This document shows, piece after piece, positions 1-64,000 of a stretch of 64,000 nucleotides of DNA. Source of the stretch: Armatimonadota bacterium (GTDB lineage: Bacteria > Armatimonadota > Fimbriimonadia > Fimbriimonadales > GBS-DC); the NCBI GenBank assembly GCA_037445735.1, contig JBBIJY010000005.1:32001-96000 (forward strand). Direction: 5' to 3'. The notes beneath the pieces are model-generated. The model was not told where the DNA came from, ran no database searches, and was given only the letters and a program-made list of their open reading frames with translations. Position numbers and translations under genes: made by a program. Every line of letters begins with the position of its first letter. The first letter of the stretch is position 1.

Positions 1-1892
1 ACCGAGCAGGGTTTATTTGCAGCGGGTGATTTATCCCGATCTGGCATACGGTGGCGTGGTGGAGAGCTCGGGCGCAGGGTATCGGCTAGAATACCTGGAC
101 GGTCAGCTGGAGTATCAGCGGCTGACCCGTGTGGTGGATCGGGCGGGTTATGCGACCAGTTATGGCTACAGTGGGGCGCGCTGTGTCTGGTTCCAGTATG
201 AGGGGCGTCCGCCGGAGGGTAACGAGTTGCGAGCGAAGGTGTTGCCGGAGGGTCGGGTGGTGGCATACACCTATGATTTAGAGGGGCGGTTGTTGACGAT
301 GCAGGAGGCGGGACGGACGACGACCTGGACTTATCAGGATAGCACAGGCTTTTTGGAGAGCGTCTCCTCGCCTGAGGGCACGATAGAGTACAGCTGGCAG
401 AACGGGCTGTTGCACACGGTGGTGGTGCAGCCTGCGGGTGGGACGCGACAGGAGTGGCAATATACTTACAACGCAGCAGACGAGCTGGAGCGAGTGGATC
501 GTCTGGTGAACGGTTCGTGGCAGGTGGAGGTGCAGTATGAGCGGGATGGCTTTGGGCGATTGTGGCGAGTGCGGTATGGGAACGGCACGGTGGTGGAGTA
601 TGGGTATGATGGGGCGGATCGGGTGCGGAGCGAGACCTACAAGGTGGGCAGCACGCCCTATCGGGCGGTGGAGTATGAGCGGGATGGGTTAGGGCGGCTC
701 TGGCGCAAGCACGAGTATGTGTGGCAGGGGAGCCGTCGGCAGTGGCAGGCGACAGTGGAGTATACTTACGACCATCAGGGTCAGCTGGTTGGGGAGGTGC
801 GGAGGGGCACGAATGCGTACACGATAGCATATGGGTATGATAAGGTGGGCAATCGGTTGACGCGCACGCGCGTGGTGAACGGGCAGAGTTTTGAGGATGC
901 GCTGGTGTATAACGAGGCGAACCAGTTGGTGTCGTGGAACGGTCAGAGCTGGGAGTATGATTTAGATGGGAATGGGGTGGTGCGTCGGGCGAACGGGGAG
1001 ACCTGGTTGCTGGGTTATGATGCGGAGGGGAACCTGGTGAGTTTACAGAAGCAGGGCGAAGCTGTGGGTTGGGTGTATGAATATGATGGTTTAGGTCGTC
1101 GGGTGCGTTCGGTGCGTGGCACGCTGGAGGTGGCGTATCTCTATTCAGGGGATACGCTTGTTGCCGAGCGCACTAACGGCAACTGGGTATACTACGGCTA
1201 CGGTGGTGCGATGTACGCCCAGACATCCAGCACAGGGATGGAGTATAAACACTGGAGCTGGCGTGGGGACCTGATGGCGAAGTCGGGTGCCAGTGGTGCA
1301 TATTCGCCTGCGCCGATTACGGACGCTTTTGGCGATTTGGTGAGTGAGACAGCGCGGGATACCTATGACTGGAACGGTGCGTGGGGTTATCGGAACGAGG
1401 CGTTCACGGGCGGGTTGCAGAAGGTAGGGGTTCGGTGGTATGACCCTGCAGTGGGTCGGTTTTTGCAGCTGGATCCGTGGGTTGGGGTCTCTTTATGCGC
1501 CGCTGACGCTGAATGCGTATGGGTATTGCTTGAATGATCCGCTAAAATGGGTCGACCCAGATGGTGAGCAGGTTGCGGAAGCGGTTGCTGTCGGTGGAAC
1601 TTTGGCACTTGCTGATGGACCTCTGCCGGTTGGTGAAATTATCGGGGCAGCTGTTGTGATTGGTGCGATTATAGTTTGTTTGGCAAGGGGAAGAAGCGGA
1701 GGTGATGACCCTGCTAAGGATAGGGCGCGTGAGCGAGAACACGGACGTCGCAAGTACGAAGAAAGGCGAAAACACAAAGATGAAATGGAAAGGCGGCTTC
1801 GGGAAGGGGATGAGCGACCTGCCCCTCGCCCCAGATACAAGCAACCGCGCAATATTCGTGATGATGAGTTACCACCTGACCGCCTACCCTGA
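1..1892 (+). pseudogene. RHS/YD-repeat polymorphic toxin, 5'-truncated by the window edge, with a +1 frameshift at ~1479-1487 just before the C-terminal toxin
   Basis: YD/YxYD repeats and core motif [18 protein letters not shown] in the 17..1537 frame. The conserved continuation [28 protein letters not shown] lies in the 1440..1892 frame. Removing one G from the GGG/GGGG runs joins them. Confidence 0.85.
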
Positions 1893-1901
1893 CTTTGCTC
1901 A

Positions 1902-2669
1902 ATGAGTGCCGAACTGGTATCATGTAATGTGGAGGCTTATCGAATGAGGGGCAGTCGCAACGGAAATAAGGCAATTATGGGCTTGGGCACATTGGCAGCC
2001 ATAATAGACCATCGTGCAGCGCGATCTACAGTTCTGTCAGGACGTGCATGCGACATGGCCGAGCGCCTACTGGCAGAGGGTGATTTCGGGGAAGCACTGA
2101 ATATGGTACTTCCCGTGATCGTGAAGGGCGATGATGGGATAGTGGAGCGAGCCAGGAAGATCGCCGCGCTTGCCCTAGAAGCACTGGCAGATCAGAGTCA
2201 CGATCAAGGCGACGCGGAAGGTGAACTGGGTTATCTGGAACAGTGGTTAGCCATTCAGCCCAACGCGCTCTATCCTCAGATCAGGCGTGCAGAGATTCTA
2301 TGGTTGGAGATGGAGAACGGGCAAAAGGCGTACCGTGCTTACAGAGAAGCTGCTGAAAAGCATCCATGCAGCATAGAAGCTTGGCTTGGTTTAGCGCAGA
2401 TTGATCTAGCACAAAATCATCTGCATAAAGCCGTGCGCCATTTGAAAAGAGCATGGGGTTGCCTGAAAAACGCAGAGTGGGGCTATCCGCCAACAGCAGG
2501 GGTTGTTATGAATGTGCTTGAGACACTTTATGTGCTAACCGCGCGTGTTTATGCTGCTTTTGATGAGAAGGATCTGGCAGAGCAAGTACTTTTACAGGGT
2601 ATCCAGATTCTGGATGAGCCATCTTTGTACATCAGCGATTACTTAAAGGATTTACGTGCGAACCAGTGA
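1902..2669 (+). CDS. TPR-like helical repeat protein, candidate immunity/partner of the RHS toxin (start may be 1944 or 1977)
   Basis: TPR-like segments (AYRAYREAAEKHPCSIEAWLGLAQIDLAQNHLHKAVRHLKRA); begins directly after the RHS stop; lower GC. Confidence 0.6.
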   Translation: MSAELVSCNVEAYRMRGSRNGNKAIMGLGTLAAIIDHRAARSTVLSGRACDMAERLLAEGDFGEALNMVLPVIVKGDDGIVERARKIAALALEALADQSHDQGDAEGELGYLEQWLAIQPNALYPQIRRAEILWLEMENGQKAYRAYREAAEKHPCSIEAWLGLAQIDLAQNHLHKAVRHLKRAWGCLKNAEWGYPPTAGVVMNVLETLYVLTARVYAAFDEKDLAEQVLLQGIQILDEPSLYISDYLKDLRANQ

Positions 2670-2710
2670 GAGGCGGTCCAGTAATTCCGTGCCTGATGAA
2701 GACGGCCGAA

Positions 2711-2812
2711 CCTGTTCCTAATAGACGAAGCTAGCCTTCGCTGACCATCACGACTCGGTATGCCTGCACCCCAAGCCAGCTGACGCAGGTCGGCTTCGTC
2801 GCATAGGAACGG
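2711..2812. repeat. Long imperfect inverted repeat (REP-like)
   Basis: ctgttcctaatagacgaagctagccttcg (~2712-2740) is complementary, with wobbles and mismatches, to cgcaggtcggcttcgtcgcataggaacgg (~2784-2812). Confidence 0.55.
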
Positions 2813-2813
2813 C

Positions 2814-2942
2814 ATGAGATGGCTCATAGACGCGCCGCTGCCGATGCGACTGGCGGCTTACTTGAGATAGCGGGGAGTAGAGGTGCTTCATCCTGCTGAG
2901 ATGCTTCTGGGCAACCACACGCCAGACGACGCAATCAAAACC
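2814..2942 (+). pseudogene. DUF5615-type PIN-like protein remnant
   Basis: Translates MRWLIDAPLPMRLAAYLR*RGVEVLHPAEMLLGNHTPDDAIK, resembling DUF5615 N-termini; in-frame TAG at 2868-2870; similarity lost after ~2940. Confidence 0.65.
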
Positions 2943-3090
2943 GACCAGTACCCCTCCGTGAGGTTCCCCCTGCCAGCAGGGAAACCTGCAGGAGGGGGCG
3001 CGCTGGTTTCCTGTGCTTGTCGGCAAGACCTCTCAGACCGAAGGGGAGCGACAATTCATAGGTCGCTTCTCAGAGGGTACACTTTCCTGG

Positions 3091-3729
3091 ATGGGCGATT
3101 GGAAGCGTGAGCGTTTGCGCGGCGTGTATGTGATCACTGACCCGCAGTTAGGTGGGGGGCACCTCGCTGGGGCGCGGGCGGCGCTGCAGGGCGGCGCACG
3201 CATCATTCAGCTGCGCGATAAGCACGCCACCACGCGCCAGCTCATAGAGTACGCTCTGGCACTGCGCACGCTCACCCGCGACTATGACGCCCTGCTGATT
3301 ATCAACGACCGCCTCGATGTGGCGTTAGCGGTGGAAGCCGACGGCGTGCATCTGGGTCAGGACGACATGCCCATTGCGCTGGCGCGGCGGCTGACAGGCG
3401 AAGGGCTGATTATCGGCGTGTCGGCGGAAACCGTCGAGGAGGCAGTGCGTGCCGAAGCGGACGGCGCCGACTATTTAGGGGTCGGACCGATGTTCACCAC
3501 CGCCACCAAGCCCGACGCCGGCACGCCCGTCGGACCTGAACGCCTGCGAGCAATCAAGCAGCGCGTGCGCATTCCTGTGTTCGGCATCGGCGGTATCACG
3601 CTGGCGAACGCCCCGCAGGTGCTGCAGGCGGGCGCGGACGGCATCTGTGTGATTTCAGCCGTTTTAACGGCGCCCGATCCTGCCGAAGCCACACGCCAGT
3701 TAGTGGCTCTCTTCGAGTCGCACCGTTAG
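3091..3729 (+). CDS. thiE: Thiamine-phosphate synthase
   Basis: QLRDK, IINDRLDVA, GVHLGQDD, F-T-TK and GIGGI motifs; start set at ATG 3091 behind TACACT. Confidence 0.95.
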   Translation: MGDWKRERLRGVYVITDPQLGGGHLAGARAALQGGARIIQLRDKHATTRQLIEYALALRTLTRDYDALLIINDRLDVALAVEADGVHLGQDDMPIALARRLTGEGLIIGVSAETVEEAVRAEADGADYLGVGPMFTTATKPDAGTPVGPERLRAIKQRVRIPVFGIGGITLANAPQVLQAGADGICVISAVLTAPDPAEATRQLVALFESHR

Positions 3730-6218
3730 CGGCTCTCCACGCGGTGAACCGTCGCCCACACATGGCGATAAGCGTCCAGATTGCGCGGCTGCTTGCGTGC
3801 CTGCACGATGTCCAGATAGAGCGTGGCAATCTCGTAGGGGCGCATCTTCAGTTCCAGCTGGCTGCAGGGGTGAATATCCCCCGTCGGGGGCGATTCGGAC
3901 ACCATGAGCGACTCGATGGGTTCACCTAACAGGTTGGTGCGGATGGCGCGGGCGACCTCGCCCGCCACGCGCAGGCGCACGCGCGTCGCCTCGCCGTTAA
4001 ACTCCACCAGCCGCAGCACGATGGGAAACTCCATCCCGCGCCCGGCGTAATCGCTCAGGTTCATCCCTGCGAACCGCTCCGATTCGCGATAGAGCGCCGT
4101 CAGCAGCACATTGGGCGCGTCGCACCAGACGCAGCCGAAGGATGGTGGCAAATCGCCCGATGGCGTCTCGCTTCGCGCTACCAGCACGGGGCGATTGAAC
4201 TCCTGCGCCAGCCGCCACCGCTCAGCGTGGGTCAGCGCGCGATGGGGCAATAGACGCACGCGAACCTCCAGCGTGTCCACGAAGTAATCCTCATCCCAGG
4301 GGTCATACAGGGTCAGGATGTGGCGCACGCGCTCGCCATCGCGCAGGAACGCCTGACTCCCGTCATGCAGGTAGAGCAGTCCGCGCTCGCCCGCGTCGAA
4401 ATCGAGCAGTTGCAGCGCGGTGAAGGGGTTGCGCACCTCTTCAAACACCTGCGGGGAGGTCATCCAGTCGCCGGTGGGGTACTTGCGCAGGTAAGTTCCT
4501 TCCGCCCGAATCGGGCTGACGCCGTAGGGATGGTCATGAATGAGGCGGTATTCGGGCAGATTGGGCGCGAGCGTGGTCATCAGCGCGTTTCGGATGCCCC
4601 CATCAGGGCGCGGCAGGCGTTGTGCCCGATAGCATAAATCGAGCGCGTCGCATTCGGGTGCGAGGCTCACCTCCATCTGAATGCGGGCGCCCGCCCTGCC
4701 GTTGCGCTCGATGAGAACCGTTTCGCCCTGCACGCGCACGAATGCCTCCTCAAAGCGCTCCACCTCGCCCTGGCGTATCATCTGCAGCGTGCCGAGCGGT
4801 TCGTCGGGGCGCAGGATGCCTTCGGGGAACTCCGCGCTGAATAGCTGGGTGATGACGCCGCGAGCGCGGTCGATAACCACCTGCAACGCGCCGCGTTGTA
4901 AGCGCACGGTGGCGCCATCTGCTTCGATCTGCACGGGGCGGGGCGATTCAGAATCGTCAGAGGGTTGCACCACGCGATAGCCGAAGGGTGGCAGCGAGCG
5001 CAGGAGTCGGCGCTGCCCGGTGGCGGGGTCGGTGATGCAGGCGTCGCGTTGCCAGCCGAGCGGGTTGTAGACCACGAGTCGCCCTGCTGCGCCCGTTGTT
5101 CGCGTCGCGAGCAGGCGCATCGTGCGCTCAAGCACATGCCCGCTCAGCGCGAGGCTGCGCTCGTAGGAGCGTCGCCCGATGTGCCCGCACAGCCCCTCGC
5201 ATTCATCGTTATCATGGTGCTGGGCGGCAAGCAGTTCCCACCACGCCTCCTCCAGCTCCCACACGGGATAGACATCCCAGTGCGCGTAGGGTCGCCCGAA
5301 AAGCCCCATCAGTGCGCACACGGTTTCAGCGGCGAGCAGCGACTGCTCCGCGCGACGGCTCAACCGCCGAAACAGGTCGCCGTTCTTGCCCAGGCTCAGC
5401 CCGTGAAACACATCATCCAGCGTGTAGCGGCGCGGCTGTGCCAGCTCGCGAGCCTGCTCCAGATATTCAGAGAGGGTCACGAAGCGCAGCTCAAACTCGG
5501 GTCGGCTCATCAGCGCGCGCAGGGGCGGTAGCATCAGCTCCGCACGGCACATCCAGTCGGGTGAGGGCATCAACTCCAGCCATTGCACGATGCACGGCAT
5601 CGGCATCTGATGCAGCTCAGGGCTATCTAACAGCGCGGCGAAATCCTCGGGCCACTGGTGCAGATTGAGCTGATGGCGCGGCGCGGTCAGCAGGCGCGAG
5701 CCGTCCTGACCCTCCCAGTAGATGGCGGGCACCTCCTCGACAGGCAGCGCGGGCGTGTGCCATGTCCACTGGAAAAAGAGGCAGGCATACTCGTAGCCCA
5801 CACCCCGCAGAATCTGGGGCAGCTGCGGGAAGAAGTCGAACTCCTCTTCCCAGAAGGTACGCGGGCGGATACCAAGCAAGCGCATCACCGTCCGCACGCC
5901 ATACACACGCTGGCGAATGTTCGACTCGCCCCCGTGAAACAGCCCGTAGGGTTGACCGTATGATGCGCCCACCACCTCAATCTGCCCGCGCTGGATGGCA
6001 TCACGCAGCTCGGCGAGCGCATCGGGCGCCTCCGCTGCCATCCGCTCGTAGCCGACCGCATCGAAGTTGATATTGCCTTTCGCGCCCGTTTCCGCACAAA
6101 AACGCAACATATCGCGCACCGAGTCGGGCAGCACACCGTAGCCCCACAGCCACTCCATATCGACCCAGTGCATATGGTTGCCAAAGGTATAGAAGAGGGT
6201 TGTGCGGGTATTAGCCAT
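3726..6218 (-). CDS. Glycoside hydrolase family 38-like (alpha-mannosidase-like) protein, divergent
   Basis: N-terminal H-x-H-W-V-D-x-x-WLW, GESNIRQ, PQLPQI, YWEGQDGS, QHHD, YNPLGW and C-terminal RPYEIATL pattern of GH38. Confidence 0.75.
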   Translation of the reverse strand: MANTRTTLFYTFGNHMHWVDMEWLWGYGVLPDSVRDMLRFCAETGAKGNINFDAVGYERMAAEAPDALAELRDAIQRGQIEVVGASYGQPYGLFHGGESNIRQRVYGVRTVMRLLGIRPRTFWEEEFDFFPQLPQILRGVGYEYACLFFQWTWHTPALPVEEVPAIYWEGQDGSRLLTAPRHQLNLHQWPEDFAALLDSPELHQMPMPCIVQWLELMPSPDWMCRAELMLPPLRALMSRPEFELRFVTLSEYLEQARELAQPRRYTLDDVFHGLSLGKNGDLFRRLSRRAEQSLLAAETVCALMGLFGRPYAHWDVYPVWELEEAWWELLAAQHHDNDECEGLCGHIGRRSYERSLALSGHVLERTMRLLATRTTGAAGRLVVYNPLGWQRDACITDPATGQRRLLRSLPPFGYRVVQPSDDSESPRPVQIEADGATVRLQRGALQVVIDRARGVITQLFSAEFPEGILRPDEPLGTLQMIRQGEVERFEEAFVRVQGETVLIERNGRAGARIQMEVSLAPECDALDLCYRAQRLPRPDGGIRNALMTTLAPNLPEYRLIHDHPYGVSPIRAEGTYLRKYPTGDWMTSPQVFEEVRNPFTALQLLDFDAGERGLLYLHDGSQAFLRDGERVRHILTLYDPWDEDYFVDTLEVRVRLLPHRALTHAERWRLAQEFNRPVLVARSETPSGDLPPSFGCVWCDAPNVLLTALYRESERFAGMNLSDYAGRGMEFPIVLRLVEFNGEATRVRLRVAGEVARAIRTNLLGEPIESLMVSESPPTGDIHPCSQLELKMRPYEIATLYLDIVQARKQPRNLDAYRHVWATVHRVESR

Positions 6219-7695
6219 TGTTGTTCCCCCGTCCGTTCTCGGCAGTGGTCGGCTCCTCAGGTGGCAGGGGTATCGCCTGCACCAGTCGGATGCGGTGTCC
6301 TTCCACTGCATGCACGCGCAGTTGCCAGCCGTTGGCGATCACCACATCGCCCTCGCTCGGCTGATGCCCCAGCATGCCGAACACGAAGCCACCGAGAGTG
6401 TCGAACTCTTCTGACTCCAGGCGCGTATTGAGCAGTTCGCTGGCGTCGTCGAGGTGCATGCGGGCATCGATGAGCAGCGAGCCGTCGGGCAGTGTTTGCA
6501 CAGGTTCCTCCGGCTCCACATCGTACTCGTCCTGAATCTCACCGACGATCTCCTCCACGAGGTCTTCAAGCGTTACCAGCCCTGCGGTGCCGCCGTACTC
6601 GTCCTGCACGATAGCCATATGGACGCGCTGGCGGCGTAGCTCCTGCAGCAGCTCCACCACGCGCTTGCTTTCGGGCACGAAGTAGGGCGGACGCATCATT
6701 TCGCGGATGGAGAGCTTCGGCGGTGCGCCCTCGCACAGGCGCAGCAGGTCCTTCGCGTGCAGGATGCCCAGAATGTTGTCCACACTGCCCTCATACACAG
6801 GGATGCGCGAGTGCCCTGTCTTGCGAATGAGCGCAATCGCCTCCTGCGGTGTGGCGTCGGCAGGGATGCACTTCATATCGACGCGCGGGGTCATCACCTC
6901 GCGGGCAATCGTGTCGGTGAACTCGAAGATGGACTGGATCATCTCCTTCTCCTGCTCTTCGATCACACCCTGCTCCTCGCCCGCTTCGACCAGCACGCGC
7001 AACTCTTCCTCGCTCACAACGGGCGCCAATCGCTGCGGCTGGATGCCGAACGGTCGCAAAATAAGGCGCGTGAGCGTGTTCACCAGCCACACGGGCGGCG
7101 CCAGCACCCGATCAATGAACACCATCGGCGCCGCGATGACGAGCGCGACCCGCTCCGGATAGGTCACCGCGATGCTTTTGGGCACAATCTCGCCCAGAAT
7201 GATGCTCGCGAAGCCGGTGAGCAGCGTGACGACGATCACGCTCAATCCGTAGAGCAGGCGCGACTCGATGGAGGCTTCTAACGGTTTAAGTGCGTGATAG
7301 AGCGGCTCAGCGAGATTGGTCGCCGCCACTGCTGATGCCAGGAAGCCCAGCAGCGTCACGCCCACCTGCACGGTGGAGAGGAAGCGTGTTGGCTCGCTCT
7401 TGAGCGCGTTCAAATGCGCCGCCATGCGGTGCTTCTGCTCCATCAGCAGGCGCACATAGCTGTGGCGAATGGAGATGAGCGCGGTCTCCGCCAGCGCAAA
7501 GAAGGCGTTGCCCAGCAGTAGCACCAGAATCAGCAGCAGGCTGGTGGTCGGGGTCAGCCCGCCCGCCGGAGGGGTTGCCCCACTCTCAACGGGCGATTGC
7601 CCATAAAAGAGCCAGATGAGCAGCCCTGCAAGCAGCGCGGTCAGCAGAAGGCGTTTCCGCCCCCTTCCGCTCACTCGGACAGAACTGTCTTCCAT
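6211..7695 (-). CDS. Hemolysin-family/CNNM protein (DUF21 TM + CBS pair + CorC_HlyC)
   Basis: NAFFALAETA, GEIVPKSIA, AREVMTPR, HSRIPVY, DEYGGTAGLVTLEDLVEEIVGEIQDEYD. Confidence 0.92.
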   Translation of the reverse strand: MEDSSVRVSGRGRKRLLLTALLAGLLIWLFYGQSPVESGATPPAGGLTPTTSLLLILVLLLGNAFFALAETALISIRHSYVRLLMEQKHRMAAHLNALKSEPTRFLSTVQVGVTLLGFLASAVAATNLAEPLYHALKPLEASIESRLLYGLSVIVVTLLTGFASIILGEIVPKSIAVTYPERVALVIAAPMVFIDRVLAPPVWLVNTLTRLILRPFGIQPQRLAPVVSEEELRVLVEAGEEQGVIEEQEKEMIQSIFEFTDTIAREVMTPRVDMKCIPADATPQEAIALIRKTGHSRIPVYEGSVDNILGILHAKDLLRLCEGAPPKLSIREMMRPPYFVPESKRVVELLQELRRQRVHMAIVQDEYGGTAGLVTLEDLVEEIVGEIQDEYDVEPEEPVQTLPDGSLLIDARMHLDDASELLNTRLESEEFDTLGGFVFGMLGHQPSEGDVVIANGWQLRVHAVEGHRIRLVQAIPLPPEEPTTAENGRGNNNG

Positions 7696-7712
7696 AGGGC
7701 GTCTCAACCTCC

Positions 7713-8528
7713 TCAGCGGGGCACGAGCCAGTAGATAAGGGCAGCCAGCCCGATGCCCAGCAGACTGCCCAGAATGACCTCCCGCAGGGTATGCACCTTC
7801 GCCTCCACACGGCTCTGCGCGACCAGCGTCGCCAGCAGCAGCGCCAGGATCGACGCCAGCAGGTTGCCCGACACGATAATAATGGCAATCGCGAAGAAGA
7901 AGCCGAGCGCGCTGTGCCCGCTCAGCACCCCGCCGTGAAACAGGCGCACCCGACCCTGCGTGGAGAGCACCTTCGCCAGCGACACAATCACAAAGATGAG
8001 GATGGTGCCGATGGTGACGGCGACGGTCATCGTCGGCTCGGCCCGCTCCATGCGCAGCCGAATCTGCTCCAGGCGCAGGTCGCCCATAAATAGCACCCAC
8101 GCGACCACAATCGCGTTCAGTGTGGCGACCAGCACCGCGCCCGCCGCGATGTCTTTGGCGAACTTCGCGCGCGGGTCATACTCCTGCGTTGCCAGATCAA
8201 CGGTGGCTTCAATCGCGGAGTTGAACATCTCGGCAATCAGCACGATGGAGATGGTGAACAGCAGCACGAGCATCTCGCGCTTATCGAGGCGGAACAGGAA
8301 ACCCATCAGCAGCACCAGCACCACGCTGAAGAAGTGGAACCGCATGTGGCGCTGGGTGCGCACGACGGCGATGATGCCCTCCAGCGCGTAGCGGAAGCTA
8401 TCCAGCGCATTGCGCCGCCACGGATGCCCCGTCGACGCCGAATCGCTCAACTCCGAGCCATCACTCGATGGCTCCGTCAGGTCGGATGGTTCTGGGCGTT
8501 CCACCGTTTCGCGCGAGTCATCTCTCAT
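7713..8528 (-). CDS. dgkA: Diacylglycerol/undecaprenol kinase fused to a PAP2-like domain
   Basis: SFRYALEG, EMFNSAIE, AKDIAAGAVL; C-terminal SGHSA...SRVEAKVH. Confidence 0.9.
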   Translation of the reverse strand: MRDDSRETVERPEPSDLTEPSSDGSELSDSASTGHPWRRNALDSFRYALEGIIAVVRTQRHMRFHFFSVVLVLLMGFLFRLDKREMLVLLFTISIVLIAEMFNSAIEATVDLATQEYDPRAKFAKDIAAGAVLVATLNAIVVAWVLFMGDLRLEQIRLRMERAEPTMTVAVTIGTILIFVIVSLAKVLSTQGRVRLFHGGVLSGHSALGFFFAIAIIIVSGNLLASILALLLATLVAQSRVEAKVHTLREVILGSLLGIGLAALIYWLVPR

Positions 8529-9111
8529 AATGGCGTGAGTACCACTCCTCCCTTGCTGCGTAGCCCAGCTCGCGCAGGGTCTCGACGGCGAGGCAGTTCA
8601 TCTGCGCACGCTGGGCGTCGGTCTCATCCTCGTAGCCGAGCAGGTGCAGGGTTCCGTGCAGGCACAGCATCAGGATCTCGGTGATGAGGTCGTGCCCGTT
8701 CGGTTCCGCCTGTTGCGCCGCCTGTTGAATGGAAACCACCACCTCGCCCAGCTGCAGCGCTTCACCGAACGGGTGGCTCAGCAGAATAACTTCGCCGTCC
8801 GTTATTAGCGGAAAGCTCAGCACATCGGTCGGCTGGGGCACACCCCGATAGCGGGCGTTCAGCGCGGCAATCGTCTCGCTAATGGTCAGCCAGATGCTGA
8901 TCTCCCACCGCGTGGCAGAGGGGATGGAGGTGAGGGTCGGCAAACCTGCACGCGCCACCAGACGCTGAACCGCCTGCGGAATCGCCACCGTCAGCAGGTG
9001 CTGAATCAGCGACTCTCGCTCGGCAGACGATGGGAGCAGCTGGGCGAGATAACGGTCGGCGTCCGGGTCGAGTTCCGCCGACACGCTCACCTCAGGGCAG
9101 ATGGGCAACAT
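8518..9111 (-). CDS. ybeY: rRNA maturation RNase YbeY
   Basis: PTDVLSFP and HGTLHLLGYED; note the third His of H3xH5xH is replaced here. Confidence 0.88.
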   Translation of the reverse strand: MLPICPEVSVSAELDPDADRYLAQLLPSSAERESLIQHLLTVAIPQAVQRLVARAGLPTLTSIPSATRWEISIWLTISETIAALNARYRGVPQPTDVLSFPLITDGEVILLSHPFGEALQLGEVVVSIQQAAQQAEPNGHDLITEILMLCLHGTLHLLGYEDETDAQRAQMNCLAVETLRELGYAAREEWYSRHYER

Positions 9112-10612
9112 AGACAGGTTCACTCTCCGATCGAACGCCAGGATACTCCACGCGCCGATGGCGCAGGGCGACCAGCACGCGCACGAACGCCTCCTCAATC
9201 CGTTTCAGGTCGCGAAAAGTGAGCGTGCTTTCGTCCAGCTGCCCATCCTGGCGACGCATCTCGATGAGTTCATGCACATAGTTGGCAAGGCGGGCAGGGG
9301 TTGGGTTCTCCAGGCAGCGGGTAGCGGCTTCCACTGTGTCCGCCAGCATCACCAGCGCGGCTTCGCGCGTCTGCGGCTTGGGTCCGTCATACCGAAAGTG
9401 CTGTTCCAGCACCGGGTCATGCCCATCGCTGACCGCCTGGTGATAGAAGTAGGTGATGAGCGAGGTGCCGTGATGCTGGGCGATAATGTCGCACACAGCG
9501 GTGGGCAGCCGATGCTGGCGTGCCAGCTCCAGCCCATCGCGCACATGGGAGGCAATGATGCGTGCCGAAAGCGCAGGATTGATGCGCTCATGCGTATTGG
9601 GGCCCGTCTGGTTCTCGATGTAGAAGTCGGGTCGGGTGAGCTTGCCGATGTCGTGATAGTAGCCGCCGACTCGCGCCAGCATCGGATCGGCGCCGATGGC
9701 TATCGCGGCTTCTTCCGCCAGCTGCCCCACATACTGGCTGTGGAAGTAGGTGCCGGGCGCTTTATCGCGCAGCTCGCGCAGCAGCGGATGCTCCAGCGAG
9801 GCAAGCTCCATCAGCGCCATCGGGGTCGCCAGTCGGAACGGTCGCTCCAGCAGGGTCAGCCCCAGCCAGAAGAGCGCCATCGTGCCCGTGCCGCTCACAG
9901 CGCCCCAGAACGCGCCGACGCCCGCCCGAAGCCACTCGCCGTGCGTATGCAGTTGCGCGGCGAACGCGCCCGCCACCAGCAACCCGCTCAACAGCGTGCC
10001 AGTCAGCAGAAGGTCGGTGCGCCGTCGCAGTGAGGCAATCGCGAACATCGCGATCCAGCCAGTCAGCCCCACGATGCCCACCGTCAGCACGGGCAGATTC
10101 AGCGCGACGGCAACCCCGCCCAGCAGCACCGCGAAGGTCAGCACCGCCAGCAGGGGATGAATCAGCACGCTGAGCATCATGCCGCCCGCCATCAGCGGCG
10201 CGAACGCCACAAAGCCGCGCTCACTGCCCAGACTCGGCTCATTGCTTAACGCAGCCAGCACCCGCACGCCCAGCAGGCTCAAAAAGCCAATCAAAATGAG
10301 CAGGATCAGCCCCACTTCCCGCGCGCTGGGCGCAATCGGCGAGCGCAGTGCCAGCCCCGAGGGCGTCAACAGCCCCAGCTGGCGAATCAGCATCATCACC
10401 AGCGCCACCTGCGTAGCGGCAATCGCCACACGCTGGAGCCACTGCTGCGGCAGCGCGGTGATCTCACCGTTCAACACGGTCAGGGCGAGCAGGCTGAGGA
10501 TGCCCATCAACAGCGGCTCCCAGCGCAGCGCGGGCAGCCACCGCTTGCGGGACGCGGTTCGAACATTGCTGCGCCTGCGACCCTGCCTCAGAGCCGCCCA
10601 ACCGATACGCAT
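9092..10612 (-). CDS. 7TM-HD (HDIG) phosphohydrolase, PgpH/YqfF-like cyclic-di-AMP phosphodiesterase family
   Basis: TM block followed by APGTYFHS, YYHDIGK, HVRDG, QHHGT, FRYDGPKPQ, MLADTVEAA; RBS GGAGG; usual position upstream of ybeY. Confidence 0.88.
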   Translation of the reverse strand: MRIGWAALRQGRRRSNVRTASRKRWLPALRWEPLLMGILSLLALTVLNGEITALPQQWLQRVAIAATQVALVMMLIRQLGLLTPSGLALRSPIAPSAREVGLILLILIGFLSLLGVRVLAALSNEPSLGSERGFVAFAPLMAGGMMLSVLIHPLLAVLTFAVLLGGVAVALNLPVLTVGIVGLTGWIAMFAIASLRRRTDLLLTGTLLSGLLVAGAFAAQLHTHGEWLRAGVGAFWGAVSGTGTMALFWLGLTLLERPFRLATPMALMELASLEHPLLRELRDKAPGTYFHSQYVGQLAEEAAIAIGADPMLARVGGYYHDIGKLTRPDFYIENQTGPNTHERINPALSARIIASHVRDGLELARQHRLPTAVCDIIAQHHGTSLITYFYHQAVSDGHDPVLEQHFRYDGPKPQTREAALVMLADTVEAATRCLENPTPARLANYVHELIEMRRQDGQLDESTLTFRDLKRIEEAFVRVLVALRHRRVEYPGVRSESEPVYVAHLP

Positions 10613-10628
10613 AGCCCTCCCAAACGCC

Positions 10629-10796
10629 TCACTTCTTCCGACGGCGCTGCTTCTGACGCCGCCGACGCTCGCTCGGCTTCTCATAGTGGGCATGCCGCTT
10701 GTACTCCTGCAAAATCCCACTCTGCTCCAGCAACTTCTTAAAGCGCTTGAGCGCGCTGTCCAGCGACTCATTCGGACGAACCTGTATCTGTGCCAA
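10629..10796 (-). CDS. rpsU: 30S ribosomal protein S21 (55 aa, TTG start; absent from the ORF track)
   Basis: Manual translation MAQIQVRPNESLDSALKRFKKLLEQSGILQEYKRHAHYEKPSERRRRQKQRRRKK; AAGGAGG SD and TATAAT upstream. Confidence 0.95.
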   Translation of the reverse strand: MAQIQVRPNESLDSALKRFKKLLEQSGILQEYKRHAHYEKPSERRRRQKQRRRKK

Positions 10797-10963
10797 CGCT
10801 ATCGTGCCTCCTTCCTCCTTCTCAAGATTATACCCATCGATTCGCGATGAATCGTCACCCTCCTGCCAATTGCCCCAGATTATATCGGTTTCCCGCGCGA
10901 AAAATCAAGAGGGCGGTTCGCCTGCAAGGAACCGCGCCCGCCGCGCCGAAAATGCATATCACG

Positions 10964-11629
10964 ATGAACCTCGTGACTCTGGAGCAGGTGCGCAACGACC
11001 CGACCGTTCGCGCCTATATTCGGGCTGCCAATCAGGCGTTATACGCGATGGGCTACACGGAACATGGCTTGCGCCACGCGGGTATCGTCGCCAATAACGC
11101 CCGCCGCCTCTGCCTCAAGCTGGGCTACACCGAGCGCCAGGCGGAACTCTCCGCGATCGCGGGCTTCCTGCACGATATCGGCAATGTGATTGCCCGCGAC
11201 CACCATGCGCAAATCGGTGGCGTGATTGCGTTTCACATCCTCACCCAGATGGGCATGCCCGCCGAAGAAATCGCCATCATCATCAGCGCGATTGGCAATC
11301 ACGAGGAGACATCCGGCTACCCCGTCAACTACGCCGCCGCAACCGTGATCTTAGCCGATAAGTCCGATGTCCACTTCTCGCGCGTGCAGAACCCGCACCG
11401 CGAGCAGTTCGACATCCACGATCGGGTCAACTTCGCCACCCAGCGCTCGCGCCTGCGCGTGCTGCCCAAAGAGCGTATCATCGAACTCAATCTGGAGATC
11501 GACACGACGGTCGCCAGCCTGATGGAATATTTCGAGATTTTTCTGGAGCGGATGGTGATGTGCCGCCGTGCCGCCGAAGCCATCGATTGCCGATTCCATT
11601 TGACCGTTAATGGCTCCCCAATTGGTTAA
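10964..11629 (+). CDS. HD-domain phosphohydrolase
   Basis: GYTEHGLRH, LHDIGN, IGNHEE, LADKSDV, DIHDRVN. Confidence 0.88.
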   Translation: MNLVTLEQVRNDPTVRAYIRAANQALYAMGYTEHGLRHAGIVANNARRLCLKLGYTERQAELSAIAGFLHDIGNVIARDHHAQIGGVIAFHILTQMGMPAEEIAIIISAIGNHEETSGYPVNYAAATVILADKSDVHFSRVQNPHREQFDIHDRVNFATQRSRLRVLPKERIIELNLEIDTTVASLMEYFEIFLERMVMCRRAAEAIDCRFHLTVNGSPIG

Positions 11630-11727
11630 GCACTGAACAATTGACCCCTGTTCATCGTCTAACAGTATGGCAGGGACATCCCCTGAAATTTGTGGGTGTT
11701 CCTGACTATCGGAAGGAGGGATGTACG

Positions 11728-12237
11728 ATGCGCAAACTCTGGTGGATGGCGGTGCTGGCGCTAACAGGCGCCATCGCGGTGGCGCAGGATTGCACCGTTG
11801 AAGGCGCCTTCGGCGCGGGCACAGCCGTGTCGGAGCATTCCGATCGCCCGAACGCCCGTTTCGGGCTGAATGTGATCCATGCCACCTGCGGGGATCGGGA
11901 GTTCCGCGCGGGTGCATTCTGCTTCGAAGCGCGGGTTGAGAACCGCCTGGTGGAGATTCGCATGGTTCGCCTGACCCAGCTGGCGGTCAACGCCGAGCAT
12001 CGGGTGGCGGAGTTCGCCGGGCATGCCGTGATGACGGTTCGCACGCGCGAGGGCGTGCGCCATGTGCGCGGGCTGGTGCGCGTGCGGGTCCAGGACAACC
12101 GCCCGCGCGATAGCGACGAGGGCGACCCCGATACCATCGCGGTGGCGTTCTTCGTGCCCGATCGCACCGATCCGGTGTTCGCCTATCGGGGCACACTGGC
12201 ACGCGGCGATATCCTCGTGTTCCGCCGCGAACACTAA
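11728..12237 (+). CDS. Hypothetical secreted beta-rich protein
   Basis: AAGGAGG SD, signal-peptide-like MRKLWWMAVLALTGAIAVAQ, alternating beta-strand pattern. Confidence 0.7.
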   Translation: MRKLWWMAVLALTGAIAVAQDCTVEGAFGAGTAVSEHSDRPNARFGLNVIHATCGDREFRAGAFCFEARVENRLVEIRMVRLTQLAVNAEHRVAEFAGHAVMTVRTREGVRHVRGLVRVRVQDNRPRDSDEGDPDTIAVAFFVPDRTDPVFAYRGTLARGDILVFRREH

Positions 12238-12255
12238 TCCCGATCTCACCCCTCA

Positions 12256-12297
12256 AATCGCCCCTTCCTGTATGCAGGAGGGGGCGATTAATTCTTT
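12256..12297. terminator. Probable bidirectional intrinsic terminator
   Basis: aatcgccccttcctg-tatg-caggagggggcgatt hairpin between the convergent CDS and tRNA. Confidence 0.7.
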
Positions 12298-12298
12298 C

Positions 12299-12389
12299 TG
12301 GCGGAGGGGGAGGGATTCGAACCCCCGTCCCACACGAGGTGGGATGCGGTTTTCAAGACCGCCGCCTTCAACCACTCGGCCACCCCTCC
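12299..12389 (-). tRNA. tRNA-Ser(TGA)
   Basis: GGAGGGGTGGCCGAGTGGTTGAAGGCGGCGGTC-TTGAAA-ACCGC, long variable arm, GGTTCGAATCC, encoded CCA. Confidence 0.97.
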
Positions 12390-12412
12390 GCGCCTTTAAA
12401 TTATATACCCAT

Positions 12413-13159
12413 TCAGGGCGTCACCTCTGGGGTCAGGCTCTGTAAGTATTGTGCCACCACCGTTTCCGAATCGCCGTCGGCACGCAAAATCCCTTTGTCC
12501 AGCCAGAGGGCGCGGGGCGCAATCTGGCGCACCGCCGCCATATCGTGCGACACGAACAGAATCGTGCGCCCCTGCTGCTGAAACTCGCGGATTTTGCGGT
12601 AGCATTTTTGCTGGAAGTGGGCGTCGCCCACCGCCAGCACCTCGTCCACCAGCAGGATGTCGGCGTCCACATACGCTGCGACGGCGAAGCCCAGTCGCAT
12701 CAGCATCCCCGACGAGTAGGTGCGCACCGGCGCGTCGATATACTCCTCCAGCTCGGCGAACTGGATAATCGCGTCGAGCCGCTCGCTAATCTGTCTGCGG
12801 CTCAGCCCCAGAATGACGCCGTTGAAGTAGATATTTTCCAGCCCGGTGAGGTCGGGATGGAAGCCTGCGCCCAGCTCCAGCAGGGGCGCCACCCGCCCGT
12901 TCACCTCCAGCGTGCCACTGGTCGGGCGGTACACGCGCGCAATCAGCCCCAGCAGGGTGCTTTTGCCCGATCCGTTCTGCCCGATAATCGCAACGGTCTC
13001 GCCGCGATGGACCGTGAAGCAGACGGCGTTCAGCGCGACGACATGCTCCACCCGCCGGGGCAGGAACGAGAGCAGCAGCCCCTTGAGCGACGAGTAGGGC
13101 TGATGGGTCAGGCGGAACTCTTTGGTGAGCTTCTCGGCGCGGATGGCAACGGGCGCCAT
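12413..13159 (-). CDS. Polysaccharide/teichoic acid export ABC ATPase (Wzt/TagH family); start could be 13189
   Basis: GQNGSGKST, LELGAGFHPDLTG, YSSGM, DEVLAVGD. Confidence 0.9.
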   Translation of the reverse strand: MAPVAIRAEKLTKEFRLTHQPYSSLKGLLLSFLPRRVEHVVALNAVCFTVHRGETVAIIGQNGSGKSTLLGLIARVYRPTSGTLEVNGRVAPLLELGAGFHPDLTGLENIYFNGVILGLSRRQISERLDAIIQFAELEEYIDAPVRTYSSGMLMRLGFAVAAYVDADILLVDEVLAVGDAHFQQKCYRKIREFQQQGRTILFVSHDMAAVRQIAPRALWLDKGILRADGDSETVVAQYLQSLTPEVTP

Positions 13160-13169
13160 CGCAGCGGGT

Positions 13170-14699
13170 TCATTGACCGCCGCCGCCATAGCCCCCGCGT
13201 CCGCCACCGTAGCCACCTCGCCCGCCACCCGATGACGGCTGCTGCTGACCCGTCGGGCGCGGCACGCTCTTGCTCAAACTGTTATCCACATAGATGCCCC
13301 AGTTGAAGCGCAGGCTGTTGCCTGCCCAGTCGCTGGCAATGACGGTGAGCGTGTGGCGTCCATCGGGCAGGGGCTTTGCCGTGCTGCCACCACCCGCTTT
13401 CAGCTCCGCCGTCAGCTCTCCAGTGGACGGCTCATACACGAACGCAAGCGGCTCATCGTTCAGCAGCAGCTTGAGCGAGTCGGGATTGATGCCGCTCTGG
13501 TCGTCGCGCAGGCGCGCCCCGAAGGTCAGCGGCAACTGACCCGACATCATCTCGCCAATCGCCGGCGTCGTGCGCAGCACCACTGGCGGGATACGATCAA
13601 GCCAGTCGTAGGCGAAGGCGGTCAGACTGCCATCATCGCTGGCAATCACCAGACCCTCCTCCATGAAGACGGGGTTGCGGTTGATCGGCAGATAATACAG
13701 GGGACGGTTGTTCGCGTCGCGTGTGCCTTCGGGCGGGCGCAGCGTGTAGAGCCAGCGTATCTGTAAATCGGGCAGGGTGTAGACCACCACCGTGCCCCGC
13801 ACCGTGCTGACCCACAGGTCGCCCCTGTGGATGATCGGCGCGACCAGCGGTGGGTAGCGCGTCTCAACAGGAGTCTGGTCGCCTGCCACGATTCGCCCGT
13901 TGTGGTCAAACACATAGAGGCGGTTCTCGCGCGTGATGACGACCACATAGTTCTCGTCGGCAGCGGGCGCCAGGCGCAGCTCGGTGGTGAATCGGCGTGT
14001 CCAGCGCGGCGAGCCGCTGTTCGGATTGAGCGCAATCAGCTGGTCGTTCGCCGTCACATAGAGGCTGTTGCTGGCGTAGACGGGCTGGGCGTCATACACA
14101 GGGCTGGGCAGATTGAGCGCCCAGCGGCGGCGACCACCACTCGCAGTGATGGCGTGCAGGCTGCCACCGTTCGTGCCGAACACGATCAGATCGCCCACCT
14201 TGACCAGCCGCCCTGTGATGTAATCGCCCGCGCGGTAGGGTTCCTTCCAGAGCGGTTCCCCGCTGCGGGCATTGAGAGCGTACACCTCCCCGCGCCCTGT
14301 GCCGATATAGAGCGTGCCCTCCTCCAGCACAGGGATGGCTGTGGGCGCACTGTCGGCGGTGAAGACCCAGCGCAGCTTGCCTGTCTCAATATCCAGCGCG
14401 TATACATTCCCGTTGCTGGCGCCAATGTAGACCAGCCCCTCACCCTCCACCGGCTGCCCCAGGAAGTTAGCGTTCAGGGGCGCATCCGCAGGATACTGCC
14501 AGCGCAGCGTGCCATCCGCCCGATTAACGGCATAGAGGCGATTAAGGCACGGGTAGTAGATGGTGCGACTGCCCACACCCGGCATCGCGGGGTTATTGCG
14601 GGCAGGATTGCCGAAAAACTGCCAGGTCACCGTGGGCACCTGTGCCGCCGCCATCAGCCAGAGCCATCCGCCCAGTAAGCATAGCGTCCATCGGTTCAT
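13170..14699 (-). CDS. PQQ-like (BamB-type) beta-propeller protein with C-terminal Ig-like domain and Gly-rich tail
   Basis: Repeated YAL-x3-G-x2-RW blades, signal peptide, DGRHTLTVIASDWAGN. Confidence 0.8.
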   Translation of the reverse strand: MNRWTLCLLGGWLWLMAAAQVPTVTWQFFGNPARNNPAMPGVGSRTIYYPCLNRLYAVNRADGTLRWQYPADAPLNANFLGQPVEGEGLVYIGASNGNVYALDIETGKLRWVFTADSAPTAIPVLEEGTLYIGTGRGEVYALNARSGEPLWKEPYRAGDYITGRLVKVGDLIVFGTNGGSLHAITASGGRRRWALNLPSPVYDAQPVYASNSLYVTANDQLIALNPNSGSPRWTRRFTTELRLAPAADENYVVVITRENRLYVFDHNGRIVAGDQTPVETRYPPLVAPIIHRGDLWVSTVRGTVVVYTLPDLQIRWLYTLRPPEGTRDANNRPLYYLPINRNPVFMEEGLVIASDDGSLTAFAYDWLDRIPPVVLRTTPAIGEMMSGQLPLTFGARLRDDQSGINPDSLKLLLNDEPLAFVYEPSTGELTAELKAGGGSTAKPLPDGRHTLTVIASDWAGNSLRFNWGIYVDNSLSKSVPRPTGQQQPSSGGGRGGYGGGRGGYGGGGQ

Positions 14700-14796
14700 G
14701 CTTGCCTCCACACGCCACTGGTTAGACGCCGGATGCGCGTTTCCTGCTACAGGCCGTTTCAATCCTCACTTGCCCGTAAGGGCGAGTGCAGTACTG

Positions 14797-15138
14797 CTAC
14801 AGGCTGAACGAAGTGCCACATCCGCACTGTCGCTTCGCGTTCGGGTTATTGAATCGGAACCCGCCACCGATGAGTTCACCCGTGTAGTCGATGGTGGTAC
14901 CCTGCAGGATGCGCGCACTCCTGGGGTCGATCAGGATACGCAGCCCATCCAGCTCGAACTGGAGGTCGTTGGGGCGCGGCGACTCTTCGGGCTGCATCAC
15001 ATACTCCAGCCCGGAGCAGCCACCCGCGCGCACGCCGATACGCAGGTAGGCGTCGGGTTTGCCCCGCCGCGCCAGTAGCTGCTTGATCCGCGCCACTGCC
15101 CGCGCCGTGATCTCCACTGGCATCGCCGTCTGTCGCAT
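14797..15138 (-). CDS. iscA: HesB/IscA A-type Fe-S cluster carrier
   Basis: GGCSGLEY and CGCGTSF. Confidence 0.93.
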   Translation of the reverse strand: MRQTAMPVEITARAVARIKQLLARRGKPDAYLRIGVRAGGCSGLEYVMQPEESPRPNDLQFELDGLRILIDPRSARILQGTTIDYTGELIGGGFRFNNPNAKRQCGCGTSFSL

Positions 15139-15257
15139 CGTAAACAATTATACCCGACTGGCTCCGCGCTGATTCTGGGAGCGGAAACAGTTTGTGGCTG
15201 ATCCACGAGGCGACACCTGAAAGTATGAATGGCTCCCTGCCAGGCTGCGCGGCACGG

Positions 15258-16148
15258 CTACGCGGTTAGCATCACTTCCAGCAGCAGGCGCGCGGCGATC
15301 AGAGCGCTGTTGCCGCTGGGGTCGAGCGCAGGGGTGAGTTCCACAAGGTCGGCACCGAGCAGGGTGTTGCGCCGGGCGACCAGCTGAATAATCTGCGCCA
15401 CTTCACCGAAGCTCAGTCCGTCGGGTTCAGGGCTGCTGGTGGCGGGCAGAACGGCGGGATCCAGCGCATCCACATCCAGCGAGAGATAGACTGGCTTGCC
15501 CGCTGGCAGAGCGTCTGGCGAGGGTTGCTGGCGCCACTCATCACAAAAGAGGAGCGTGTGCCCGCGCGCCTGCGCCGCCTGAACCGCCTCAGGGTCGAAC
15601 CGCACACCGCGCAGCCCAATCGTGGTGATATGCGCAAGGTTGGGCATCGCCTCCACCGCGCGGCGGAACGGGCTGGAGTTGGAATAGCGCGTGCCATCCC
15701 GCTCGTCGCTGAAGTCGAGGTGCGCATCGATCTGTACCACATGCAGGCCGGGCACATCGTCGAAGGCGAGCAGCAGCGGGTAAGTGATGCTGTGGTCGCC
15801 GCCGATGAAGAGGGGCAGCTTCACACGCTGGCGCAGGGTGCGCGCCGCCGCCGTGATGCGGTCAAATGCCAGCTCGTAGTTCAGCGTCGGGATGTCCACA
15901 TCGCCCGCGTCGATCACCTGCACCCCGCGCAGTCGCCAGCCCTCGCGCGGGTGATAGTAGCCGTCGGGCGAGAGCGCGTAGCGCAGGCTCGTCTGCCGAA
16001 CCGCCTGCGGCGCGAAGCGTGCGCCCGGACGGTAGCCGACAGTGATGTCGAACGGCACGCCCAGCACGCCCACATCCGCCTGCCACGATTCGCTCAGCGG
16101 GCGATGGGGCGCCCGCAAAAAGGTCGCAATGCCGGCAAACGGCAACAT
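15258..16148 (-). CDS. Agmatinase/ureohydrolase family protein
   Basis: GARFAP, GGDHSIT, DAHLD, SLDVDALDP. Confidence 0.9.
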   Translation of the reverse strand: MLPFAGIATFLRAPHRPLSESWQADVGVLGVPFDITVGYRPGARFAPQAVRQTSLRYALSPDGYYHPREGWRLRGVQVIDAGDVDIPTLNYELAFDRITAAARTLRQRVKLPLFIGGDHSITYPLLLAFDDVPGLHVVQIDAHLDFSDERDGTRYSNSSPFRRAVEAMPNLAHITTIGLRGVRFDPEAVQAAQARGHTLLFCDEWRQQPSPDALPAGKPVYLSLDVDALDPAVLPATSSPEPDGLSFGEVAQIIQLVARRNTLLGADLVELTPALDPSGNSALIAARLLLEVMLTA

Positions 16149-17594
16149 TCAGAGAATTATATCCTCAATCACGCGCCCGGCGACATCGGTCAGGCGGAAG
16201 TTGCGACCCTGATACCAGTAGGTCAGGTGGGTGTGGTCGATGCCCATCAGGTGCAGGATGGTGGCGTGCAGGTCATGCACATGCACGGGGTTCTCCGTCA
16301 CATGGTAGCCGAGTTCATCGGTGGCGCCGTAGGTGATGCCGGGCTTGACCCCACCGCCTGCCATCCAGATGGTGAAGGCGCGCGGGTGATGGTCGCGTCC
16401 GAGATAGGTGGAGCCGCCGCGCCCCTCTTTCATCGGCGTGCGCCCGAACTCACCGCCCCAGATGACCAGCGTATCCTCCAGCAGCCCGCGCTGCTTGAGG
16501 TCAATAATCAGTGCGGCGCAGGCGCGATCCACCTCGCTGCAGAGGCGCGGCAACGCTTTGGAGATGCTGTCGCTTTCGAACGCGCCGTGATGGTCCCAGC
16601 CACGATGGTAGAGCTGCACAAACCGCACGCCGCGCTCCACCAGCCGTCGCGCCAGCAGGCAGTTGTTCGCGAACGAGGGCTTGCCCGGCGTCGTGCCGTA
16701 CAGCTGGTGGATATGCTCTGGCTCCTTGCTGATGTCCATCAGCTCAGGCACGCTGCTCTGCATGCGGTACGCCAGCTCGTAGGCGTTGATGCGCGTCTCG
16801 ATTTCGGGGTCGCCCACCGATTCGAACTTCATGCGGTCGAGGTCGCTGATGGCTTCGACGGTCTCGCGCCGCACTTCGGCGTCGATGCCGTCGGGGTTGG
16901 ACACATACAGCACAGGGTCACCCTTGCTGCGGAACTCGACGCCCTGATAGACAGTGGGCAAAAAGCCGCTGCTCCAGCAGGCGTGCCCGCCGTCGGGTCG
17001 GTTCGCGCCAGAAATCAGCACCACGAAACCTGGCAAATCCCGATTTTCCGTGCCCAGCCCGTAGGTGAGCCATGACCCCATGCTGGGACGCCCTGGCAGC
17101 TGGTGTCCTGTGTTCATGTAAATCTGCGCGGGCGCGTGATTGAACTGATCGGTCTGCATCGAGCGGATGATACAGATGTCGTCAGCAATCTGGGCGATAT
17201 GGGGCAACAGCTCGGAGATTTCCTGACCCGACTGACCGTGCTTGCTGAACTTGTAGGGCGAGCCAAGCAGAGTCGGACGCCCCTTGATAAAAGCGAACCG
17301 TTCGCCCTGCAGTAAACTTTCAGGACATGGCTGACCGTCATAGCGCTGGAGCGTGGGCTTGTAATCGAACAGGTCGAGCTGGGACGGCGCACCTGCCATA
17401 AACAGGAAGATAATCCGTTTGGCGCGCGGCTTGAAGTGCGGTTGTTTCGGCGCGAGCGGGTCAATCGCGGCGAACAGCTTCTCATTCAGCAGGGCGTTCA
17501 GCGCAAGCGCACCGATGCCATAGCCGCACATCCGGAAGAAATGGCGGCGCGTAATCTGCTTCAATGTCTCCTGATCCAGTTTTTGTGAGCGCAT
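16149..17594 (-). CDS. DUF1501 family protein (Tat-like TRRHFF)
   Basis: [49 protein letters not shown]. Confidence 0.9.
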
Positions 17595-17600
17595 GGTTTT

Positions 17601-20483
17601 TTACTCCTTCGTGATTGTTTCGTCCAGGTTGAGCATCACATGGGCAACCATGGTGAGCGCGGCGAGGCTGGCGTCGTCGTTGCCGACGAGTTTGCGCGCC
17701 GCCTCCCGATTGGTGCGGTAGCGTTCGAGCATGCGGTCGTAGAGCTGGCGCAATCGGTTCAGCTCCTGCGGCTGGGGGAAGCGCGCAGTGCAGCAGCGGA
17801 AGCCGTACCGGATGGCTTTTTCGACGGAGCCGCGCCCTGCTTTCTGCATGCGTTTCGCCAGCCCCTGCGCCGCCTCAATATATACAGGGTCGTTCAGCAG
17901 CACGAGCGCCTGCAGGGGCGTGTTGGTGCGCGGGCGGTTGGCGGTGCAGACCTCGCGCGAGTTGGCGTCAAACGCGACAAACGACGGATAGGGCGCCGAG
18001 CGCCGCCAGAAGGTGTAAATCCCGCGCCGATAGCGATCCTCACCCTCGCTCATCACCCAGCGGTCGGCATTGTACGGGATGTCCCACACGCCTTCAGGCT
18101 GATAGGGGAACACGCTCGGACCGCCAATCTTGCGGCTCAACAGCCCGCCAATTGTCAGCGCGTTATCCCGAATCAGCTCGGCTTCGAGACGGTGGCGCGG
18201 ACCACGGGCGTAGAGCGTGTTTTTGGGGTCGCGTTCCAGCAGTGCGGGCGTGACGCGCGACGATTGCCGATAAGTTGAGCTGGTGACAATCAGCCGATAG
18301 ATGGCTTTCATGCTCCAGCCGCGCTCCATGAACTCCACGGCGAGCCAGTCGAGCAGTTCGGGATGGGTGGGGTAGGCGCCCTGCGTGCCGAAGTTATCGC
18401 TGGTTTCGACCAGCCCGCGCCCGAAACAAGCTTCCCACATGCGGTTGACCTGCACGCGCGCGGTGAGCGGGTTCTCGCGCGAGACGAGCCACTTCGCCAG
18501 CCCCAGCCGATTGCGCGGCGCATCGGGCGGGAAGGGATTCAGCACCGCTGGTGTGCCCGCTTCCACCTCCTCGCCTGGATGGGTGAACTCGCCCCGAATG
18601 CGGATGGCAGCCTTCAGTGATCCATTTTGCGGGTTATCTTCCATCACCAGCGTGGTGGGGATTTGCGCCTCCAGCTGGCGTTTCGCTTCCTCCACCTCGC
18701 GCACCTGCAGGGCGTCGGAACCTGACGCGCTGACGCGGAACCGCCCCAGCACATGCTGCTTCCAGCGCTGCGATTCGAAGCGCAGGGTCAGCTCCAGCAC
18801 GCCTTCGCGCCGAACACGCACCGGTTTCTCAAACAGTAAGCCCAGCTCGTGCGGCTCACTCACGCGCGGAACGATTGCCCAGCCCTGCTCCTGCTGCGGC
18901 TCGGTGCATGTCAGCACGCTGATATCGAAGCCGTCCTGCACGAAGTCGGCGAACGCCACGCGCAGGCGCAACGGCTCGCCGTTCAGCGCGACCGACACAC
19001 CCGTCAGAATGAAGTTGCCGCTGACCGCACGCCCGGAACCTTTCTGCGGGAAGCTCTCATCAGGGATGGCTTCAATCCGAATCGCCCGATAGCGCCCCGC
19101 TAACAGACGCAGCTTGAGATGATAAATCTCCTGGTCCGATGTGTCGCCTTCAGCTTTGAGGGAGCCATCGGGGAGCGACTTCAGCAGGCTTCCCTTCTCC
19201 GCTTTGACCGCCAGCACGGACAGCGTTCGCCATTCAGGTGGGTTCGGGTATCGCTGGCGCAGCTGCGCAAGGCGTTTTTCGAGTGCCTCCAGCTGGCGTT
19301 GCTGTTCGGGCGTGGGCGCCCTGATCTGGGCTTCCAGCCACTTCTCTTCACCGACGCTCGCATCGCCCACAGGGTAAATCTTTGAGTTGTTAAAAAACGC
19401 CAGCATCGCATAATAGTCGCGCTGGGTGAAGGGGTCGTACTTGTGGTCGTGGCAGCGGGCGCAGCCCAGCGTAATCCCCAGCCACACCGTCGCGGTGGTG
19501 TCCACCCGGTCCACCAGCTTCATGAAGTGCGCTTCTGCCTGATCCACGCCCCCTTCCAGGTTCTGCATCGTGTTGCGGTGGAAGCCTGTCGCGATGCGTT
19601 GTTCCAGCGTTGGATTCGGCAGCAGGTCGCCCGCAATCTGCTCGATGGTGAACTGGTCAAACGGCATATCTTTGTTGAACGCCTCAATCACCCAGTCGCG
19701 GTAGCGCCAGATGGAGCGTCGCAGGTCTTTCTCGTAGCCGTCGGTGTCGGCGTAGCGGGCGAGATCCAGCCAGATTCGCGCCTGACGCTCGCCATAGTGC
19801 GGCGACTGAAGCAGACGATCGACCAGCCGCTCGTAGGCGTCGGGACGCCTGTCGCGCAAAAAGGCGTCCACCTCCTCGGGGCTGGGCGGCAGACCAATCA
19901 AATCGAGATAGACGCGCCGTATCAGCACCTCTTTAGGCGCTTCGGGCGACGGTTGCAACCCTTCCTGCTCCAGCCGATGCAAAATAAACGCATCGATGGG
20001 GTTGCGCACCCATGCGCGGTTCTTCACTTCGGGAATGGGCGGGCGTTCGGGCTTGATGAACGCCCAGTGCCTGGCGTTCTCCGCGCCTTCGGGCCACTCC
20101 GCACCCTCGTTGATCCAGCGTTTGATGGTCTCAATCTGTTCGGGTGAGAGCGCGGTCAGTCCCTTCGGCATGCGGGGTCCCAGCTCCTCGCCGCTGATGC
20201 GTTTCACCAGCAGGCTGGCTTCAGCGTTGCCAGGAATAATCACGGGTCCGCTGACGCCGCCCTTGAAGGCGTCCTCGCGGTTCGACAGGCGCAGACCGCC
20301 GTTGCGCCGGGTGGGTCCGTGGCAGGGGAAGCATGAGGCTTTGAAGATGGGCAGCACCTCGCGGGCGAAGTCCACCCTGCGCGGGGCGGGTTTGGGCGCA
20401 GGCACGGGCGTCTGCCACACCAGCCCCATCAGCAGCGCGGGCAAGCCACCATAAAGCCACCATAACACCGCACCGCTTTTCAT
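17601..20483 (-). CDS. PSD1/planctomycete cytochrome c domain protein (DUF1549 + DUF1553)
   Basis: CFPCH and CARCH heme motifs, WLDLARYADT, PTHPELLDWLA, NTPLQAL. Confidence 0.9.
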   Translation of the reverse strand: MKSGAVLWWLYGGLPALLMGLVWQTPVPAPKPAPRRVDFAREVLPIFKASCFPCHGPTRRNGGLRLSNREDAFKGGVSGPVIIPGNAEASLLVKRISGEELGPRMPKGLTALSPEQIETIKRWINEGAEWPEGAENARHWAFIKPERPPIPEVKNRAWVRNPIDAFILHRLEQEGLQPSPEAPKEVLIRRVYLDLIGLPPSPEEVDAFLRDRRPDAYERLVDRLLQSPHYGERQARIWLDLARYADTDGYEKDLRRSIWRYRDWVIEAFNKDMPFDQFTIEQIAGDLLPNPTLEQRIATGFHRNTMQNLEGGVDQAEAHFMKLVDRVDTTATVWLGITLGCARCHDHKYDPFTQRDYYAMLAFFNNSKIYPVGDASVGEEKWLEAQIRAPTPEQQRQLEALEKRLAQLRQRYPNPPEWRTLSVLAVKAEKGSLLKSLPDGSLKAEGDTSDQEIYHLKLRLLAGRYRAIRIEAIPDESFPQKGSGRAVSGNFILTGVSVALNGEPLRLRVAFADFVQDGFDISVLTCTEPQQEQGWAIVPRVSEPHELGLLFEKPVRVRREGVLELTLRFESQRWKQHVLGRFRVSASGSDALQVREVEEAKRQLEAQIPTTLVMEDNPQNGSLKAAIRIRGEFTHPGEEVEAGTPAVLNPFPPDAPRNRLGLAKWLVSRENPLTARVQVNRMWEACFGRGLVETSDNFGTQGAYPTHPELLDWLAVEFMERGWSMKAIYRLIVTSSTYRQSSRVTPALLERDPKNTLYARGPRHRLEAELIRDNALTIGGLLSRKIGGPSVFPYQPEGVWDIPYNADRWVMSEGEDRYRRGIYTFWRRSAPYPSFVAFDANSREVCTANRPRTNTPLQALVLLNDPVYIEAAQGLAKRMQKAGRGSVEKAIRYGFRCCTARFPQPQELNRLRQLYDRMLERYRTNREAARKLVGNDDASLAALTMVAHVMLNLDETITKE

Positions 20484-20527
20484 CAGATCGAATTATACAC
20501 CATCTCGCACCCGATTCCTGCTCGAAA

Positions 20528-22042
20528 TTAGATTCCATCGATATCGTACAGTGCGTCCAGATAGCGCAGAAGCACTTCGTCGATTATGCCACGCAGGGGC
20601 AACGAGTTCGCCATGCCATAGATAGGCGCCATGCCCGCCTCTTTGCTGGCGCTATCACCGCGCTTCACTTCGTCAACCGACTCGCGCAGGTCGTTCAGGA
20701 ACCGCTCGGCGACACCAGGCTGCGTGTGGCGCAGGGTGATGGCAATATGCGCGCCGGGCGGACGCTGAAGCGCGACCAGATGCCAGCCCCGCCGCGCCAT
20801 GCCGTCCAGCACCGAATAGATGTTGAGCGTGTCGGAAGTGAAGGCGATCAGAAAAAGCGGCTCGCCCATGAGTTTCAACTCTGGCATCGTCTCGATGCCT
20901 CTGCGAATGGCGGTAGCGGTCTCCATAATGCGGCGGGCGGCTTCAAGGTAGCCCGATTCACCCAGCGTGACCATCGCTGCCCAGCCCGCCGCGCTGAGCG
21001 CACCCGGACGACTGCCCGGCAGGGTGGGCGAGGCATAAAGCCCGCCCGGCCAGTCGGTGCAGGTGAAATACTGATAGCGGCGCAGCGACCGCCCCCGATA
21101 CAGCACCACCGATAAGCCTTTGGGCGTGTAGCCGTATTTGTGGGGGTCAACCGACATCGAGGTAACGCCCCGCACGCGAAAGTCGAACGGCGGTACAGGG
21201 TAGCCCAGCCGCTCGATGAAGGGCAGGATGAAGCCGCCCAGACAGGCATCGACATGCAGTCCGATTCGGTACGCCTGTGCCAGCTCCGCTATCGCCGGGA
21301 TAGGGTCTATCACACCGTGCGGGTAGCCAGGTGCGGAGGCGACCAGCGCAATCGTGTGGCGCGTGATGGCGCGACGCATCGCGTCCACATCGGCGCGGAA
21401 CTGGCTGTCCACTGGCGTGCGCACCAGCCGAATGCCGAACAGGTGCGCTGCCTTGTCGAAGGCGGGATGCGCCGTGACAGGTACAATCACTTCGGGCTGG
21501 GGAATGCCCCGCTCGGCACGCGCCCGGTCGCGATAGGCTTTCATCGCCAGCAAGATGCTCTCCGTGCCACCCGACGACACCGTGCCCACAATCTGCTGTT
21601 CGGGGTCATCGGTCGGCTCGGCGCCAAGCAGATGCGCCGTCATCGCGACGATCTCCGCCTCGAACTTGATGGTGCTGGGGAACAGGTCCGCGTGCAGCGG
21701 GTTGCTCTGCGAATGGAGCGCGTAGACGCGATTGAGGAACTCGATATGCGCCTCGCCGCCGTGATAGACCGTGCCCGAAGTTTGCCCCGCCTGCCATGCG
21801 GATGCCTCGCGCTCCCGCAGCGCCTGCATCCATCCCAGCACCTGCGCCTGGGACAGCCCCGTTTCTGGCAGGCGGGTGAAGGAAGGCAGCTCGCCCGTGT
21901 AGGGGTGCAGCTGTTCACGCACAACCGCGCTGACGCGCTCGTACTCGCGTTCCAGCCGCTGACGCACGCCAGGCATCTGGTGCACGGCGCGCTCCGTCGC
22001 CCGCCAGAAGCCTTTGTTGAGCTGCTGCCACCAGTTAGCCAC
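20528..22042 (-). CDS. Sphingosine-1-phosphate lyase-like PLP-dependent enzyme
   Basis: [56 protein letters not shown] start with GAGGTGG. Confidence 0.82.
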
Positions 22043-23384
22043 CCGTTCCACCTCGCCTCGCGGTCGACTCGTGCCGATTAAGATAATCGAGAGCCGCCTG
22101 CAGGATGGGGTCGTCGCTCTGGCGGAAGGCGTCGCGCGTGAGCGCGACCGCGATGTTGGGCTTGATGCCGACCCCTTCCAGCCGTCGCCCTTTCGGTGTG
22201 CGATAGTCGGCAATCACGCACTGCAGAAGCCCACCATAGGGCAACTGTACGGCTTTGGACGGCAGCGCGTAGCCCGGCGTCGGGCGGCCGATAATCACCG
22301 CGCGGCGCACCTCCTGCAACGCGCCTGCCATAATCTCCGCCGTGCTGACCGTTACTTCGTCGGTGAGGATTATCACAGCCCTGGTATACGCGCCCGGCTG
22401 GGGGTTCGCCACGATGGGGATAGCGCCCTCGCGCAGGCGCATCACGCCCATCGGGATCGCTTTATCGGTCAGCAACCCGGCAATGCCGCCCGCCATGATG
22501 CCAATCCCGCCGATGTTCTCCCGCAGGTCAATAATCAGCGCGCGGGTGTCGCTCAACTCACGAACGGCTTTGCGCACAGGCTCCATAATCGCGGGCATGA
22601 AGGCGTTGAAGGCAATATAGCCGATATTGCCCGTCAGCCGTCGGCTCTCCACACGCACGGGCAGCGGCGGCAATAACCCTATCTGCTGGCGCACGCCCTC
22701 TATCGGGACGCGCGTGAGCGTGACCTCGCGCTCCTCGTCTGTCAGCGTGCGACAGCGCAAACGCACCTGGCTGCCGGGCGCACCGTTCAACAGCGTGAGC
22801 ATCACATAGTAGGTCAGGAAACGGTTGACCACAGGTGAGTTGCTGGAACGGTTCGGCAGAGACAGGCGCATGGGGTCTTCCAGCTCGTTCAACCACTGCT
22901 GGACGGGCGTGCCGTCGATGGCGAGAATCTGGTCGCCCGGTCGCAGACCAGCTCGGGCGGCGGGGCTATCGGGGCGAACACGCACAATCAACACCATCCC
23001 ATCGACCAGCTGCGCGGTGATGCCGACCTCACCCTCCGTTAGTCGCCCGCGCGTCTGCCGGGTGGCAATCAGGCTGGTGGGTGGGATGACCGCGATATGC
23101 GACTGCTTCAGTTCACCCACCATCTCGTTCAGCAGGCGATAGAACTCGCTATCGCTTCGGGCGGTGCGAACTTTCGGCTCATAGCGCCGACGCACCGCCT
23201 GCCAGTCCAGCCCGCCCATCTTCGGGTCAAAATGCGAGTCGCGCACCGTGCGCCAGACGAAATCGAACACCTCCAGCCGCTGCTGCTCGTTCAGTTCGGG
23301 CTTCGGGCGCGGCGCGAGGCACAGCCCGACCCCAATCAACAGCACGGCAAGGCACAGCGGCAACAGGTTTATCGCACGATTCAT
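22035..23384 (-). CDS. S41 family (C-terminal processing) peptidase with PDZ domain
   Basis: [46 protein letters not shown]. Confidence 0.9.
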
Positions 23385-23971
23385 GGCGGACTCCCTTCGA
23401 TTTCTTCAAAGGTCTGAACAATCAGCTGCCTGGCGAGTTCCCAGAGTGCAGGCGCGCCCTGTTCGATGCGTCGGTCGAACTGAAGCACGCGCTCCAGGGG
23501 TATGCTGTTCTCACGCCAGCTGCCGCCGTTTGTGTGCGCGTTTGCCAGCACGCTCACGAGGCTATCGAGCGCAGCGGCGAACTGCGCTTCGGGCGTGCGC
23601 CGCTCGATAAACTCCTGCCAGAGCGCGCGGAACTCCTGCGCCTGTTCCAGCGGCAGCAAGCCGAAAATGCGCTCCGCCGCCCGCGCCTCCCGCTCATGCT
23701 GGGTCTGACGGGCGTCCTCGTCAAACACGAAGGTGTCGCCCGCGTCGATCTCCACAATATCGTGAACCAGCGCCATCTTCACCACGCGGAACAGGTCCAC
23801 TGGCTCATGGGCATATTCGGACAGCACCAGCGCCGCGACGGCAAAGTACCACGAATGCTCCGCGCTGTTCTCATAGCGCGAGCCGTCCATCAGGCGCGTG
23901 CGCCGCAATATCCCCTTCAGCCGATCGATCTCCACCAGAAACGCAATCTGTTGCTGGAGTCGTTCGCTCAT
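23381..23971 (-). CDS. HD-domain nucleotidase-like protein (HD_3)
   Basis: ENSAEHSW, LVHDIVEIDAGD, TPEAQFA. Confidence 0.88.
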   Translation of the reverse strand: MSERLQQQIAFLVEIDRLKGILRRTRLMDGSRYENSAEHSWYFAVAALVLSEYAHEPVDLFRVVKMALVHDIVEIDAGDTFVFDEDARQTQHEREARAAERIFGLLPLEQAQEFRALWQEFIERRTPEAQFAAALDSLVSVLANAHTNGGSWRENSIPLERVLQFDRRIEQGAPALWELARQLIVQTFEEIEGSPP

Positions 23972-24621
23972 CGCCTTCCGGGTTCCTCCAGATGTTTCTC
24001 GCGGGTGTAGCGTTCCAGAATGCGGCGAGCGAGGTTCTGGAGCATGTCGGGCAGCTCGCGCCCGCGCAGGACGCCCTCTGGCTCGCGATAGAGGGGTGAC
24101 TCCGCACCCACCCACGCGCCCTCCGCCAGATATTTGAGCGCAGAATAGGCAGGATGTCGAGGGGATAGGGCGATGCGCGGCTGGGTCTGGAAGCGCGTGC
24201 GACCGACAGGCTCACCCACCTGCGCCCGCATGCGCGCATCGAGCCGCTGCGCATAACGGGCTAACAGGATGCCCACCTGATAGCGTCTCATCGGCTTGTG
24301 CCCATCAAAATCGCGCGGAATCAGGTCGCGCCGCTTGAGCTCGATCAGCGCGTCGCGCGCCCATGCAGGATGCCTGCCCGTGAGCGCGACCTCACCCGCG
24401 CCCGCCGTGCGAATCGGCTTCTCGAACGCCTCGCTCAGCCCGCGCTCCAGATTCTGAATGAACTCCGCAGTCAGCACGGCGACCTCATAGCCCGTGAGGG
24501 GCTGATCGAGGGCGGAAGTCGCTTTTGGGGGCGATTTATGTAGACGCGGCTCCCGCGACGGCGCCTGCACCAGCATCAGCAATACGCCCGCCATACTCAG
24601 CCAGACAAGTATCGTGTTCAT
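23968..24621 (-). CDS. Hypothetical secreted protein with SLH-like repeats
   Basis: Signal peptide; LTGYEVA, HPAWA...FDGHKPMRRYQV resemble SLH repeats. Confidence 0.55.
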   Translation of the reverse strand: MNTILVWLSMAGVLLMLVQAPSREPRLHKSPPKATSALDQPLTGYEVAVLTAEFIQNLERGLSEAFEKPIRTAGAGEVALTGRHPAWARDALIELKRRDLIPRDFDGHKPMRRYQVGILLARYAQRLDARMRAQVGEPVGRTRFQTQPRIALSPRHPAYSALKYLAEGAWVGAESPLYREPEGVLRGRELPDMLQNLARRILERYTREKHLEEPGRR

Positions 24622-24883
24622 TCTCCGATCTCCTCAATGCCTGTTATCGGCTCCTGCGCGGCTGCTATCCAGAGGCAGCAACCTTCCGAATCGCCCGCTG
24701 GAGCCACGCCCTGCCTCTTTTGCTGTCCACCATGCGCACCGCTCGCAGCCCTCTGGCTCCATCCCCACTTTCCCTCCCCCTATTATGGCACACAGGCTTG
24801 CCGTCTATCGGTATATGGATTGCTGAAGCAGGGCTTCAGCAGTCCAGAGGTAATATTAGCCAGGAGGTGATAGATAGATCGAC

Positions 24884-25250
24884 ATGGAAGTCAATACGGA
24901 AGTCAATACGGCAAACGCGGCTTTACAGACGGATGATCTGCAGGAACGGTTCACAGGCTTGAAACCCGACGACAGCTGGGCGTTCTGGCATCTGACCCAG
25001 CGCGAGACCAGATACGCCACGCACGGCTATCATCGCTACCCCGCCAAGTTCATTCCCCAGCTAACGGCGCGGCTGATAGAGGAGCTTTCCAGCGAAGGCG
25101 ACCCTGTGCTGGACCCCTTTATGGGTTCAGGCACGACGCTGGTCGAAGCGAAACGGCTGCGGCGACCCAGCATCGGCGTCGACATCAATCCCGTCGCCTG
25201 CTGGATTGCGCAGGCGAAGGTGAGCGCGATCGAACCCAACCGATTATGTC
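24884..25250 (+). pseudogene. DNA methyltransferase N-terminal fragment (N4-C/N6-A type), truncated
   Basis: THGYHRYPAKFIPQL, VLDPFMGSGTT, GVDINPVA; similarity stops ~25250 with no catalytic SPPY motif before the Uma2 copy. Confidence 0.75.
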
Positions 25251-25311
25251 GCCTACCCAACGGAGTATATCGTGATTCTGCGCCAGCAATAAAGGTGCGG
25301 TATAATCTCGC

Positions 25312-26517
25312 TGGTGAGAGCGATGAGCGTTTCGGTGAAGGCACGCCGAATACCGATGAGCCGCGAGCAGTTCCTGCAACTGCCCGAAGGTCCGCCCTTC
25401 TACGACTATGTGAACGGGGAGGCTATCGAGGTGAACAAACCGACGGTTCAGCACCAGTATCTCCTCATTCGGCTGGCAAGTTTGCTGATGAACCATGTGG
25501 AATCGCGTCAGCAGGGGCTTGTGGTCGGCGATTGCAATCTGGAACTCCCCAACGGCAACATCTATGCGCCCGACATTCTCTATCTGAGTCGCGAGAATCT
25601 GGGGGCTTATGACAGGGCGCGCGGCTATGTGCGGGGTGTGCCCGATTTGATTGTGGAGATACTATCGCCTTCCACCGCCGATTATGACCGCACGCAGAAG
25701 ATGGGCGATTATGCGGCGTGCGGAGTGCCGTGGGTGTGGCTGGTGGATCAGGAGACGCTGCTGCTGGAAGAGTATCAGTGGACGCCTGAAGGCTACCTGC
25801 GACGGCAGGCAGTGGACGCTCAAACCCCCTTCACGCCCCACCTCTTCCCCGAACTCATCCTGCTGATGGCACAGCTGATCCCGCCTTCAGAAGGGGGCTG
25901 AACGGACAGAAATCTGCCATGCGCGTGAGGCATCAAGCGGTATCATGGGGATGGTGAGAGCGATGAGCGTTTCGGTGAAGGCACGCCGAATACCGATGAG
26001 CCGCGAGCAGTTCCTGCAACTGCCCGAAGGTCCGCCCTTCTACGACTATGTGAACGGGGAGGCTATCGAGGTGAACAAACCGACGGTTCAGCACCAGTAT
26101 CTCCTCATTCGGCTGGCAAGTTTGCTGATGAACCATGTGGAATCGCGTCAGCAGGGGCTTGTGGTCGGCGATTGCAATCTGGAACTCCCCAACGGCAACA
26201 TCTATGCGCCCGACATTCTCTATCTGAGTCGCGAGAATCTGGGGGCTTATGACAGGGCGCGCGGCTATGTGCGGGGTGTGCCCGATTTGATTGTGGAGAT
26301 ACTATCGCCTTCCACCGCCGATTATGACCGCACGCAGAAGATGGGCGATTATGCGGCGTGCGGAGTGCCGTGGGTGTGGCTGGTGGATCAGGAGACGCTG
26401 CTGCTGGAAGAGTATCAGTGGACGCCTGAAGGCTACCTGCGACGGCAGGCAGTGGACGCTCAAACCCCCTTCACGCCCCACCTCTTCCCCGAACTCATCC
26501 TGCTGATGGCACAGCTG
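25312..26517 (+). repeat. 566-bp direct repeat (25312-25877 and 25952-26517, period 640)
   Basis: Side-by-side reading shows no differences; flanks differ. Confidence 0.9.
25314..25901 (+). CDS. Uma2 family (PD-(D/E)xK) endonuclease-like protein, copy 1
   Basis: APDILY, PDLIVEILSPST, DRTQK, YAACGV-W. Confidence 0.9.
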   Translation: MRAMSVSVKARRIPMSREQFLQLPEGPPFYDYVNGEAIEVNKPTVQHQYLLIRLASLLMNHVESRQQGLVVGDCNLELPNGNIYAPDILYLSRENLGAYDRARGYVRGVPDLIVEILSPSTADYDRTQKMGDYAACGVPWVWLVDQETLLLEEYQWTPEGYLRRQAVDAQTPFTPHLFPELILLMAQLIPPSEGG

Positions 26518-26565
26518 GCTCCGCCATCAGACGCGGGGAGTTCTGAAGCCACAGAGCAGGTATAA
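25954..26565 (+). CDS. Uma2 family endonuclease-like protein, copy 2
   Basis: Same sequence as copy 1 except the C-terminal tail. Confidence 0.9.
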   Translation: MRAMSVSVKARRIPMSREQFLQLPEGPPFYDYVNGEAIEVNKPTVQHQYLLIRLASLLMNHVESRQQGLVVGDCNLELPNGNIYAPDILYLSRENLGAYDRARGYVRGVPDLIVEILSPSTADYDRTQKMGDYAACGVPWVWLVDQETLLLEEYQWTPEGYLRRQAVDAQTPFTPHLFPELILLMAQLAPPSDAGSSEATEQV

Positions 26566-26573
26566 TGCACTCA

Positions 26574-27376
26574 ATGCAGCCTTACTTTGCCATCAGCGAG
26601 CCAGAATGTCGGCTCTATAACGCCGATGTCCTGACGGTTGAGATCGAGCCCGAATCGGTCGATCTCATCGTCACATCACCGCCGTACAATGTGGAGGTGG
26701 TGTACGGCGCCCATCGGGATGATTTGAGCTATGAAGAGTATCTGGAGTTCTCGGAAGCGTGGCTGAAACGCTGCTACGAGTGGCTCAAGCCCGATGGTCG
26801 CTTCTGCCTCAATATTCCGCTTGATAAAAACAAAGGGGGTCAGCAGAGCGTCGGCGCCGATTTGACAACGCTGGCAAAACGACTGGGCTTTCACTACCAT
26901 GCGACCATCGTCTGGAATGAGGGCAACATCTCGCGCCGCACAGCGTGGGGTTCATGGCTGAGCGCATCGGCACCCTATGTCATTGCCCCTGTGGAGCTGA
27001 TCGTGGTGCTTTACAAGCACGAGTGGAAAAAAAGCTCCGGCTCGCGCATCTCCGACATCACACAGGACGAATTTATCGAGTGGACAAATGGGCTGTGGAC
27101 TTTCAACGGTGAGAGCCGGAAACGGGTGGGGCATCCGGCGCCGTTCCCGCTGGAGCTGCCCCGACGCTGTATCAAACTGTTCAGCTATGTGGGCGACACG
27201 GTGTTGGATCCCTTCGCAGGGAGCGGCACAACCCTGCTGGCGGCGATTCAGAACCATCGCAAAGCGATTGGTGTGGAGATTGAGCCTGCCTATTGCGCCA
27301 TCGCCCGCCAGCGCATCGAGGAGTACCTCCGCTCCCGACAGTACGCTTTACAGATTGGCGAGGGACAGGCAGTGCC

Positions 27377-27395
<19 letters not shown>
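26574..27395 (+). CDS. Site-specific DNA methyltransferase, beta-class order (N4-C/N6-A)
   Basis: TSPPYN precedes HPAPFP and DPFAGSGTT. Confidence 0.92.
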
Positions 27396-28533
<1,138 letters not shown>

Positions 28534-28546
<13 letters not shown>

Positions 28547-29163
28547 TCGGGCAGTGTCGCCCGCTCCTGCTCGCTCAGGTGGAGCTGCACTTCGGCGTCC
28601 GCCAGCTGAATCACCGTGTGTTCGTTGCTGTTGCGCAGCTCCTCTATAATCGCGTCGATCTTTTCGGGGGTGAGCTGTCGGCAGTAGATGTCGCCCACCT
28701 GCATCACGGGCGCGTCACCACAGTTGTTGAGGCATTCCACTTCGGTCAGCGTGAACAGCCCATCGGGTGTGGTCTCGCCCAGCTGGATGCCGAGCTTCTG
28801 CTGCAGATATTCCAGGATTCGGTACGCGCCGCACAGCATGCAGCTCAGGTTGGTGCAGACCTCCAGCATATATTTGCCGACGGGCTGCTTGTTATACATC
28901 GTGTAGAAGGTGGCGACGCCTTCCACTTCGGCGCAGGAGCGTCCGAGCCGATAGGCGACTTCGGCAATCGCTTCAGGTGGCAGGTAGCCGCCGTACTCGC
29001 GCTGGGCAATCCAGAGGGCGGGCAACATCGCCGACTTGCGGTCAGGGTAGTGCTGGAGGATCAGCTCCAGCTCACGGACGGCGCGTTCGGAGAATCGCAG
29101 GGTCAGCTCCTGCGGGCGTGGTGGGCGCAGTTGCGCCGAGAGCCGAATCGGTTGCTGTTCCAT
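28534..29163 (-). CDS. nuoE: NADH-quinone oxidoreductase subunit E
   Basis: VATFYTMY, CTNLSC, ECLNNC 2Fe-2S cysteines. Confidence 0.9.
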
Positions 29164-29190
29164 CGCTGGAATTGTACCTGATAGGGAGAT

Positions 29191-29515
29191 AAAAAAGAGC
29201 CCGAGCGAATCGGTCTGCCCTTTTCGGTTCCGCCTGGCTTGCTGCCGTCCTGCGGACTCGGTGCCCCGACCGACATTGCTGCCGATCCTGAGGCGCCGCC
29301 ACTCCACGAGTGAGCAGCAGGCTTCGGGCGGTTCCTATCCGCCGTTCACGCGCGCCCAACACTGGGGCGCGGGCTGCGCGTGTTGCTCCCCGCACGGTCT
29401 CTCCATCGGCTGCCCGTCGCCGGCGCAACGGGCGTCGATGGCTCCGAGCAAGGCTCCCGACGGCAGGGACACCTGCCTTCGCTCGGGCGACGGTCATCGA
29501 GTTTCCCCGATAACC
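29191..29515 (-). ncRNA. Candidate large structured non-coding RNA of unrecognised family (~325 nt)
   Basis: Consensus promoter upstream, multiple hairpins with G-U pairs and GNRA loops on the minus strand, 11-bp 5'/3' closing helix, terminal U6. Confidence 0.7.
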
Positions 29516-29521
29516 ATCCCT

Positions 29522-29551
29522 ATTATACCACACCGATGACGGCTTTGTCAA
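29522..29551 (-). promoter_or_regulatory. Sigma70 promoter TTGACA-N18-TATAAT with extended -10 TG
   Basis: Minus strand reads TTGACA aagccgtcatcggtgtgg TATAAT. Confidence 0.85.
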
Positions 29552-29668
29552 GGGGTCGAGGGGGAATCGGGGGGTTTTCGAGGGCGAATCGGGGGAAATT
29601 TCGGGCAAAATCGGGAGTTTCGGCGCTCGAAGCCGTCGCGCAGGTGCGCGTGGGGTACACTCTGGGGG

Positions 29669-30190
29669 ATGGCGGAGGCGAGTCAACCCGTGCGGCGGGC
29701 AATCTACCCTGGCAGCTTCGACCCGCCCACGATGGGGCATCTGGATATTATCACGCGGGCAGCGCGACTGTTCGACGAACTCATCGTCGCGGTCGCCATC
29801 AACAGCGACAAAAAGCCCCTCTTCAGCCTGCAGGAGCGGGTCGCCATGCTGGAGGAGTGCTGCAGGCAGCTGCCGAATGTGCGCGTGATGCCGCTGGAAG
29901 GTCTGCTGGCACGCTTCGCGCAGCAGGCAGGCGCATGCGCCATCGTGCGCGGGCTGCGAGCCGTATCCGACTTCGAATACGAGTTCCAGATGGCGACCAT
30001 GAACCGCCAGCTGGCGCCCGAAGTGGACACCTGCTTCCTCATGACGCATCAACAGTACGCCTTTCTGTCGTCGTCCATCGTGAAGGAGGTGGCGCGGCTC
30101 GGCGGCGATGTGAGCCAGCTGGTGCCCCCCAATGTGCAGACCCGCCTGCAACAAAAATTTGCTCCACCATCGGCAGGAGACGGTCACTGA
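29669..30190 (+). CDS. coaD: Phosphopantetheine adenylyltransferase
   Basis: YPGSFDPPTMGH, RGLRAVSDFEYE, SSSIVKE. Confidence 0.97.
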   Translation: MAEASQPVRRAIYPGSFDPPTMGHLDIITRAARLFDELIVAVAINSDKKPLFSLQERVAMLEECCRQLPNVRVMPLEGLLARFAQQAGACAIVRGLRAVSDFEYEFQMATMNRQLAPEVDTCFLMTHQQYAFLSSSIVKEVARLGGDVSQLVPPNVQTRLQQKFAPPSAGDGH

Positions 30191-30239
30191 ACCGCGAATC
30201 AACCATTTAACCCTGGCGCAAGCGACGGAGGATCGGGCG

Positions 30240-30791
30240 ATGATTAACACGGATGTCATAACTATCAGGCGATGGCTGCGTGAGCTGGATCAGATGCTGG
30301 AGAACAGTCGCAGTTTCGGACCCATCGTGTTCGGCTTGAACAAAGGCGAATGCCTGAACCTGGTCCAGCAGATTCTGGCGAATCTGCCGTCGGATCTGGA
30401 CAAGGCGGAGCGGGTGCTGCGCGAGTCGGATCGGCTGGTGGGCGGTGCGCAGGCGGAGGCGCGCATGACCCTCGAACAGGCGCGGGAGGAAGCCCAGCGG
30501 ATTATCGAGCAGGCGCGACAGCAGGCGGAGGCGATTCTGGAACGCGCCCGCGCCGAGCAGGAGCGCATGCTGGCGCAGACTGAAGTCTACCAGCTGGCAG
30601 AGGCGCAGGCGCGCGAAATCGTGGAGACCGCCCGCCAGAAGGCACAGCAGATTCGACAGGGCGCCGATGAGTACGCCTATGAGGTGCTGACCCAGCTGGA
30701 GGGCGCACTCGCCAAAGTGATGAGCACCGTGCAGAACGGTAAGGCGCTCCTGGAAGACCATCTCAAGCAGCGCGTGGGCGCACGCCGCTGA
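30240..30791 (+). CDS. Coiled-coil DivIVA/ATP synthase b-like protein of the type found after coaD
   Basis: Heptad A-x3-A repeats, GADEYA motif, position after coaD. Confidence 0.7.
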   Translation: MINTDVITIRRWLRELDQMLENSRSFGPIVFGLNKGECLNLVQQILANLPSDLDKAERVLRESDRLVGGAQAEARMTLEQAREEAQRIIEQARQQAEAILERARAEQERMLAQTEVYQLAEAQAREIVETARQKAQQIRQGADEYAYEVLTQLEGALAKVMSTVQNGKALLEDHLKQRVGARR

Positions 30792-30822
30792 CGGCGCAGG
30801 GCAGGCATCCCCTGCCCTGCCG

Positions 30823-31521
30823 CTAAATCAGCCGCAGCCAGTCGCGCAACAGGAACTCCACGCGCTCCAGAAACACTGCCAGGCGCGTCATCACCGTGTT
30901 GCCGAAAAACGCGCCAAAGCTCAACATCAGCAGCCATCGCCCAGCTCGCGCTGCCCCCCGCACCGGCTTCGAACGATGCTCAAACGAAAAGAGGAAATAG
31001 ACCATCACGCACACCAGCGTCGCCACGAAGATAAGGTTATTCAGCGACATCGCCAGCGAGAAGGGCGCGGGCGAGTCGCTCACCAGCGGGGAGCCGTCCG
31101 CACGCGCCAGCAACGGGCGCAACGAATCGGCAAACTGCGGCATGTTGAGCAACAGCTGCTGCTTGAACACCACGCCCGCGCTCGCGCCCAGCATCAGCCC
31201 GATCACGATCCGCGCCAGCCAGAAGTAGCGACGGCTCAGCTGAAAGTACCAGAGCAGACCCAGCAAGCCCACCAGCAGCCATAGCGCCTGTGCACTGCCC
31301 GGCGCGAACCCCTGCCCGATCGCCGCAAAGCCCGCCACCATCGGCTGCCACCACAACGGCGCCAGCACCTGCTTCCAGGTAATCACGAAGTTGTAGCCCA
31401 CGCCCAGCCCGATCATGAGATGTAGCAGCAGGCGATAGAATCGATTCTCGCGCCACAGATACGAATAGATGCCCAGCGTTACAATCGCCGCCAGCCAGAC
31501 CCCGACCCGTTCCATCTCCAC
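30823..31521 (-). CDS. Uncharacterised integral membrane protein (cassette gene 4)
   Basis: TLGIYSYLWRENRFY, YFLFSFEH, GRWLLMLSFGAFFGNTVMTR; about 6 hydrophobic segments; GAGGAGG SD. Confidence 0.78.
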   Translation of the reverse strand: MEMERVGVWLAAIVTLGIYSYLWRENRFYRLLLHLMIGLGVGYNFVITWKQVLAPLWWQPMVAGFAAIGQGFAPGSAQALWLLVGLLGLLWYFQLSRRYFWLARIVIGLMLGASAGVVFKQQLLLNMPQFADSLRPLLARADGSPLVSDSPAPFSLAMSLNNLIFVATLVCVMVYFLFSFEHRSKPVRGAARAGRWLLMLSFGAFFGNTVMTRLAVFLERVEFLLRDWLRLI

Positions 31522-31535
31522 AGGCAGCACCTCCT

Positions 31536-32402
31536 CTAACGCGCGCGCCCGCGCGCACCCCAGTAGCCCAGATTGCCAATCAAAATCGCCAGAATCACCA
31601 TCAGATGCCCGAACGATTGAGGCACAATCAGGCGTGTGGCGCGACTGGTGCGCTCGCGCGGGTTCGGATGCAACAGCGCGTCGTATTCCGCCGCGCCCCG
31701 CACGCCCACCAGCATCCCCGTCAGCTGACCCGACAGCAGATAGCGGTAATAAGTGGTGGACTGAATGCCCGCGCACCCGAAGGCAATCGGCGTGCCGTAG
31801 ACCTCATGCACGAACGAAATCCAGTCCTCCATCGGCGAGTAGGTCACCGAGTAGATGAGGTAGATGTCGTTGATGTTGCGCACGCGCTGCATCAGGGGCA
31901 GGTGCCGGGCGTCGTCCAGTGAATAGCCGCGCGTGTCCTGCCGGTACTGCAGGCGAATATCTTTGGCGATTTGCTGCATCGCGCGCCAGCCGCCCCGCGT
32001 GTAGCCCAGATTGACCCAATCGACGCCGTAGCGTCGGTCAGGGAACTTCTCGCGCACGAGGCGCTCAATCACCCGATCGGCGAACTGGGGTCCAAGCGGC
32101 GTGATCTCCACCGAGATGACCACGAACTTGATGCGCCGACGCAACAGATGCTCGAACACGACCTCCACCTGCCCTTCATTCTCGCCCATACTGCCCGCGT
32201 CCCACGCGCTATCCACCAGCACCACCTTATCGGGTGGACAGCGCTCGATAAACTCATACAGGCGACGGGTTTCAGGCGTAACATAGATGGGCAGGCGCAT
32301 CGGAATGAGCAACGGCAGGCAGGCAGCGAGCCATAGACCCAGATAGAGCCAGCGCCGATCGATGTCCTGTAAACCTGCCAGACTGCTCATCAGGCGCTGC
32401 AT
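31536..32402 (-). CDS. Uncharacterised membrane-anchored protein with large soluble domain (cassette gene 3)
   Basis: IDRRWLY, YGVDWVNLGY, SGQLTGMLVGVRGAAEY, QSFGH...GNLGY; GGAGG SD. Confidence 0.8.
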   Translation of the reverse strand: MQRLMSSLAGLQDIDRRWLYLGLWLAACLPLLIPMRLPIYVTPETRRLYEFIERCPPDKVVLVDSAWDAGSMGENEGQVEVVFEHLLRRRIKFVVISVEITPLGPQFADRVIERLVREKFPDRRYGVDWVNLGYTRGGWRAMQQIAKDIRLQYRQDTRGYSLDDARHLPLMQRVRNINDIYLIYSVTYSPMEDWISFVHEVYGTPIAFGCAGIQSTTYYRYLLSGQLTGMLVGVRGAAEYDALLHPNPRERTSRATRLIVPQSFGHLMVILAILIGNLGYWGARGRAR

Positions 32403-32406
32403 CGAC

Positions 32407-33270
32407 CTACCTCCCTTCCGAATCGCCGAAGAAGGCGCCGCGCTCCAGCGAGAGCCAGTAGCGCAAGCCCGTCGCGATTGCGCCCAGCATAATGCCGAAC
32501 CACATCGCGCGCACCGCCGCCGTGTTGACCACATAGAGCAGCCACTGGCTCATGGAGGGCAACCACAGCGATTCAGGCAGCGCATGCGTGAGCCATAAGC
32601 CAATCGGAATCTGACCCAGCATCACAATCAGCGCCGCCCCAATCATCACCAGCGCTTCGGCGGAGCGCACCCGAAACGCGCGATAGGCGGCGGTGGTGAT
32701 ATGAAAGGCGAGTAGCGAAAAAACCGTGGACCCCATCGGGCGCAACATCGAGTTGAACACCAGCTCGTTCACCGATTTAAGCCAGCCACCAGGCAGACCA
32801 TAGCCCATCCCCGCAATCATGCCAACCGCCACCGCGATAAAGAACGCGACGCTGTTGTACCATTCAGGTCGTCGCCGACGGATGGTGTTGCCGTGAACCA
32901 CAGCGAGGCTGATTAGCCCCATGCCCCACGCCATCGCCATCAGCACCACGAAGAAGTTGTTCACGGCGGGCAGCCAGTCGCTGAGGTAGGTGGTGGGACC
33001 CGCTCGCAAACGGTCGCCGGGCGTCAGCTGGGCTGGCTCCACGCGCTCATAACTGCCGTTCGGGCGCTGGCGATAGAACGCCATACCGGGCTGAAGGGGC
33101 ACACGCGCGGTCGCCCCATCCGTTCGCAGCAGCACCGAATCGGCGCGTATTTCCACCACCGTGCCCTGCACGGTGCGCCACGGCACAGTCGGCGGCACCA
33201 CGAACTCCAGGAAATAGTACAACCCCGTGATGAAGGTCAGCCCCGCAATCAGCAGGCGTTTCGTGTCCAT
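32407..33270 (-). CDS. Uncharacterised integral membrane protein (cassette gene 2)
   Basis: TVFSLLAFHITTAAYRAFRVRSAEA, IVMLGQIPIG, LRYWLSLER. Confidence 0.78.
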   Translation of the reverse strand: MDTKRLLIAGLTFITGLYYFLEFVVPPTVPWRTVQGTVVEIRADSVLLRTDGATARVPLQPGMAFYRQRPNGSYERVEPAQLTPGDRLRAGPTTYLSDWLPAVNNFFVVLMAMAWGMGLISLAVVHGNTIRRRRPEWYNSVAFFIAVAVGMIAGMGYGLPGGWLKSVNELVFNSMLRPMGSTVFSLLAFHITTAAYRAFRVRSAEALVMIGAALIVMLGQIPIGLWLTHALPESLWLPSMSQWLLYVVNTAAVRAMWFGIMLGAIATGLRYWLSLERGAFFGDSEGR

Positions 33271-33279
33271 CCGCCACCT

Positions 33280-34053
33280 CTATCGCCCCGTGAGGGCATG
33301 AACAATCGGGTTCTCCGCGCCGAAAAGGGTGGTCGCCAGCACGCTTAGCAGCAACAGGCACAACAGCCCGATTTTGGCGTAGTCCTGACCCACCAGACTG
33401 CCCAGCATGGTTGGCTCGTGCGTGAGGTAGGCGCTCGCGGCGTACAGCTCCTCACCGATAATCGTGTAGTCGCAGCTGGCGATGAAGAAGGGCACCTGAA
33501 AATAGTCGTCAGTGCCCGCAATCTGCATCGCGCCCGTGCGCTGACCCGGCTCAGCGAGCAGCAGCGAGGTGTAGTCGTACATGCCGAAGAAAAAGTGCGA
33601 GGCGGTCTGCTCCTGCAGCATCAGGTCGGCGGTGGCGAGGGCGAGCTGGTCGCTCTGGGCAGCGATGAAGCGGATGTCGGACGGCTCAAACCGTTCGGGA
33701 TGCCCCACGCTCTCGCATGCCTGGCGAATGACCGCTTCGAGAATGGGCACCATCACGGGGAAAGCCGTGACGGTCAGCAGGCGCAGGTTGAGCCGTGCGG
33801 CTTGCCGCGCGACATGGCTCAGCACGCCGAGCGCGGCGAGCGTGCTGATTGCCTGCACATCGCCCACGCCCGGGTGAAACAGCAGCGGTCTGCCCGTTTC
33901 GGCGGCGCGCCCAATCGCTTCGTCGATGGCGTTCAGCCCCGCGATGCGCCGGATAAAGATAGGACGCCCGCGCCGCGCCGCCCCGATGCCCCACAGAATC
34001 AGCCCGCCAATCGCGCCAATCGCTATCAGCATCTGCAGGTTCGCATGCTCCAT
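33280..34053 (-). CDS. DUF6754-like membrane protein (cassette gene 1)
   Basis: IRRIAGLNAIDEAIGRAAETGRP, QIAGT, FFIASCDYTIIGEELYAASAYL, GSLVGQD. Confidence 0.75.
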   Translation of the reverse strand: MEHANLQMLIAIGAIGGLILWGIGAARRGRPIFIRRIAGLNAIDEAIGRAAETGRPLLFHPGVGDVQAISTLAALGVLSHVARQAARLNLRLLTVTAFPVMVPILEAVIRQACESVGHPERFEPSDIRFIAAQSDQLALATADLMLQEQTASHFFFGMYDYTSLLLAEPGQRTGAMQIAGTDDYFQVPFFIASCDYTIIGEELYAASAYLTHEPTMLGSLVGQDYAKIGLLCLLLLSVLATTLFGAENPIVHALTGR

Positions 34054-34147
34054 GCCACCTCCTGCTTACGACCGGGCACGCGATTTTCCTGTCGGACTCC
34101 CAGCGTGGCAGGAGAGTGAAATCGGGGGGCGAACCAACGGGATTTGT

Positions 34148-36136
34148 ATGGCGGTGCTGGACGAGTTGCAACGGGCGCGGCGCACGGCGGAGGAGGTCGC
34201 CGCCGAAGAGCGCCGATTCGAAGACGGGTTCACCTTCCGCACCTTTCTGGGTCTGCTGTTCGTGGCGTTCGTGATGTTGCCCGGCAGCATCTATATGGGG
34301 CTGGTGGCGGGTGTGGGGCTGGGTTCCGCTGCCGAATGGGTCACCATCGTGCTGTTCGCGGAGGTGATGCGCCGCTCGCTCCAGCCGCTCAAGCGGCAGG
34401 AGATTTACATGCTGTTTTATATTGCGTCCGCGCTCACCGCGATGGGGCTGTACGGGCTGTCGGGCGGACCCCTGCAGTGGAAAATCTGGGACCAGTTCTT
34501 CATTCAGTCGGCGCCTGCCACGCCCTTCGCGAAGGAAATCCCGCACTGGGCGGTGCCCGCGCCCGATTCGGTCGCCCTGCGCGAGCGCACCTTCTTCCAT
34601 CCCGACTGGTTCCTTCCGCTGGGGCTGCTGATACTGACCGAGATTCTGGGGCGTGCCAGCTGGATGAGCATGGGCTACCTGCTCTTTCGGATGACCTCCG
34701 ATGTGGAGCGGTTGCCGTTCCCGCTGGCGCCCGTGGCGGCGTCGGGCGCACTCGCGCTGGCAGAGGCGGGACGACGCGAAGAATCGTGGCGCTGGGGCGT
34801 CTTCTCCACCGGCGCCGTCGTCGGCATGGCGTTCGGATTCTTCTATCTGGCGATCCCCGTGTTCACGGGCACGCTGTTCGGCGACGCCGTGCAGATTATC
34901 CCCATCCCGTTTCTGGATTTGACCCAGAATGTGGAGAATCTCCTGCCGACCGCCATCATTGGCGTCTCGCTCAATCTGGGCGAGGTGCTGCTTGGCTTCG
35001 TGCTGCCCTATCAGATTGTGCTGGGTTCAGCCATCAGCTCCGTTCTGACCTATGTGCTGGCGAACCCGCTGCTGTATCAGATGGGGCTGATCCGGAGCTG
35101 GCAGCCGAACTCGCCCGCGCTGCAGACCAAAATCTCCGTCGATATCGACTTCTGGCTGGCGATTATTGTGGGGTTGCAGCTGGCGGTGGCGGCGATTGGC
35201 GTCGGAATGGTGATTCGCACTCTGCGCGAGCATGGTCGCCAGCGGGCGTTGCAGGCACGCGGGCTGATGCCGCCCCCTGCTGGACGCGGCGACCCGCCCC
35301 TGTGGATACCCGTTGTCATCTGGCTGGTTTCGGTGGTGTCCTACATTCTGCTGTGCCGCTGGCTGGTGCCGGAGTTCCCCCTCTGGATTGTGGTGCTGTT
35401 CGGGCTGTTCTGGAGCCCGCTCAACAGCTATGTGTCGGCGCGAATGATCGGGCTGACGGGTCAGGGCGTGTCGGTGCCGTTTTTGAAGGAGGTGGCGGTC
35501 ATCAGCAGCGGCTATCCAAAGGTGGACATCTGGTACGCGCCGCTGCCCCTGCAGGACCACGGCTGGGCAGCCCAGCGGTTCCGCGAGGTGGAACTCACCG
35601 GCACACGGTTCACCAGCATCCTGAAAGCCGAGCTGGTGATGCTGCCGACGATTTTCATCGCCAGCTTCCTGTTCTGGTCGTTCTTCTGGAAAGCCAGCCC
35701 GATCCCATCGTCGCTGTTTCCCTATGCGATGCGGATGTGGCCCTACTTCGCGCAGATGGACGCCGTGTGGAAGCAGATTAATCGCCCGGAGAGTGAGATG
35801 CGCGAGCTGGTGCTGGGCGCGTTGAACCTGCCGCGCATCGGGATCGGCTTTCTAATGGGGCTGGGGCTGTACGGGCTGTTCAGCGCGTTCAAGATGCCGC
35901 TGCTGCTCTTCTACGGGTTTGTGGGCGGTGTGGGTCAGTTCCCGCATTATACGCTGCCGCGCCTGTTCGGCGCATGGCTGGGCATGCGCTACTTCCGCCG
36001 ACGGTTCGGCGAGGACAACTGGATCCGCTATGCGCCCGTGCTGCTGGCAGGCTTCTTCTGCGGCATGGGGCTGATCGGTATGTTCGCGATTGCGCTCGCA
36101 CTGATCGCCAAATCGGTCTCCGTGCTGCCGTTTTAG
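34148..36136 (+). CDS. Large polytopic membrane protein, OPT-like putative peptide transporter
   Basis: Many hydrophobic segments; DVERLPFP, DIWYAP, FREVELTGT; about 662 aa. Confidence 0.6.
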   Translation: MAVLDELQRARRTAEEVAAEERRFEDGFTFRTFLGLLFVAFVMLPGSIYMGLVAGVGLGSAAEWVTIVLFAEVMRRSLQPLKRQEIYMLFYIASALTAMGLYGLSGGPLQWKIWDQFFIQSAPATPFAKEIPHWAVPAPDSVALRERTFFHPDWFLPLGLLILTEILGRASWMSMGYLLFRMTSDVERLPFPLAPVAASGALALAEAGRREESWRWGVFSTGAVVGMAFGFFYLAIPVFTGTLFGDAVQIIPIPFLDLTQNVENLLPTAIIGVSLNLGEVLLGFVLPYQIVLGSAISSVLTYVLANPLLYQMGLIRSWQPNSPALQTKISVDIDFWLAIIVGLQLAVAAIGVGMVIRTLREHGRQRALQARGLMPPPAGRGDPPLWIPVVIWLVSVVSYILLCRWLVPEFPLWIVVLFGLFWSPLNSYVSARMIGLTGQGVSVPFLKEVAVISSGYPKVDIWYAPLPLQDHGWAAQRFREVELTGTRFTSILKAELVMLPTIFIASFLFWSFFWKASPIPSSLFPYAMRMWPYFAQMDAVWKQINRPESEMRELVLGALNLPRIGIGFLMGLGLYGLFSAFKMPLLLFYGFVGGVGQFPHYTLPRLFGAWLGMRYFRRRFGEDNWIRYAPVLLAGFFCGMGLIGMFAIALALIAKSVSVLPF

Positions 36137-36966
36137 CCCTTCAGCCCCGTGAGCGTGATGCCGCGAATGAACGCCCGCTGGGTAAGCAGAAACACGACCA
36201 CCAGTGGTGCCGTGACCACGACCGCCGCCGCCATCAGCAGGTTCCACTGCTCGCCGTGCCGACCCAGAAAATATTGCAAGCCGACCGCCAGTGTGAACTT
36301 GCTGGCGTCGTTGAGGTAAATCAGCGGCGCCATGAAGTCCGTCCACGCCCACACGAACGCAAAAAGCGCGACGGTCGCAATCGCGGGTCGCGCCAGCGGC
36401 GCCACCACCCGCCACAGGATCGTCCAGTCGGTCGCGCCGTCCAGATAAGCCGCGTCGATCAGCTCCTGCGGCAGGGTCAGAAAGAACTGGCGCAACATGA
36501 AAATCAGGAAGGCGTTCCCGAAGAAGGCGGGCACAATCAGCGGCAGGAAGGTGTCCACCCAGCCCAGCCAGCGAAAGAGCAGAAACACGGGCAGCAGTGT
36601 GACCTGCGGGGGCAACATCAGCGTGGCGAGCATCACCCAGAACCAGAAGTTGCGTCCGCGCCAGCGCATCCGCGCGAACGCATAGGCGGGCGGCAAACAG
36701 CTCAAAACCGTGCCCACCACCACGAAGCCCGCTATCAGCAGGGTGTTGCGCAGATAGAGCCAGAAGGGGAAGGCGTTCAGCGCCTGCCGATAGTTCTCCC
36801 ACGCGACGCGCGACGGGATCCACACGATGCGCTCCGTGAACAGCTCGTTATCGGGCTTCAGCGAGGTGGAGACCATCCACGCAATCGGCAGCAGAAACAG
36901 CGCCGCCAGCCCCATCAGCACCAGATGCGCCGCCGCCACACGCGCCCAGCCACGCCCGAACCGCAT
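36133..36966 (-). CDS. Carbohydrate ABC transporter permease (MalG-like), no partner genes adjacent
   Basis: PAYAFAR, RQFFLTLPQELIDAAYLDGA (EAA loop), WTDF, QRAFIRG. Confidence 0.92.
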   Translation of the reverse strand: MRFGRGWARVAAAHLVLMGLAALFLLPIAWMVSTSLKPDNELFTERIVWIPSRVAWENYRQALNAFPFWLYLRNTLLIAGFVVVGTVLSCLPPAYAFARMRWRGRNFWFWVMLATLMLPPQVTLLPVFLLFRWLGWVDTFLPLIVPAFFGNAFLIFMLRQFFLTLPQELIDAAYLDGATDWTILWRVVAPLARPAIATVALFAFVWAWTDFMAPLIYLNDASKFTLAVGLQYFLGRHGEQWNLLMAAAVVVTAPLVVVFLLTQRAFIRGITLTGLKG

Positions 36967-37031
36967 GCCAGAATTAAACCCACTGAGGCTGTTCGAAAAT
37001 TTGGGGGCGTCGTATCCACCTGGATGCAGAA

Positions 37032-37119
37032 CCCCCTCACCCGTACCCTCTCCCCCAAAGGGGGAGAGGGTTTTTTATTCTCCCTTCTCCCCGCTGGGGA
37101 GAGGGTCGGGGTGAGGGGC
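37032..37119. repeat. Pair of REP-like palindromes CCCTCACCC-n-CCCTCTCCC-n-GGGAGAGGG in inverted arrangement
   Basis: Copies at 37032-37070 and 37082-37119; same family at 44223, 49582, 49650, 52507 and 56046. Confidence 0.8.
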
Positions 37120-37134
37120 ATCTTTCCCAACCCC

Positions 37135-37181
37135 TTGACAAGAGGGATTAAAGGTGGGTACAATAGTAGACATCTGTATAC
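37135..37181 (+). promoter_or_regulatory. Sigma70 promoter TTGACA-N18-TACAAT followed by imperfect palindrome GTAGAC-N4-GTATAC
   Basis: Read directly at 37135-37140, 37159-37164 and 37166-37181. Confidence 0.65.
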
Positions 37182-37198
37182 CGACGGAGGGTAAGAAG

Positions 37199-37729
37199 AT
37201 GGCGTTCAATGTGAGGCGGTACCTGATTCGGGTGCGTGGCGGGCAGGCGTACCTGCCAGTTGCCGCGCGCGTCGCATGGTTCAGAGATGAGCATCCCGAC
37301 TGGAGCATCGAGACCGAGCTGGTGGAGTTGAACCTTGAGCGGCAGATAGCGGTCTTTCGCGCAACAATCAAGGACAATAACGGGCGCGTGATTGCGACCG
37401 CCACCCGCATGGAGACGGGCAACGACTTCGCCGACTTTCTGGAGAAGGCGGAGACGGGCGCGGTCGGGCGTGCGCTGGCGTTGTGCGGCTACGGCACACA
37501 GTTCGCGCCCGAGCTGAGCGAAGGTGAACTTGCCGAGGGACGGGTTGCCTACGCCGATTCGCCGCTGCCCGTGCGGGGCGAGCCAGCCCCACCTGCCGAA
37601 GAGCTGGTCTGCGCCGAGTGCGGGCGACCGCTGCGCCGCGCCCAGTATGACCTGAGCGTCACCAAGTTCGGGCGACCGCTGTGCCCCAGCTGCCAGCGAC
37701 AGGCACAACCGCGCACCGCGCAAACCTGA
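37199..37729 (+). CDS. Rad52/Sak-like single-strand annealing protein candidate with C-terminal CxxC-CxxC zinc ribbon
   Basis: YLPVAARVAWFRDEHP and FLEKAETGAVGRALALCGYG resemble phage-type SSAP cores; CAEC...CPSC. Confidence 0.6.
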   Translation: MAFNVRRYLIRVRGGQAYLPVAARVAWFRDEHPDWSIETELVELNLERQIAVFRATIKDNNGRVIATATRMETGNDFADFLEKAETGAVGRALALCGYGTQFAPELSEGELAEGRVAYADSPLPVRGEPAPPAEELVCAECGRPLRRAQYDLSVTKFGRPLCPSCQRQAQPRTAQT

Positions 37730-38736
37730 TGGTAAAGCAGATCGCCACCGAAAGCGGCATCCGACTCGATAAGTGGCTGGCGGAGCAGGTGCCCGAAATC
37801 AGTCGTCAGCGGTGGCAGGAGTGGATTGAGGCGGGCGGCGTGCGGGTCAACGGTCAGCGCGTCAAGCCCGCCTACAAACTGCACGCGGGCGACCGAATCG
37901 AGTTCAGCCTGCCGCCCGACCGACCGCCCCCGATCGACCTTCGCCCGGAGCCGATCCCGATAGAGATTGTGTTCGAAGACGAGCATCTGCTGGTGGTGAA
38001 CAAGCCGCGCGGGCTGGCCGTCCATCCCGCGCCGGGTCATCCGCATGGCACGCTGGTGAACGCTTTGCTGGCGTACGCGCCGCGCCTCGCACACGGCAGC
38101 GCGCCCTTTCGCCCGGGCATCGTCCATCGGCTGGACAAAGACACCACCGGGCTGCTGATCGTCGCCCGTACGGATCGGGCGCATGCGCGGCTGACCGCCG
38201 ACTTACAGCGTCGTGCGATTGAGCGTCGCTACCTCGCGCTGGTGTGGGGCGAGCCGAAAGCCGATCAGTTCACGGTGGAGATGCCCATCGCGCGTCATCC
38301 TGTGCATCGCCAGCGGATGGCGGCGTTCTCGCCGGAGCGAGCGCCTGCGAACGCGCGTCCCGCCCGCACGCACTTTGGTGTGCGCCAGCGGTGGCGCGGC
38401 TTCGCCCTGCTGGAGGCGAAGCTGGACACGGGACGCACGCATCAGGTGCGCGTTCACGCCAGCGCCATCGGGCATCCCGTGGTGGGCGACCCGCTCTATG
38501 GCGGGCGGCGACGGCTGCCCGCCGGGCTGTATCCTCCTGACGCCAGCGCCCGCCTGCAAGCCGCGCTGGACGCCCTGCAGGGTCAGCTGCTTCACGCCCA
38601 CGCGCTCGCCTTCACCCACCCCATCACCGCCGAGCCGATGCGCTTCACTGCACCCCTGCCCGACGATTTCCAGCAAGTTCTCCATCTGCTGAATAAGCAA
38701 GTTAAAGATAATACACCTCTATATCAACAACCGTGA
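37729..38736 (+). CDS. rluD: RluA/RluD family pseudouridine synthase
   Basis: S4-like RLDKWL, VNKPRG, GIVHRLDKDTTG, TGRTHQVRVH, GDPLY. Confidence 0.92.
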   Translation: MVKQIATESGIRLDKWLAEQVPEISRQRWQEWIEAGGVRVNGQRVKPAYKLHAGDRIEFSLPPDRPPPIDLRPEPIPIEIVFEDEHLLVVNKPRGLAVHPAPGHPHGTLVNALLAYAPRLAHGSAPFRPGIVHRLDKDTTGLLIVARTDRAHARLTADLQRRAIERRYLALVWGEPKADQFTVEMPIARHPVHRQRMAAFSPERAPANARPARTHFGVRQRWRGFALLEAKLDTGRTHQVRVHASAIGHPVVGDPLYGGRRRLPAGLYPPDASARLQAALDALQGQLLHAHALAFTHPITAEPMRFTAPLPDDFQQVLHLLNKQVKDNTPLYQQP

Positions 38737-38768
38737 GAGACGATGAGGTATGCCCCTTCAGGTACAAC

Positions 38769-40730
38769 ATGGAGCCGATGACAGTGACGGAGTGGCTGGT
38801 ATGCCGAGTGAAGCGAGCGATTCTGGACTGGTTTCGGTATCGCTGGTACGGAGCGCTGGAGGTTTATAGCCCGCTGGGTGAGTTGCGCTTGCCAATGACG
38901 GGCACGATTGCCCAGTGGTTTTCGAAGGATGAAACGGTGCTGGTGCAGCTAACGCCGCAGGCGAACCCGCAACAGTTAAGCTTTGACTCATATATGCTTC
39001 TGCGTCAGATTGGGGGCGAGAGGGTGCCTGTGTGGCCGCTGTTTCAGCAGTCCTACACTCTGGAGCGCACCTCGGCTTTGTCCACACAACCACTCTATCA
39101 CTATAGAGTGCTGGCGCGTGAAGCGTGTCTGGAAAGCGATTTTGAAATGATTGTTGAGCTGGAACAGTATCACTATGCGTCCCCGCAGGAGTTATTGGCA
39201 CGCTGGTGGTGTCCTGTAGATCGGGTGTGGCAGGGTGCGAATGTGCGTCCGCTGTGTCCACGCTGCGGTTCACCGATGCGGTTCGGCGATCTGACGGATG
39301 CCACGCGTGCTTCGCGCTTTTTAGTGCTGCAACTGCAGCATCGCCAGCCGTACGAGCCGACTTACATCGGCTATGTGCGTGTGGATCCGCCCATTCCGCT
39401 CATGCATCGGCTGTTGCCCGATGGTACAGTTCAGCCCCACATTCGGCAAGCCGTGTTTCCCGTCGACTGGTTCGAGCCATCGTTTTCAGTGGAGCGCCTC
39501 TTGCAAATGGGTGCAGGCGCACGGGCGCGCTCCCGCTTTGAGCAGTGGTGGCAGGCACAGGAGCAGGCTTTAGCTCTCTGCAATACCCGGGTGGCGCGAC
39601 TGGCACGGGTAGTGGTCCACCCTGATTATCGGGCTGATGGGCTGGGGCAGCTCGCACTACGAGCAATGACCGATTGGATTAGCGAGCGGCGCGTGCCCGA
39701 AATGCGGCGCTCCAAAGTGATGGTGGAGACCGTAGCTCAAATGACCCGGTATAACCCCTTTATGGAGCGAGCAGGCTTCCGCTATGCGTGGGAGACGGCA
39801 TCCGGGCGCCCTGTGCTATTCCTGCCGCTCACGCCTGAAGCCAGAGAGTATCTGGAACGCTTTCTGACAACCGATGCTGTTGCTCGCGTGCATCAAGGTC
39901 GGCTCTACCAACCCCGCTTGAAGCCTGTCAAGCCACTGGAAGCTCCTATCCAGCTGGAACGACTCGAATATCGCTATGAGAACCGGATCACACTCAAGCG
40001 GCTGGCGCCGGCTGTGCTGGCATTGCTGGAGGCATTCAATCTCCAGAGGCGTTCCATTCAGAAGATAGTGCTGAGGAATCTCTCGCTCCTGATCGAGCCA
40101 CGCCAGATTGTAGTCATCGTTGGCGCATCAGGTGTGGGCAAGACCACTCTGCTGCGTTTGATCTACGGTGCGGCAATGAGTCAACAAAAGCCGCTCCACC
40201 AGCTGCAGGCGGGCAGAATCGTGATGCCCGCCAATGTGCAGGTCGCTGCCTATTTGCCAGGCGAAGTGGAACCCCGGTTTGGACGGACAAATCTGCTTGA
40301 AGTGCTCTATCGCCTCACCAATGACGAGGTATTGGCAGTGGAGATTCTGAACACGACGGGTCTATCGGATGTCATGGTCTATCGTGCCCGCTTTCAGGAG
40401 CTGTCCACCGGTCAGAAGGAGCGGGCGCGGCTGGCTTATTTACTGGCACAGCGCCCGAACTTACTGCTTATCGATGAGCTGGGTGCACATCTGGACCCCA
40501 GCATGGCAGCGCGCGTGGCTCGCAGGTTGGCGCGCGTGTGCCGGGAGTTAGGCATCACCCTGCTTACCACCACCCACCGCTCAGAGGTCGTGGATGCCCT
40601 TGAACCCGATCAGAAGATTATTCTGGGCTATGGGACCTGTCGGGTAGTGCCTCGTTCAGCCGAACCCACACAACCGACCCGGGTGGGCGCCTCAGCGGAA
40701 TCGGCTCCTCAAACAGCTCGGGATCTGTAA
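38769..40730 (+). CDS. GNAT acetyltransferase-like domain fused to ABC-type ATPase (COG2401-like) with Zn-ribbon
   Basis: LEQYHY, CPVD...CPRC, ARVVVHPDYRADGLG (acetyl-CoA motif A), GASGVGKTT, LSTGQKER, LIDE. Confidence 0.8.
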   Translation: MEPMTVTEWLVCRVKRAILDWFRYRWYGALEVYSPLGELRLPMTGTIAQWFSKDETVLVQLTPQANPQQLSFDSYMLLRQIGGERVPVWPLFQQSYTLERTSALSTQPLYHYRVLAREACLESDFEMIVELEQYHYASPQELLARWWCPVDRVWQGANVRPLCPRCGSPMRFGDLTDATRASRFLVLQLQHRQPYEPTYIGYVRVDPPIPLMHRLLPDGTVQPHIRQAVFPVDWFEPSFSVERLLQMGAGARARSRFEQWWQAQEQALALCNTRVARLARVVVHPDYRADGLGQLALRAMTDWISERRVPEMRRSKVMVETVAQMTRYNPFMERAGFRYAWETASGRPVLFLPLTPEAREYLERFLTTDAVARVHQGRLYQPRLKPVKPLEAPIQLERLEYRYENRITLKRLAPAVLALLEAFNLQRRSIQKIVLRNLSLLIEPRQIVVIVGASGVGKTTLLRLIYGAAMSQQKPLHQLQAGRIVMPANVQVAAYLPGEVEPRFGRTNLLEVLYRLTNDEVLAVEILNTTGLSDVMVYRARFQELSTGQKERARLAYLLAQRPNLLLIDELGAHLDPSMAARVARRLARVCRELGITLLTTTHRSEVVDALEPDQKIILGYGTCRVVPRSAEPTQPTRVGASAESAPQTARDL

Positions 40731-41025
40731 ACACCCACACATAAAGCGGTCTACCCTGCGCATAGGCTTCCAGAAAGCGCGGGTCAGCTTGATGCAAAGC
40801 CTGAGCCGCGGGCTGCATCAATTCTGCCAGGGTCAGCGGTCCCAGTACCTTTTCAAGCGTCGCCGAGCCAATCCAGCCACGATGACTAACTATTCCGACG
40901 CGCCCACGCACACGCGTGGGGTATCGCCGCAGCTCCCAGCTTTTGCGCCCCGACGCCAGATAGGTGGCATACGGTTCGCGCACGATCAACCCGTGCTTCG
41001 GCAGCAGGAGAACCCGGTCGCTCAT
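40618..41025 (-). CDS. ASCH/PUA-like domain protein
   Basis: LIVREPYA...GRKSWELR (GxKxxExR); TATGAT 7 nt upstream of ATG. Confidence 0.82.
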   Translation of the reverse strand: MSDRVLLLPKHGLIVREPYATYLASGRKSWELRRYPTRVRGRVGIVSHRGWIGSATLEKVLGPLTLAELMQPAAQALHQADPRFLEAYAQGRPLYVWVFTDPELFEEPIPLRRPPGSVVWVRLNEALPDRSHSPE

Positions 41026-41073
41026 CCTTCCAATCATACCCGCTCTCAAACCGGCATAACGGGTAGACTCATG

Positions 41074-42081
41074 ATGGCGATGCAGAGCGAGCTGTACGAC
41101 ATCACCTTCATCGGTGGGGGACCTGTCGGGCTGTTCGGCGCGTTCTATGCGGGACTGCGGGGCATGCGCACCAAAATCATCGACAGCCTGCCCCAGCTGG
41201 GGGGTCAACTGGTCGCGCTCTACCCCGAAAAGTATATCTACGACATGCCCGGCTTCCCCGAAGTGCTGGCGAAGGACCTGGCGGAGCAGCTGATTCGGCA
41301 GGCGATGCGCTTCCAGCCGACGGTGTGCCTGGAGGAGCGCGCCGAAACGCTGATTCGCGAGGGCGATTACTGGGTCATTCTCACCAGCAAGGGCGTTCGG
41401 CACGCGACGCGCACGGTGGTCATCTGCGCGGGCGCGGGCGCGTTTACACCGCGCCGCCTGAACGCCGAGGGCATCGCCGAGTTCGAAGGACGGGGCGTCT
41501 ACTACGGCGTGCGCGAGAAGGCGCTCTTCGCCGATAAACGCCTGCTGATTGTCGGCGGGGGCGACTCCGCTGTCGACTGGGCGCTCAACCTCTACCCGAT
41601 TGCCCGCGAAACGACGCTCATCCATCGCCGCCACGAGTTCCGTGCGCACGAGCAGAGCGTGCGCCTGCTGCGCCAATCGCCCGTGCGCGTCCTCACACCC
41701 TACGAACTGCGCCGCGTCAAAGGCGACGGCAGCGTGCAGTCCGCCGTCATCTTCCATAATCAAACGCACACCGAGCTGGAGCTGCCCGTCGACGCCGTGA
41801 TTCTCAATCTCGGCTTCGTCGCCAGCCTCGGTCCCATCAAGCAGTGGGGGCTGGAACTCGAAGGCAACGCCATCAAGGTCGACCGCTTCATGCAGACGAA
41901 CCTGCCCGGCGTGTATGCTGCAGGCGACGGCTGCACCTACGAGGGCAAGCTCAAACTGCTGGCGACGGGCGTCGGCGAGGTCTGCATCGCTGTCAACCAC
42001 GCCAAGCATCGGCTCGACCCCAGCGCGAAGATGTTCCCCGGACACAGCAGCGATATGACGCTCCCACCGCTCACAGGCTGA
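41074..42081 (+). CDS. Ferredoxin--NADP reductase type 2 (YumC/TrxB-like)
   Basis: GGGPVG, LYPEKYIYDMPGFP, GGGDSAVDW, HRR, GKLKL, PGHSS; no CxxC. Confidence 0.88.
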   Translation: MAMQSELYDITFIGGGPVGLFGAFYAGLRGMRTKIIDSLPQLGGQLVALYPEKYIYDMPGFPEVLAKDLAEQLIRQAMRFQPTVCLEERAETLIREGDYWVILTSKGVRHATRTVVICAGAGAFTPRRLNAEGIAEFEGRGVYYGVREKALFADKRLLIVGGGDSAVDWALNLYPIARETTLIHRRHEFRAHEQSVRLLRQSPVRVLTPYELRRVKGDGSVQSAVIFHNQTHTELELPVDAVILNLGFVASLGPIKQWGLELEGNAIKVDRFMQTNLPGVYAAGDGCTYEGKLKLLATGVGEVCIAVNHAKHRLDPSAKMFPGHSSDMTLPPLTG

Positions 42082-42112
42082 TAACACTGCTTCAGGTATA
42101 CTGCTATTGACC

Positions 42113-44206
42113 ATGAGTGTGGCGACCCGCTATACGCTGGAGACCGAGGTCAAGTATGTGAAAGGTGTGGGCGAGAAAATCGCGCAACTGCTGGCGAAGC
42201 TCAACATCCACACGCTGAACGACCTGCTCTATCACCTGCCGCGCCGCTATGAAGACCGCACCCAGTTCCGCAAAATCCGCCACGCGCGCCCCGGCGAAGC
42301 CGCCACCTTCGCTGGCAAGCTCATCACCGTCGACAACATCAAGGTGCGCAACAACATGACCCTCACCAAAGCCTTCATCGACGACGGCACAGGCGCCATC
42401 GAACTGGTCTGGTACAACCAGCCCTACATGAAGGACACCCTGCTGCGCGTGCGCGACCGCCGTCTCGTGGTCTACGGCGTGGTCAAGGAGAGCGGCTGGG
42501 GACTGCAAATCGAAACGCCCGAATGGGAAGATATCGGCGACGACACCGACATGAGCGAGCTGCTGCACGCAAATCGCGTGGTGCCCATCTACCCGCTGAC
42601 GGAGGGGCTGGGACAGAAACGGATGCGCCAGATTCTCTATAACGCGCTCCAGCATGCGCACCTTGTGCCCGAACTGCTGCCCGCCGACCTGCGCACGCGC
42701 CTGCAGCTGATGCCCGTTCAGGAAGCCATTCAACAGGTTCACTTCCCCGACAGCATGGAGCGTATCGAACCCGCGCGGCAACGGCTGGTGTTCGAAGAGT
42801 TCTTTTTATTGCAGTTAGGCATCGGGCTTCAGCGTCAGCAGCTGATGCAGGAGCGCGGGATTGCGATGCGCATCGACGCCGAACGGCTGATGGCGCGGTT
42901 GCATCAGCTGGCGCCGTTCGAACTCACGAACGCGCAGGTGCGCGTGATTCGCGAAATCTGGGACGATATGGCGCGTCCGCACCCGATGAACCGCCTCCTG
43001 CAGGGCGATGTGGGGTCGGGCAAGACGATAGTCGCCGCCGCCGCGATTATGGCAGCGGTGGACAATCAGTATCAGGCGGCGATTATGGCGCCCACCGAGA
43101 TACTGGCGGAACAGCATTATATTGTGTTGCATCGGCTGTTCCAGCCGCTGGGCATCACGGTGGAGCTGCTGGTGGGTCGGCTGACCCCGCGCCAGCGGGC
43201 GCAGGCGCGCGAGCGCATCGCCACCGGGCGCGGCATGGTCGCCGTCGGCACCCACGCACTCATTCAGGAAGGGGTTGAGTTCGCCCGACTGGGGCTGGCA
43301 ATCATCGACGAACAGCACCGTTTCGGCGTGCTGCAGCGAGCCGCCCTGCGCGATAAGGGTGTCATGCCCCATGTGCTGGTGATGACCGCCACACCCATCC
43401 CCCGCACGCTCACGCTCACCCTCTACGGCGAACTCGATGTGTCCATCCTGGATGAGATGCCACCCGGACGCAAGCCCGTCAAAACGCACTGGAAACTGCC
43501 CGAAGAGCGATTGAAGGTGTACGCAGGCGTACGCCAGCTGGTGGAGCAGGGGCGCCAGGCGTATGTCATCTGCCCGCTGATCGACGAATCGGACAAGCTG
43601 CAGGTGCGCGCCGCCGAAGAGATGGCGGAACATCTGCGCAAGGATGTGTTTCCCGACCTGCGCGTGGGACTTCTGCACGGGCGCATGCGCCCCGCCGAAA
43701 AGGAGGAAGTCATGGAAGCCTTCCGCGCGGGCGAGCTGGATATTCTGGTCTCCACCACCGTGATTGAAGTGGGCGTCGATGTGCCGAACGCTGCCGTGAT
43801 TGTGATTGAGGACGCCGACCGATTCGGGCTGGCGCAGCTGCACCAGTTGCGCGGGCGCGTCGGGCGCAGCATCCATCAATCCTACTGCGTGCTGATTGGC
43901 AACCCGAAAGGCGAGGAGGGGCGACGCCGACTGGAGATTCTGACCCGCACCAATAACGGTTTCATCATTGCGGAGGAGGATTTGCGCCTGCGCGGTCCGG
44001 GCGAGATTTACGGCACGCGCCAGAGCGGAATGCCCTCGTTCCGTGTGGCGGATCTGGTCAAGGATATGCGGCTGCTGGAAGTGGCGCGTCAGGAGGCGTT
44101 CCGTCTGCTGGAGCGCGACCCCGACCTCAGCCGCCCGGAGCATCAGCCCCTTCGCGAAGCCGTCGAACGCTCTCGCCACCGCTTCGCGATAGCAACGGTG
44201 AGTTAG
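42113..44206 (+). CDS. recG: ATP-dependent DNA helicase RecG
   Basis: QGDVGSGKT, DEQHRFGV, MTATPIPR, QLHQLRGRVGR. Confidence 0.97.
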   Translation: MSVATRYTLETEVKYVKGVGEKIAQLLAKLNIHTLNDLLYHLPRRYEDRTQFRKIRHARPGEAATFAGKLITVDNIKVRNNMTLTKAFIDDGTGAIELVWYNQPYMKDTLLRVRDRRLVVYGVVKESGWGLQIETPEWEDIGDDTDMSELLHANRVVPIYPLTEGLGQKRMRQILYNALQHAHLVPELLPADLRTRLQLMPVQEAIQQVHFPDSMERIEPARQRLVFEEFFLLQLGIGLQRQQLMQERGIAMRIDAERLMARLHQLAPFELTNAQVRVIREIWDDMARPHPMNRLLQGDVGSGKTIVAAAAIMAAVDNQYQAAIMAPTEILAEQHYIVLHRLFQPLGITVELLVGRLTPRQRAQARERIATGRGMVAVGTHALIQEGVEFARLGLAIIDEQHRFGVLQRAALRDKGVMPHVLVMTATPIPRTLTLTLYGELDVSILDEMPPGRKPVKTHWKLPEERLKVYAGVRQLVEQGRQAYVICPLIDESDKLQVRAAEEMAEHLRKDVFPDLRVGLLHGRMRPAEKEEVMEAFRAGELDILVSTTVIEVGVDVPNAAVIVIEDADRFGLAQLHQLRGRVGRSIHQSYCVLIGNPKGEEGRRRLEILTRTNNGFIIAEEDLRLRGPGEIYGTRQSGMPSFRVADLVKDMRLLEVARQEAFRLLERDPDLSRPEHQPLREAVERSRHRFAIATVS

Positions 44207-44222
44207 AGATCCCGCTCCCAAC

Positions 44223-44259
44223 TCCCTCCCACGCTGCGGGAGCGAGTACGGGTGAGGGG
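44223..44259. repeat. REP-like palindrome copy
   Basis: tccctcccacgctgcgggagcgagtacgggtgagggg. Confidence 0.65.
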
Positions 44260-44349
44260 CTGCCACAGGCGGACGCTATGCCCTGAATTTTCGAACACCG
44301 TCAGGGATCGGCTTTTAAAGGGCGGCACGCAGGGTATAATTAAGGCGGT

Positions 44350-44426
44350 CGGGGCGTAGCTCAGCATGGTAGAGCGCTCCTTTCGGGTGGGAGAGGTCGG
44401 CAGTTCGAATCTGCCCGCCCCGACCA
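44350..44426 (+). tRNA. tRNA-Pro(CGG)
   Basis: CGGGGCGTAGCTCAGCATGGTAGAGCGCTCCT-TTCGGGT-GGGAG...GTTCGAATC...CCCGACCA; TATAAT upstream. Confidence 0.97.
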
Positions 44427-44430
44427 TGCC

Positions 44431-45441
44431 TCAGGGCACAATCGCCACCTTCAGCCCGATGCCCCGATCCAGCGCTTCAAACACCTGCGGCAGCTCCTTT
44501 AGCGGGCGCGTGTCGGTGATCAGCCGTTCGACGGGCAGCGACGGGTCATGGAGTATCTGGAGCGCGTCCTGCGCGTCCTGCGTGGTGTAGTGGAAACTGC
44601 CCAAGAGAGCGATTTCGTCGTAGTGCAGGCGTTCGGCGTCGAAGCAGACCGGCTCGCCCTTCGCCAGCCCGCTGTAGAGCAGCACCTTGCCCCCAGGCGC
44701 ACAGAGCTGGGGCGCCAGCTCCCAGATGGCGCGGGCGCCCGTGGCTTCGATCACCACATCCGCGCCGCCGTCGGTCGCTGCCTGCACGCGCACGGGCAGT
44801 TCCGCAGGGTCCGCCACCAGCGTTTCCGCGCCCAGCTCCTGTGCCAGCTGCAGGCGTTCAGCGCGCCTGCCAATCATCAGCGCCTCGCAGCCGCGTGCGC
44901 GGGCAACCATCAGGTGCAGGTAGCCCATCGCGCCCGTGCCGAGAATGCACACGCGCCTGCCCGGCAACGGCTCCAGCACGCGCCATGCGTGCAGCACGCA
45001 CGCCAGCGGCTCGGTGAACGCCCCACGCCGATAGTCCAGCCCCTCGAGCGGAAACAGATGCACCTGTGCCACCCGCGCGTTAATCAGCAGATACTCCGCA
45101 TAGGTTCCCAGCACCACTGCGTCGAACAGCTGTCGGCACAGGTTGGGTCGCCCACGCTGGCAGGGGGAACACTCGCCGCATGGCGCCGTGGGCAGCCAGG
45201 TGACGGGCTGACCCACGCTCAGGTGCGACACGCCCGCGCCGAGCGCCGCCACATCGCCCGCGCCCTCGTGCCCGAACGCGCCAAACGGCAATCGCGCGTG
45301 CCCGCGCCGATAGGTCTTCAAATCGGTGCCGCAGGTGAGCGCGACGCGCACTCTGACCAGCACCTCGCCTTCACGCGGCTGCGGAATCGGCACCTCGCGC
45401 AGCACCAGCTCGCGGGGGGCAAGCAGTTGCGCCTGCAGCAT
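44431..45441 (-). CDS. Zinc-dependent (MDR) dehydrogenase, sorbitol/threonine dehydrogenase-like
   Basis: CGTD, GHE, CGECSPC...C, EPLAC, GTGAMG. Confidence 0.9.
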
Positions 45442-45495
45442 GGCATGGAGTGTACCCGCTTGTGAAATCGGGTACAATCGATATGGTGGTGAACC

Positions 45496-46107
45496 GTGAG
45501 CAAGCGTATTGAAGAGGTGGCACTGCACGATTCGGCGACGCCGAGCCTGCCGGGGCTGGCGATGGGGGGCGGCGTGCTGCTGGCACGGCTGGACGATCTG
45601 GTCAACTGGGCGCGGCGCAACAGCCTCTTCCCGCTCACCTTCGGGCTGGCGTGCTGCGCGATCGAGATGATGTCCGCTGCCGCCTCGCGCTTCGATATCG
45701 CCCGCTTCGGCTCGGAAGTGTTCCGCGCCTCGCCGCGCCAGGCGGATGTGATGATTGTGGCGGGGCGCGTCAGCAAGAAGATGGCGCCCGTGCTGCGCCA
45801 GATCTATGACCAGATGCCCGCACCCAAATGGGTCATCTCGATGGGCGCATGCGCCTCCTGCGGCGGCATCTTCAACAACTACGCGATTGTGCAGGGCGTG
45901 GACCAGATTGTGCCTGTGGATGTGTATGTGCCCGGTTGCCCGCCCTCGCCCGACGCCCTGCTCTACGCCCTCATCAAACTCCAGCAGAAGATTCGGGCGC
46001 AACGGCTGGGCATGCTGCTCGAACTCAAACCGAAGGAGCAACCTGCCATTACCGCAGGCGACCACACGCGGGCTTTGGGGCCCGCATCCAGTAATGAGAC
46101 GCAGTGA
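45496..46107 (+). CDS. nuoB: NADH-quinone oxidoreductase subunit B
   Basis: [31 protein letters not shown]. Confidence 0.95.
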
Positions 46108-46492
46108 GGATTGGCTCGAACAGGCACAACGCGACCTGCAGGGCGCGGAATGGGCAAAGCAGGGCGCCTTCTATGAATGGGCATGCTTTATGTGTCAGCA
46201 GGCTGCCGAGAAGGCGCTGAAAGCTGTGCTGGAGTCGATGGGTGCGGAAGCTTGGGGTCATTCAGTGGAAGCGTTGCTCAAGCCACTGGCGACGAACCTG
46301 CCAGTGAGTGAATATCGCGCCCTGCGCCGCTGTGCGCGACGACTGGATCAGTTTTATGTGCCAGCCCGTTATCCGAACGGCTGGCAGGAGGGCAGTCCCT
46401 ATGAACACTACACTCAGGAAGACGCTGAAGAAGCGCTCGATTGTGCGCGAAGAATCGTACGGCTCTGTGAGAATCTTCTGGCTGAACCGTGA
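46094..46492 (+). CDS. HEPN domain protein
   Basis: [36 protein letters not shown]. Confidence 0.9.
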
Positions 46493-46823
46493 AGCCGCTT
46501 TACAGCAGGTTCGCGAGGCGGCGGCGCGGCTGGTGCAGACGCGCCCCGAAGTGGTGGCGGTCTACCTGTTCGGCTCGCTGGCGCGGAATCAGGCGACTCC
46601 GCGTAGCGACGCCGACTTACTGATTGTATTACGCCTTAGCTCTCACCCACGCTGGTTTGACAGGGCGATGGAGTACGCCGATTACTTTGAAGAAGTGGAG
46701 CTGCCCTGCGAGCTGTTCTGCTACACGCTGGATGAACTGCCCAGGGTCCCCCTGGCGCGTCACGCCCTGCGTGAGGCGATTCTCATGGCAGGCACGCCCA
46801 TAGCAGTGGAGGTGTCCCGATGA
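46443..46823 (+). CDS. Minimal nucleotidyltransferase (MNT)
   Basis: YLFGSLAR...SDADLL. Confidence 0.88.
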   Translation: MREESYGSVRIFWLNREAALQQVREAAARLVQTRPEVVAVYLFGSLARNQATPRSDADLLIVLRLSSHPRWFDRAMEYADYFEEVELPCELFCYTLDELPRVPLARHALREAILMAGTPIAVEVSR

Positions 46824-47290
46824 TAGGCGAAGTGGTTCGCGATGTGCTCAAGCCCATCGGCAAAGGGCTGAAAATCACCCTGCGCCACTTTCTCGGTCCG
46901 AAGCAGACGGTGTTCTATCCCGAAGAGCGCAAGGAGCAGTTCCGTCGCACGCGCTGGCGCCATGTGCTGCTGCGCTACGAGAACGGGCTGGAACGGTGCA
47001 TCGGCTGCTCGCTGTGCGCAGGTGCGTGCCCCGTGCGCTGTATCTATGTGGAAGCCGCCGAGAACACCGACGAGGAACGCTATTCGCCTGGCGAACGCTA
47101 CGCCAAACGCTATGAGATCAACCTCCTGCGCTGTATCTACTGCGGCTACTGCCAGGAGGCGTGCCCCACGGGCGCGATTGTGCTGCGCGAAGATTACGAG
47201 CTGGCAGACTACACGCGCGAGTCGTTCATCGCGACCAAAGAGATGCTGCTCGAACCCATGCCTGTCCGTGACCCCGTGCGCTCGCCTTAG
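46820..47290 (+). CDS. nuoI: NADH-quinone oxidoreductase subunit I
   Basis: CIGCSLCAGACP and CIYCGYCQEACP; YPEE. Confidence 0.93.
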   Translation: MIGEVVRDVLKPIGKGLKITLRHFLGPKQTVFYPEERKEQFRRTRWRHVLLRYENGLERCIGCSLCAGACPVRCIYVEAAENTDEERYSPGERYAKRYEINLLRCIYCGYCQEACPTGAIVLREDYELADYTRESFIATKEMLLEPMPVRDPVRSP

Positions 47291-47302
47291 GATATACTCG
47301 GG

Positions 47303-47653
47303 GTGGCAAGAGTCATGAAGCCCGACAATTGGTTGCCCGATTTTTTGCGTCCGCTGTTCTGGGAGGTGGAGTTCCGACGCCTGTCGCCTGAGCGGGATCG
47401 GGACTACCTCTGTGTGCGGATTATGGAGCATGGCGACCTGCCCGCGATTCGCTGGCTGATAGCCACCTACGGCAAGCCTGCCCTGCGCGCGTGGTTGATT
47501 CAGCGTGAGGGGCGTGGGCTGAGCGCCCGCGCGTTGCGCTTCTGGGAAGCCCTGCTGGACCTGCCCCACCGCCAGGTTTCACGCTGGATTCGCGCGCGCC
47601 CGACCGACCTATGGGAACGCCGCACGCACCGAGCCTCCACGAAACGGCGCTGA
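47303..47653 (+). CDS. DUF6922-like putative antitoxin
   Basis: PLFWEV...RIMEHGD...WL...YG...FW; upstream of the AbiEii-like gene. Confidence 0.7.
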   Translation: MARVMKPDNWLPDFLRPLFWEVEFRRLSPERDRDYLCVRIMEHGDLPAIRWLIATYGKPALRAWLIQREGRGLSARALRFWEALLDLPHRQVSRWIRARPTDLWERRTHRASTKRR

Positions 47654-48255
47654 ACGCGCGGGTGCGCTCTGCCCTGCGCGCCGTCGCGCCTTTCACGCGC
47701 CAGCATGGTTTCTACCTGGCGGGCGGCACAGCGGTCGCCCTCTACCTGGGGCATCGCCGCTCGGTTGATCTGGGCTGGTTCCGTGCCGAACCCCTGCCTG
47801 ACCCCCTGCGACTGGCAGAGGCGTTCAAAGAGCACCTCGCATCGGCGGAAGCTATCCAGATTGCGGAAGGTACGCTCGCGCTGCGTGTGGCGGGTGTTCG
47901 CGTGAGCTTCTTCGAGTATCGCTACCCCCTGTTGCGCCCACCGCTCCACTGGGTAGATTACGGATGCTCGCTGGCTTCGCTGGAAGACCTCGCCTGCATG
48001 AAACTGCTGGCGATTGCCCAGCGCGGCACAAAGCGCGACTTTATAGACCTCTACGCGCTGATGTCGGTTATCCCTCTCTCGGAAGCACTGGCACTGTATC
48101 AACAAAAGTACGGGGTATCCGACACGACGCACATGCTGCGTGCGCTGACCTACTTCGACGATGCGGACGCCGAGCGCATGCCCGCTATGCGCCAGCGCAT
48201 CCACTGGCGCGAGGTCAAGCGCACGCTGCGAGCGGCTGTCAAACAGCTTGCCTGA
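47611..48255 (+). CDS. AbiEii/AbiGii-family nucleotidyltransferase (type IV TA toxin-like)
   Basis: YLAGGTAVALYLGHRRSVDL, MKLLAIAQRGTKRDFIDLY, LTYFDDAD. Confidence 0.85.
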   Translation: MGTPHAPSLHETALNARVRSALRAVAPFTRQHGFYLAGGTAVALYLGHRRSVDLGWFRAEPLPDPLRLAEAFKEHLASAEAIQIAEGTLALRVAGVRVSFFEYRYPLLRPPLHWVDYGCSLASLEDLACMKLLAIAQRGTKRDFIDLYALMSVIPLSEALALYQQKYGVSDTTHMLRALTYFDDADAERMPAMRQRIHWREVKRTLRAAVKQLA

Positions 48256-48275
48256 GGCGCGGAACGGCTGGCTTT

Positions 48276-49550
<1,275 letters not shown>

Positions 49551-49581
49551 GGTTCTGACCTCCTCTTTTGTCGGGTCTGCG

Positions 49582-49685
49582 CCCTCTCCCCCGCAGGCGG
49601 GGGAGAGAGTACGGGTAAGGGGGCAGACTTTCTCGCGCTGACAGGCAAACCCCTCACCCTGACCCTCTCCCCAGAGGGGAGAGGG
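49582..49685. repeat. Two REP-like palindromes between aceB and aceA
   Basis: ccctctccccc-gcaggc-gggggagagagtacgggtaagggg and cccctcaccctgaccctctccccagaggggagaggg. Confidence 0.8.
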
Positions 49686-49701
49686 CTGAATGAACTGCCT
49701 C

Positions 49702-51312
49702 TCAATCAAGGTACTCATACGCGACGAGCGTGACGAAATCGATGAACTGGGGCGTCAGCACCACGCGCTCCAGGATCGCCGCCGCGTCGGTATAGCGGCT
49801 CCGCCGATAGGCGTCGGCGCTGATCTCGGCTTCGATCTTCGCCAGCTCCTCGCGCAACATCTGCTGGAACAGGTCGGGCGTGAAGGTGCGCCCATCGGCA
49901 AGCGTCGCCCTGCGCCAGATCCACTGCCACAGCTGCGAGCGCGAAATCTCCACCGTGGCGGCGTCCTCCATCAGATAGTTGATGGCAACGCAGCCTGTGC
50001 CACGCAGCCACGATTCCAGATAGCGCAGGCTGACCCCGATATTGGTGCGCACACCCCGTTCAGTGATGTCCCCACGCGGAAAGTTCAGCAACTCCTGTGC
50101 CGTAATCGCTCGCTGGGGACGCACATTCAGCTGGTTCACCCCGCGCAGGTTCTTTTCGAACACCTCCAGCACGATGGGCACCAGACCCGGATGCGCGACC
50201 CATGTGCCGTCGTAGCCCTCGCTGATCTCGCGCTCCTTGTCGGCAACCACCTGCGCAATCGCGGCGGCGTTCGCTTCGGGGTCGTCGCGACGGGGGATGT
50301 ATGCGGACATGCCGCCAATCGCATGAATCCCGCGCCGATGGCAGGTCTGCACCACCAGCTCGGAGTACGCCTTCATAAAGGGCACGGTCATCGTCAGCGT
50401 GGCACGGTCCGGCAGCACAACCTCGGGATGGTTGCGGAACTTGCGGATGACGCTGAACAGATAGTCCCACCGCCCGCTGTTGAGACCTGCCGAATGCTCG
50501 CGCAGCTCGTACAGGATTTCATCGCACTCAAACGCTGCCAGAATATTCTCGATCAGCACAGTGGCGCGAATCGTGCCACGCGGGATGCCCAGCTGCTCCT
50601 GCGCCATCGCAAAGACCTCGTTCCAGAGGCGCGCCTCCAGATGGCTCTCCAGCTTGGGCAGGTAGAAGTAGGGACCCGTGCCGCGCCGAAGGAGTTCCGC
50701 CGCGTTATGATAGAAATACAGCCCGAAGTCAAACAGCGCCGCAGGGGCAGGCTCGCCGTCAATAAACAGATGCTTTTCCACCAGATGCCAGCCGCGCGGG
50801 CGCACGCACAGCACGGCGATCTGCTCGTTCAGGCGGTACTGCTTACCTTCGGGACTGGTGTATTCAATCGTGCGGCGCACGGCGTCGTAGAGATTGATCT
50901 GCCCCTCGACGCAGTTCGCCCATGTGGGCGAGTTGGCGTCCTCGAAGTCCGCCATGAACACCTTCGCGCCTGAGTTGAGCGCGTTGATAATCATCTTGCG
51001 CTCCACGGGACCTGTGATTTCCACCCGCCGATCCATCAGATCGGGAGGTGGCGGTGCGACCTGCCAGTCACTGTTGCGAATCGGTTCCGTTTCGGGCAGG
51101 AAGTCGGGCTTGTTGCCCGCATCGAGCCATGCCTGGCGCTCCTCACGCAGGCGCAGCAGCTCCTTTCGGCGGGGGTTGAACGCGCGCGTAAGCGTCGCCA
51201 CGAAGCGCAGGGCATCAGGCGTGAGAATCTGCGCATAGGCGGGTGGAACCGCGCCTCGAATCTCAATCCCTTCCGCCTGCAACTGCCGATTCAGCGTCTC
51301 ACGATAATCCAT
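49702..51312 (-). CDS. aceB: Malate synthase A
   Basis: [42 protein letters not shown]. Confidence 0.96.
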
Positions 51313-51340
51313 CCATTGCCTCCCTTCTCCTCGTTGAGCC

Positions 51341-51370
51341 TTGACCGACTGTTCGGTTAATAAGAAGATA
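51341..51370 (-). promoter_or_regulatory. Palindromic operator candidate TTAACCGA-N4-TCGGTCAA just downstream of a -10-like TATCTT, upstream of aceB
   Basis: ttgaccga ctgt tcggttaa at 51341-51360, 7 of 8 positions symmetric. Confidence 0.55.
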
Positions 51371-51623
51371 CCCCATCGGTCTATGGGTTAAAGGATACCC
51401 CAGAAACAGGGCGATCATGCATGCGATTCGAGGCGCGAGTCTGTAGATTTGTACAGAGAGCGTACCGCTTTCTCGCACAGAGATTGCTGACCAGGGCAAC
51501 GATGCCAATCAAACACTCAAAGTGGCTCAGAGACCTGTCCGCTTTTGGCAGTCTTTCGAGTCTATACAGTACGGTATCGCGGGATGATACGATGACACTC
51601 AAATGATGGATGCAAGAGGTAGA

Positions 51624-52502
51624 ATGATGATGAGGTACAAAAGCATACTGATCGCATGGGCGGCTCTGCTGGCGGTCAATGCCAGCGCACAGACGGTCTA
51701 TTCGCAGAACACCGCTCCGGGTGACCTGTTCACCAACTCAGGCGCTACGAATCAGGGTCAGAGCTTCGGGCATCCCAACTGGGTCTACAACAATACGCGC
51801 GGGGGCGGCAGCGTCGGTATCCGCACTAACTACCCGCGCAACGGCAACGGCTCAGTCTACTTCAACAGCCCCAGCGGCACAGGCAAGGCGGATATCGAGT
51901 ATTTCGCCGATCCTGTGAACGCAGGCGGGAACTTTGTACCCAATCCGTTCAATCCCGCCTCGATTCTCGGCAACCTTGCGCAGCTTACCGCGCTCCGTTA
52001 CGAATGGTATCGGGATGGTAGCTCGACGGTGATTGGGCACTTACACCCCGTGCTGCGGCTGGGGATCCTGCGGGTCAACCCGGATAACTCGGTCAACACA
52101 GGCTACCTGACCTTTGAACGGGTCTATAACGGGTTTTCTGGTGCCGCGCCGACCAACACCTGGGTGTCCGACGACATCATTGCAGGCAACTACAAGCTCT
52201 GGGCGACCGCCTCGCTGGGCTTCGGCGACCCGAATGTCAACATCAACAATGTGCTGAAAACCATCTCCGAGTGGGTTGCCGCCGCGAGTGCAGTGAACGC
52301 CCAGCTGTTTGTTATCTCGGTGAACGCAGGCATCGGCTCTGGCTGGAATGGGCAGTTCACAGGCGCCGTTGATACCATCACTTTCGGCTTTGGCGGCGCT
52401 TCCAGCACCTACAACTTCGAGGTTGTGCCTGAGCCGGCGAGCATAGCAGCACTGGGTATGGGTCTGGCAAGCCTGCTGGGTCTGCGCCGGCGCAGGATGT
52501 AG
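51624..52502 (+). CDS. PEP-CTERM sorting-domain surface protein
   Basis: Signal peptide and C-terminal VPEPASIAALGMGLASLLGLRRRR. Confidence 0.92.
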   Translation: MMMRYKSILIAWAALLAVNASAQTVYSQNTAPGDLFTNSGATNQGQSFGHPNWVYNNTRGGGSVGIRTNYPRNGNGSVYFNSPSGTGKADIEYFADPVNAGGNFVPNPFNPASILGNLAQLTALRYEWYRDGSSTVIGHLHPVLRLGILRVNPDNSVNTGYLTFERVYNGFSGAAPTNTWVSDDIIAGNYKLWATASLGFGDPNVNINNVLKTISEWVAAASAVNAQLFVISVNAGIGSGWNGQFTGAVDTITFGFGGASSTYNFEVVPEPASIAALGMGLASLLGLRRRRM

Positions 52503-52506
52503 CATC

Positions 52507-52570
52507 CTTGCCCCGTATCCCCGCACGCGGGAGAGAGGGTCAAAAATCCCTCTCACCCGTGTGCGGGGAA
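52507..52570. repeat. Degenerate REP-like palindromes
   Basis: ccccgcacgcgggagagagggt...ccctctcacccgtgtgcgggga. Confidence 0.55.
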
Positions 52571-52571
52571 G

Positions 52572-52760
52572 TTATCCCGCCTTGAGCGAGGCGATGACCT
52601 TCTCAAGATCGGGGAAGCTGGTCTGCACGCATTCCACATCGCGGCTCACCGTCTCCCCGATTGGGCGACCAGCCCCACTATCGCCAGCATCATCGCGATG
52701 CGGTGCTCGCCATAACGCTGCACCCCCACGCGCCATTCAGGAACGCGGGTCCGATCAGGC
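52572..52760 (-). pseudogene. aroA: Degraded C-terminal fragment of EPSP synthase
   Basis: Across frameshifts reads GPAFLNGA / VQRYGEHRIAMMLAIVGLVA / ETVSRDVECVQTSFPDLEKVIASL*, matching the AroA DHRIAM and TSFP motifs. Confidence 0.7.
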
Positions 52761-52817
52761 GGGGCTGACCGTTCAACCGCGCAGGTCGAAGCCCAGAAAA
52801 CCCCGCAAAAAGCAGAG

Positions 52818-52845
52818 TCCAGTCTCCTTCCATGCCTGCCGATAA
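52818..52845 (+). promoter_or_regulatory. Sigma28 (FliA)-type promoter
   Basis: TCCAG-N15-GCCGATAA upstream of fliD. Confidence 0.7.
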
Positions 52846-52891
52846 TCGGTCAGGGAACAGAGCCGGTGACACAGGGGGAGGGAGAATCGCT

Positions 52892-55177
52892 ATGTTCGGA
52901 GGCAGTATCACAGGCATCAACTTTGCCGGGCTGGCATCGGGCATCGACACGGAGGCGATTATCCAGAAGCTGATCGAGCTCCAGTCGCGCCCGCTCCAGC
53001 GGCTGATGGTGCGCAAGTCGGAGCTGAGCGCGCGTATGAGCGCGTTCGATCAGTTTCGCGGGCTGGTCAACAATCTTCAGACCGCTGCGGGCGCGCTCTC
53101 CGTTAAAAACGCCTTCAATCTGATTCGCGCCACCTCGTCGGATACACAGGTCGCCACTGTAACAGCGTCCACCGACGCGCTGCCTGGCACCTACGAGCTG
53201 CGCGTCAGCAAGCTCGCGCAGGCGCATAAGATTATCAGCGGTGCGCACGCCTCCGCCACCGCTGAGCTGGGTGCCACTGGACAGTTCATGGTGAACGGTA
53301 AGATTATTGAGGTCAACCCCAGCGACACACTGACCACCATCGCCAGCAAGATCAATGCTGCGAATGCCGGTGTCACGGCTTCCATCCTGAACGGCGATAA
53401 CGGGCAGGTGTTCCTGACGCTCACTGCCACCCACACGGGCGCGGAGAGCCGAATCCAGCTTGCCGATGTGGGCGGCTACAACATTATCGTGCCCACGCTC
53501 AAGCTGGTGAGCTACGCCGAGTTCATTCGCAACCAGCAGGGCAACGCCGCCCTCTCCGAACGGTTCACCGATTCGGGCACGCCACTCGGCACCCTGTTCC
53601 AGATGAGCAGCCCCACCAGCGGCACCATCCAGATTAATGGCGTTGCTGTCTCTATCGACTTCGCAACCGACAGCCTCAACACCATCGCCAGCCGAATCAA
53701 CAACGCGGGTATCCCGGGCGTCACCGCGTCAGTGGTCAGCGAGACGGTCAACGGCACAACCTACTACCGCCTCAAGATCGAAGGTGCCAGTGGTGTGCCC
53801 ACCTTCACCGATAATAACAACATCCTCAAAAATCTGGGCATTCTGCAGAACCAGTACGAGCGCGAGCTGGTGCAGGCGCAGGATGCCGAGTTCAGCGTCG
53901 ACGGCATCAACTTCAAGCGCAGCACCAATCAAATCACCGATGTGATTCCGGGTGTGACGCTCAATCTGCTCAGCGCGGATGCCACCAACCCCAAAACGGT
54001 AACCATCACCCTCTCGCGCGATTACGACGGCATCAAAGGCTCCATCACCAGCTTCATTAATGCCTTCAACAGCCTCGTCGACTTCATCAAGCAGAACGCC
54101 TCGTTTGACAAAGAGACCCTGAAGGGTGGCATCCTGTTTGGGGATAGCACAATCAGCCTGATTCAGGACACACTGGTGCGCCAGATCACCGATGTGGTGC
54201 AGGGTCTGGACGGCACGCTGCGGGCGCTCAGTCAGGTCGGGGTTCAGCTGGGGCAGGATGGCAAGCTCACGCTGGACGAAGGCAAGTTGATGCAGATGCT
54301 CAACAGCGATTTGACGGGCGTGAGCCGCCTTTTTATTGCGAACGGCACCACCACGAACACGCAGATCGCCTTTGTGTCGGCGACCGATGCGACGCGCCCC
54401 TCGCCCGCGACTGGCTACGAGGTGGTCATCACGCAGGTGGCAACCCGTGCCACCGCCAGCGCCAGCATCGCGCAAACGGGCGCCAGCACCACCGACGAAC
54501 GGCTCACCTTTTCGGGCAGCCTGTTCGGCAATGAACCCTACACGCTGGTCATCCCTGCTGGCAGCACCATCGACGACACAATCGCCCGCATCAATAGCGA
54601 TGCCCGCCTCAAGAATCTGGTGGTCGCCAGCAAAGATAGCGAGGGCAGGCTGGTGATTCAGGCACGCAACTACGGCTCCGCCAGCAGTTTCACCGTCGTC
54701 TCGGACCAGGCAGCCAGCGCGACCAGCTCCGGCATCGGCACCACCGCCATTAACGCGCAGGGTCAGGATGTGGCGGGCACTATCAACGGCGAACCCGCCA
54801 CCGGTCAGGGACAGTTCCTCACAGGCAACAGCGGCAACCCGAACACCGCAGGCTTGCAGATTCGCGTGCTGGCGACCACGCCCGGCACCTACGGCGCGGT
54901 CATCTTCACGCGCGGCGTCGCCGACCAGGTGCGCCAGTACGCCAAATCGATCACCGATATCGTGAACGGCGACCTCACACTGGCAACCAATACGCTTCAG
55001 GACCAGATTAAAGCCATCGACGAGCAGATGCAGAGCATTCGTGAGGAGATCAGCCGTCGCGAGCAGATGCTGCGTCAGCAGTTTGCTCGCCTGGAAAGCG
55101 CCCTCAGTCAGATGCAGTCGCAGAGCATGCGACTCTCCGCCATGCTGGGCGGCATGCCAGGACTGAGAATCGCCTGA
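52892..55177 (+). CDS. fliD: Flagellar filament capping protein
   Basis: GLASGIDT, KLAQAH, AQDAEF, NQITDVIPGVTLNL, QFARLESALSQM. Confidence 0.93.
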   Translation: MFGGSITGINFAGLASGIDTEAIIQKLIELQSRPLQRLMVRKSELSARMSAFDQFRGLVNNLQTAAGALSVKNAFNLIRATSSDTQVATVTASTDALPGTYELRVSKLAQAHKIISGAHASATAELGATGQFMVNGKIIEVNPSDTLTTIASKINAANAGVTASILNGDNGQVFLTLTATHTGAESRIQLADVGGYNIIVPTLKLVSYAEFIRNQQGNAALSERFTDSGTPLGTLFQMSSPTSGTIQINGVAVSIDFATDSLNTIASRINNAGIPGVTASVVSETVNGTTYYRLKIEGASGVPTFTDNNNILKNLGILQNQYERELVQAQDAEFSVDGINFKRSTNQITDVIPGVTLNLLSADATNPKTVTITLSRDYDGIKGSITSFINAFNSLVDFIKQNASFDKETLKGGILFGDSTISLIQDTLVRQITDVVQGLDGTLRALSQVGVQLGQDGKLTLDEGKLMQMLNSDLTGVSRLFIANGTTTNTQIAFVSATDATRPSPATGYEVVITQVATRATASASIAQTGASTTDERLTFSGSLFGNEPYTLVIPAGSTIDDTIARINSDARLKNLVVASKDSEGRLVIQARNYGSASSFTVVSDQAASATSSGIGTTAINAQGQDVAGTINGEPATGQGQFLTGNSGNPNTAGLQIRVLATTPGTYGAVIFTRGVADQVRQYAKSITDIVNGDLTLATNTLQDQIKAIDEQMQSIREEISRREQMLRQQFARLESALSQMQSQSMRLSAMLGGMPGLRIA

Positions 55178-55211
55178 ATCGAACCCGCACGGGTTCTAAA
55201 TGGAGGAACCT

Positions 55212-55637
55212 ATGTACGGTGGCGTGAACGGACAGCAGCGCTACTTGCAAACGGCGGTGGAGACGGCGCATCCCGCCCGACTGGTGGTGATGCTCTATGA
55301 TGGCGCCCTCCGCTTCCTGAACCTGGCAGTAGAAGCCATCGAACAGCGCAACTACGAACAGCAGAATCTCTATCTACAGAAAGCGCAACGCATTCTTAGC
55401 GAGCTGATCAGCAGCCTCGACTTCGCGCAGGGCGGCGAAATCGCCGAGAACCTGTTCCAGCTCTACACCTATCTTTACAACCAGCTGGTGCAGGCGAACA
55501 TCAGCGACGATAAAGCAAAGGTTCAGCACGCAATTGCTCTGCTGAGCGAGCTGCGTGAGGCGTGGGACACCATCGCGAGCCAGGTGGAAGCCCCGCCCCA
55601 GACCTGCACGCCAGGGAAGGTGCATCTGCATGGCTAA
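55212..55637 (+). CDS. fliS: Flagellar chaperone FliS
   Basis: TAHPARLVVMLYDGA, GGEIAENLFQLY, LREAW. Confidence 0.95.
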   Translation: MYGGVNGQQRYLQTAVETAHPARLVVMLYDGALRFLNLAVEAIEQRNYEQQNLYLQKAQRILSELISSLDFAQGGEIAENLFQLYTYLYNQLVQANISDDKAKVQHAIALLSELREAWDTIASQVEAPPQTCTPGKVHLHG

Positions 55638-55968
55638 GAGCCTGATCGAGACCCTGCTGGATGATTTCTGGCTGCTGAGTCTGTCGCTGGAGCAGGCGCT
55701 GCAGGAGGACGACTGGGATCAGGTGGTGGGGCTGCTCCAGCGGCGAGAAGAGGTGCTGCGCACGCTGGAGTGTCTGGAGCCAGACCCCGCGTGGCTGCCC
55801 AAATTGCACCGCGCCCTCGAAGCCGACCACCGTTGCCAGCAACTCATTCAGCGCAAGCAGCGTGCCCTGCTGCTTGAACTGGAGGAGGAGAGCCAGCAAC
55901 GCCGCTGCAGCGAACATTACCGCCCCACCCCCTTCGAACCACAAACCCGTTTCGAGCAAGAGGGATAG
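55630..55968 (+). CDS. FliT-like flagellar protein
   Basis: Small helical protein (DWDQVVGLLQRRE) after fliS. Confidence 0.6.
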   Translation: MAKSLIETLLDDFWLLSLSLEQALQEDDWDQVVGLLQRREEVLRTLECLEPDPAWLPKLHRALEADHRCQQLIQRKQRALLLELEEESQQRRCSEHYRPTPFEPQTRFEQEG

Positions 55969-56045
55969 CGGCGGAATCACCCCACAGCGGCCGAGGGGCA
56001 CGCCGCTCTCTGGTGAGCGGGTCAAGCCGTGAGCGATGCGCGGAA

Positions 56046-56069
56046 CCCTCTCCCCAAGGGGGGAGAGGG
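56046..56069. repeat. REP-like palindrome copy
   Basis: ccctctccccaagggggagaggg-type hairpin. Confidence 0.7.
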
Positions 56070-56076
56070 TACGCTC

Positions 56077-57138
56077 TCACAGCGGAATGAAGCTCATATC
56101 GGGTGTGAGGCGGCGGGTGAAGGCAGCGAGCAGACGCACCGCGTTCTCCACATCCTCCAGCGAGAGCAGCTCGCAGGGCGTGTGCATGTAGCGCAACGGA
56201 ACCGAGATCAGCCCCGTTGCCATCCCTGCGCGACTGATCTGCATCGCGTTCGCGTCGGTGCCTGTGCCGCCACCCACGGCGTCAATCTGATAGGGGATGC
56301 CCTCCTCTTCGGCGGTCTGCAACAGCAGGTCGAACACGCGCGGGTTGATGTTCGCGCCCCGGCAGAGAACGGGTCCCTTGCCCGGGATTACCTCACCGAC
56401 GCGCTTTTTGTCCACGCTCGGGTAGTCGGAGGCGTGCGTGACATCGACGGCGATACCCACCTGCGGGTCGACGCCGTACGCGCTGGTGCGGGCGCCACGC
56501 AGCCCGATCTCTTCCTGCACGGTGGCGACGGCGAACACGGCAGCCGTCGGGCGATTCTCGCTGAGCAGGCGCAGCGCCTCCGCCACAATAAATGCGCCCA
56601 TCTTGTTATCGAACCCGCGCGCGGTCGCAAAGCCGTTCATCAGCGGGGTGAACTCGGCGGCAATCGTGATGGGGTCGCCGATGCGCACCTTCTCCTGCGC
56701 GGCGGCGCGACTGCCCGCGCCGATGTCCACCCACAGATCGTGCAGTTTGGGCGCCTTGCTGCGCTCGTCCTCCTCCAGCAGGTGGATCGGCTTGCGACCG
56801 ATGACGCCCGGAATCGCGCCCGATGCGGTGTGCACATAGACGCGCTGCCCGACAGGGATGACCGCGTCGTGCCCGCCTATCGGACCGAAATAGAGGAAGC
56901 CCTCGTCGGAGATATAGCGCACGATGAAGCCGATTTCGTCCATATGTCCGGCGAACATCACGCGCGGCTTGCCCGATGGGTTCAGCGCTGCAATCACATT
57001 GCCCATCACATCGGTGGTCACTTCGTCGGCGAACTCGCGCGTGTAGCGGCGATACACCTCTGCCGCCCGATACTCATAGCCGGATGGCGACGGTGTGTTC
57101 ACAATCGTTTTGAAAAACTCCAGCGATTCGGGTCTCAT
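56077..57138 (-). CDS. M42 family aminopeptidase
   Basis: SPSGYE, GHMDEIG, DNK, QEEIGLRGA, GTDA, RYMHTP. Confidence 0.92.
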   Translation of the reverse strand: MRPESLEFFKTIVNTPSPSGYEYRAAEVYRRYTREFADEVTTDVMGNVIAALNPSGKPRVMFAGHMDEIGFIVRYISDEGFLYFGPIGGHDAVIPVGQRVYVHTASGAIPGVIGRKPIHLLEEDERSKAPKLHDLWVDIGAGSRAAAQEKVRIGDPITIAAEFTPLMNGFATARGFDNKMGAFIVAEALRLLSENRPTAAVFAVATVQEEIGLRGARTSAYGVDPQVGIAVDVTHASDYPSVDKKRVGEVIPGKGPVLCRGANINPRVFDLLLQTAEEEGIPYQIDAVGGGTGTDANAMQISRAGMATGLISVPLRYMHTPCELLSLEDVENAVRLLAAFTRRLTPDMSFIPL

Positions 57139-57608
57139 TTTGTGCCTCCTGATAGTCGATGAAGGTTCGCCATTTCGATGGCGCTGAGCGCGGCTTCGGC
57201 GCCCTTGTTGCCCGCTTTGCCGCCCGCGCGTTCGAGCGCCTGCTCGAAGGTGGCTTCGGTGAGGATGCCCAGTGCGACGGGCACACCCGTGTCCAGCATG
57301 GTGCGCATCAGCGCGTTGCAGACCGCGGCGCTGATATGGTGAGCATGGGCGGTCTCGCCCTGCAGCACCGCGCCGAGACAAATAATGGCGTCATACTGCT
57401 GGCTTCGGGCGCACGCCTGCGCCGCGAGGGGTATCTCCCAGCTGCCCGGCACAGAGTAGAGGTCGATCGCGTTCGGGTCAGCGCCGTGCTGCAACAGGGT
57501 CTGGACTGCGCCCTCGCGCAGGCGGTCCGTGATGAGCGCGTTATAGCGGCTGACAATCAGTGCGAACCGCAATCCCTGCGCCTGCAAACCGCCCTCGTAG
57601 CTTGCCAT
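57135..57608 (-). CDS. ribH: 6,7-dimethyl-8-ribityllumazine synthase
   Basis: VPGSWEIP, CLGAVLQGET, GNKGAEAALSAIEM. Confidence 0.95.
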   Translation of the reverse strand: MASYEGGLQAQGLRFALIVSRYNALITDRLREGAVQTLLQHGADPNAIDLYSVPGSWEIPLAAQACARSQQYDAIICLGAVLQGETAHAHHISAAVCNALMRTMLDTGVPVALGILTEATFEQALERAGGKAGNKGAEAALSAIEMANLHRLSGGTK

Positions 57609-57628
57609 CGCGGTCGAGTATACCCTCT

Positions 57629-59188
57629 TCAATCCGCCTGGGTCATCAGCGTGTTTCTGGTGAGGATCAGGGCGCGGCTGAGTTCGTCAGCGGTGCAGGT
57701 GCGTTGTCCCGATTGAGCGAGGTGTGCGCCCGCGGCGGCGTGCAGATAGGCGCCTGCGAGGCTCGCCTCTAGCGGCGGCAACCCCTGCGCGAGCAGACCC
57801 GCTATCGCGCCTGTCAGCACATCGCCTGAACCGCCCGTTGCCAGGCTCGGCTCGGCAAAGGGTATCAACCACACGCCAGCGCCGTCCGTCACGATGCTGT
57901 ACGCACCCTTCAGCACTATGGTCGCCTCATAGCGTTCGTTCAGCAGGGCAGCCGCGCTGAGACGGTCCTCCTGCACCTGGCGCGTTTCGAGCTGGAGCAG
58001 TCGCGCTGCCTCGCCCGGATGCGGGGTCAGGACGGTGCGTGGTGGTAGCGACACGGCGTTGCCCAGTCGCGCCAGCCAGTTCAAGCCGTCGGCGTCGATC
58101 ACCAGCGGTCGCCCCGTCTCGCTCCATCGCTCCAGCAGCTCCAGCATGGCGTTGCCCGTCGGCTCATGCTGACCCAGCCCGGGACCGAGTGCCAGCACAT
58201 CGAATCGGCTCCACTGCTCGCTGAGGTAGCGCACGCCGTCGCGTGTCAGCGCGCCCAGCTCGCCATCAGGCAGGGGTAGCGTCATCAGTTCGGGATAGAA
58301 GGCGGCAACCTGCGGCTGGATGCGGGATGGCACAGCGACCGTTGCCAGCCCTGCACCGATTCGCAGCGCGGAGATGCCCGCCAGCGCAGGGGCGCCCACC
58401 ATACCCACCGAGCCGCCCACCACCAGCACGGTTCCGCGCTGACCCTTATGCGTGTCGGGCGACCACACCGGCAGCATCGAAGCCACATCCTGCGGGCGCA
58501 GCAGTCGCGCCGTGCATTCACACGCCTGCAGGCGTTGCGGCGCGATGCCTATCGGCACCGCCACCCACTGCCCCACACAGCGCGGCCCCGCGTTCAGGAA
58601 GAAGCCGATTTTGGGCAGTCCCATCGTCACGGTGCAGGTCGCCCGCACGGCGACGCCCAGCTCGCGCCCCGTGTCGGCGTCCAGCCCGGAGGGGATGTCC
58701 ACCGCCACAATCGGGCGGTTCGAGCGGTTCATCGCTTCAATCAGCGAGCGGTACGGCTCGCGCACCTCGCCCGTCAGCCCTGTGCCAAGCAGCGCGTCGA
58801 CCAGGATGTCCTCGCCCTGAAACAGTCCTGGGTCGGGCTGGGCAGGCGTCGCCAGCGCGGGGATGCCGTACGCGCGCACCATCTGCCACTGGATGGCGGT
58901 GTCGCCCGTGAACTCGTTCGGCTCCGCCATTAGCCACAGATGCACCTGTGCGCCCGCCTCATGCAGATAGCGGGCGACCACCATGCCGTCGCCCCCATTA
59001 TTGCCCTTGCCCACCAGCACAGCGATATGGCGACCCTGTATCGGGCTGAACCGCTCGCACAGGTAGCGGAACACGCCCTGACCCGCCCGCTCCATCAGGA
59101 TCAGCGACGGGATACCGTCCTCTTCGATGGTGAGCCGATCGAGGGCGCGCATCTCCGCCGCGCTCACCACTGGCACGCCCCAGCGCAT
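57629..59188 (-). CDS. nnr: Bifunctional NAD(P)H-hydrate epimerase/dehydratase
   Basis: LMERAG, GKGNNGGDG, DIPSG, DADGL, LTPHPGE, ATGGSGDVL. Confidence 0.93.
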   Translation of the reverse strand: MRWGVPVVSAAEMRALDRLTIEEDGIPSLILMERAGQGVFRYLCERFSPIQGRHIAVLVGKGNNGGDGMVVARYLHEAGAQVHLWLMAEPNEFTGDTAIQWQMVRAYGIPALATPAQPDPGLFQGEDILVDALLGTGLTGEVREPYRSLIEAMNRSNRPIVAVDIPSGLDADTGRELGVAVRATCTVTMGLPKIGFFLNAGPRCVGQWVAVPIGIAPQRLQACECTARLLRPQDVASMLPVWSPDTHKGQRGTVLVVGGSVGMVGAPALAGISALRIGAGLATVAVPSRIQPQVAAFYPELMTLPLPDGELGALTRDGVRYLSEQWSRFDVLALGPGLGQHEPTGNAMLELLERWSETGRPLVIDADGLNWLARLGNAVSLPPRTVLTPHPGEAARLLQLETRQVQEDRLSAAALLNERYEATIVLKGAYSIVTDGAGVWLIPFAEPSLATGGSGDVLTGAIAGLLAQGLPPLEASLAGAYLHAAAGAHLAQSGQRTCTADELSRALILTRNTLMTQAD

Positions 59189-59249
59189 ACTCTCCCGATT
59201 CACCTTCCGCAACGGCTCTCCTGCCTGTGCGTGGGGTATCCTTCTAACC

Positions 59250-61577
59250 ATGGTGAACGCTAATCGTCGCAAGGGGCACGCGGTGGTGCTGGGCGCGGGC
59301 ACGATGGGCAGCGGCATCGCCGCGCTGTTAGCCAGCGTCGGCTGGCGCGTTACCCTGCTCGATGTGGGCGAGGTCGCCCTCCACGCGCTGGAGCGACTGA
59401 AACAGAGCGGCGCGTTCTATCACCCCGATGACGCGATGCGAATCACCCCTGGCAATGTGGACAGCCAGCTGGACGCGGTGGAGAGCGCAGACTGGGTGCT
59501 GGAAGCGATTATCGAGCGCATCGAGCCGAAGCGGGAGCTGTGGGCGCGCGTGGCGAAGCGGGTGAACCCCGACGCCGTGTTAAGCACGAATACTTCGGGG
59601 CTGGGCATCGCCGAGATTGCCGAAGCGCTGCCACCGAACCTGCGCAGCCGCTTTCTGGGCACCCACTTTTTCAACCCGCCGCGCGTGATGCACCTGCTGG
59701 AGATTATTCCCACCGCCGACACCGACCCCGACCTGGTGGTGCAGTTCACTGCCTTCGCGGAACGGCTGCTGGGCAAGCGCGTGGTGCTGGCGAAGGACCG
59801 ACCTGGCTTCATCACCACGCGAATCGGCATCTATGCGCTGATGCGGGCGCTGGCAAGCGCAATTCAATTTCGCATCACGCCCGAAGAGGCGGATACCCTG
59901 CTGGGTCCGCTGGTCGGTCGCCCGCGCAGTGGGGTCTTTCGGCTCGCCGATCTGGTGGGGCTCGATGTCGCGCATAACATTATTCTCAATCAGAAGGAGC
60001 GCCTGCCCGACGATTTTTATATTCAATCGCTGCAGTTGCCGCCTGTGTGGCACGCGCTGATAGAGCAGGGTCGGCTGGGCGAGAAGGCGGGCGCGGGCTT
60101 TTATAAGCGTGAAGGGCGCGAGATCCTGACCCTCGATTTCGACACGCTCACCTATCGCCCGCGTCGGGAGCCGCAGCTGCCGCTGGAGCCGTCCGTTCCA
60201 CAGCTGCCGCTGCCAGAGCGGCTGCAGGCGCTGCTCAATCTGCCCGATCGGTACGGCGCCTTCTTCCGCGAGGCGTTCCTGATGCCGCTGGCGTACGGCG
60301 CGGAGGTGATGCCCGAAGTCGCCTACGACATCCCATCGCTCGATATGGCGATGCGACTGGGCTACAACTGGGAGCTGGGCGTGTTTGAGAGCTGGGACGC
60401 GCTGGGTGAGGCGGGGCGCGACGCGCTCGCCCAGCTGAACCTGCCCGGCGAACCCGCCACGCTGCGAGCGTTGCGCAACGCGGGATTCAACCGCTTCTAT
60501 ACCACCCTCGGCGCCACGCGCGTCTACTTTGAACCGCGCGATGATGAGGGCGACTATGTGCCCTTCACCACACCCCACTTCTTCATCCAGCTGGACGACC
60601 TCGCGCGCGGCGGCAAACTCATCGAAGAGCATCCTGAAGCCCGCCTGATCGATCTGGGCGACGATGTGGTCTGCATCGAGTTCCGCACCAAAGCGAATGT
60701 GCTGACGCCCGATTTGATGCGCTTCCTCCACCATGCGCTGGAGCGGGCGGAGCGTGAGTTCGCAGGTGTCGTGATCGGCAATCAGGGACGCATGTTCTCG
60801 GCAGGGTTCAATCTGAACCTGTTCGTGGAGTATATCACGGCGGAGGACTGGCAGGGTCTGGACGCGGGTCTGCGCCTTCTGCAGGGCTTGAGCCAGCGCA
60901 TTCGCACCTGCGGCGTGCCAGTGGTGGCGGCGGTGCACGGTTATGCGCTGGGCGGCGGGCTGGAGGTGGCACTGCCCTGCGCCCATGTGCATGCGCATGT
61001 GGATGCCAGCCTCGGTCTGCCCGAAGCGCTGGTCGGGCTGATCCCCGCCGGGGGCGGCACCACACTGATGACCCGCCGCGCACTGGAGAATCTCCCACCC
61101 GAGGACGACCCACTGCCCCACCTGCGCCCCGTCTTCCAGACGCTGGCGTTCGGCAAGCGCTCAAATAACGCCTTCGACGCCTGCACGCTGGGCTTCCTGC
61201 GACCGCACGACACGCTCTGCTGGAACATCGACCGCCTGCTGTACGAAGCCAAGCAGCATGTGCTGGCGCTGTCGCGGGCAGGCTACCGACCACCTCAGCC
61301 CACGCCCATCCTCGCCACAGGCGAGAACGGCTTCGCGCGACTGATGATGGAGGTTCACTGGGCGCACAAAGCGGAACAGATCAGCGACCACGACCGCCTC
61401 ATCGCCGAAAAGATTGCTTATGTGATGACCGGCGGCGCGGTCAAATCGGCTACCCCCCTGCCCGAAGAGCATTTCCATGCACTCGAACGCGAGGCGTTCA
61501 TCGAACTCTGCCGCACGCCCAAAACGCTGGAGCGTATCCGCCACATGCTCGAAACGGGCAAACCGCTGCGCAACTGA
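59250..61577 (+). CDS. fadN: 3-hydroxyacyl-CoA dehydrogenase/enoyl-CoA hydratase (FadN-type)
   Basis: GAGTMGSG, TNTSG, HFFNPPR, ALGGGLE, MLETGKPLRN. Confidence 0.9.
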   Translation: MVNANRRKGHAVVLGAGTMGSGIAALLASVGWRVTLLDVGEVALHALERLKQSGAFYHPDDAMRITPGNVDSQLDAVESADWVLEAIIERIEPKRELWARVAKRVNPDAVLSTNTSGLGIAEIAEALPPNLRSRFLGTHFFNPPRVMHLLEIIPTADTDPDLVVQFTAFAERLLGKRVVLAKDRPGFITTRIGIYALMRALASAIQFRITPEEADTLLGPLVGRPRSGVFRLADLVGLDVAHNIILNQKERLPDDFYIQSLQLPPVWHALIEQGRLGEKAGAGFYKREGREILTLDFDTLTYRPRREPQLPLEPSVPQLPLPERLQALLNLPDRYGAFFREAFLMPLAYGAEVMPEVAYDIPSLDMAMRLGYNWELGVFESWDALGEAGRDALAQLNLPGEPATLRALRNAGFNRFYTTLGATRVYFEPRDDEGDYVPFTTPHFFIQLDDLARGGKLIEEHPEARLIDLGDDVVCIEFRTKANVLTPDLMRFLHHALERAEREFAGVVIGNQGRMFSAGFNLNLFVEYITAEDWQGLDAGLRLLQGLSQRIRTCGVPVVAAVHGYALGGGLEVALPCAHVHAHVDASLGLPEALVGLIPAGGGTTLMTRRALENLPPEDDPLPHLRPVFQTLAFGKRSNNAFDACTLGFLRPHDTLCWNIDRLLYEAKQHVLALSRAGYRPPQPTPILATGENGFARLMMEVHWAHKAEQISDHDRLIAEKIAYVMTGGAVKSATPLPEEHFHALEREAFIELCRTPKTLERIRHMLETGKPLRN

Positions 61578-61590
61578 GAGGGAGCACACC

Positions 61591-61959
61591 ATGCGGAAAC
61601 GCGCACAGGAGACACGGCTCTATCGGCTGGAGATGAACGAGCGAATCTTAAACAGCGGCTTCAAGCCGTTCCAGCGGTTCTTCGCGCTGGACGCCGCCGC
61701 CTACGAATCAGGCGCCATCCCCGTCAAATACAAAGAGCTGATGGGGCTGGTTGGATCGATGGTGCTGCGCTGTAATGACTGCATCTTCTATCATCTGGAT
61801 CGCTGTGTGCAGGAGGGCGCCACGCGCGAGGAACTGCACGAGGCGATGAACATCGCGCTCATCATCGGCGGCTCCATCGTTATCCCGCACCTGCGCTATG
61901 CCTACGAGGTGATGGATGAGCTGTTCGAGGAAAAAGCCCAGCGCGAGGGAGGTGCATAG
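61591..61959 (+). CDS. Carboxymuconolactone decarboxylase/AhpD family protein
   Basis: KELMGL...RCNDCIFYH, GGSIVIPH. Confidence 0.85.
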   Translation: MRKRAQETRLYRLEMNERILNSGFKPFQRFFALDAAAYESGAIPVKYKELMGLVGSMVLRCNDCIFYHLDRCVQEGATREELHEAMNIALIIGGSIVIPHLRYAYEVMDELFEEKAQREGGA

Positions 61960-62202
61960 ATGGCAACCGTGCATATGAAGATAGCGACCGTCACGCGCGA
62001 CCAGGTGAAGGTGCCATGGCTGTGGCGACTGGGACGCGATTTTGAGCTGCAGGTGAACATTTTGAAGGCGAACATCGATGACGATTTCGGCTGGGCACTG
62101 ATCGAGCTGCAGGGTCCCGTCGAGGAGATTCAGCGGGCAACGGCGTGGCTCCACACGACGGGACTGCATGTGGAGCCTGTGGAGCGCTCCGTTTCGGAAT
62201 AA
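61960..62202 (+). CDS. NIL domain protein
   Basis: VNILKANI motif, 80 aa. Confidence 0.8.
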   Translation: MATVHMKIATVTRDQVKVPWLWRLGRDFELQVNILKANIDDDFGWALIELQGPVEEIQRATAWLHTTGLHVEPVERSVSE

Positions 62203-62205
62203 GCG

Positions 62206-63126
62206 ATGCCTGCGGTTTTACTGAAGCGACCGTCGCCGCCGCCCGACTTTGAAGCCTTCTGGCGTGAGGTGGTCGCCGAGAGTGACACCCTGCCCCTGAT
62301 CTCTGAGCGTGTGCATCAGCCCTCGGATGACACGCTCACCCATAAGGTGTTTCGTTTGCGCTGGCGGGGCGCTGATGGCAAAGGGCGCGAGGGCTGGTAC
62401 GCCGTGCCGCGCACCCCTGCCACCGAAAAACGGGTGGGACTGCTCTACCTGCCCGGCTACGGCATCGGCACCACCCCCATCAACGAGAACACGGCTTTTG
62501 ACCGCTTCGTCACCCTGTCGCCCAATCTGCACGGCTATTCGGTGGAGCCGAACATTCCCTATAGCCCCGAACACGGCTACTTCACGCAGGGCATCGAATC
62601 GCCGCACACCTATGTGTATCGGCGTATCATGCTGGATTGCCTGCTCGCTGTGCGCGTGCTGAGCGCTCAGCCGGAGGTCGATTCGAGCCGGATTGTTGCG
62701 GCGGGGTTGAGTCAGGGAGGTGGTCTGGCGGTGATGCTGGGCGCATGGTGCCCGCTGGTGCGCGTGGTGGTTGCGGAACTGCCTGCGCTCACCTACTGGG
62801 AGTATCTGCTGAACGCCACCGCGTGGCGCTACCCCATCAAAGAGTTCGCCGACTACATGCAGGCAACGGGGCACCGCCCCGAAACGCTGCTGCAAACCCT
62901 GCAATATTTTGATACGGTTAACCATGCGCCCTTTGTGCGCGTGCCAGTGCAGCTGAGCCTCGCGCTGAAAGACCCCGGCATCCGCGCACCAGTGGTCTTT
63001 TCGCTTTATGACGCCCTCCCCCACCCCAAACGCCTGCTGATTTACGAAGATTTAGGGCATGACTGGTCACCCGAGATGCACATACGCCTGCAGGAGTGGG
63101 TGAATCAGCACCTTTTGCAGAGATAA
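62206..63126 (+). CDS. Acetylxylan esterase/cephalosporin-C deacetylase (CE7)
   Basis: PDFEAFW, GLSQGGGL, YFDTVN, GH. Confidence 0.88.
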   Translation: MPAVLLKRPSPPPDFEAFWREVVAESDTLPLISERVHQPSDDTLTHKVFRLRWRGADGKGREGWYAVPRTPATEKRVGLLYLPGYGIGTTPINENTAFDRFVTLSPNLHGYSVEPNIPYSPEHGYFTQGIESPHTYVYRRIMLDCLLAVRVLSAQPEVDSSRIVAAGLSQGGGLAVMLGAWCPLVRVVVAELPALTYWEYLLNATAWRYPIKEFADYMQATGHRPETLLQTLQYFDTVNHAPFVRVPVQLSLALKDPGIRAPVVFSLYDALPHPKRLLIYEDLGHDWSPEMHIRLQEWVNQHLLQR

Positions 63127-63240
63127 GGTGGTGAGGTTCGCGAGCCCATCAACCCTGTTATCATAATCGCACTGGTTGCGCCAGATTCGCAAATCTCTAA
63201 GGAGAGCGGCGACCGTGGGCTGCCCCTTTTGTCGAAGGAG
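63121..63240 (-). pseudogene. HEPN-like protein fragment
   Basis: Translates LLRQKGQPTVAALLRDLRIWRNQCDYDNRVDGL (RNxxDYD HEPN-type motif); in-frame stop upstream, no start codon. Confidence 0.5.
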
Positions 63241-63330
63241 TCCGCCGAAAGTGTCTCCATCAGCACATGCTGAAGATCCGGACTAACTGTTCGTGCTTGC
63301 AGGGTGATCTCCTAAATATAGGCTCCAATC

Positions 63331-63954
63331 TCATTCCTGTGGCGGCAACAGGTCATCGACGGCAATCACGCTTTCTGGTTTGGCAACGGGCGTCAGCACC
63401 TCCCCCGCGCGATACACCCCCTGCTGACGATAGCCGTACCCATAGGGACGCCCACTCATCGGCACCGGCTCACGAAACACCTCCACCACCCGCTCCGCAA
63501 GATTGATAATCCAGTATTCGGGGATGCCTGCCCATGCATACAGGCTGGCTTTGGTGTGGCGATCCAGACGCAGCGTGGTCTCGCTGACCTCCACCACCAG
63601 CACGGCGCGGGTGGGATGTGCACGAGCGAAGTCGCGAATGGTGCCCTCCACCACCGCGACATCGGGCAGGGGTTCATCCCGCTCGCTCAAGGTCAGGGGC
63701 AGCTGGGTGTCGACAAGGTAGCCTGCCTCTTCAGGAAAGACACTTCGCAGGGCACGCACACATAAGCGAATCGCGGTCGCATGGGCACTTTTCATCGGTA
63801 GCTCCTTTGCGATGAGTTCGCCGTTGATGAGCTCGATCTTCTCGTCGGGCTGGATGATGCCCGCCTCAATCATGCGCTCCAGATCGGCGCGGGTGAACTT
63901 GCGTCGGTAGCCCGCACGGTATGCCGGCGAAACACGGGGTAGTGTCTTTGCCAT
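63331..63954 (-). CDS. Uma2 family endonuclease-like protein
   Basis: ELINGEL, EPLPDVAVV, LVVEVSETT, DRHTKASLYAWAGIPEYW. Confidence 0.9.
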   Translation of the reverse strand: MAKTLPRVSPAYRAGYRRKFTRADLERMIEAGIIQPDEKIELINGELIAKELPMKSAHATAIRLCVRALRSVFPEEAGYLVDTQLPLTLSERDEPLPDVAVVEGTIRDFARAHPTRAVLVVEVSETTLRLDRHTKASLYAWAGIPEYWIINLAERVVEVFREPVPMSGRPYGYGYRQQGVYRAGEVLTPVAKPESVIAVDDLLPPQE

Positions 63955-64000
63955 ATCTCCAGTATACCCTGTGCAGCCGTCGCACACGGAATCCGCCTGA

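Follow-up and report, generated by a model that had tools for sequence, protein, structure and literature searches.

We describe here a locus of the minus strand, lying between nuoE and coaD, that with a probability of about 0.78 constitutes a gene of its own, present in single copy, for a ~325-nt non-coding RNA and represents, on this reading, a new class found in one family of Fimbriimonadales only. It was studied in a window of 64,000 nucleotides, the whole stretch of DNA that was analysed, and its features are collected in Table 1. The locus has its own promoter, a covarying multi-branched fold and no neighbourhood conserved beyond the genus, and it matches no Rfam family. This agrees with the first-pass annotation, made from the letters alone, which had taken it for a multi-domain RNA that stands alone and belongs to a new or very divergent class. 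Promoter, covarying structure, strand specificity and the lack of a conserved open reading frame are also what is generally expected of a stand-alone structured non-coding RNA. As judged by covariance-model tests against Rfam 15, the RNA appears to be new in the sense that it falls in no known class. It is probably a trans-acting, structural and lineage-restricted RNA, and probably an abundant one, abundance being deduced from the strength of the promoter.

Table 1. Coordinates of the predicted RNA, its promoter, its structural elements and the flanking genes, as positions of the window
Feature	Position	Strand	Basis
nuoE, downstream, co-directional, context only	28534..29163	-	PF01257 179.7 bits; TIGR01958 174.4 bits
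Predicted RNA, ~325 nt	29191..29516	-	start inferred 6-8 nt past the -10; end inferred within the U tract
U-rich tract UCUUUUUU after P1, presumed intrinsic termination site	29191..29198	-	sequence
P1, 3′ strand UUCGCUCGGGC, directly abutting the U tract	29199..29209	-	sequence and consensus
Domain C: stem into a four-way junction; hairpins CACUC/GAGUG, GGAUCGG, GUCC/GGAC	29226..29335	-	helices 12-18
Most conserved hairpin GGAUCGGCAGCAAUGUCGGUC, GCAA loop	29260..29297	-	helix 17
Central long-range helix, 3′ strand CGGCGG, then conserved AUAGGAAC	29339..29344	-	consensus
Domain A/B, three-way junction; stem A with variable tip hairpin, stem B with GCCCCAG loop	29347..29453	-	helices 6-11
GCCCCAG loop, invariant 51/51	29362..29368	-	alignment; kept also in the short variant of genus g2
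Central long-range helix, 5′ strand CCGUCG, partner 29339-29344	29458..29463	-	consensus helix 5
P1, 5′ strand GCCCGAGCGAA	29478..29488	-	consensus helix 2
5′-terminal hairpin, GAAA tetraloop, from ~+1	29490..29516	-	consensus helix 1
Extended -10, TGgTATAAT: TG 29530-29529, TATAAT 29527-29522	29522..29530	-	sequence and promoter scan
-35 hexamer TTGACA	29546..29551	-	promoter scan; 51/51 homologues with TTGACA
Six phased C-tract/CGA/A+T-tract repeats, 10-12 bp spacing, adjoining the -35 upstream	29556..29613	-	read from sequence
coaD, upstream, divergent, context only	29669..30190	+	TIGR01510 216.2 bits; PF01467

Promoter and ends of the predicted RNA

The promoter has the form TTGACA-N18-TGnTATAAT and agrees with the consensus at 12/12 bases in the promoter scan. 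It is the sole promoter-like site in the 1.8 kb between 28500 and 30300, a region for which shuffled sequences carry 0.3 sites on average. Both TTGACA and the 18-nt spacer are found in 51/51 full-length homologues, TATAAT in 42/51 and GTGN directly before the -10 in 47/51, counts that are biased because these 51 homologues were extracted via the promoter pattern. Copies that stand outside this set are either cut by contig ends or are chance matches. A near-identical element, spacer included, is found elsewhere in the genome 5′ of a tRNA-tRNA-tuf cluster, and such an element also precedes two genes of the same genome that encode signal-peptide proteins. Thus, the promoter is of the strong housekeeping type of this lineage. 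The phased repeats that adjoin the -35 are possibly an UP-like or a curvature element, as read from the sequence. Comparable AAATTCCCCC-type repeats are also present 5′ of the promoter in homologues; on the repeats upstream of the -35, Tandem Repeats Finder called nothing.

The 5′ hairpin, GGUUAUCGGG-GAAA-CUCGAUGACC (29515-29492), begins where transcription is expected to start, 6-8 nt past the -10. Among the 51 sequences, 97.1% of the cells of this helix are paired, and both-sided changes are seen in 6/11 of its pairs. The RNA is closed by P1, an 11-bp long-range helix in which GCCCGAGCGAA is complementary to UUCGCUCGGGC; 100% of its cells are paired in the 51 sequences, with double changes in 3/10 pairs and five pairs that are invariant. 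P1 is followed by the U tract UCUUUUUU (29198-29191), and at least five T are found within the 10 nt past P1 in 51/51 homologues. All these elements, namely an own consensus promoter with an extended -10, a 5′ GAAA hairpin, an 11-bp long-range helix and a U tract behind it, had been proposed by the first-pass annotation. Each of them is present in the window where it had been placed and is kept among the homologues, with compensatory changes in both helices.

A terminator scanner found no classical short-loop terminator between 28500 and 30300, and the sole terminator-like element of this region is P1 with its U tract. As a terminator it would be unorthodox, its helix enclosing ~290 nt.

Fold and covariation

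The minus strand of the element folds to -189.4 kcal/mol (z -5.98), a value that is equalled by 0/100 shuffles, against -159.8 kcal/mol (z -2.64) for the plus strand. Its conservation was followed in an alignment of 51 distinct full-length sequences of 308-338 nt (363 columns), which are 54-97% identical to the copy of the window and include 28 distinct metagenome sequences; the metagenome copies L105, L106, L107 and L111 are cut at contig ends. The consensus obtained with RNAalifold has 101 pairs in 18 helices, and pairs were counted on this same alignment. Standard pairs occupy 91.2% of the cells, while 500 shuffles average 84.4% and only 36-41% of the cells pair when the 3′ partners are slid by 1-3 columns. 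Both-sided changes are seen in 62/101 pairs, with a shuffle mean of 35.4, 0/500 shuffles reaching 62 and 16-29 such pairs in the slid-partner control, all of these covariation figures being inflated by relatedness since the sequences fall in about five genus-level clades. The homologues stemming from so few clades, independent covariation events are thus far fewer than the cell counts imply. Nonetheless repeated switching can be followed at single pairs: columns 64:191 are CG in 26 sequences and UA in 21, and columns 67:188 are UA in 23 and CG in 20. In an all-against-all covariation analysis (G-test with APC) clade effects dominate, and this analysis yielded no trustworthy pseudoknot.

The most conserved hairpin, helix 17, has the form GGAUCGG-N-GGCAAC-N-UCGGU. 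In the 51 sequences 95.3% of its cells are paired and nine of its pairs show double changes. Its U:G and G:U wobbles, which flank C:G and G:C, are invariant in 51/51. On the opposite strand these wobbles, like many others, would become A-C mismatches, and they therefore fix the coding strand. The G-U pairs had been held to work on the minus strand only, and the invariant wobbles, together with the difference in folding between the two strands, support this reading.

The internal hairpins that had been proposed inside P1 all exist in the window, and the family keeps four of them. Indeed, GCCCGUUGC/GCGACGGGC, CACUC/GAGUG, GAUCGGCA-GCAA-UGUCGGUC and GUCC/GGAC are maintained with compensatory changes in the 51 homologues. 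The three others, GGCAGG/CCUGCC, CGCGCCC/GGGCGCG and GGCGG/CCGCC, are not conserved: 54.6% of their cells pair in the family alignment, against 56.4% in shuffles. These three local hairpins were set aside as present only as sequence in the copy of the window, the family consensus placing their bases in long-range pairs, as in the pairing of CCGUCG (29463-29458) with CGGCGG (29344-29339).

The closing stem P1 has two candidate extensions, P2 and P3. Close to the central long-range helix, the CCU at 29466-29464 has two competing partners, the AGG of AUAGGAAC or a 3′ AGGG, and the bases concerned hardly vary. One genus, g2, carries a shorter variant of ~267 nt that was detected only via its hairpin (21.9 bits). 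Four elements are retained in this variant and can thus be regarded as the core of the family: the 5′ GAAA hairpin, P1 with the U tract, a hairpin loop with GCCCCAG, and the GGAUCGG hairpin.

Copy number and distribution

By BLASTN the genome of the window has one full-length copy, the other matches in this genome covering the promoter part only, and homologues in relatives are 68-98% identical. A covariance model of the central part of the RNA (R1, 223 positions) found a single copy in each of 24/28 other genomes of the same family (f1). Outside it, R1 had no match in 122 genomes of the order's four remaining families, nor in 150 further genomes of the phylum. When all 228 genomes of the order were scanned with a conserved-motif pattern, the count in the family was again 24/28, with 0/199 outside and no match for the reversed control. 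Taken together, model and pattern find the RNA in 25/28 other genomes of the family; the three genomes without a match are 94%, 87% and 85% complete.

One genome per species (185,579 species) was searched with a stricter pattern, which returned 26 stretches, 24 of them in Armatimonadota/Fimbriimonadales metagenome-assembled genomes, many of them with hot-spring strain labels. The two others, in a Proteobacteria and a Victivallis assembly, are chance matches in coding-like DNA, with neither promoter nor terminator and no match to R1. A match in genome G008 was likewise discarded as chance, its sequence looking coding and having no promoter, terminator or conserved motifs. A scan of metagenomes adds 38 stretches. 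On viral contigs a looser pattern gave 46 stretches, most of them an unrelated conserved sequence whose span is fixed at 85 nt; 0/46 match R1, and these were rejected. On the strength of these searches, the RNA gene is single-copy, vertically inherited, and confined to one Fimbriimonadales family. The claim is limited by the narrow taxonomic range and by the uncultured hosts, and the case is built on sequence and its comparison. Judging by the titles of their records, none of the carrier organisms is cultured.

Possible modes of action

The features of the locus suggest the following course. Transcription would be high and largely constitutive, the 5′ end would be protected by the terminal hairpin, and intrinsic termination would occur when P1 closes before the U tract. 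The RNA would then act in trans, relying on its folded or tertiary shape and not on extended antisense pairing. raiA, OLE, 6S and RNase P provide the analogy on which we tentatively consider that it may be the RNA component or scaffold of a protein complex, or may sequester a protein; this is the most likely mode, at somewhat less than an even chance. The invariant junction and loop nucleotides would in that case form the binding surface.

An RNA-only assembly and catalysis are, even jointly, less likely than a protein scaffold, and we consider them unlikely. In that case the RNA would be a new functional class of its own, evolved in thermophilic Fimbriimonadales: either a natural ribozyme or a quaternary assembly made of RNA only, of the OLE/ROOL/GOLLD type. 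In this reading, unlikely as well, an active site or an oligomer interface could be provided by the conserved junctions together with the GCCCCAG loop and the twofold-symmetric UCGG/UCGG wobble helix.

Few large RNAs with many conserved junctions are known from bacteria, and to our knowledge those with a solved function proved to be ribozymes, cores of RNPs or, unexpectedly, RNA-only assemblies. Moreover, RNAs from thermophiles tend to behave well in vitro. Given a strong promoter, 51 variants, a covariation-backed fold and a thermophile origin, the present RNA is therefore usable now for chemical probing and cryo-EM. The analysis also adds an annotation-ready family model and alignment for a poorly studied phylum, and suggests that even a single family, a narrow lineage, can have a housekeeping-style RNA of its own.

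Flanking genes and the possibility of a leader

The main rival to an independent RNA gene is a cis-acting leader gated by folding, that is a riboswitch-like element or attenuator in which closure of P1 stops transcription and its failure lets the polymerase read through into the downstream gene. Its size and junction-rich plan are like those of large aptamers, and P1 with the U tract is, as seen above, the one terminator-like element at hand. In addition, a co-directional, Pfam-supported gene starts ~0-40 nt past the U tract in 10/10 loci examined, an arrangement that fits read-through control and compact genomes equally well. We nonetheless judge such a leader rather improbable. In the 10 loci the downstream genes are of seven unrelated kinds (NuoE, ABC ATPase, MBL+Ada, baeRF, PilB, Uma2 and GT2), so that no common ligand logic is apparent. 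A gene for an MBL-fold+Ada protein recurs downstream in two genera and a baeRF gene in two genomes of one genus. A linkage of the RNA to the MBL+Ada gene was considered and dropped, this gene sitting on another contig in the genome of the window.

On the other side, all three loci examined from the genus of the window, its own and those of two relatives, have CoaD upstream, and at other loci the upstream gene encodes HPPK, HisA/F or a GGDEF protein. No neighbourhood is conserved beyond the genus level, and the fact that flanking genes differ between genera disfavours a gene-specific leader. Furthermore, nuoE has a -10-like TACAAT of its own (29176-29171), 7 nt before its ATG, and comparable promoter-like elements precede other downstream genes. 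No conserved antiterminator pairing was seen among the candidates: the three local hairpins that could serve as alternatives are not kept by the family, and conservation does not tell apart the two competing partners of the CCU at 29466-29464. The promoter, finally, is of the type found before the tRNA-tuf cluster, which speaks against a leader. No phage or tRNA-island context was seen around the RNA.

Another possibility, with a distinctly smaller chance than the leader, is an Hfq-dependent base-pairing sRNA whose conserved loops, such as GCCCCAG, would pair with mRNAs. A stem followed by a 3′ U tail is the usual Hfq module, and the locus combines such an end with its own promoter and with one invariant 7-nt loop, in a genome that has an Hfq gene (101.4 bits). 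However, at 310-338 nt the RNA, in which ~100 base pairs are conserved and many junction nucleotides are invariant, is far more elaborate than seed-type sRNAs, and it offers very little conserved single-stranded sequence for pairing.

Relation to known RNA families

At the gathering threshold, Rfam 15 finds two tRNAs only in the whole window. At E<=10, the region 29000-29800 gives chance-level scores: c-di-GMP-II-GAG with 18.7 bits (threshold 40, E 0.93) and mir-49 with 15.6 bits. An sR42 match at E<=10 falls outside the RNA element. Nine diverse homologue loci searched at E<=10 gave nothing credible and no recurrent match, and no Rfam 15 family, raiA, OLE, ROOL, GOLLD and HEARO included, scores near its gathering threshold on the element. 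The covariance search thus returned no significant match, either in the window or in the nine homologue loci. In the literature on RNA motifs of Armatimonadetes/Armatimonadota/Fimbriimonadales no description of the RNA was found, supplementary tables, which could list it, standing outside this survey. The portions accessible to us of PMC11109978 and PMC5737381 contain no description of it either.

We give a very small probability to the view that the RNA belongs, in highly divergent form, to a known family (RNase P, tmRNA, SRP, 6S, raiA, OLE/ROOL/GOLLD or Y RNA). Copies from genus g3 contain GGGAAAGUCCCUG, which resembles the P4 sequence of RNase P. However, RNase P RNA (RF00010) has no match on the element, and a full-length one is found elsewhere in the genome (C3:109574-109914, 263.1 bits). 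The same holds for tmRNA (RF00023; genuine copy on contig C26, 177.8 bits) and for SRP RNA (RF00169/RF01854; a large SRP RNA on contig C21, 169.2 bits). The first-pass annotation had found no signature of these three RNAs in the element, and their presence at other loci of the genome bears it out. 6S RNA (RF00013) was rejected on structural grounds, the element being multi-branched with 18 helices and not a rod-like hairpin with a central bubble; a 6S-like rod of 182 nt is present elsewhere in this genome (C25:13084-13265, 31.3 bits, fold z -5.02).

Bacterial Y RNAs, the partners of Ro60/Rsr, share with the new RNA a plan in which a stem of conserved sequence closes the ends and is followed by a U-rich 3′ end, and the genome does contain a TROVE (Ro60-like) gene. 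This gene is on a different contig from the RNA, and its distribution does not follow that of the RNA: TROVE is found in 7/28 genomes of the family, against 25/28 for the RNA, and in 61/175 genomes of a sister family in which the RNA is absent. Y-RNA models gave no match near the TROVE gene or on the element, and the missing co-occurrence with TROVE led us to reject a Y RNA partner of Ro60. The new RNA also exceeds known bacterial Y RNAs ~2-3-fold in length.

Among the systems that come closest, the raiA motif RNA, Rfam family RF03072 of Bacillota and Actinomycetota, is likewise a stand-alone gene for a many-stemmed RNA of several hundred nucleotides, with invariant junction nucleotides and variable neighbours. 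According to PMC10861870, raiA contains two pseudoknots and six major stems that covary, is of unknown function, and is the fourth most abundant transcript other than rRNA and tRNA in C. acetobutylicum. The new RNA differs from it by its phylum, by a far narrower range of one family, and by having no Rfam match to it at E<=10. Its architecture is also different, consisting of a 5′ hairpin, a closing stem and two junction domains with no supported pseudoknot.

OLE is tied to extremophiles. Like OLE, ROOL and GOLLD, the new RNA is large, heavily structured and restricted to a lineage or habitat, the function of these RNAs being partly or wholly unknown. According to PMC12286853, these three form RNA-only homo-oligomers as seen by cryo-EM. 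Unlike them, the new RNA, which at most reaches about half their size, has no match to their Rfam models, and no phage or tRNA-island setting was seen for it.

Finally, the smtA motif ("Soda Lake RNA") of Thioalkalivibrio is, according to PMC11109978, an orphan non-coding RNA of >350 nt found in one genus, with covariation in several stems, and was judged unlikely to be a cis-regulator. The two RNAs are alike in being orphan and lineage-restricted with covarying stems. Compared by description only, they differ in that the smtA motif belongs to another lineage and has one associated gene (smtA), whereas the new RNA has no conserved neighbour.

Coding potential

Mechanical open reading frames do overlap the RNA locus, including a 395-aa minus-strand ORF (29072-30259) that spans the element, and a stop-free frame crosses the element in 42/51 homologues, many with several. 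However, Pfam has no match for these overlapping ORFs, 9/51 homologues have no stop-free frame at all, no reading frame is common to the 51, and 691/765 gap runs of the alignment are not multiples of three. The locus is thus non-coding, in line with the earlier statement that no credible ORF covers it. A protein-coding region, or a structure that is a by-product of G+C-rich DNA, can hardly be credited, the substitutions being moreover pair-compensating and strand-specific. At ~65% G+C, overlapping ORFs are expected.

Promoter region of the RNA

The promoter of the RNA is not confined to its locus, as near-verbatim copies, including the spacer (CCCCTTGACAAAGCCGTCATCGATGTGNTATAAT), were found elsewhere in the genome from which the window derives (G000), and in three of the extracted stretches (L002, L003 and L004) TTTCGAACA stands 5′ of this sequence. 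The genes behind these copies are a tRNA-tRNA-tuf cluster and two ORFs with signal-peptide-like N-termini. The conservation of a spacer across unrelated promoters is unusual. On the upstream side, phased repeats lie immediately 5′ of the −35 box in the window; they were given no score by TRF, and related repeats of the AAATTCCCCC type precede the RNA's promoter in other genera. These repeats may act as an UP-like or curvature element.

Coordinates of the features described in this and the following sections (C, contigs of G000; L, extracted stretches)
Feature	Location	Strand	Remarks
Promoter copy	L004 = G000:C32:1-1837		
Promoter copy	L002 = C20:41225-41261		
Promoter copy	L003 = C27:10692-10731		
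Promoter copy	L005 = C20:49293-49322		
Phased repeats	window 29556-29613	minus	six C-tract/CGA/A+T-tract units, 10-12 bp spacing, immediately 5′ of −35
nuoE −10-like TACAAT and ATG	window 29161-29176	minus	TACAAT 7 nt ahead of ATG
baeRF family-10 gene, g5	L084:5836-7038		
baeRF family-10 gene, g5	L067:6026-7228		
tRNA gene, g3	L047:1290-1363		
tRNA gene, g3	L080:2490-2563		
TROVE (Ro60-like) protein	G000:C4:47412-48296 (L187:526-2391)	minus	621 aa
6S RNA candidate	G000:C25:13084-13265 (L033:1501-1682)	minus	Rfam 31.3 bits, threshold 46.4

Genes surrounding the RNA

Since TACAAT lies so close to the nuoE start codon and no obvious Shine-Dalgarno sequence is found there, the sequence suggests that the nuoE mRNA is leaderless. 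The TACAAT-like GGTATAAT and GGTATCAT also closely precede other genes 3′ of the RNA (downstream regions of L016 and L009). In genus g5, the gene directly 3′ of the RNA encodes a 401-aa baeRF family-10 protein, weakly similar to ribosome hibernation factors of the MSMEG_1130 type (69.8 bits versus a cut-off of 480). In two genomes of genus g3 a tRNA gene is located about 100 nt 5′ of the promoter of the RNA, on the same strand.

Other candidate elements

About 30 IMG/VR contigs (among L142-L186; for example L142:630-714) share a conserved 85-nt stretch starting with GCCCCAGCAGCCACACGTCGCC. It varies mainly at each third position and is therefore probably the antisense of a conserved phage gene; it is unrelated to the RNA, its match to a loose search pattern being accidental.

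G000 also encodes a TROVE protein, with no Y RNA recognisable by Rfam within 1.5 kb of its gene; the distribution of TROVE in the order is patchy (69 of 228 genomes). Finally, a 182-nt element of the same genome adopts a predicted rod-like fold (−100.9 kcal/mol, z −5.02) with a U tract at its end, and is a probable 6S RNA that scores below the Rfam threshold.
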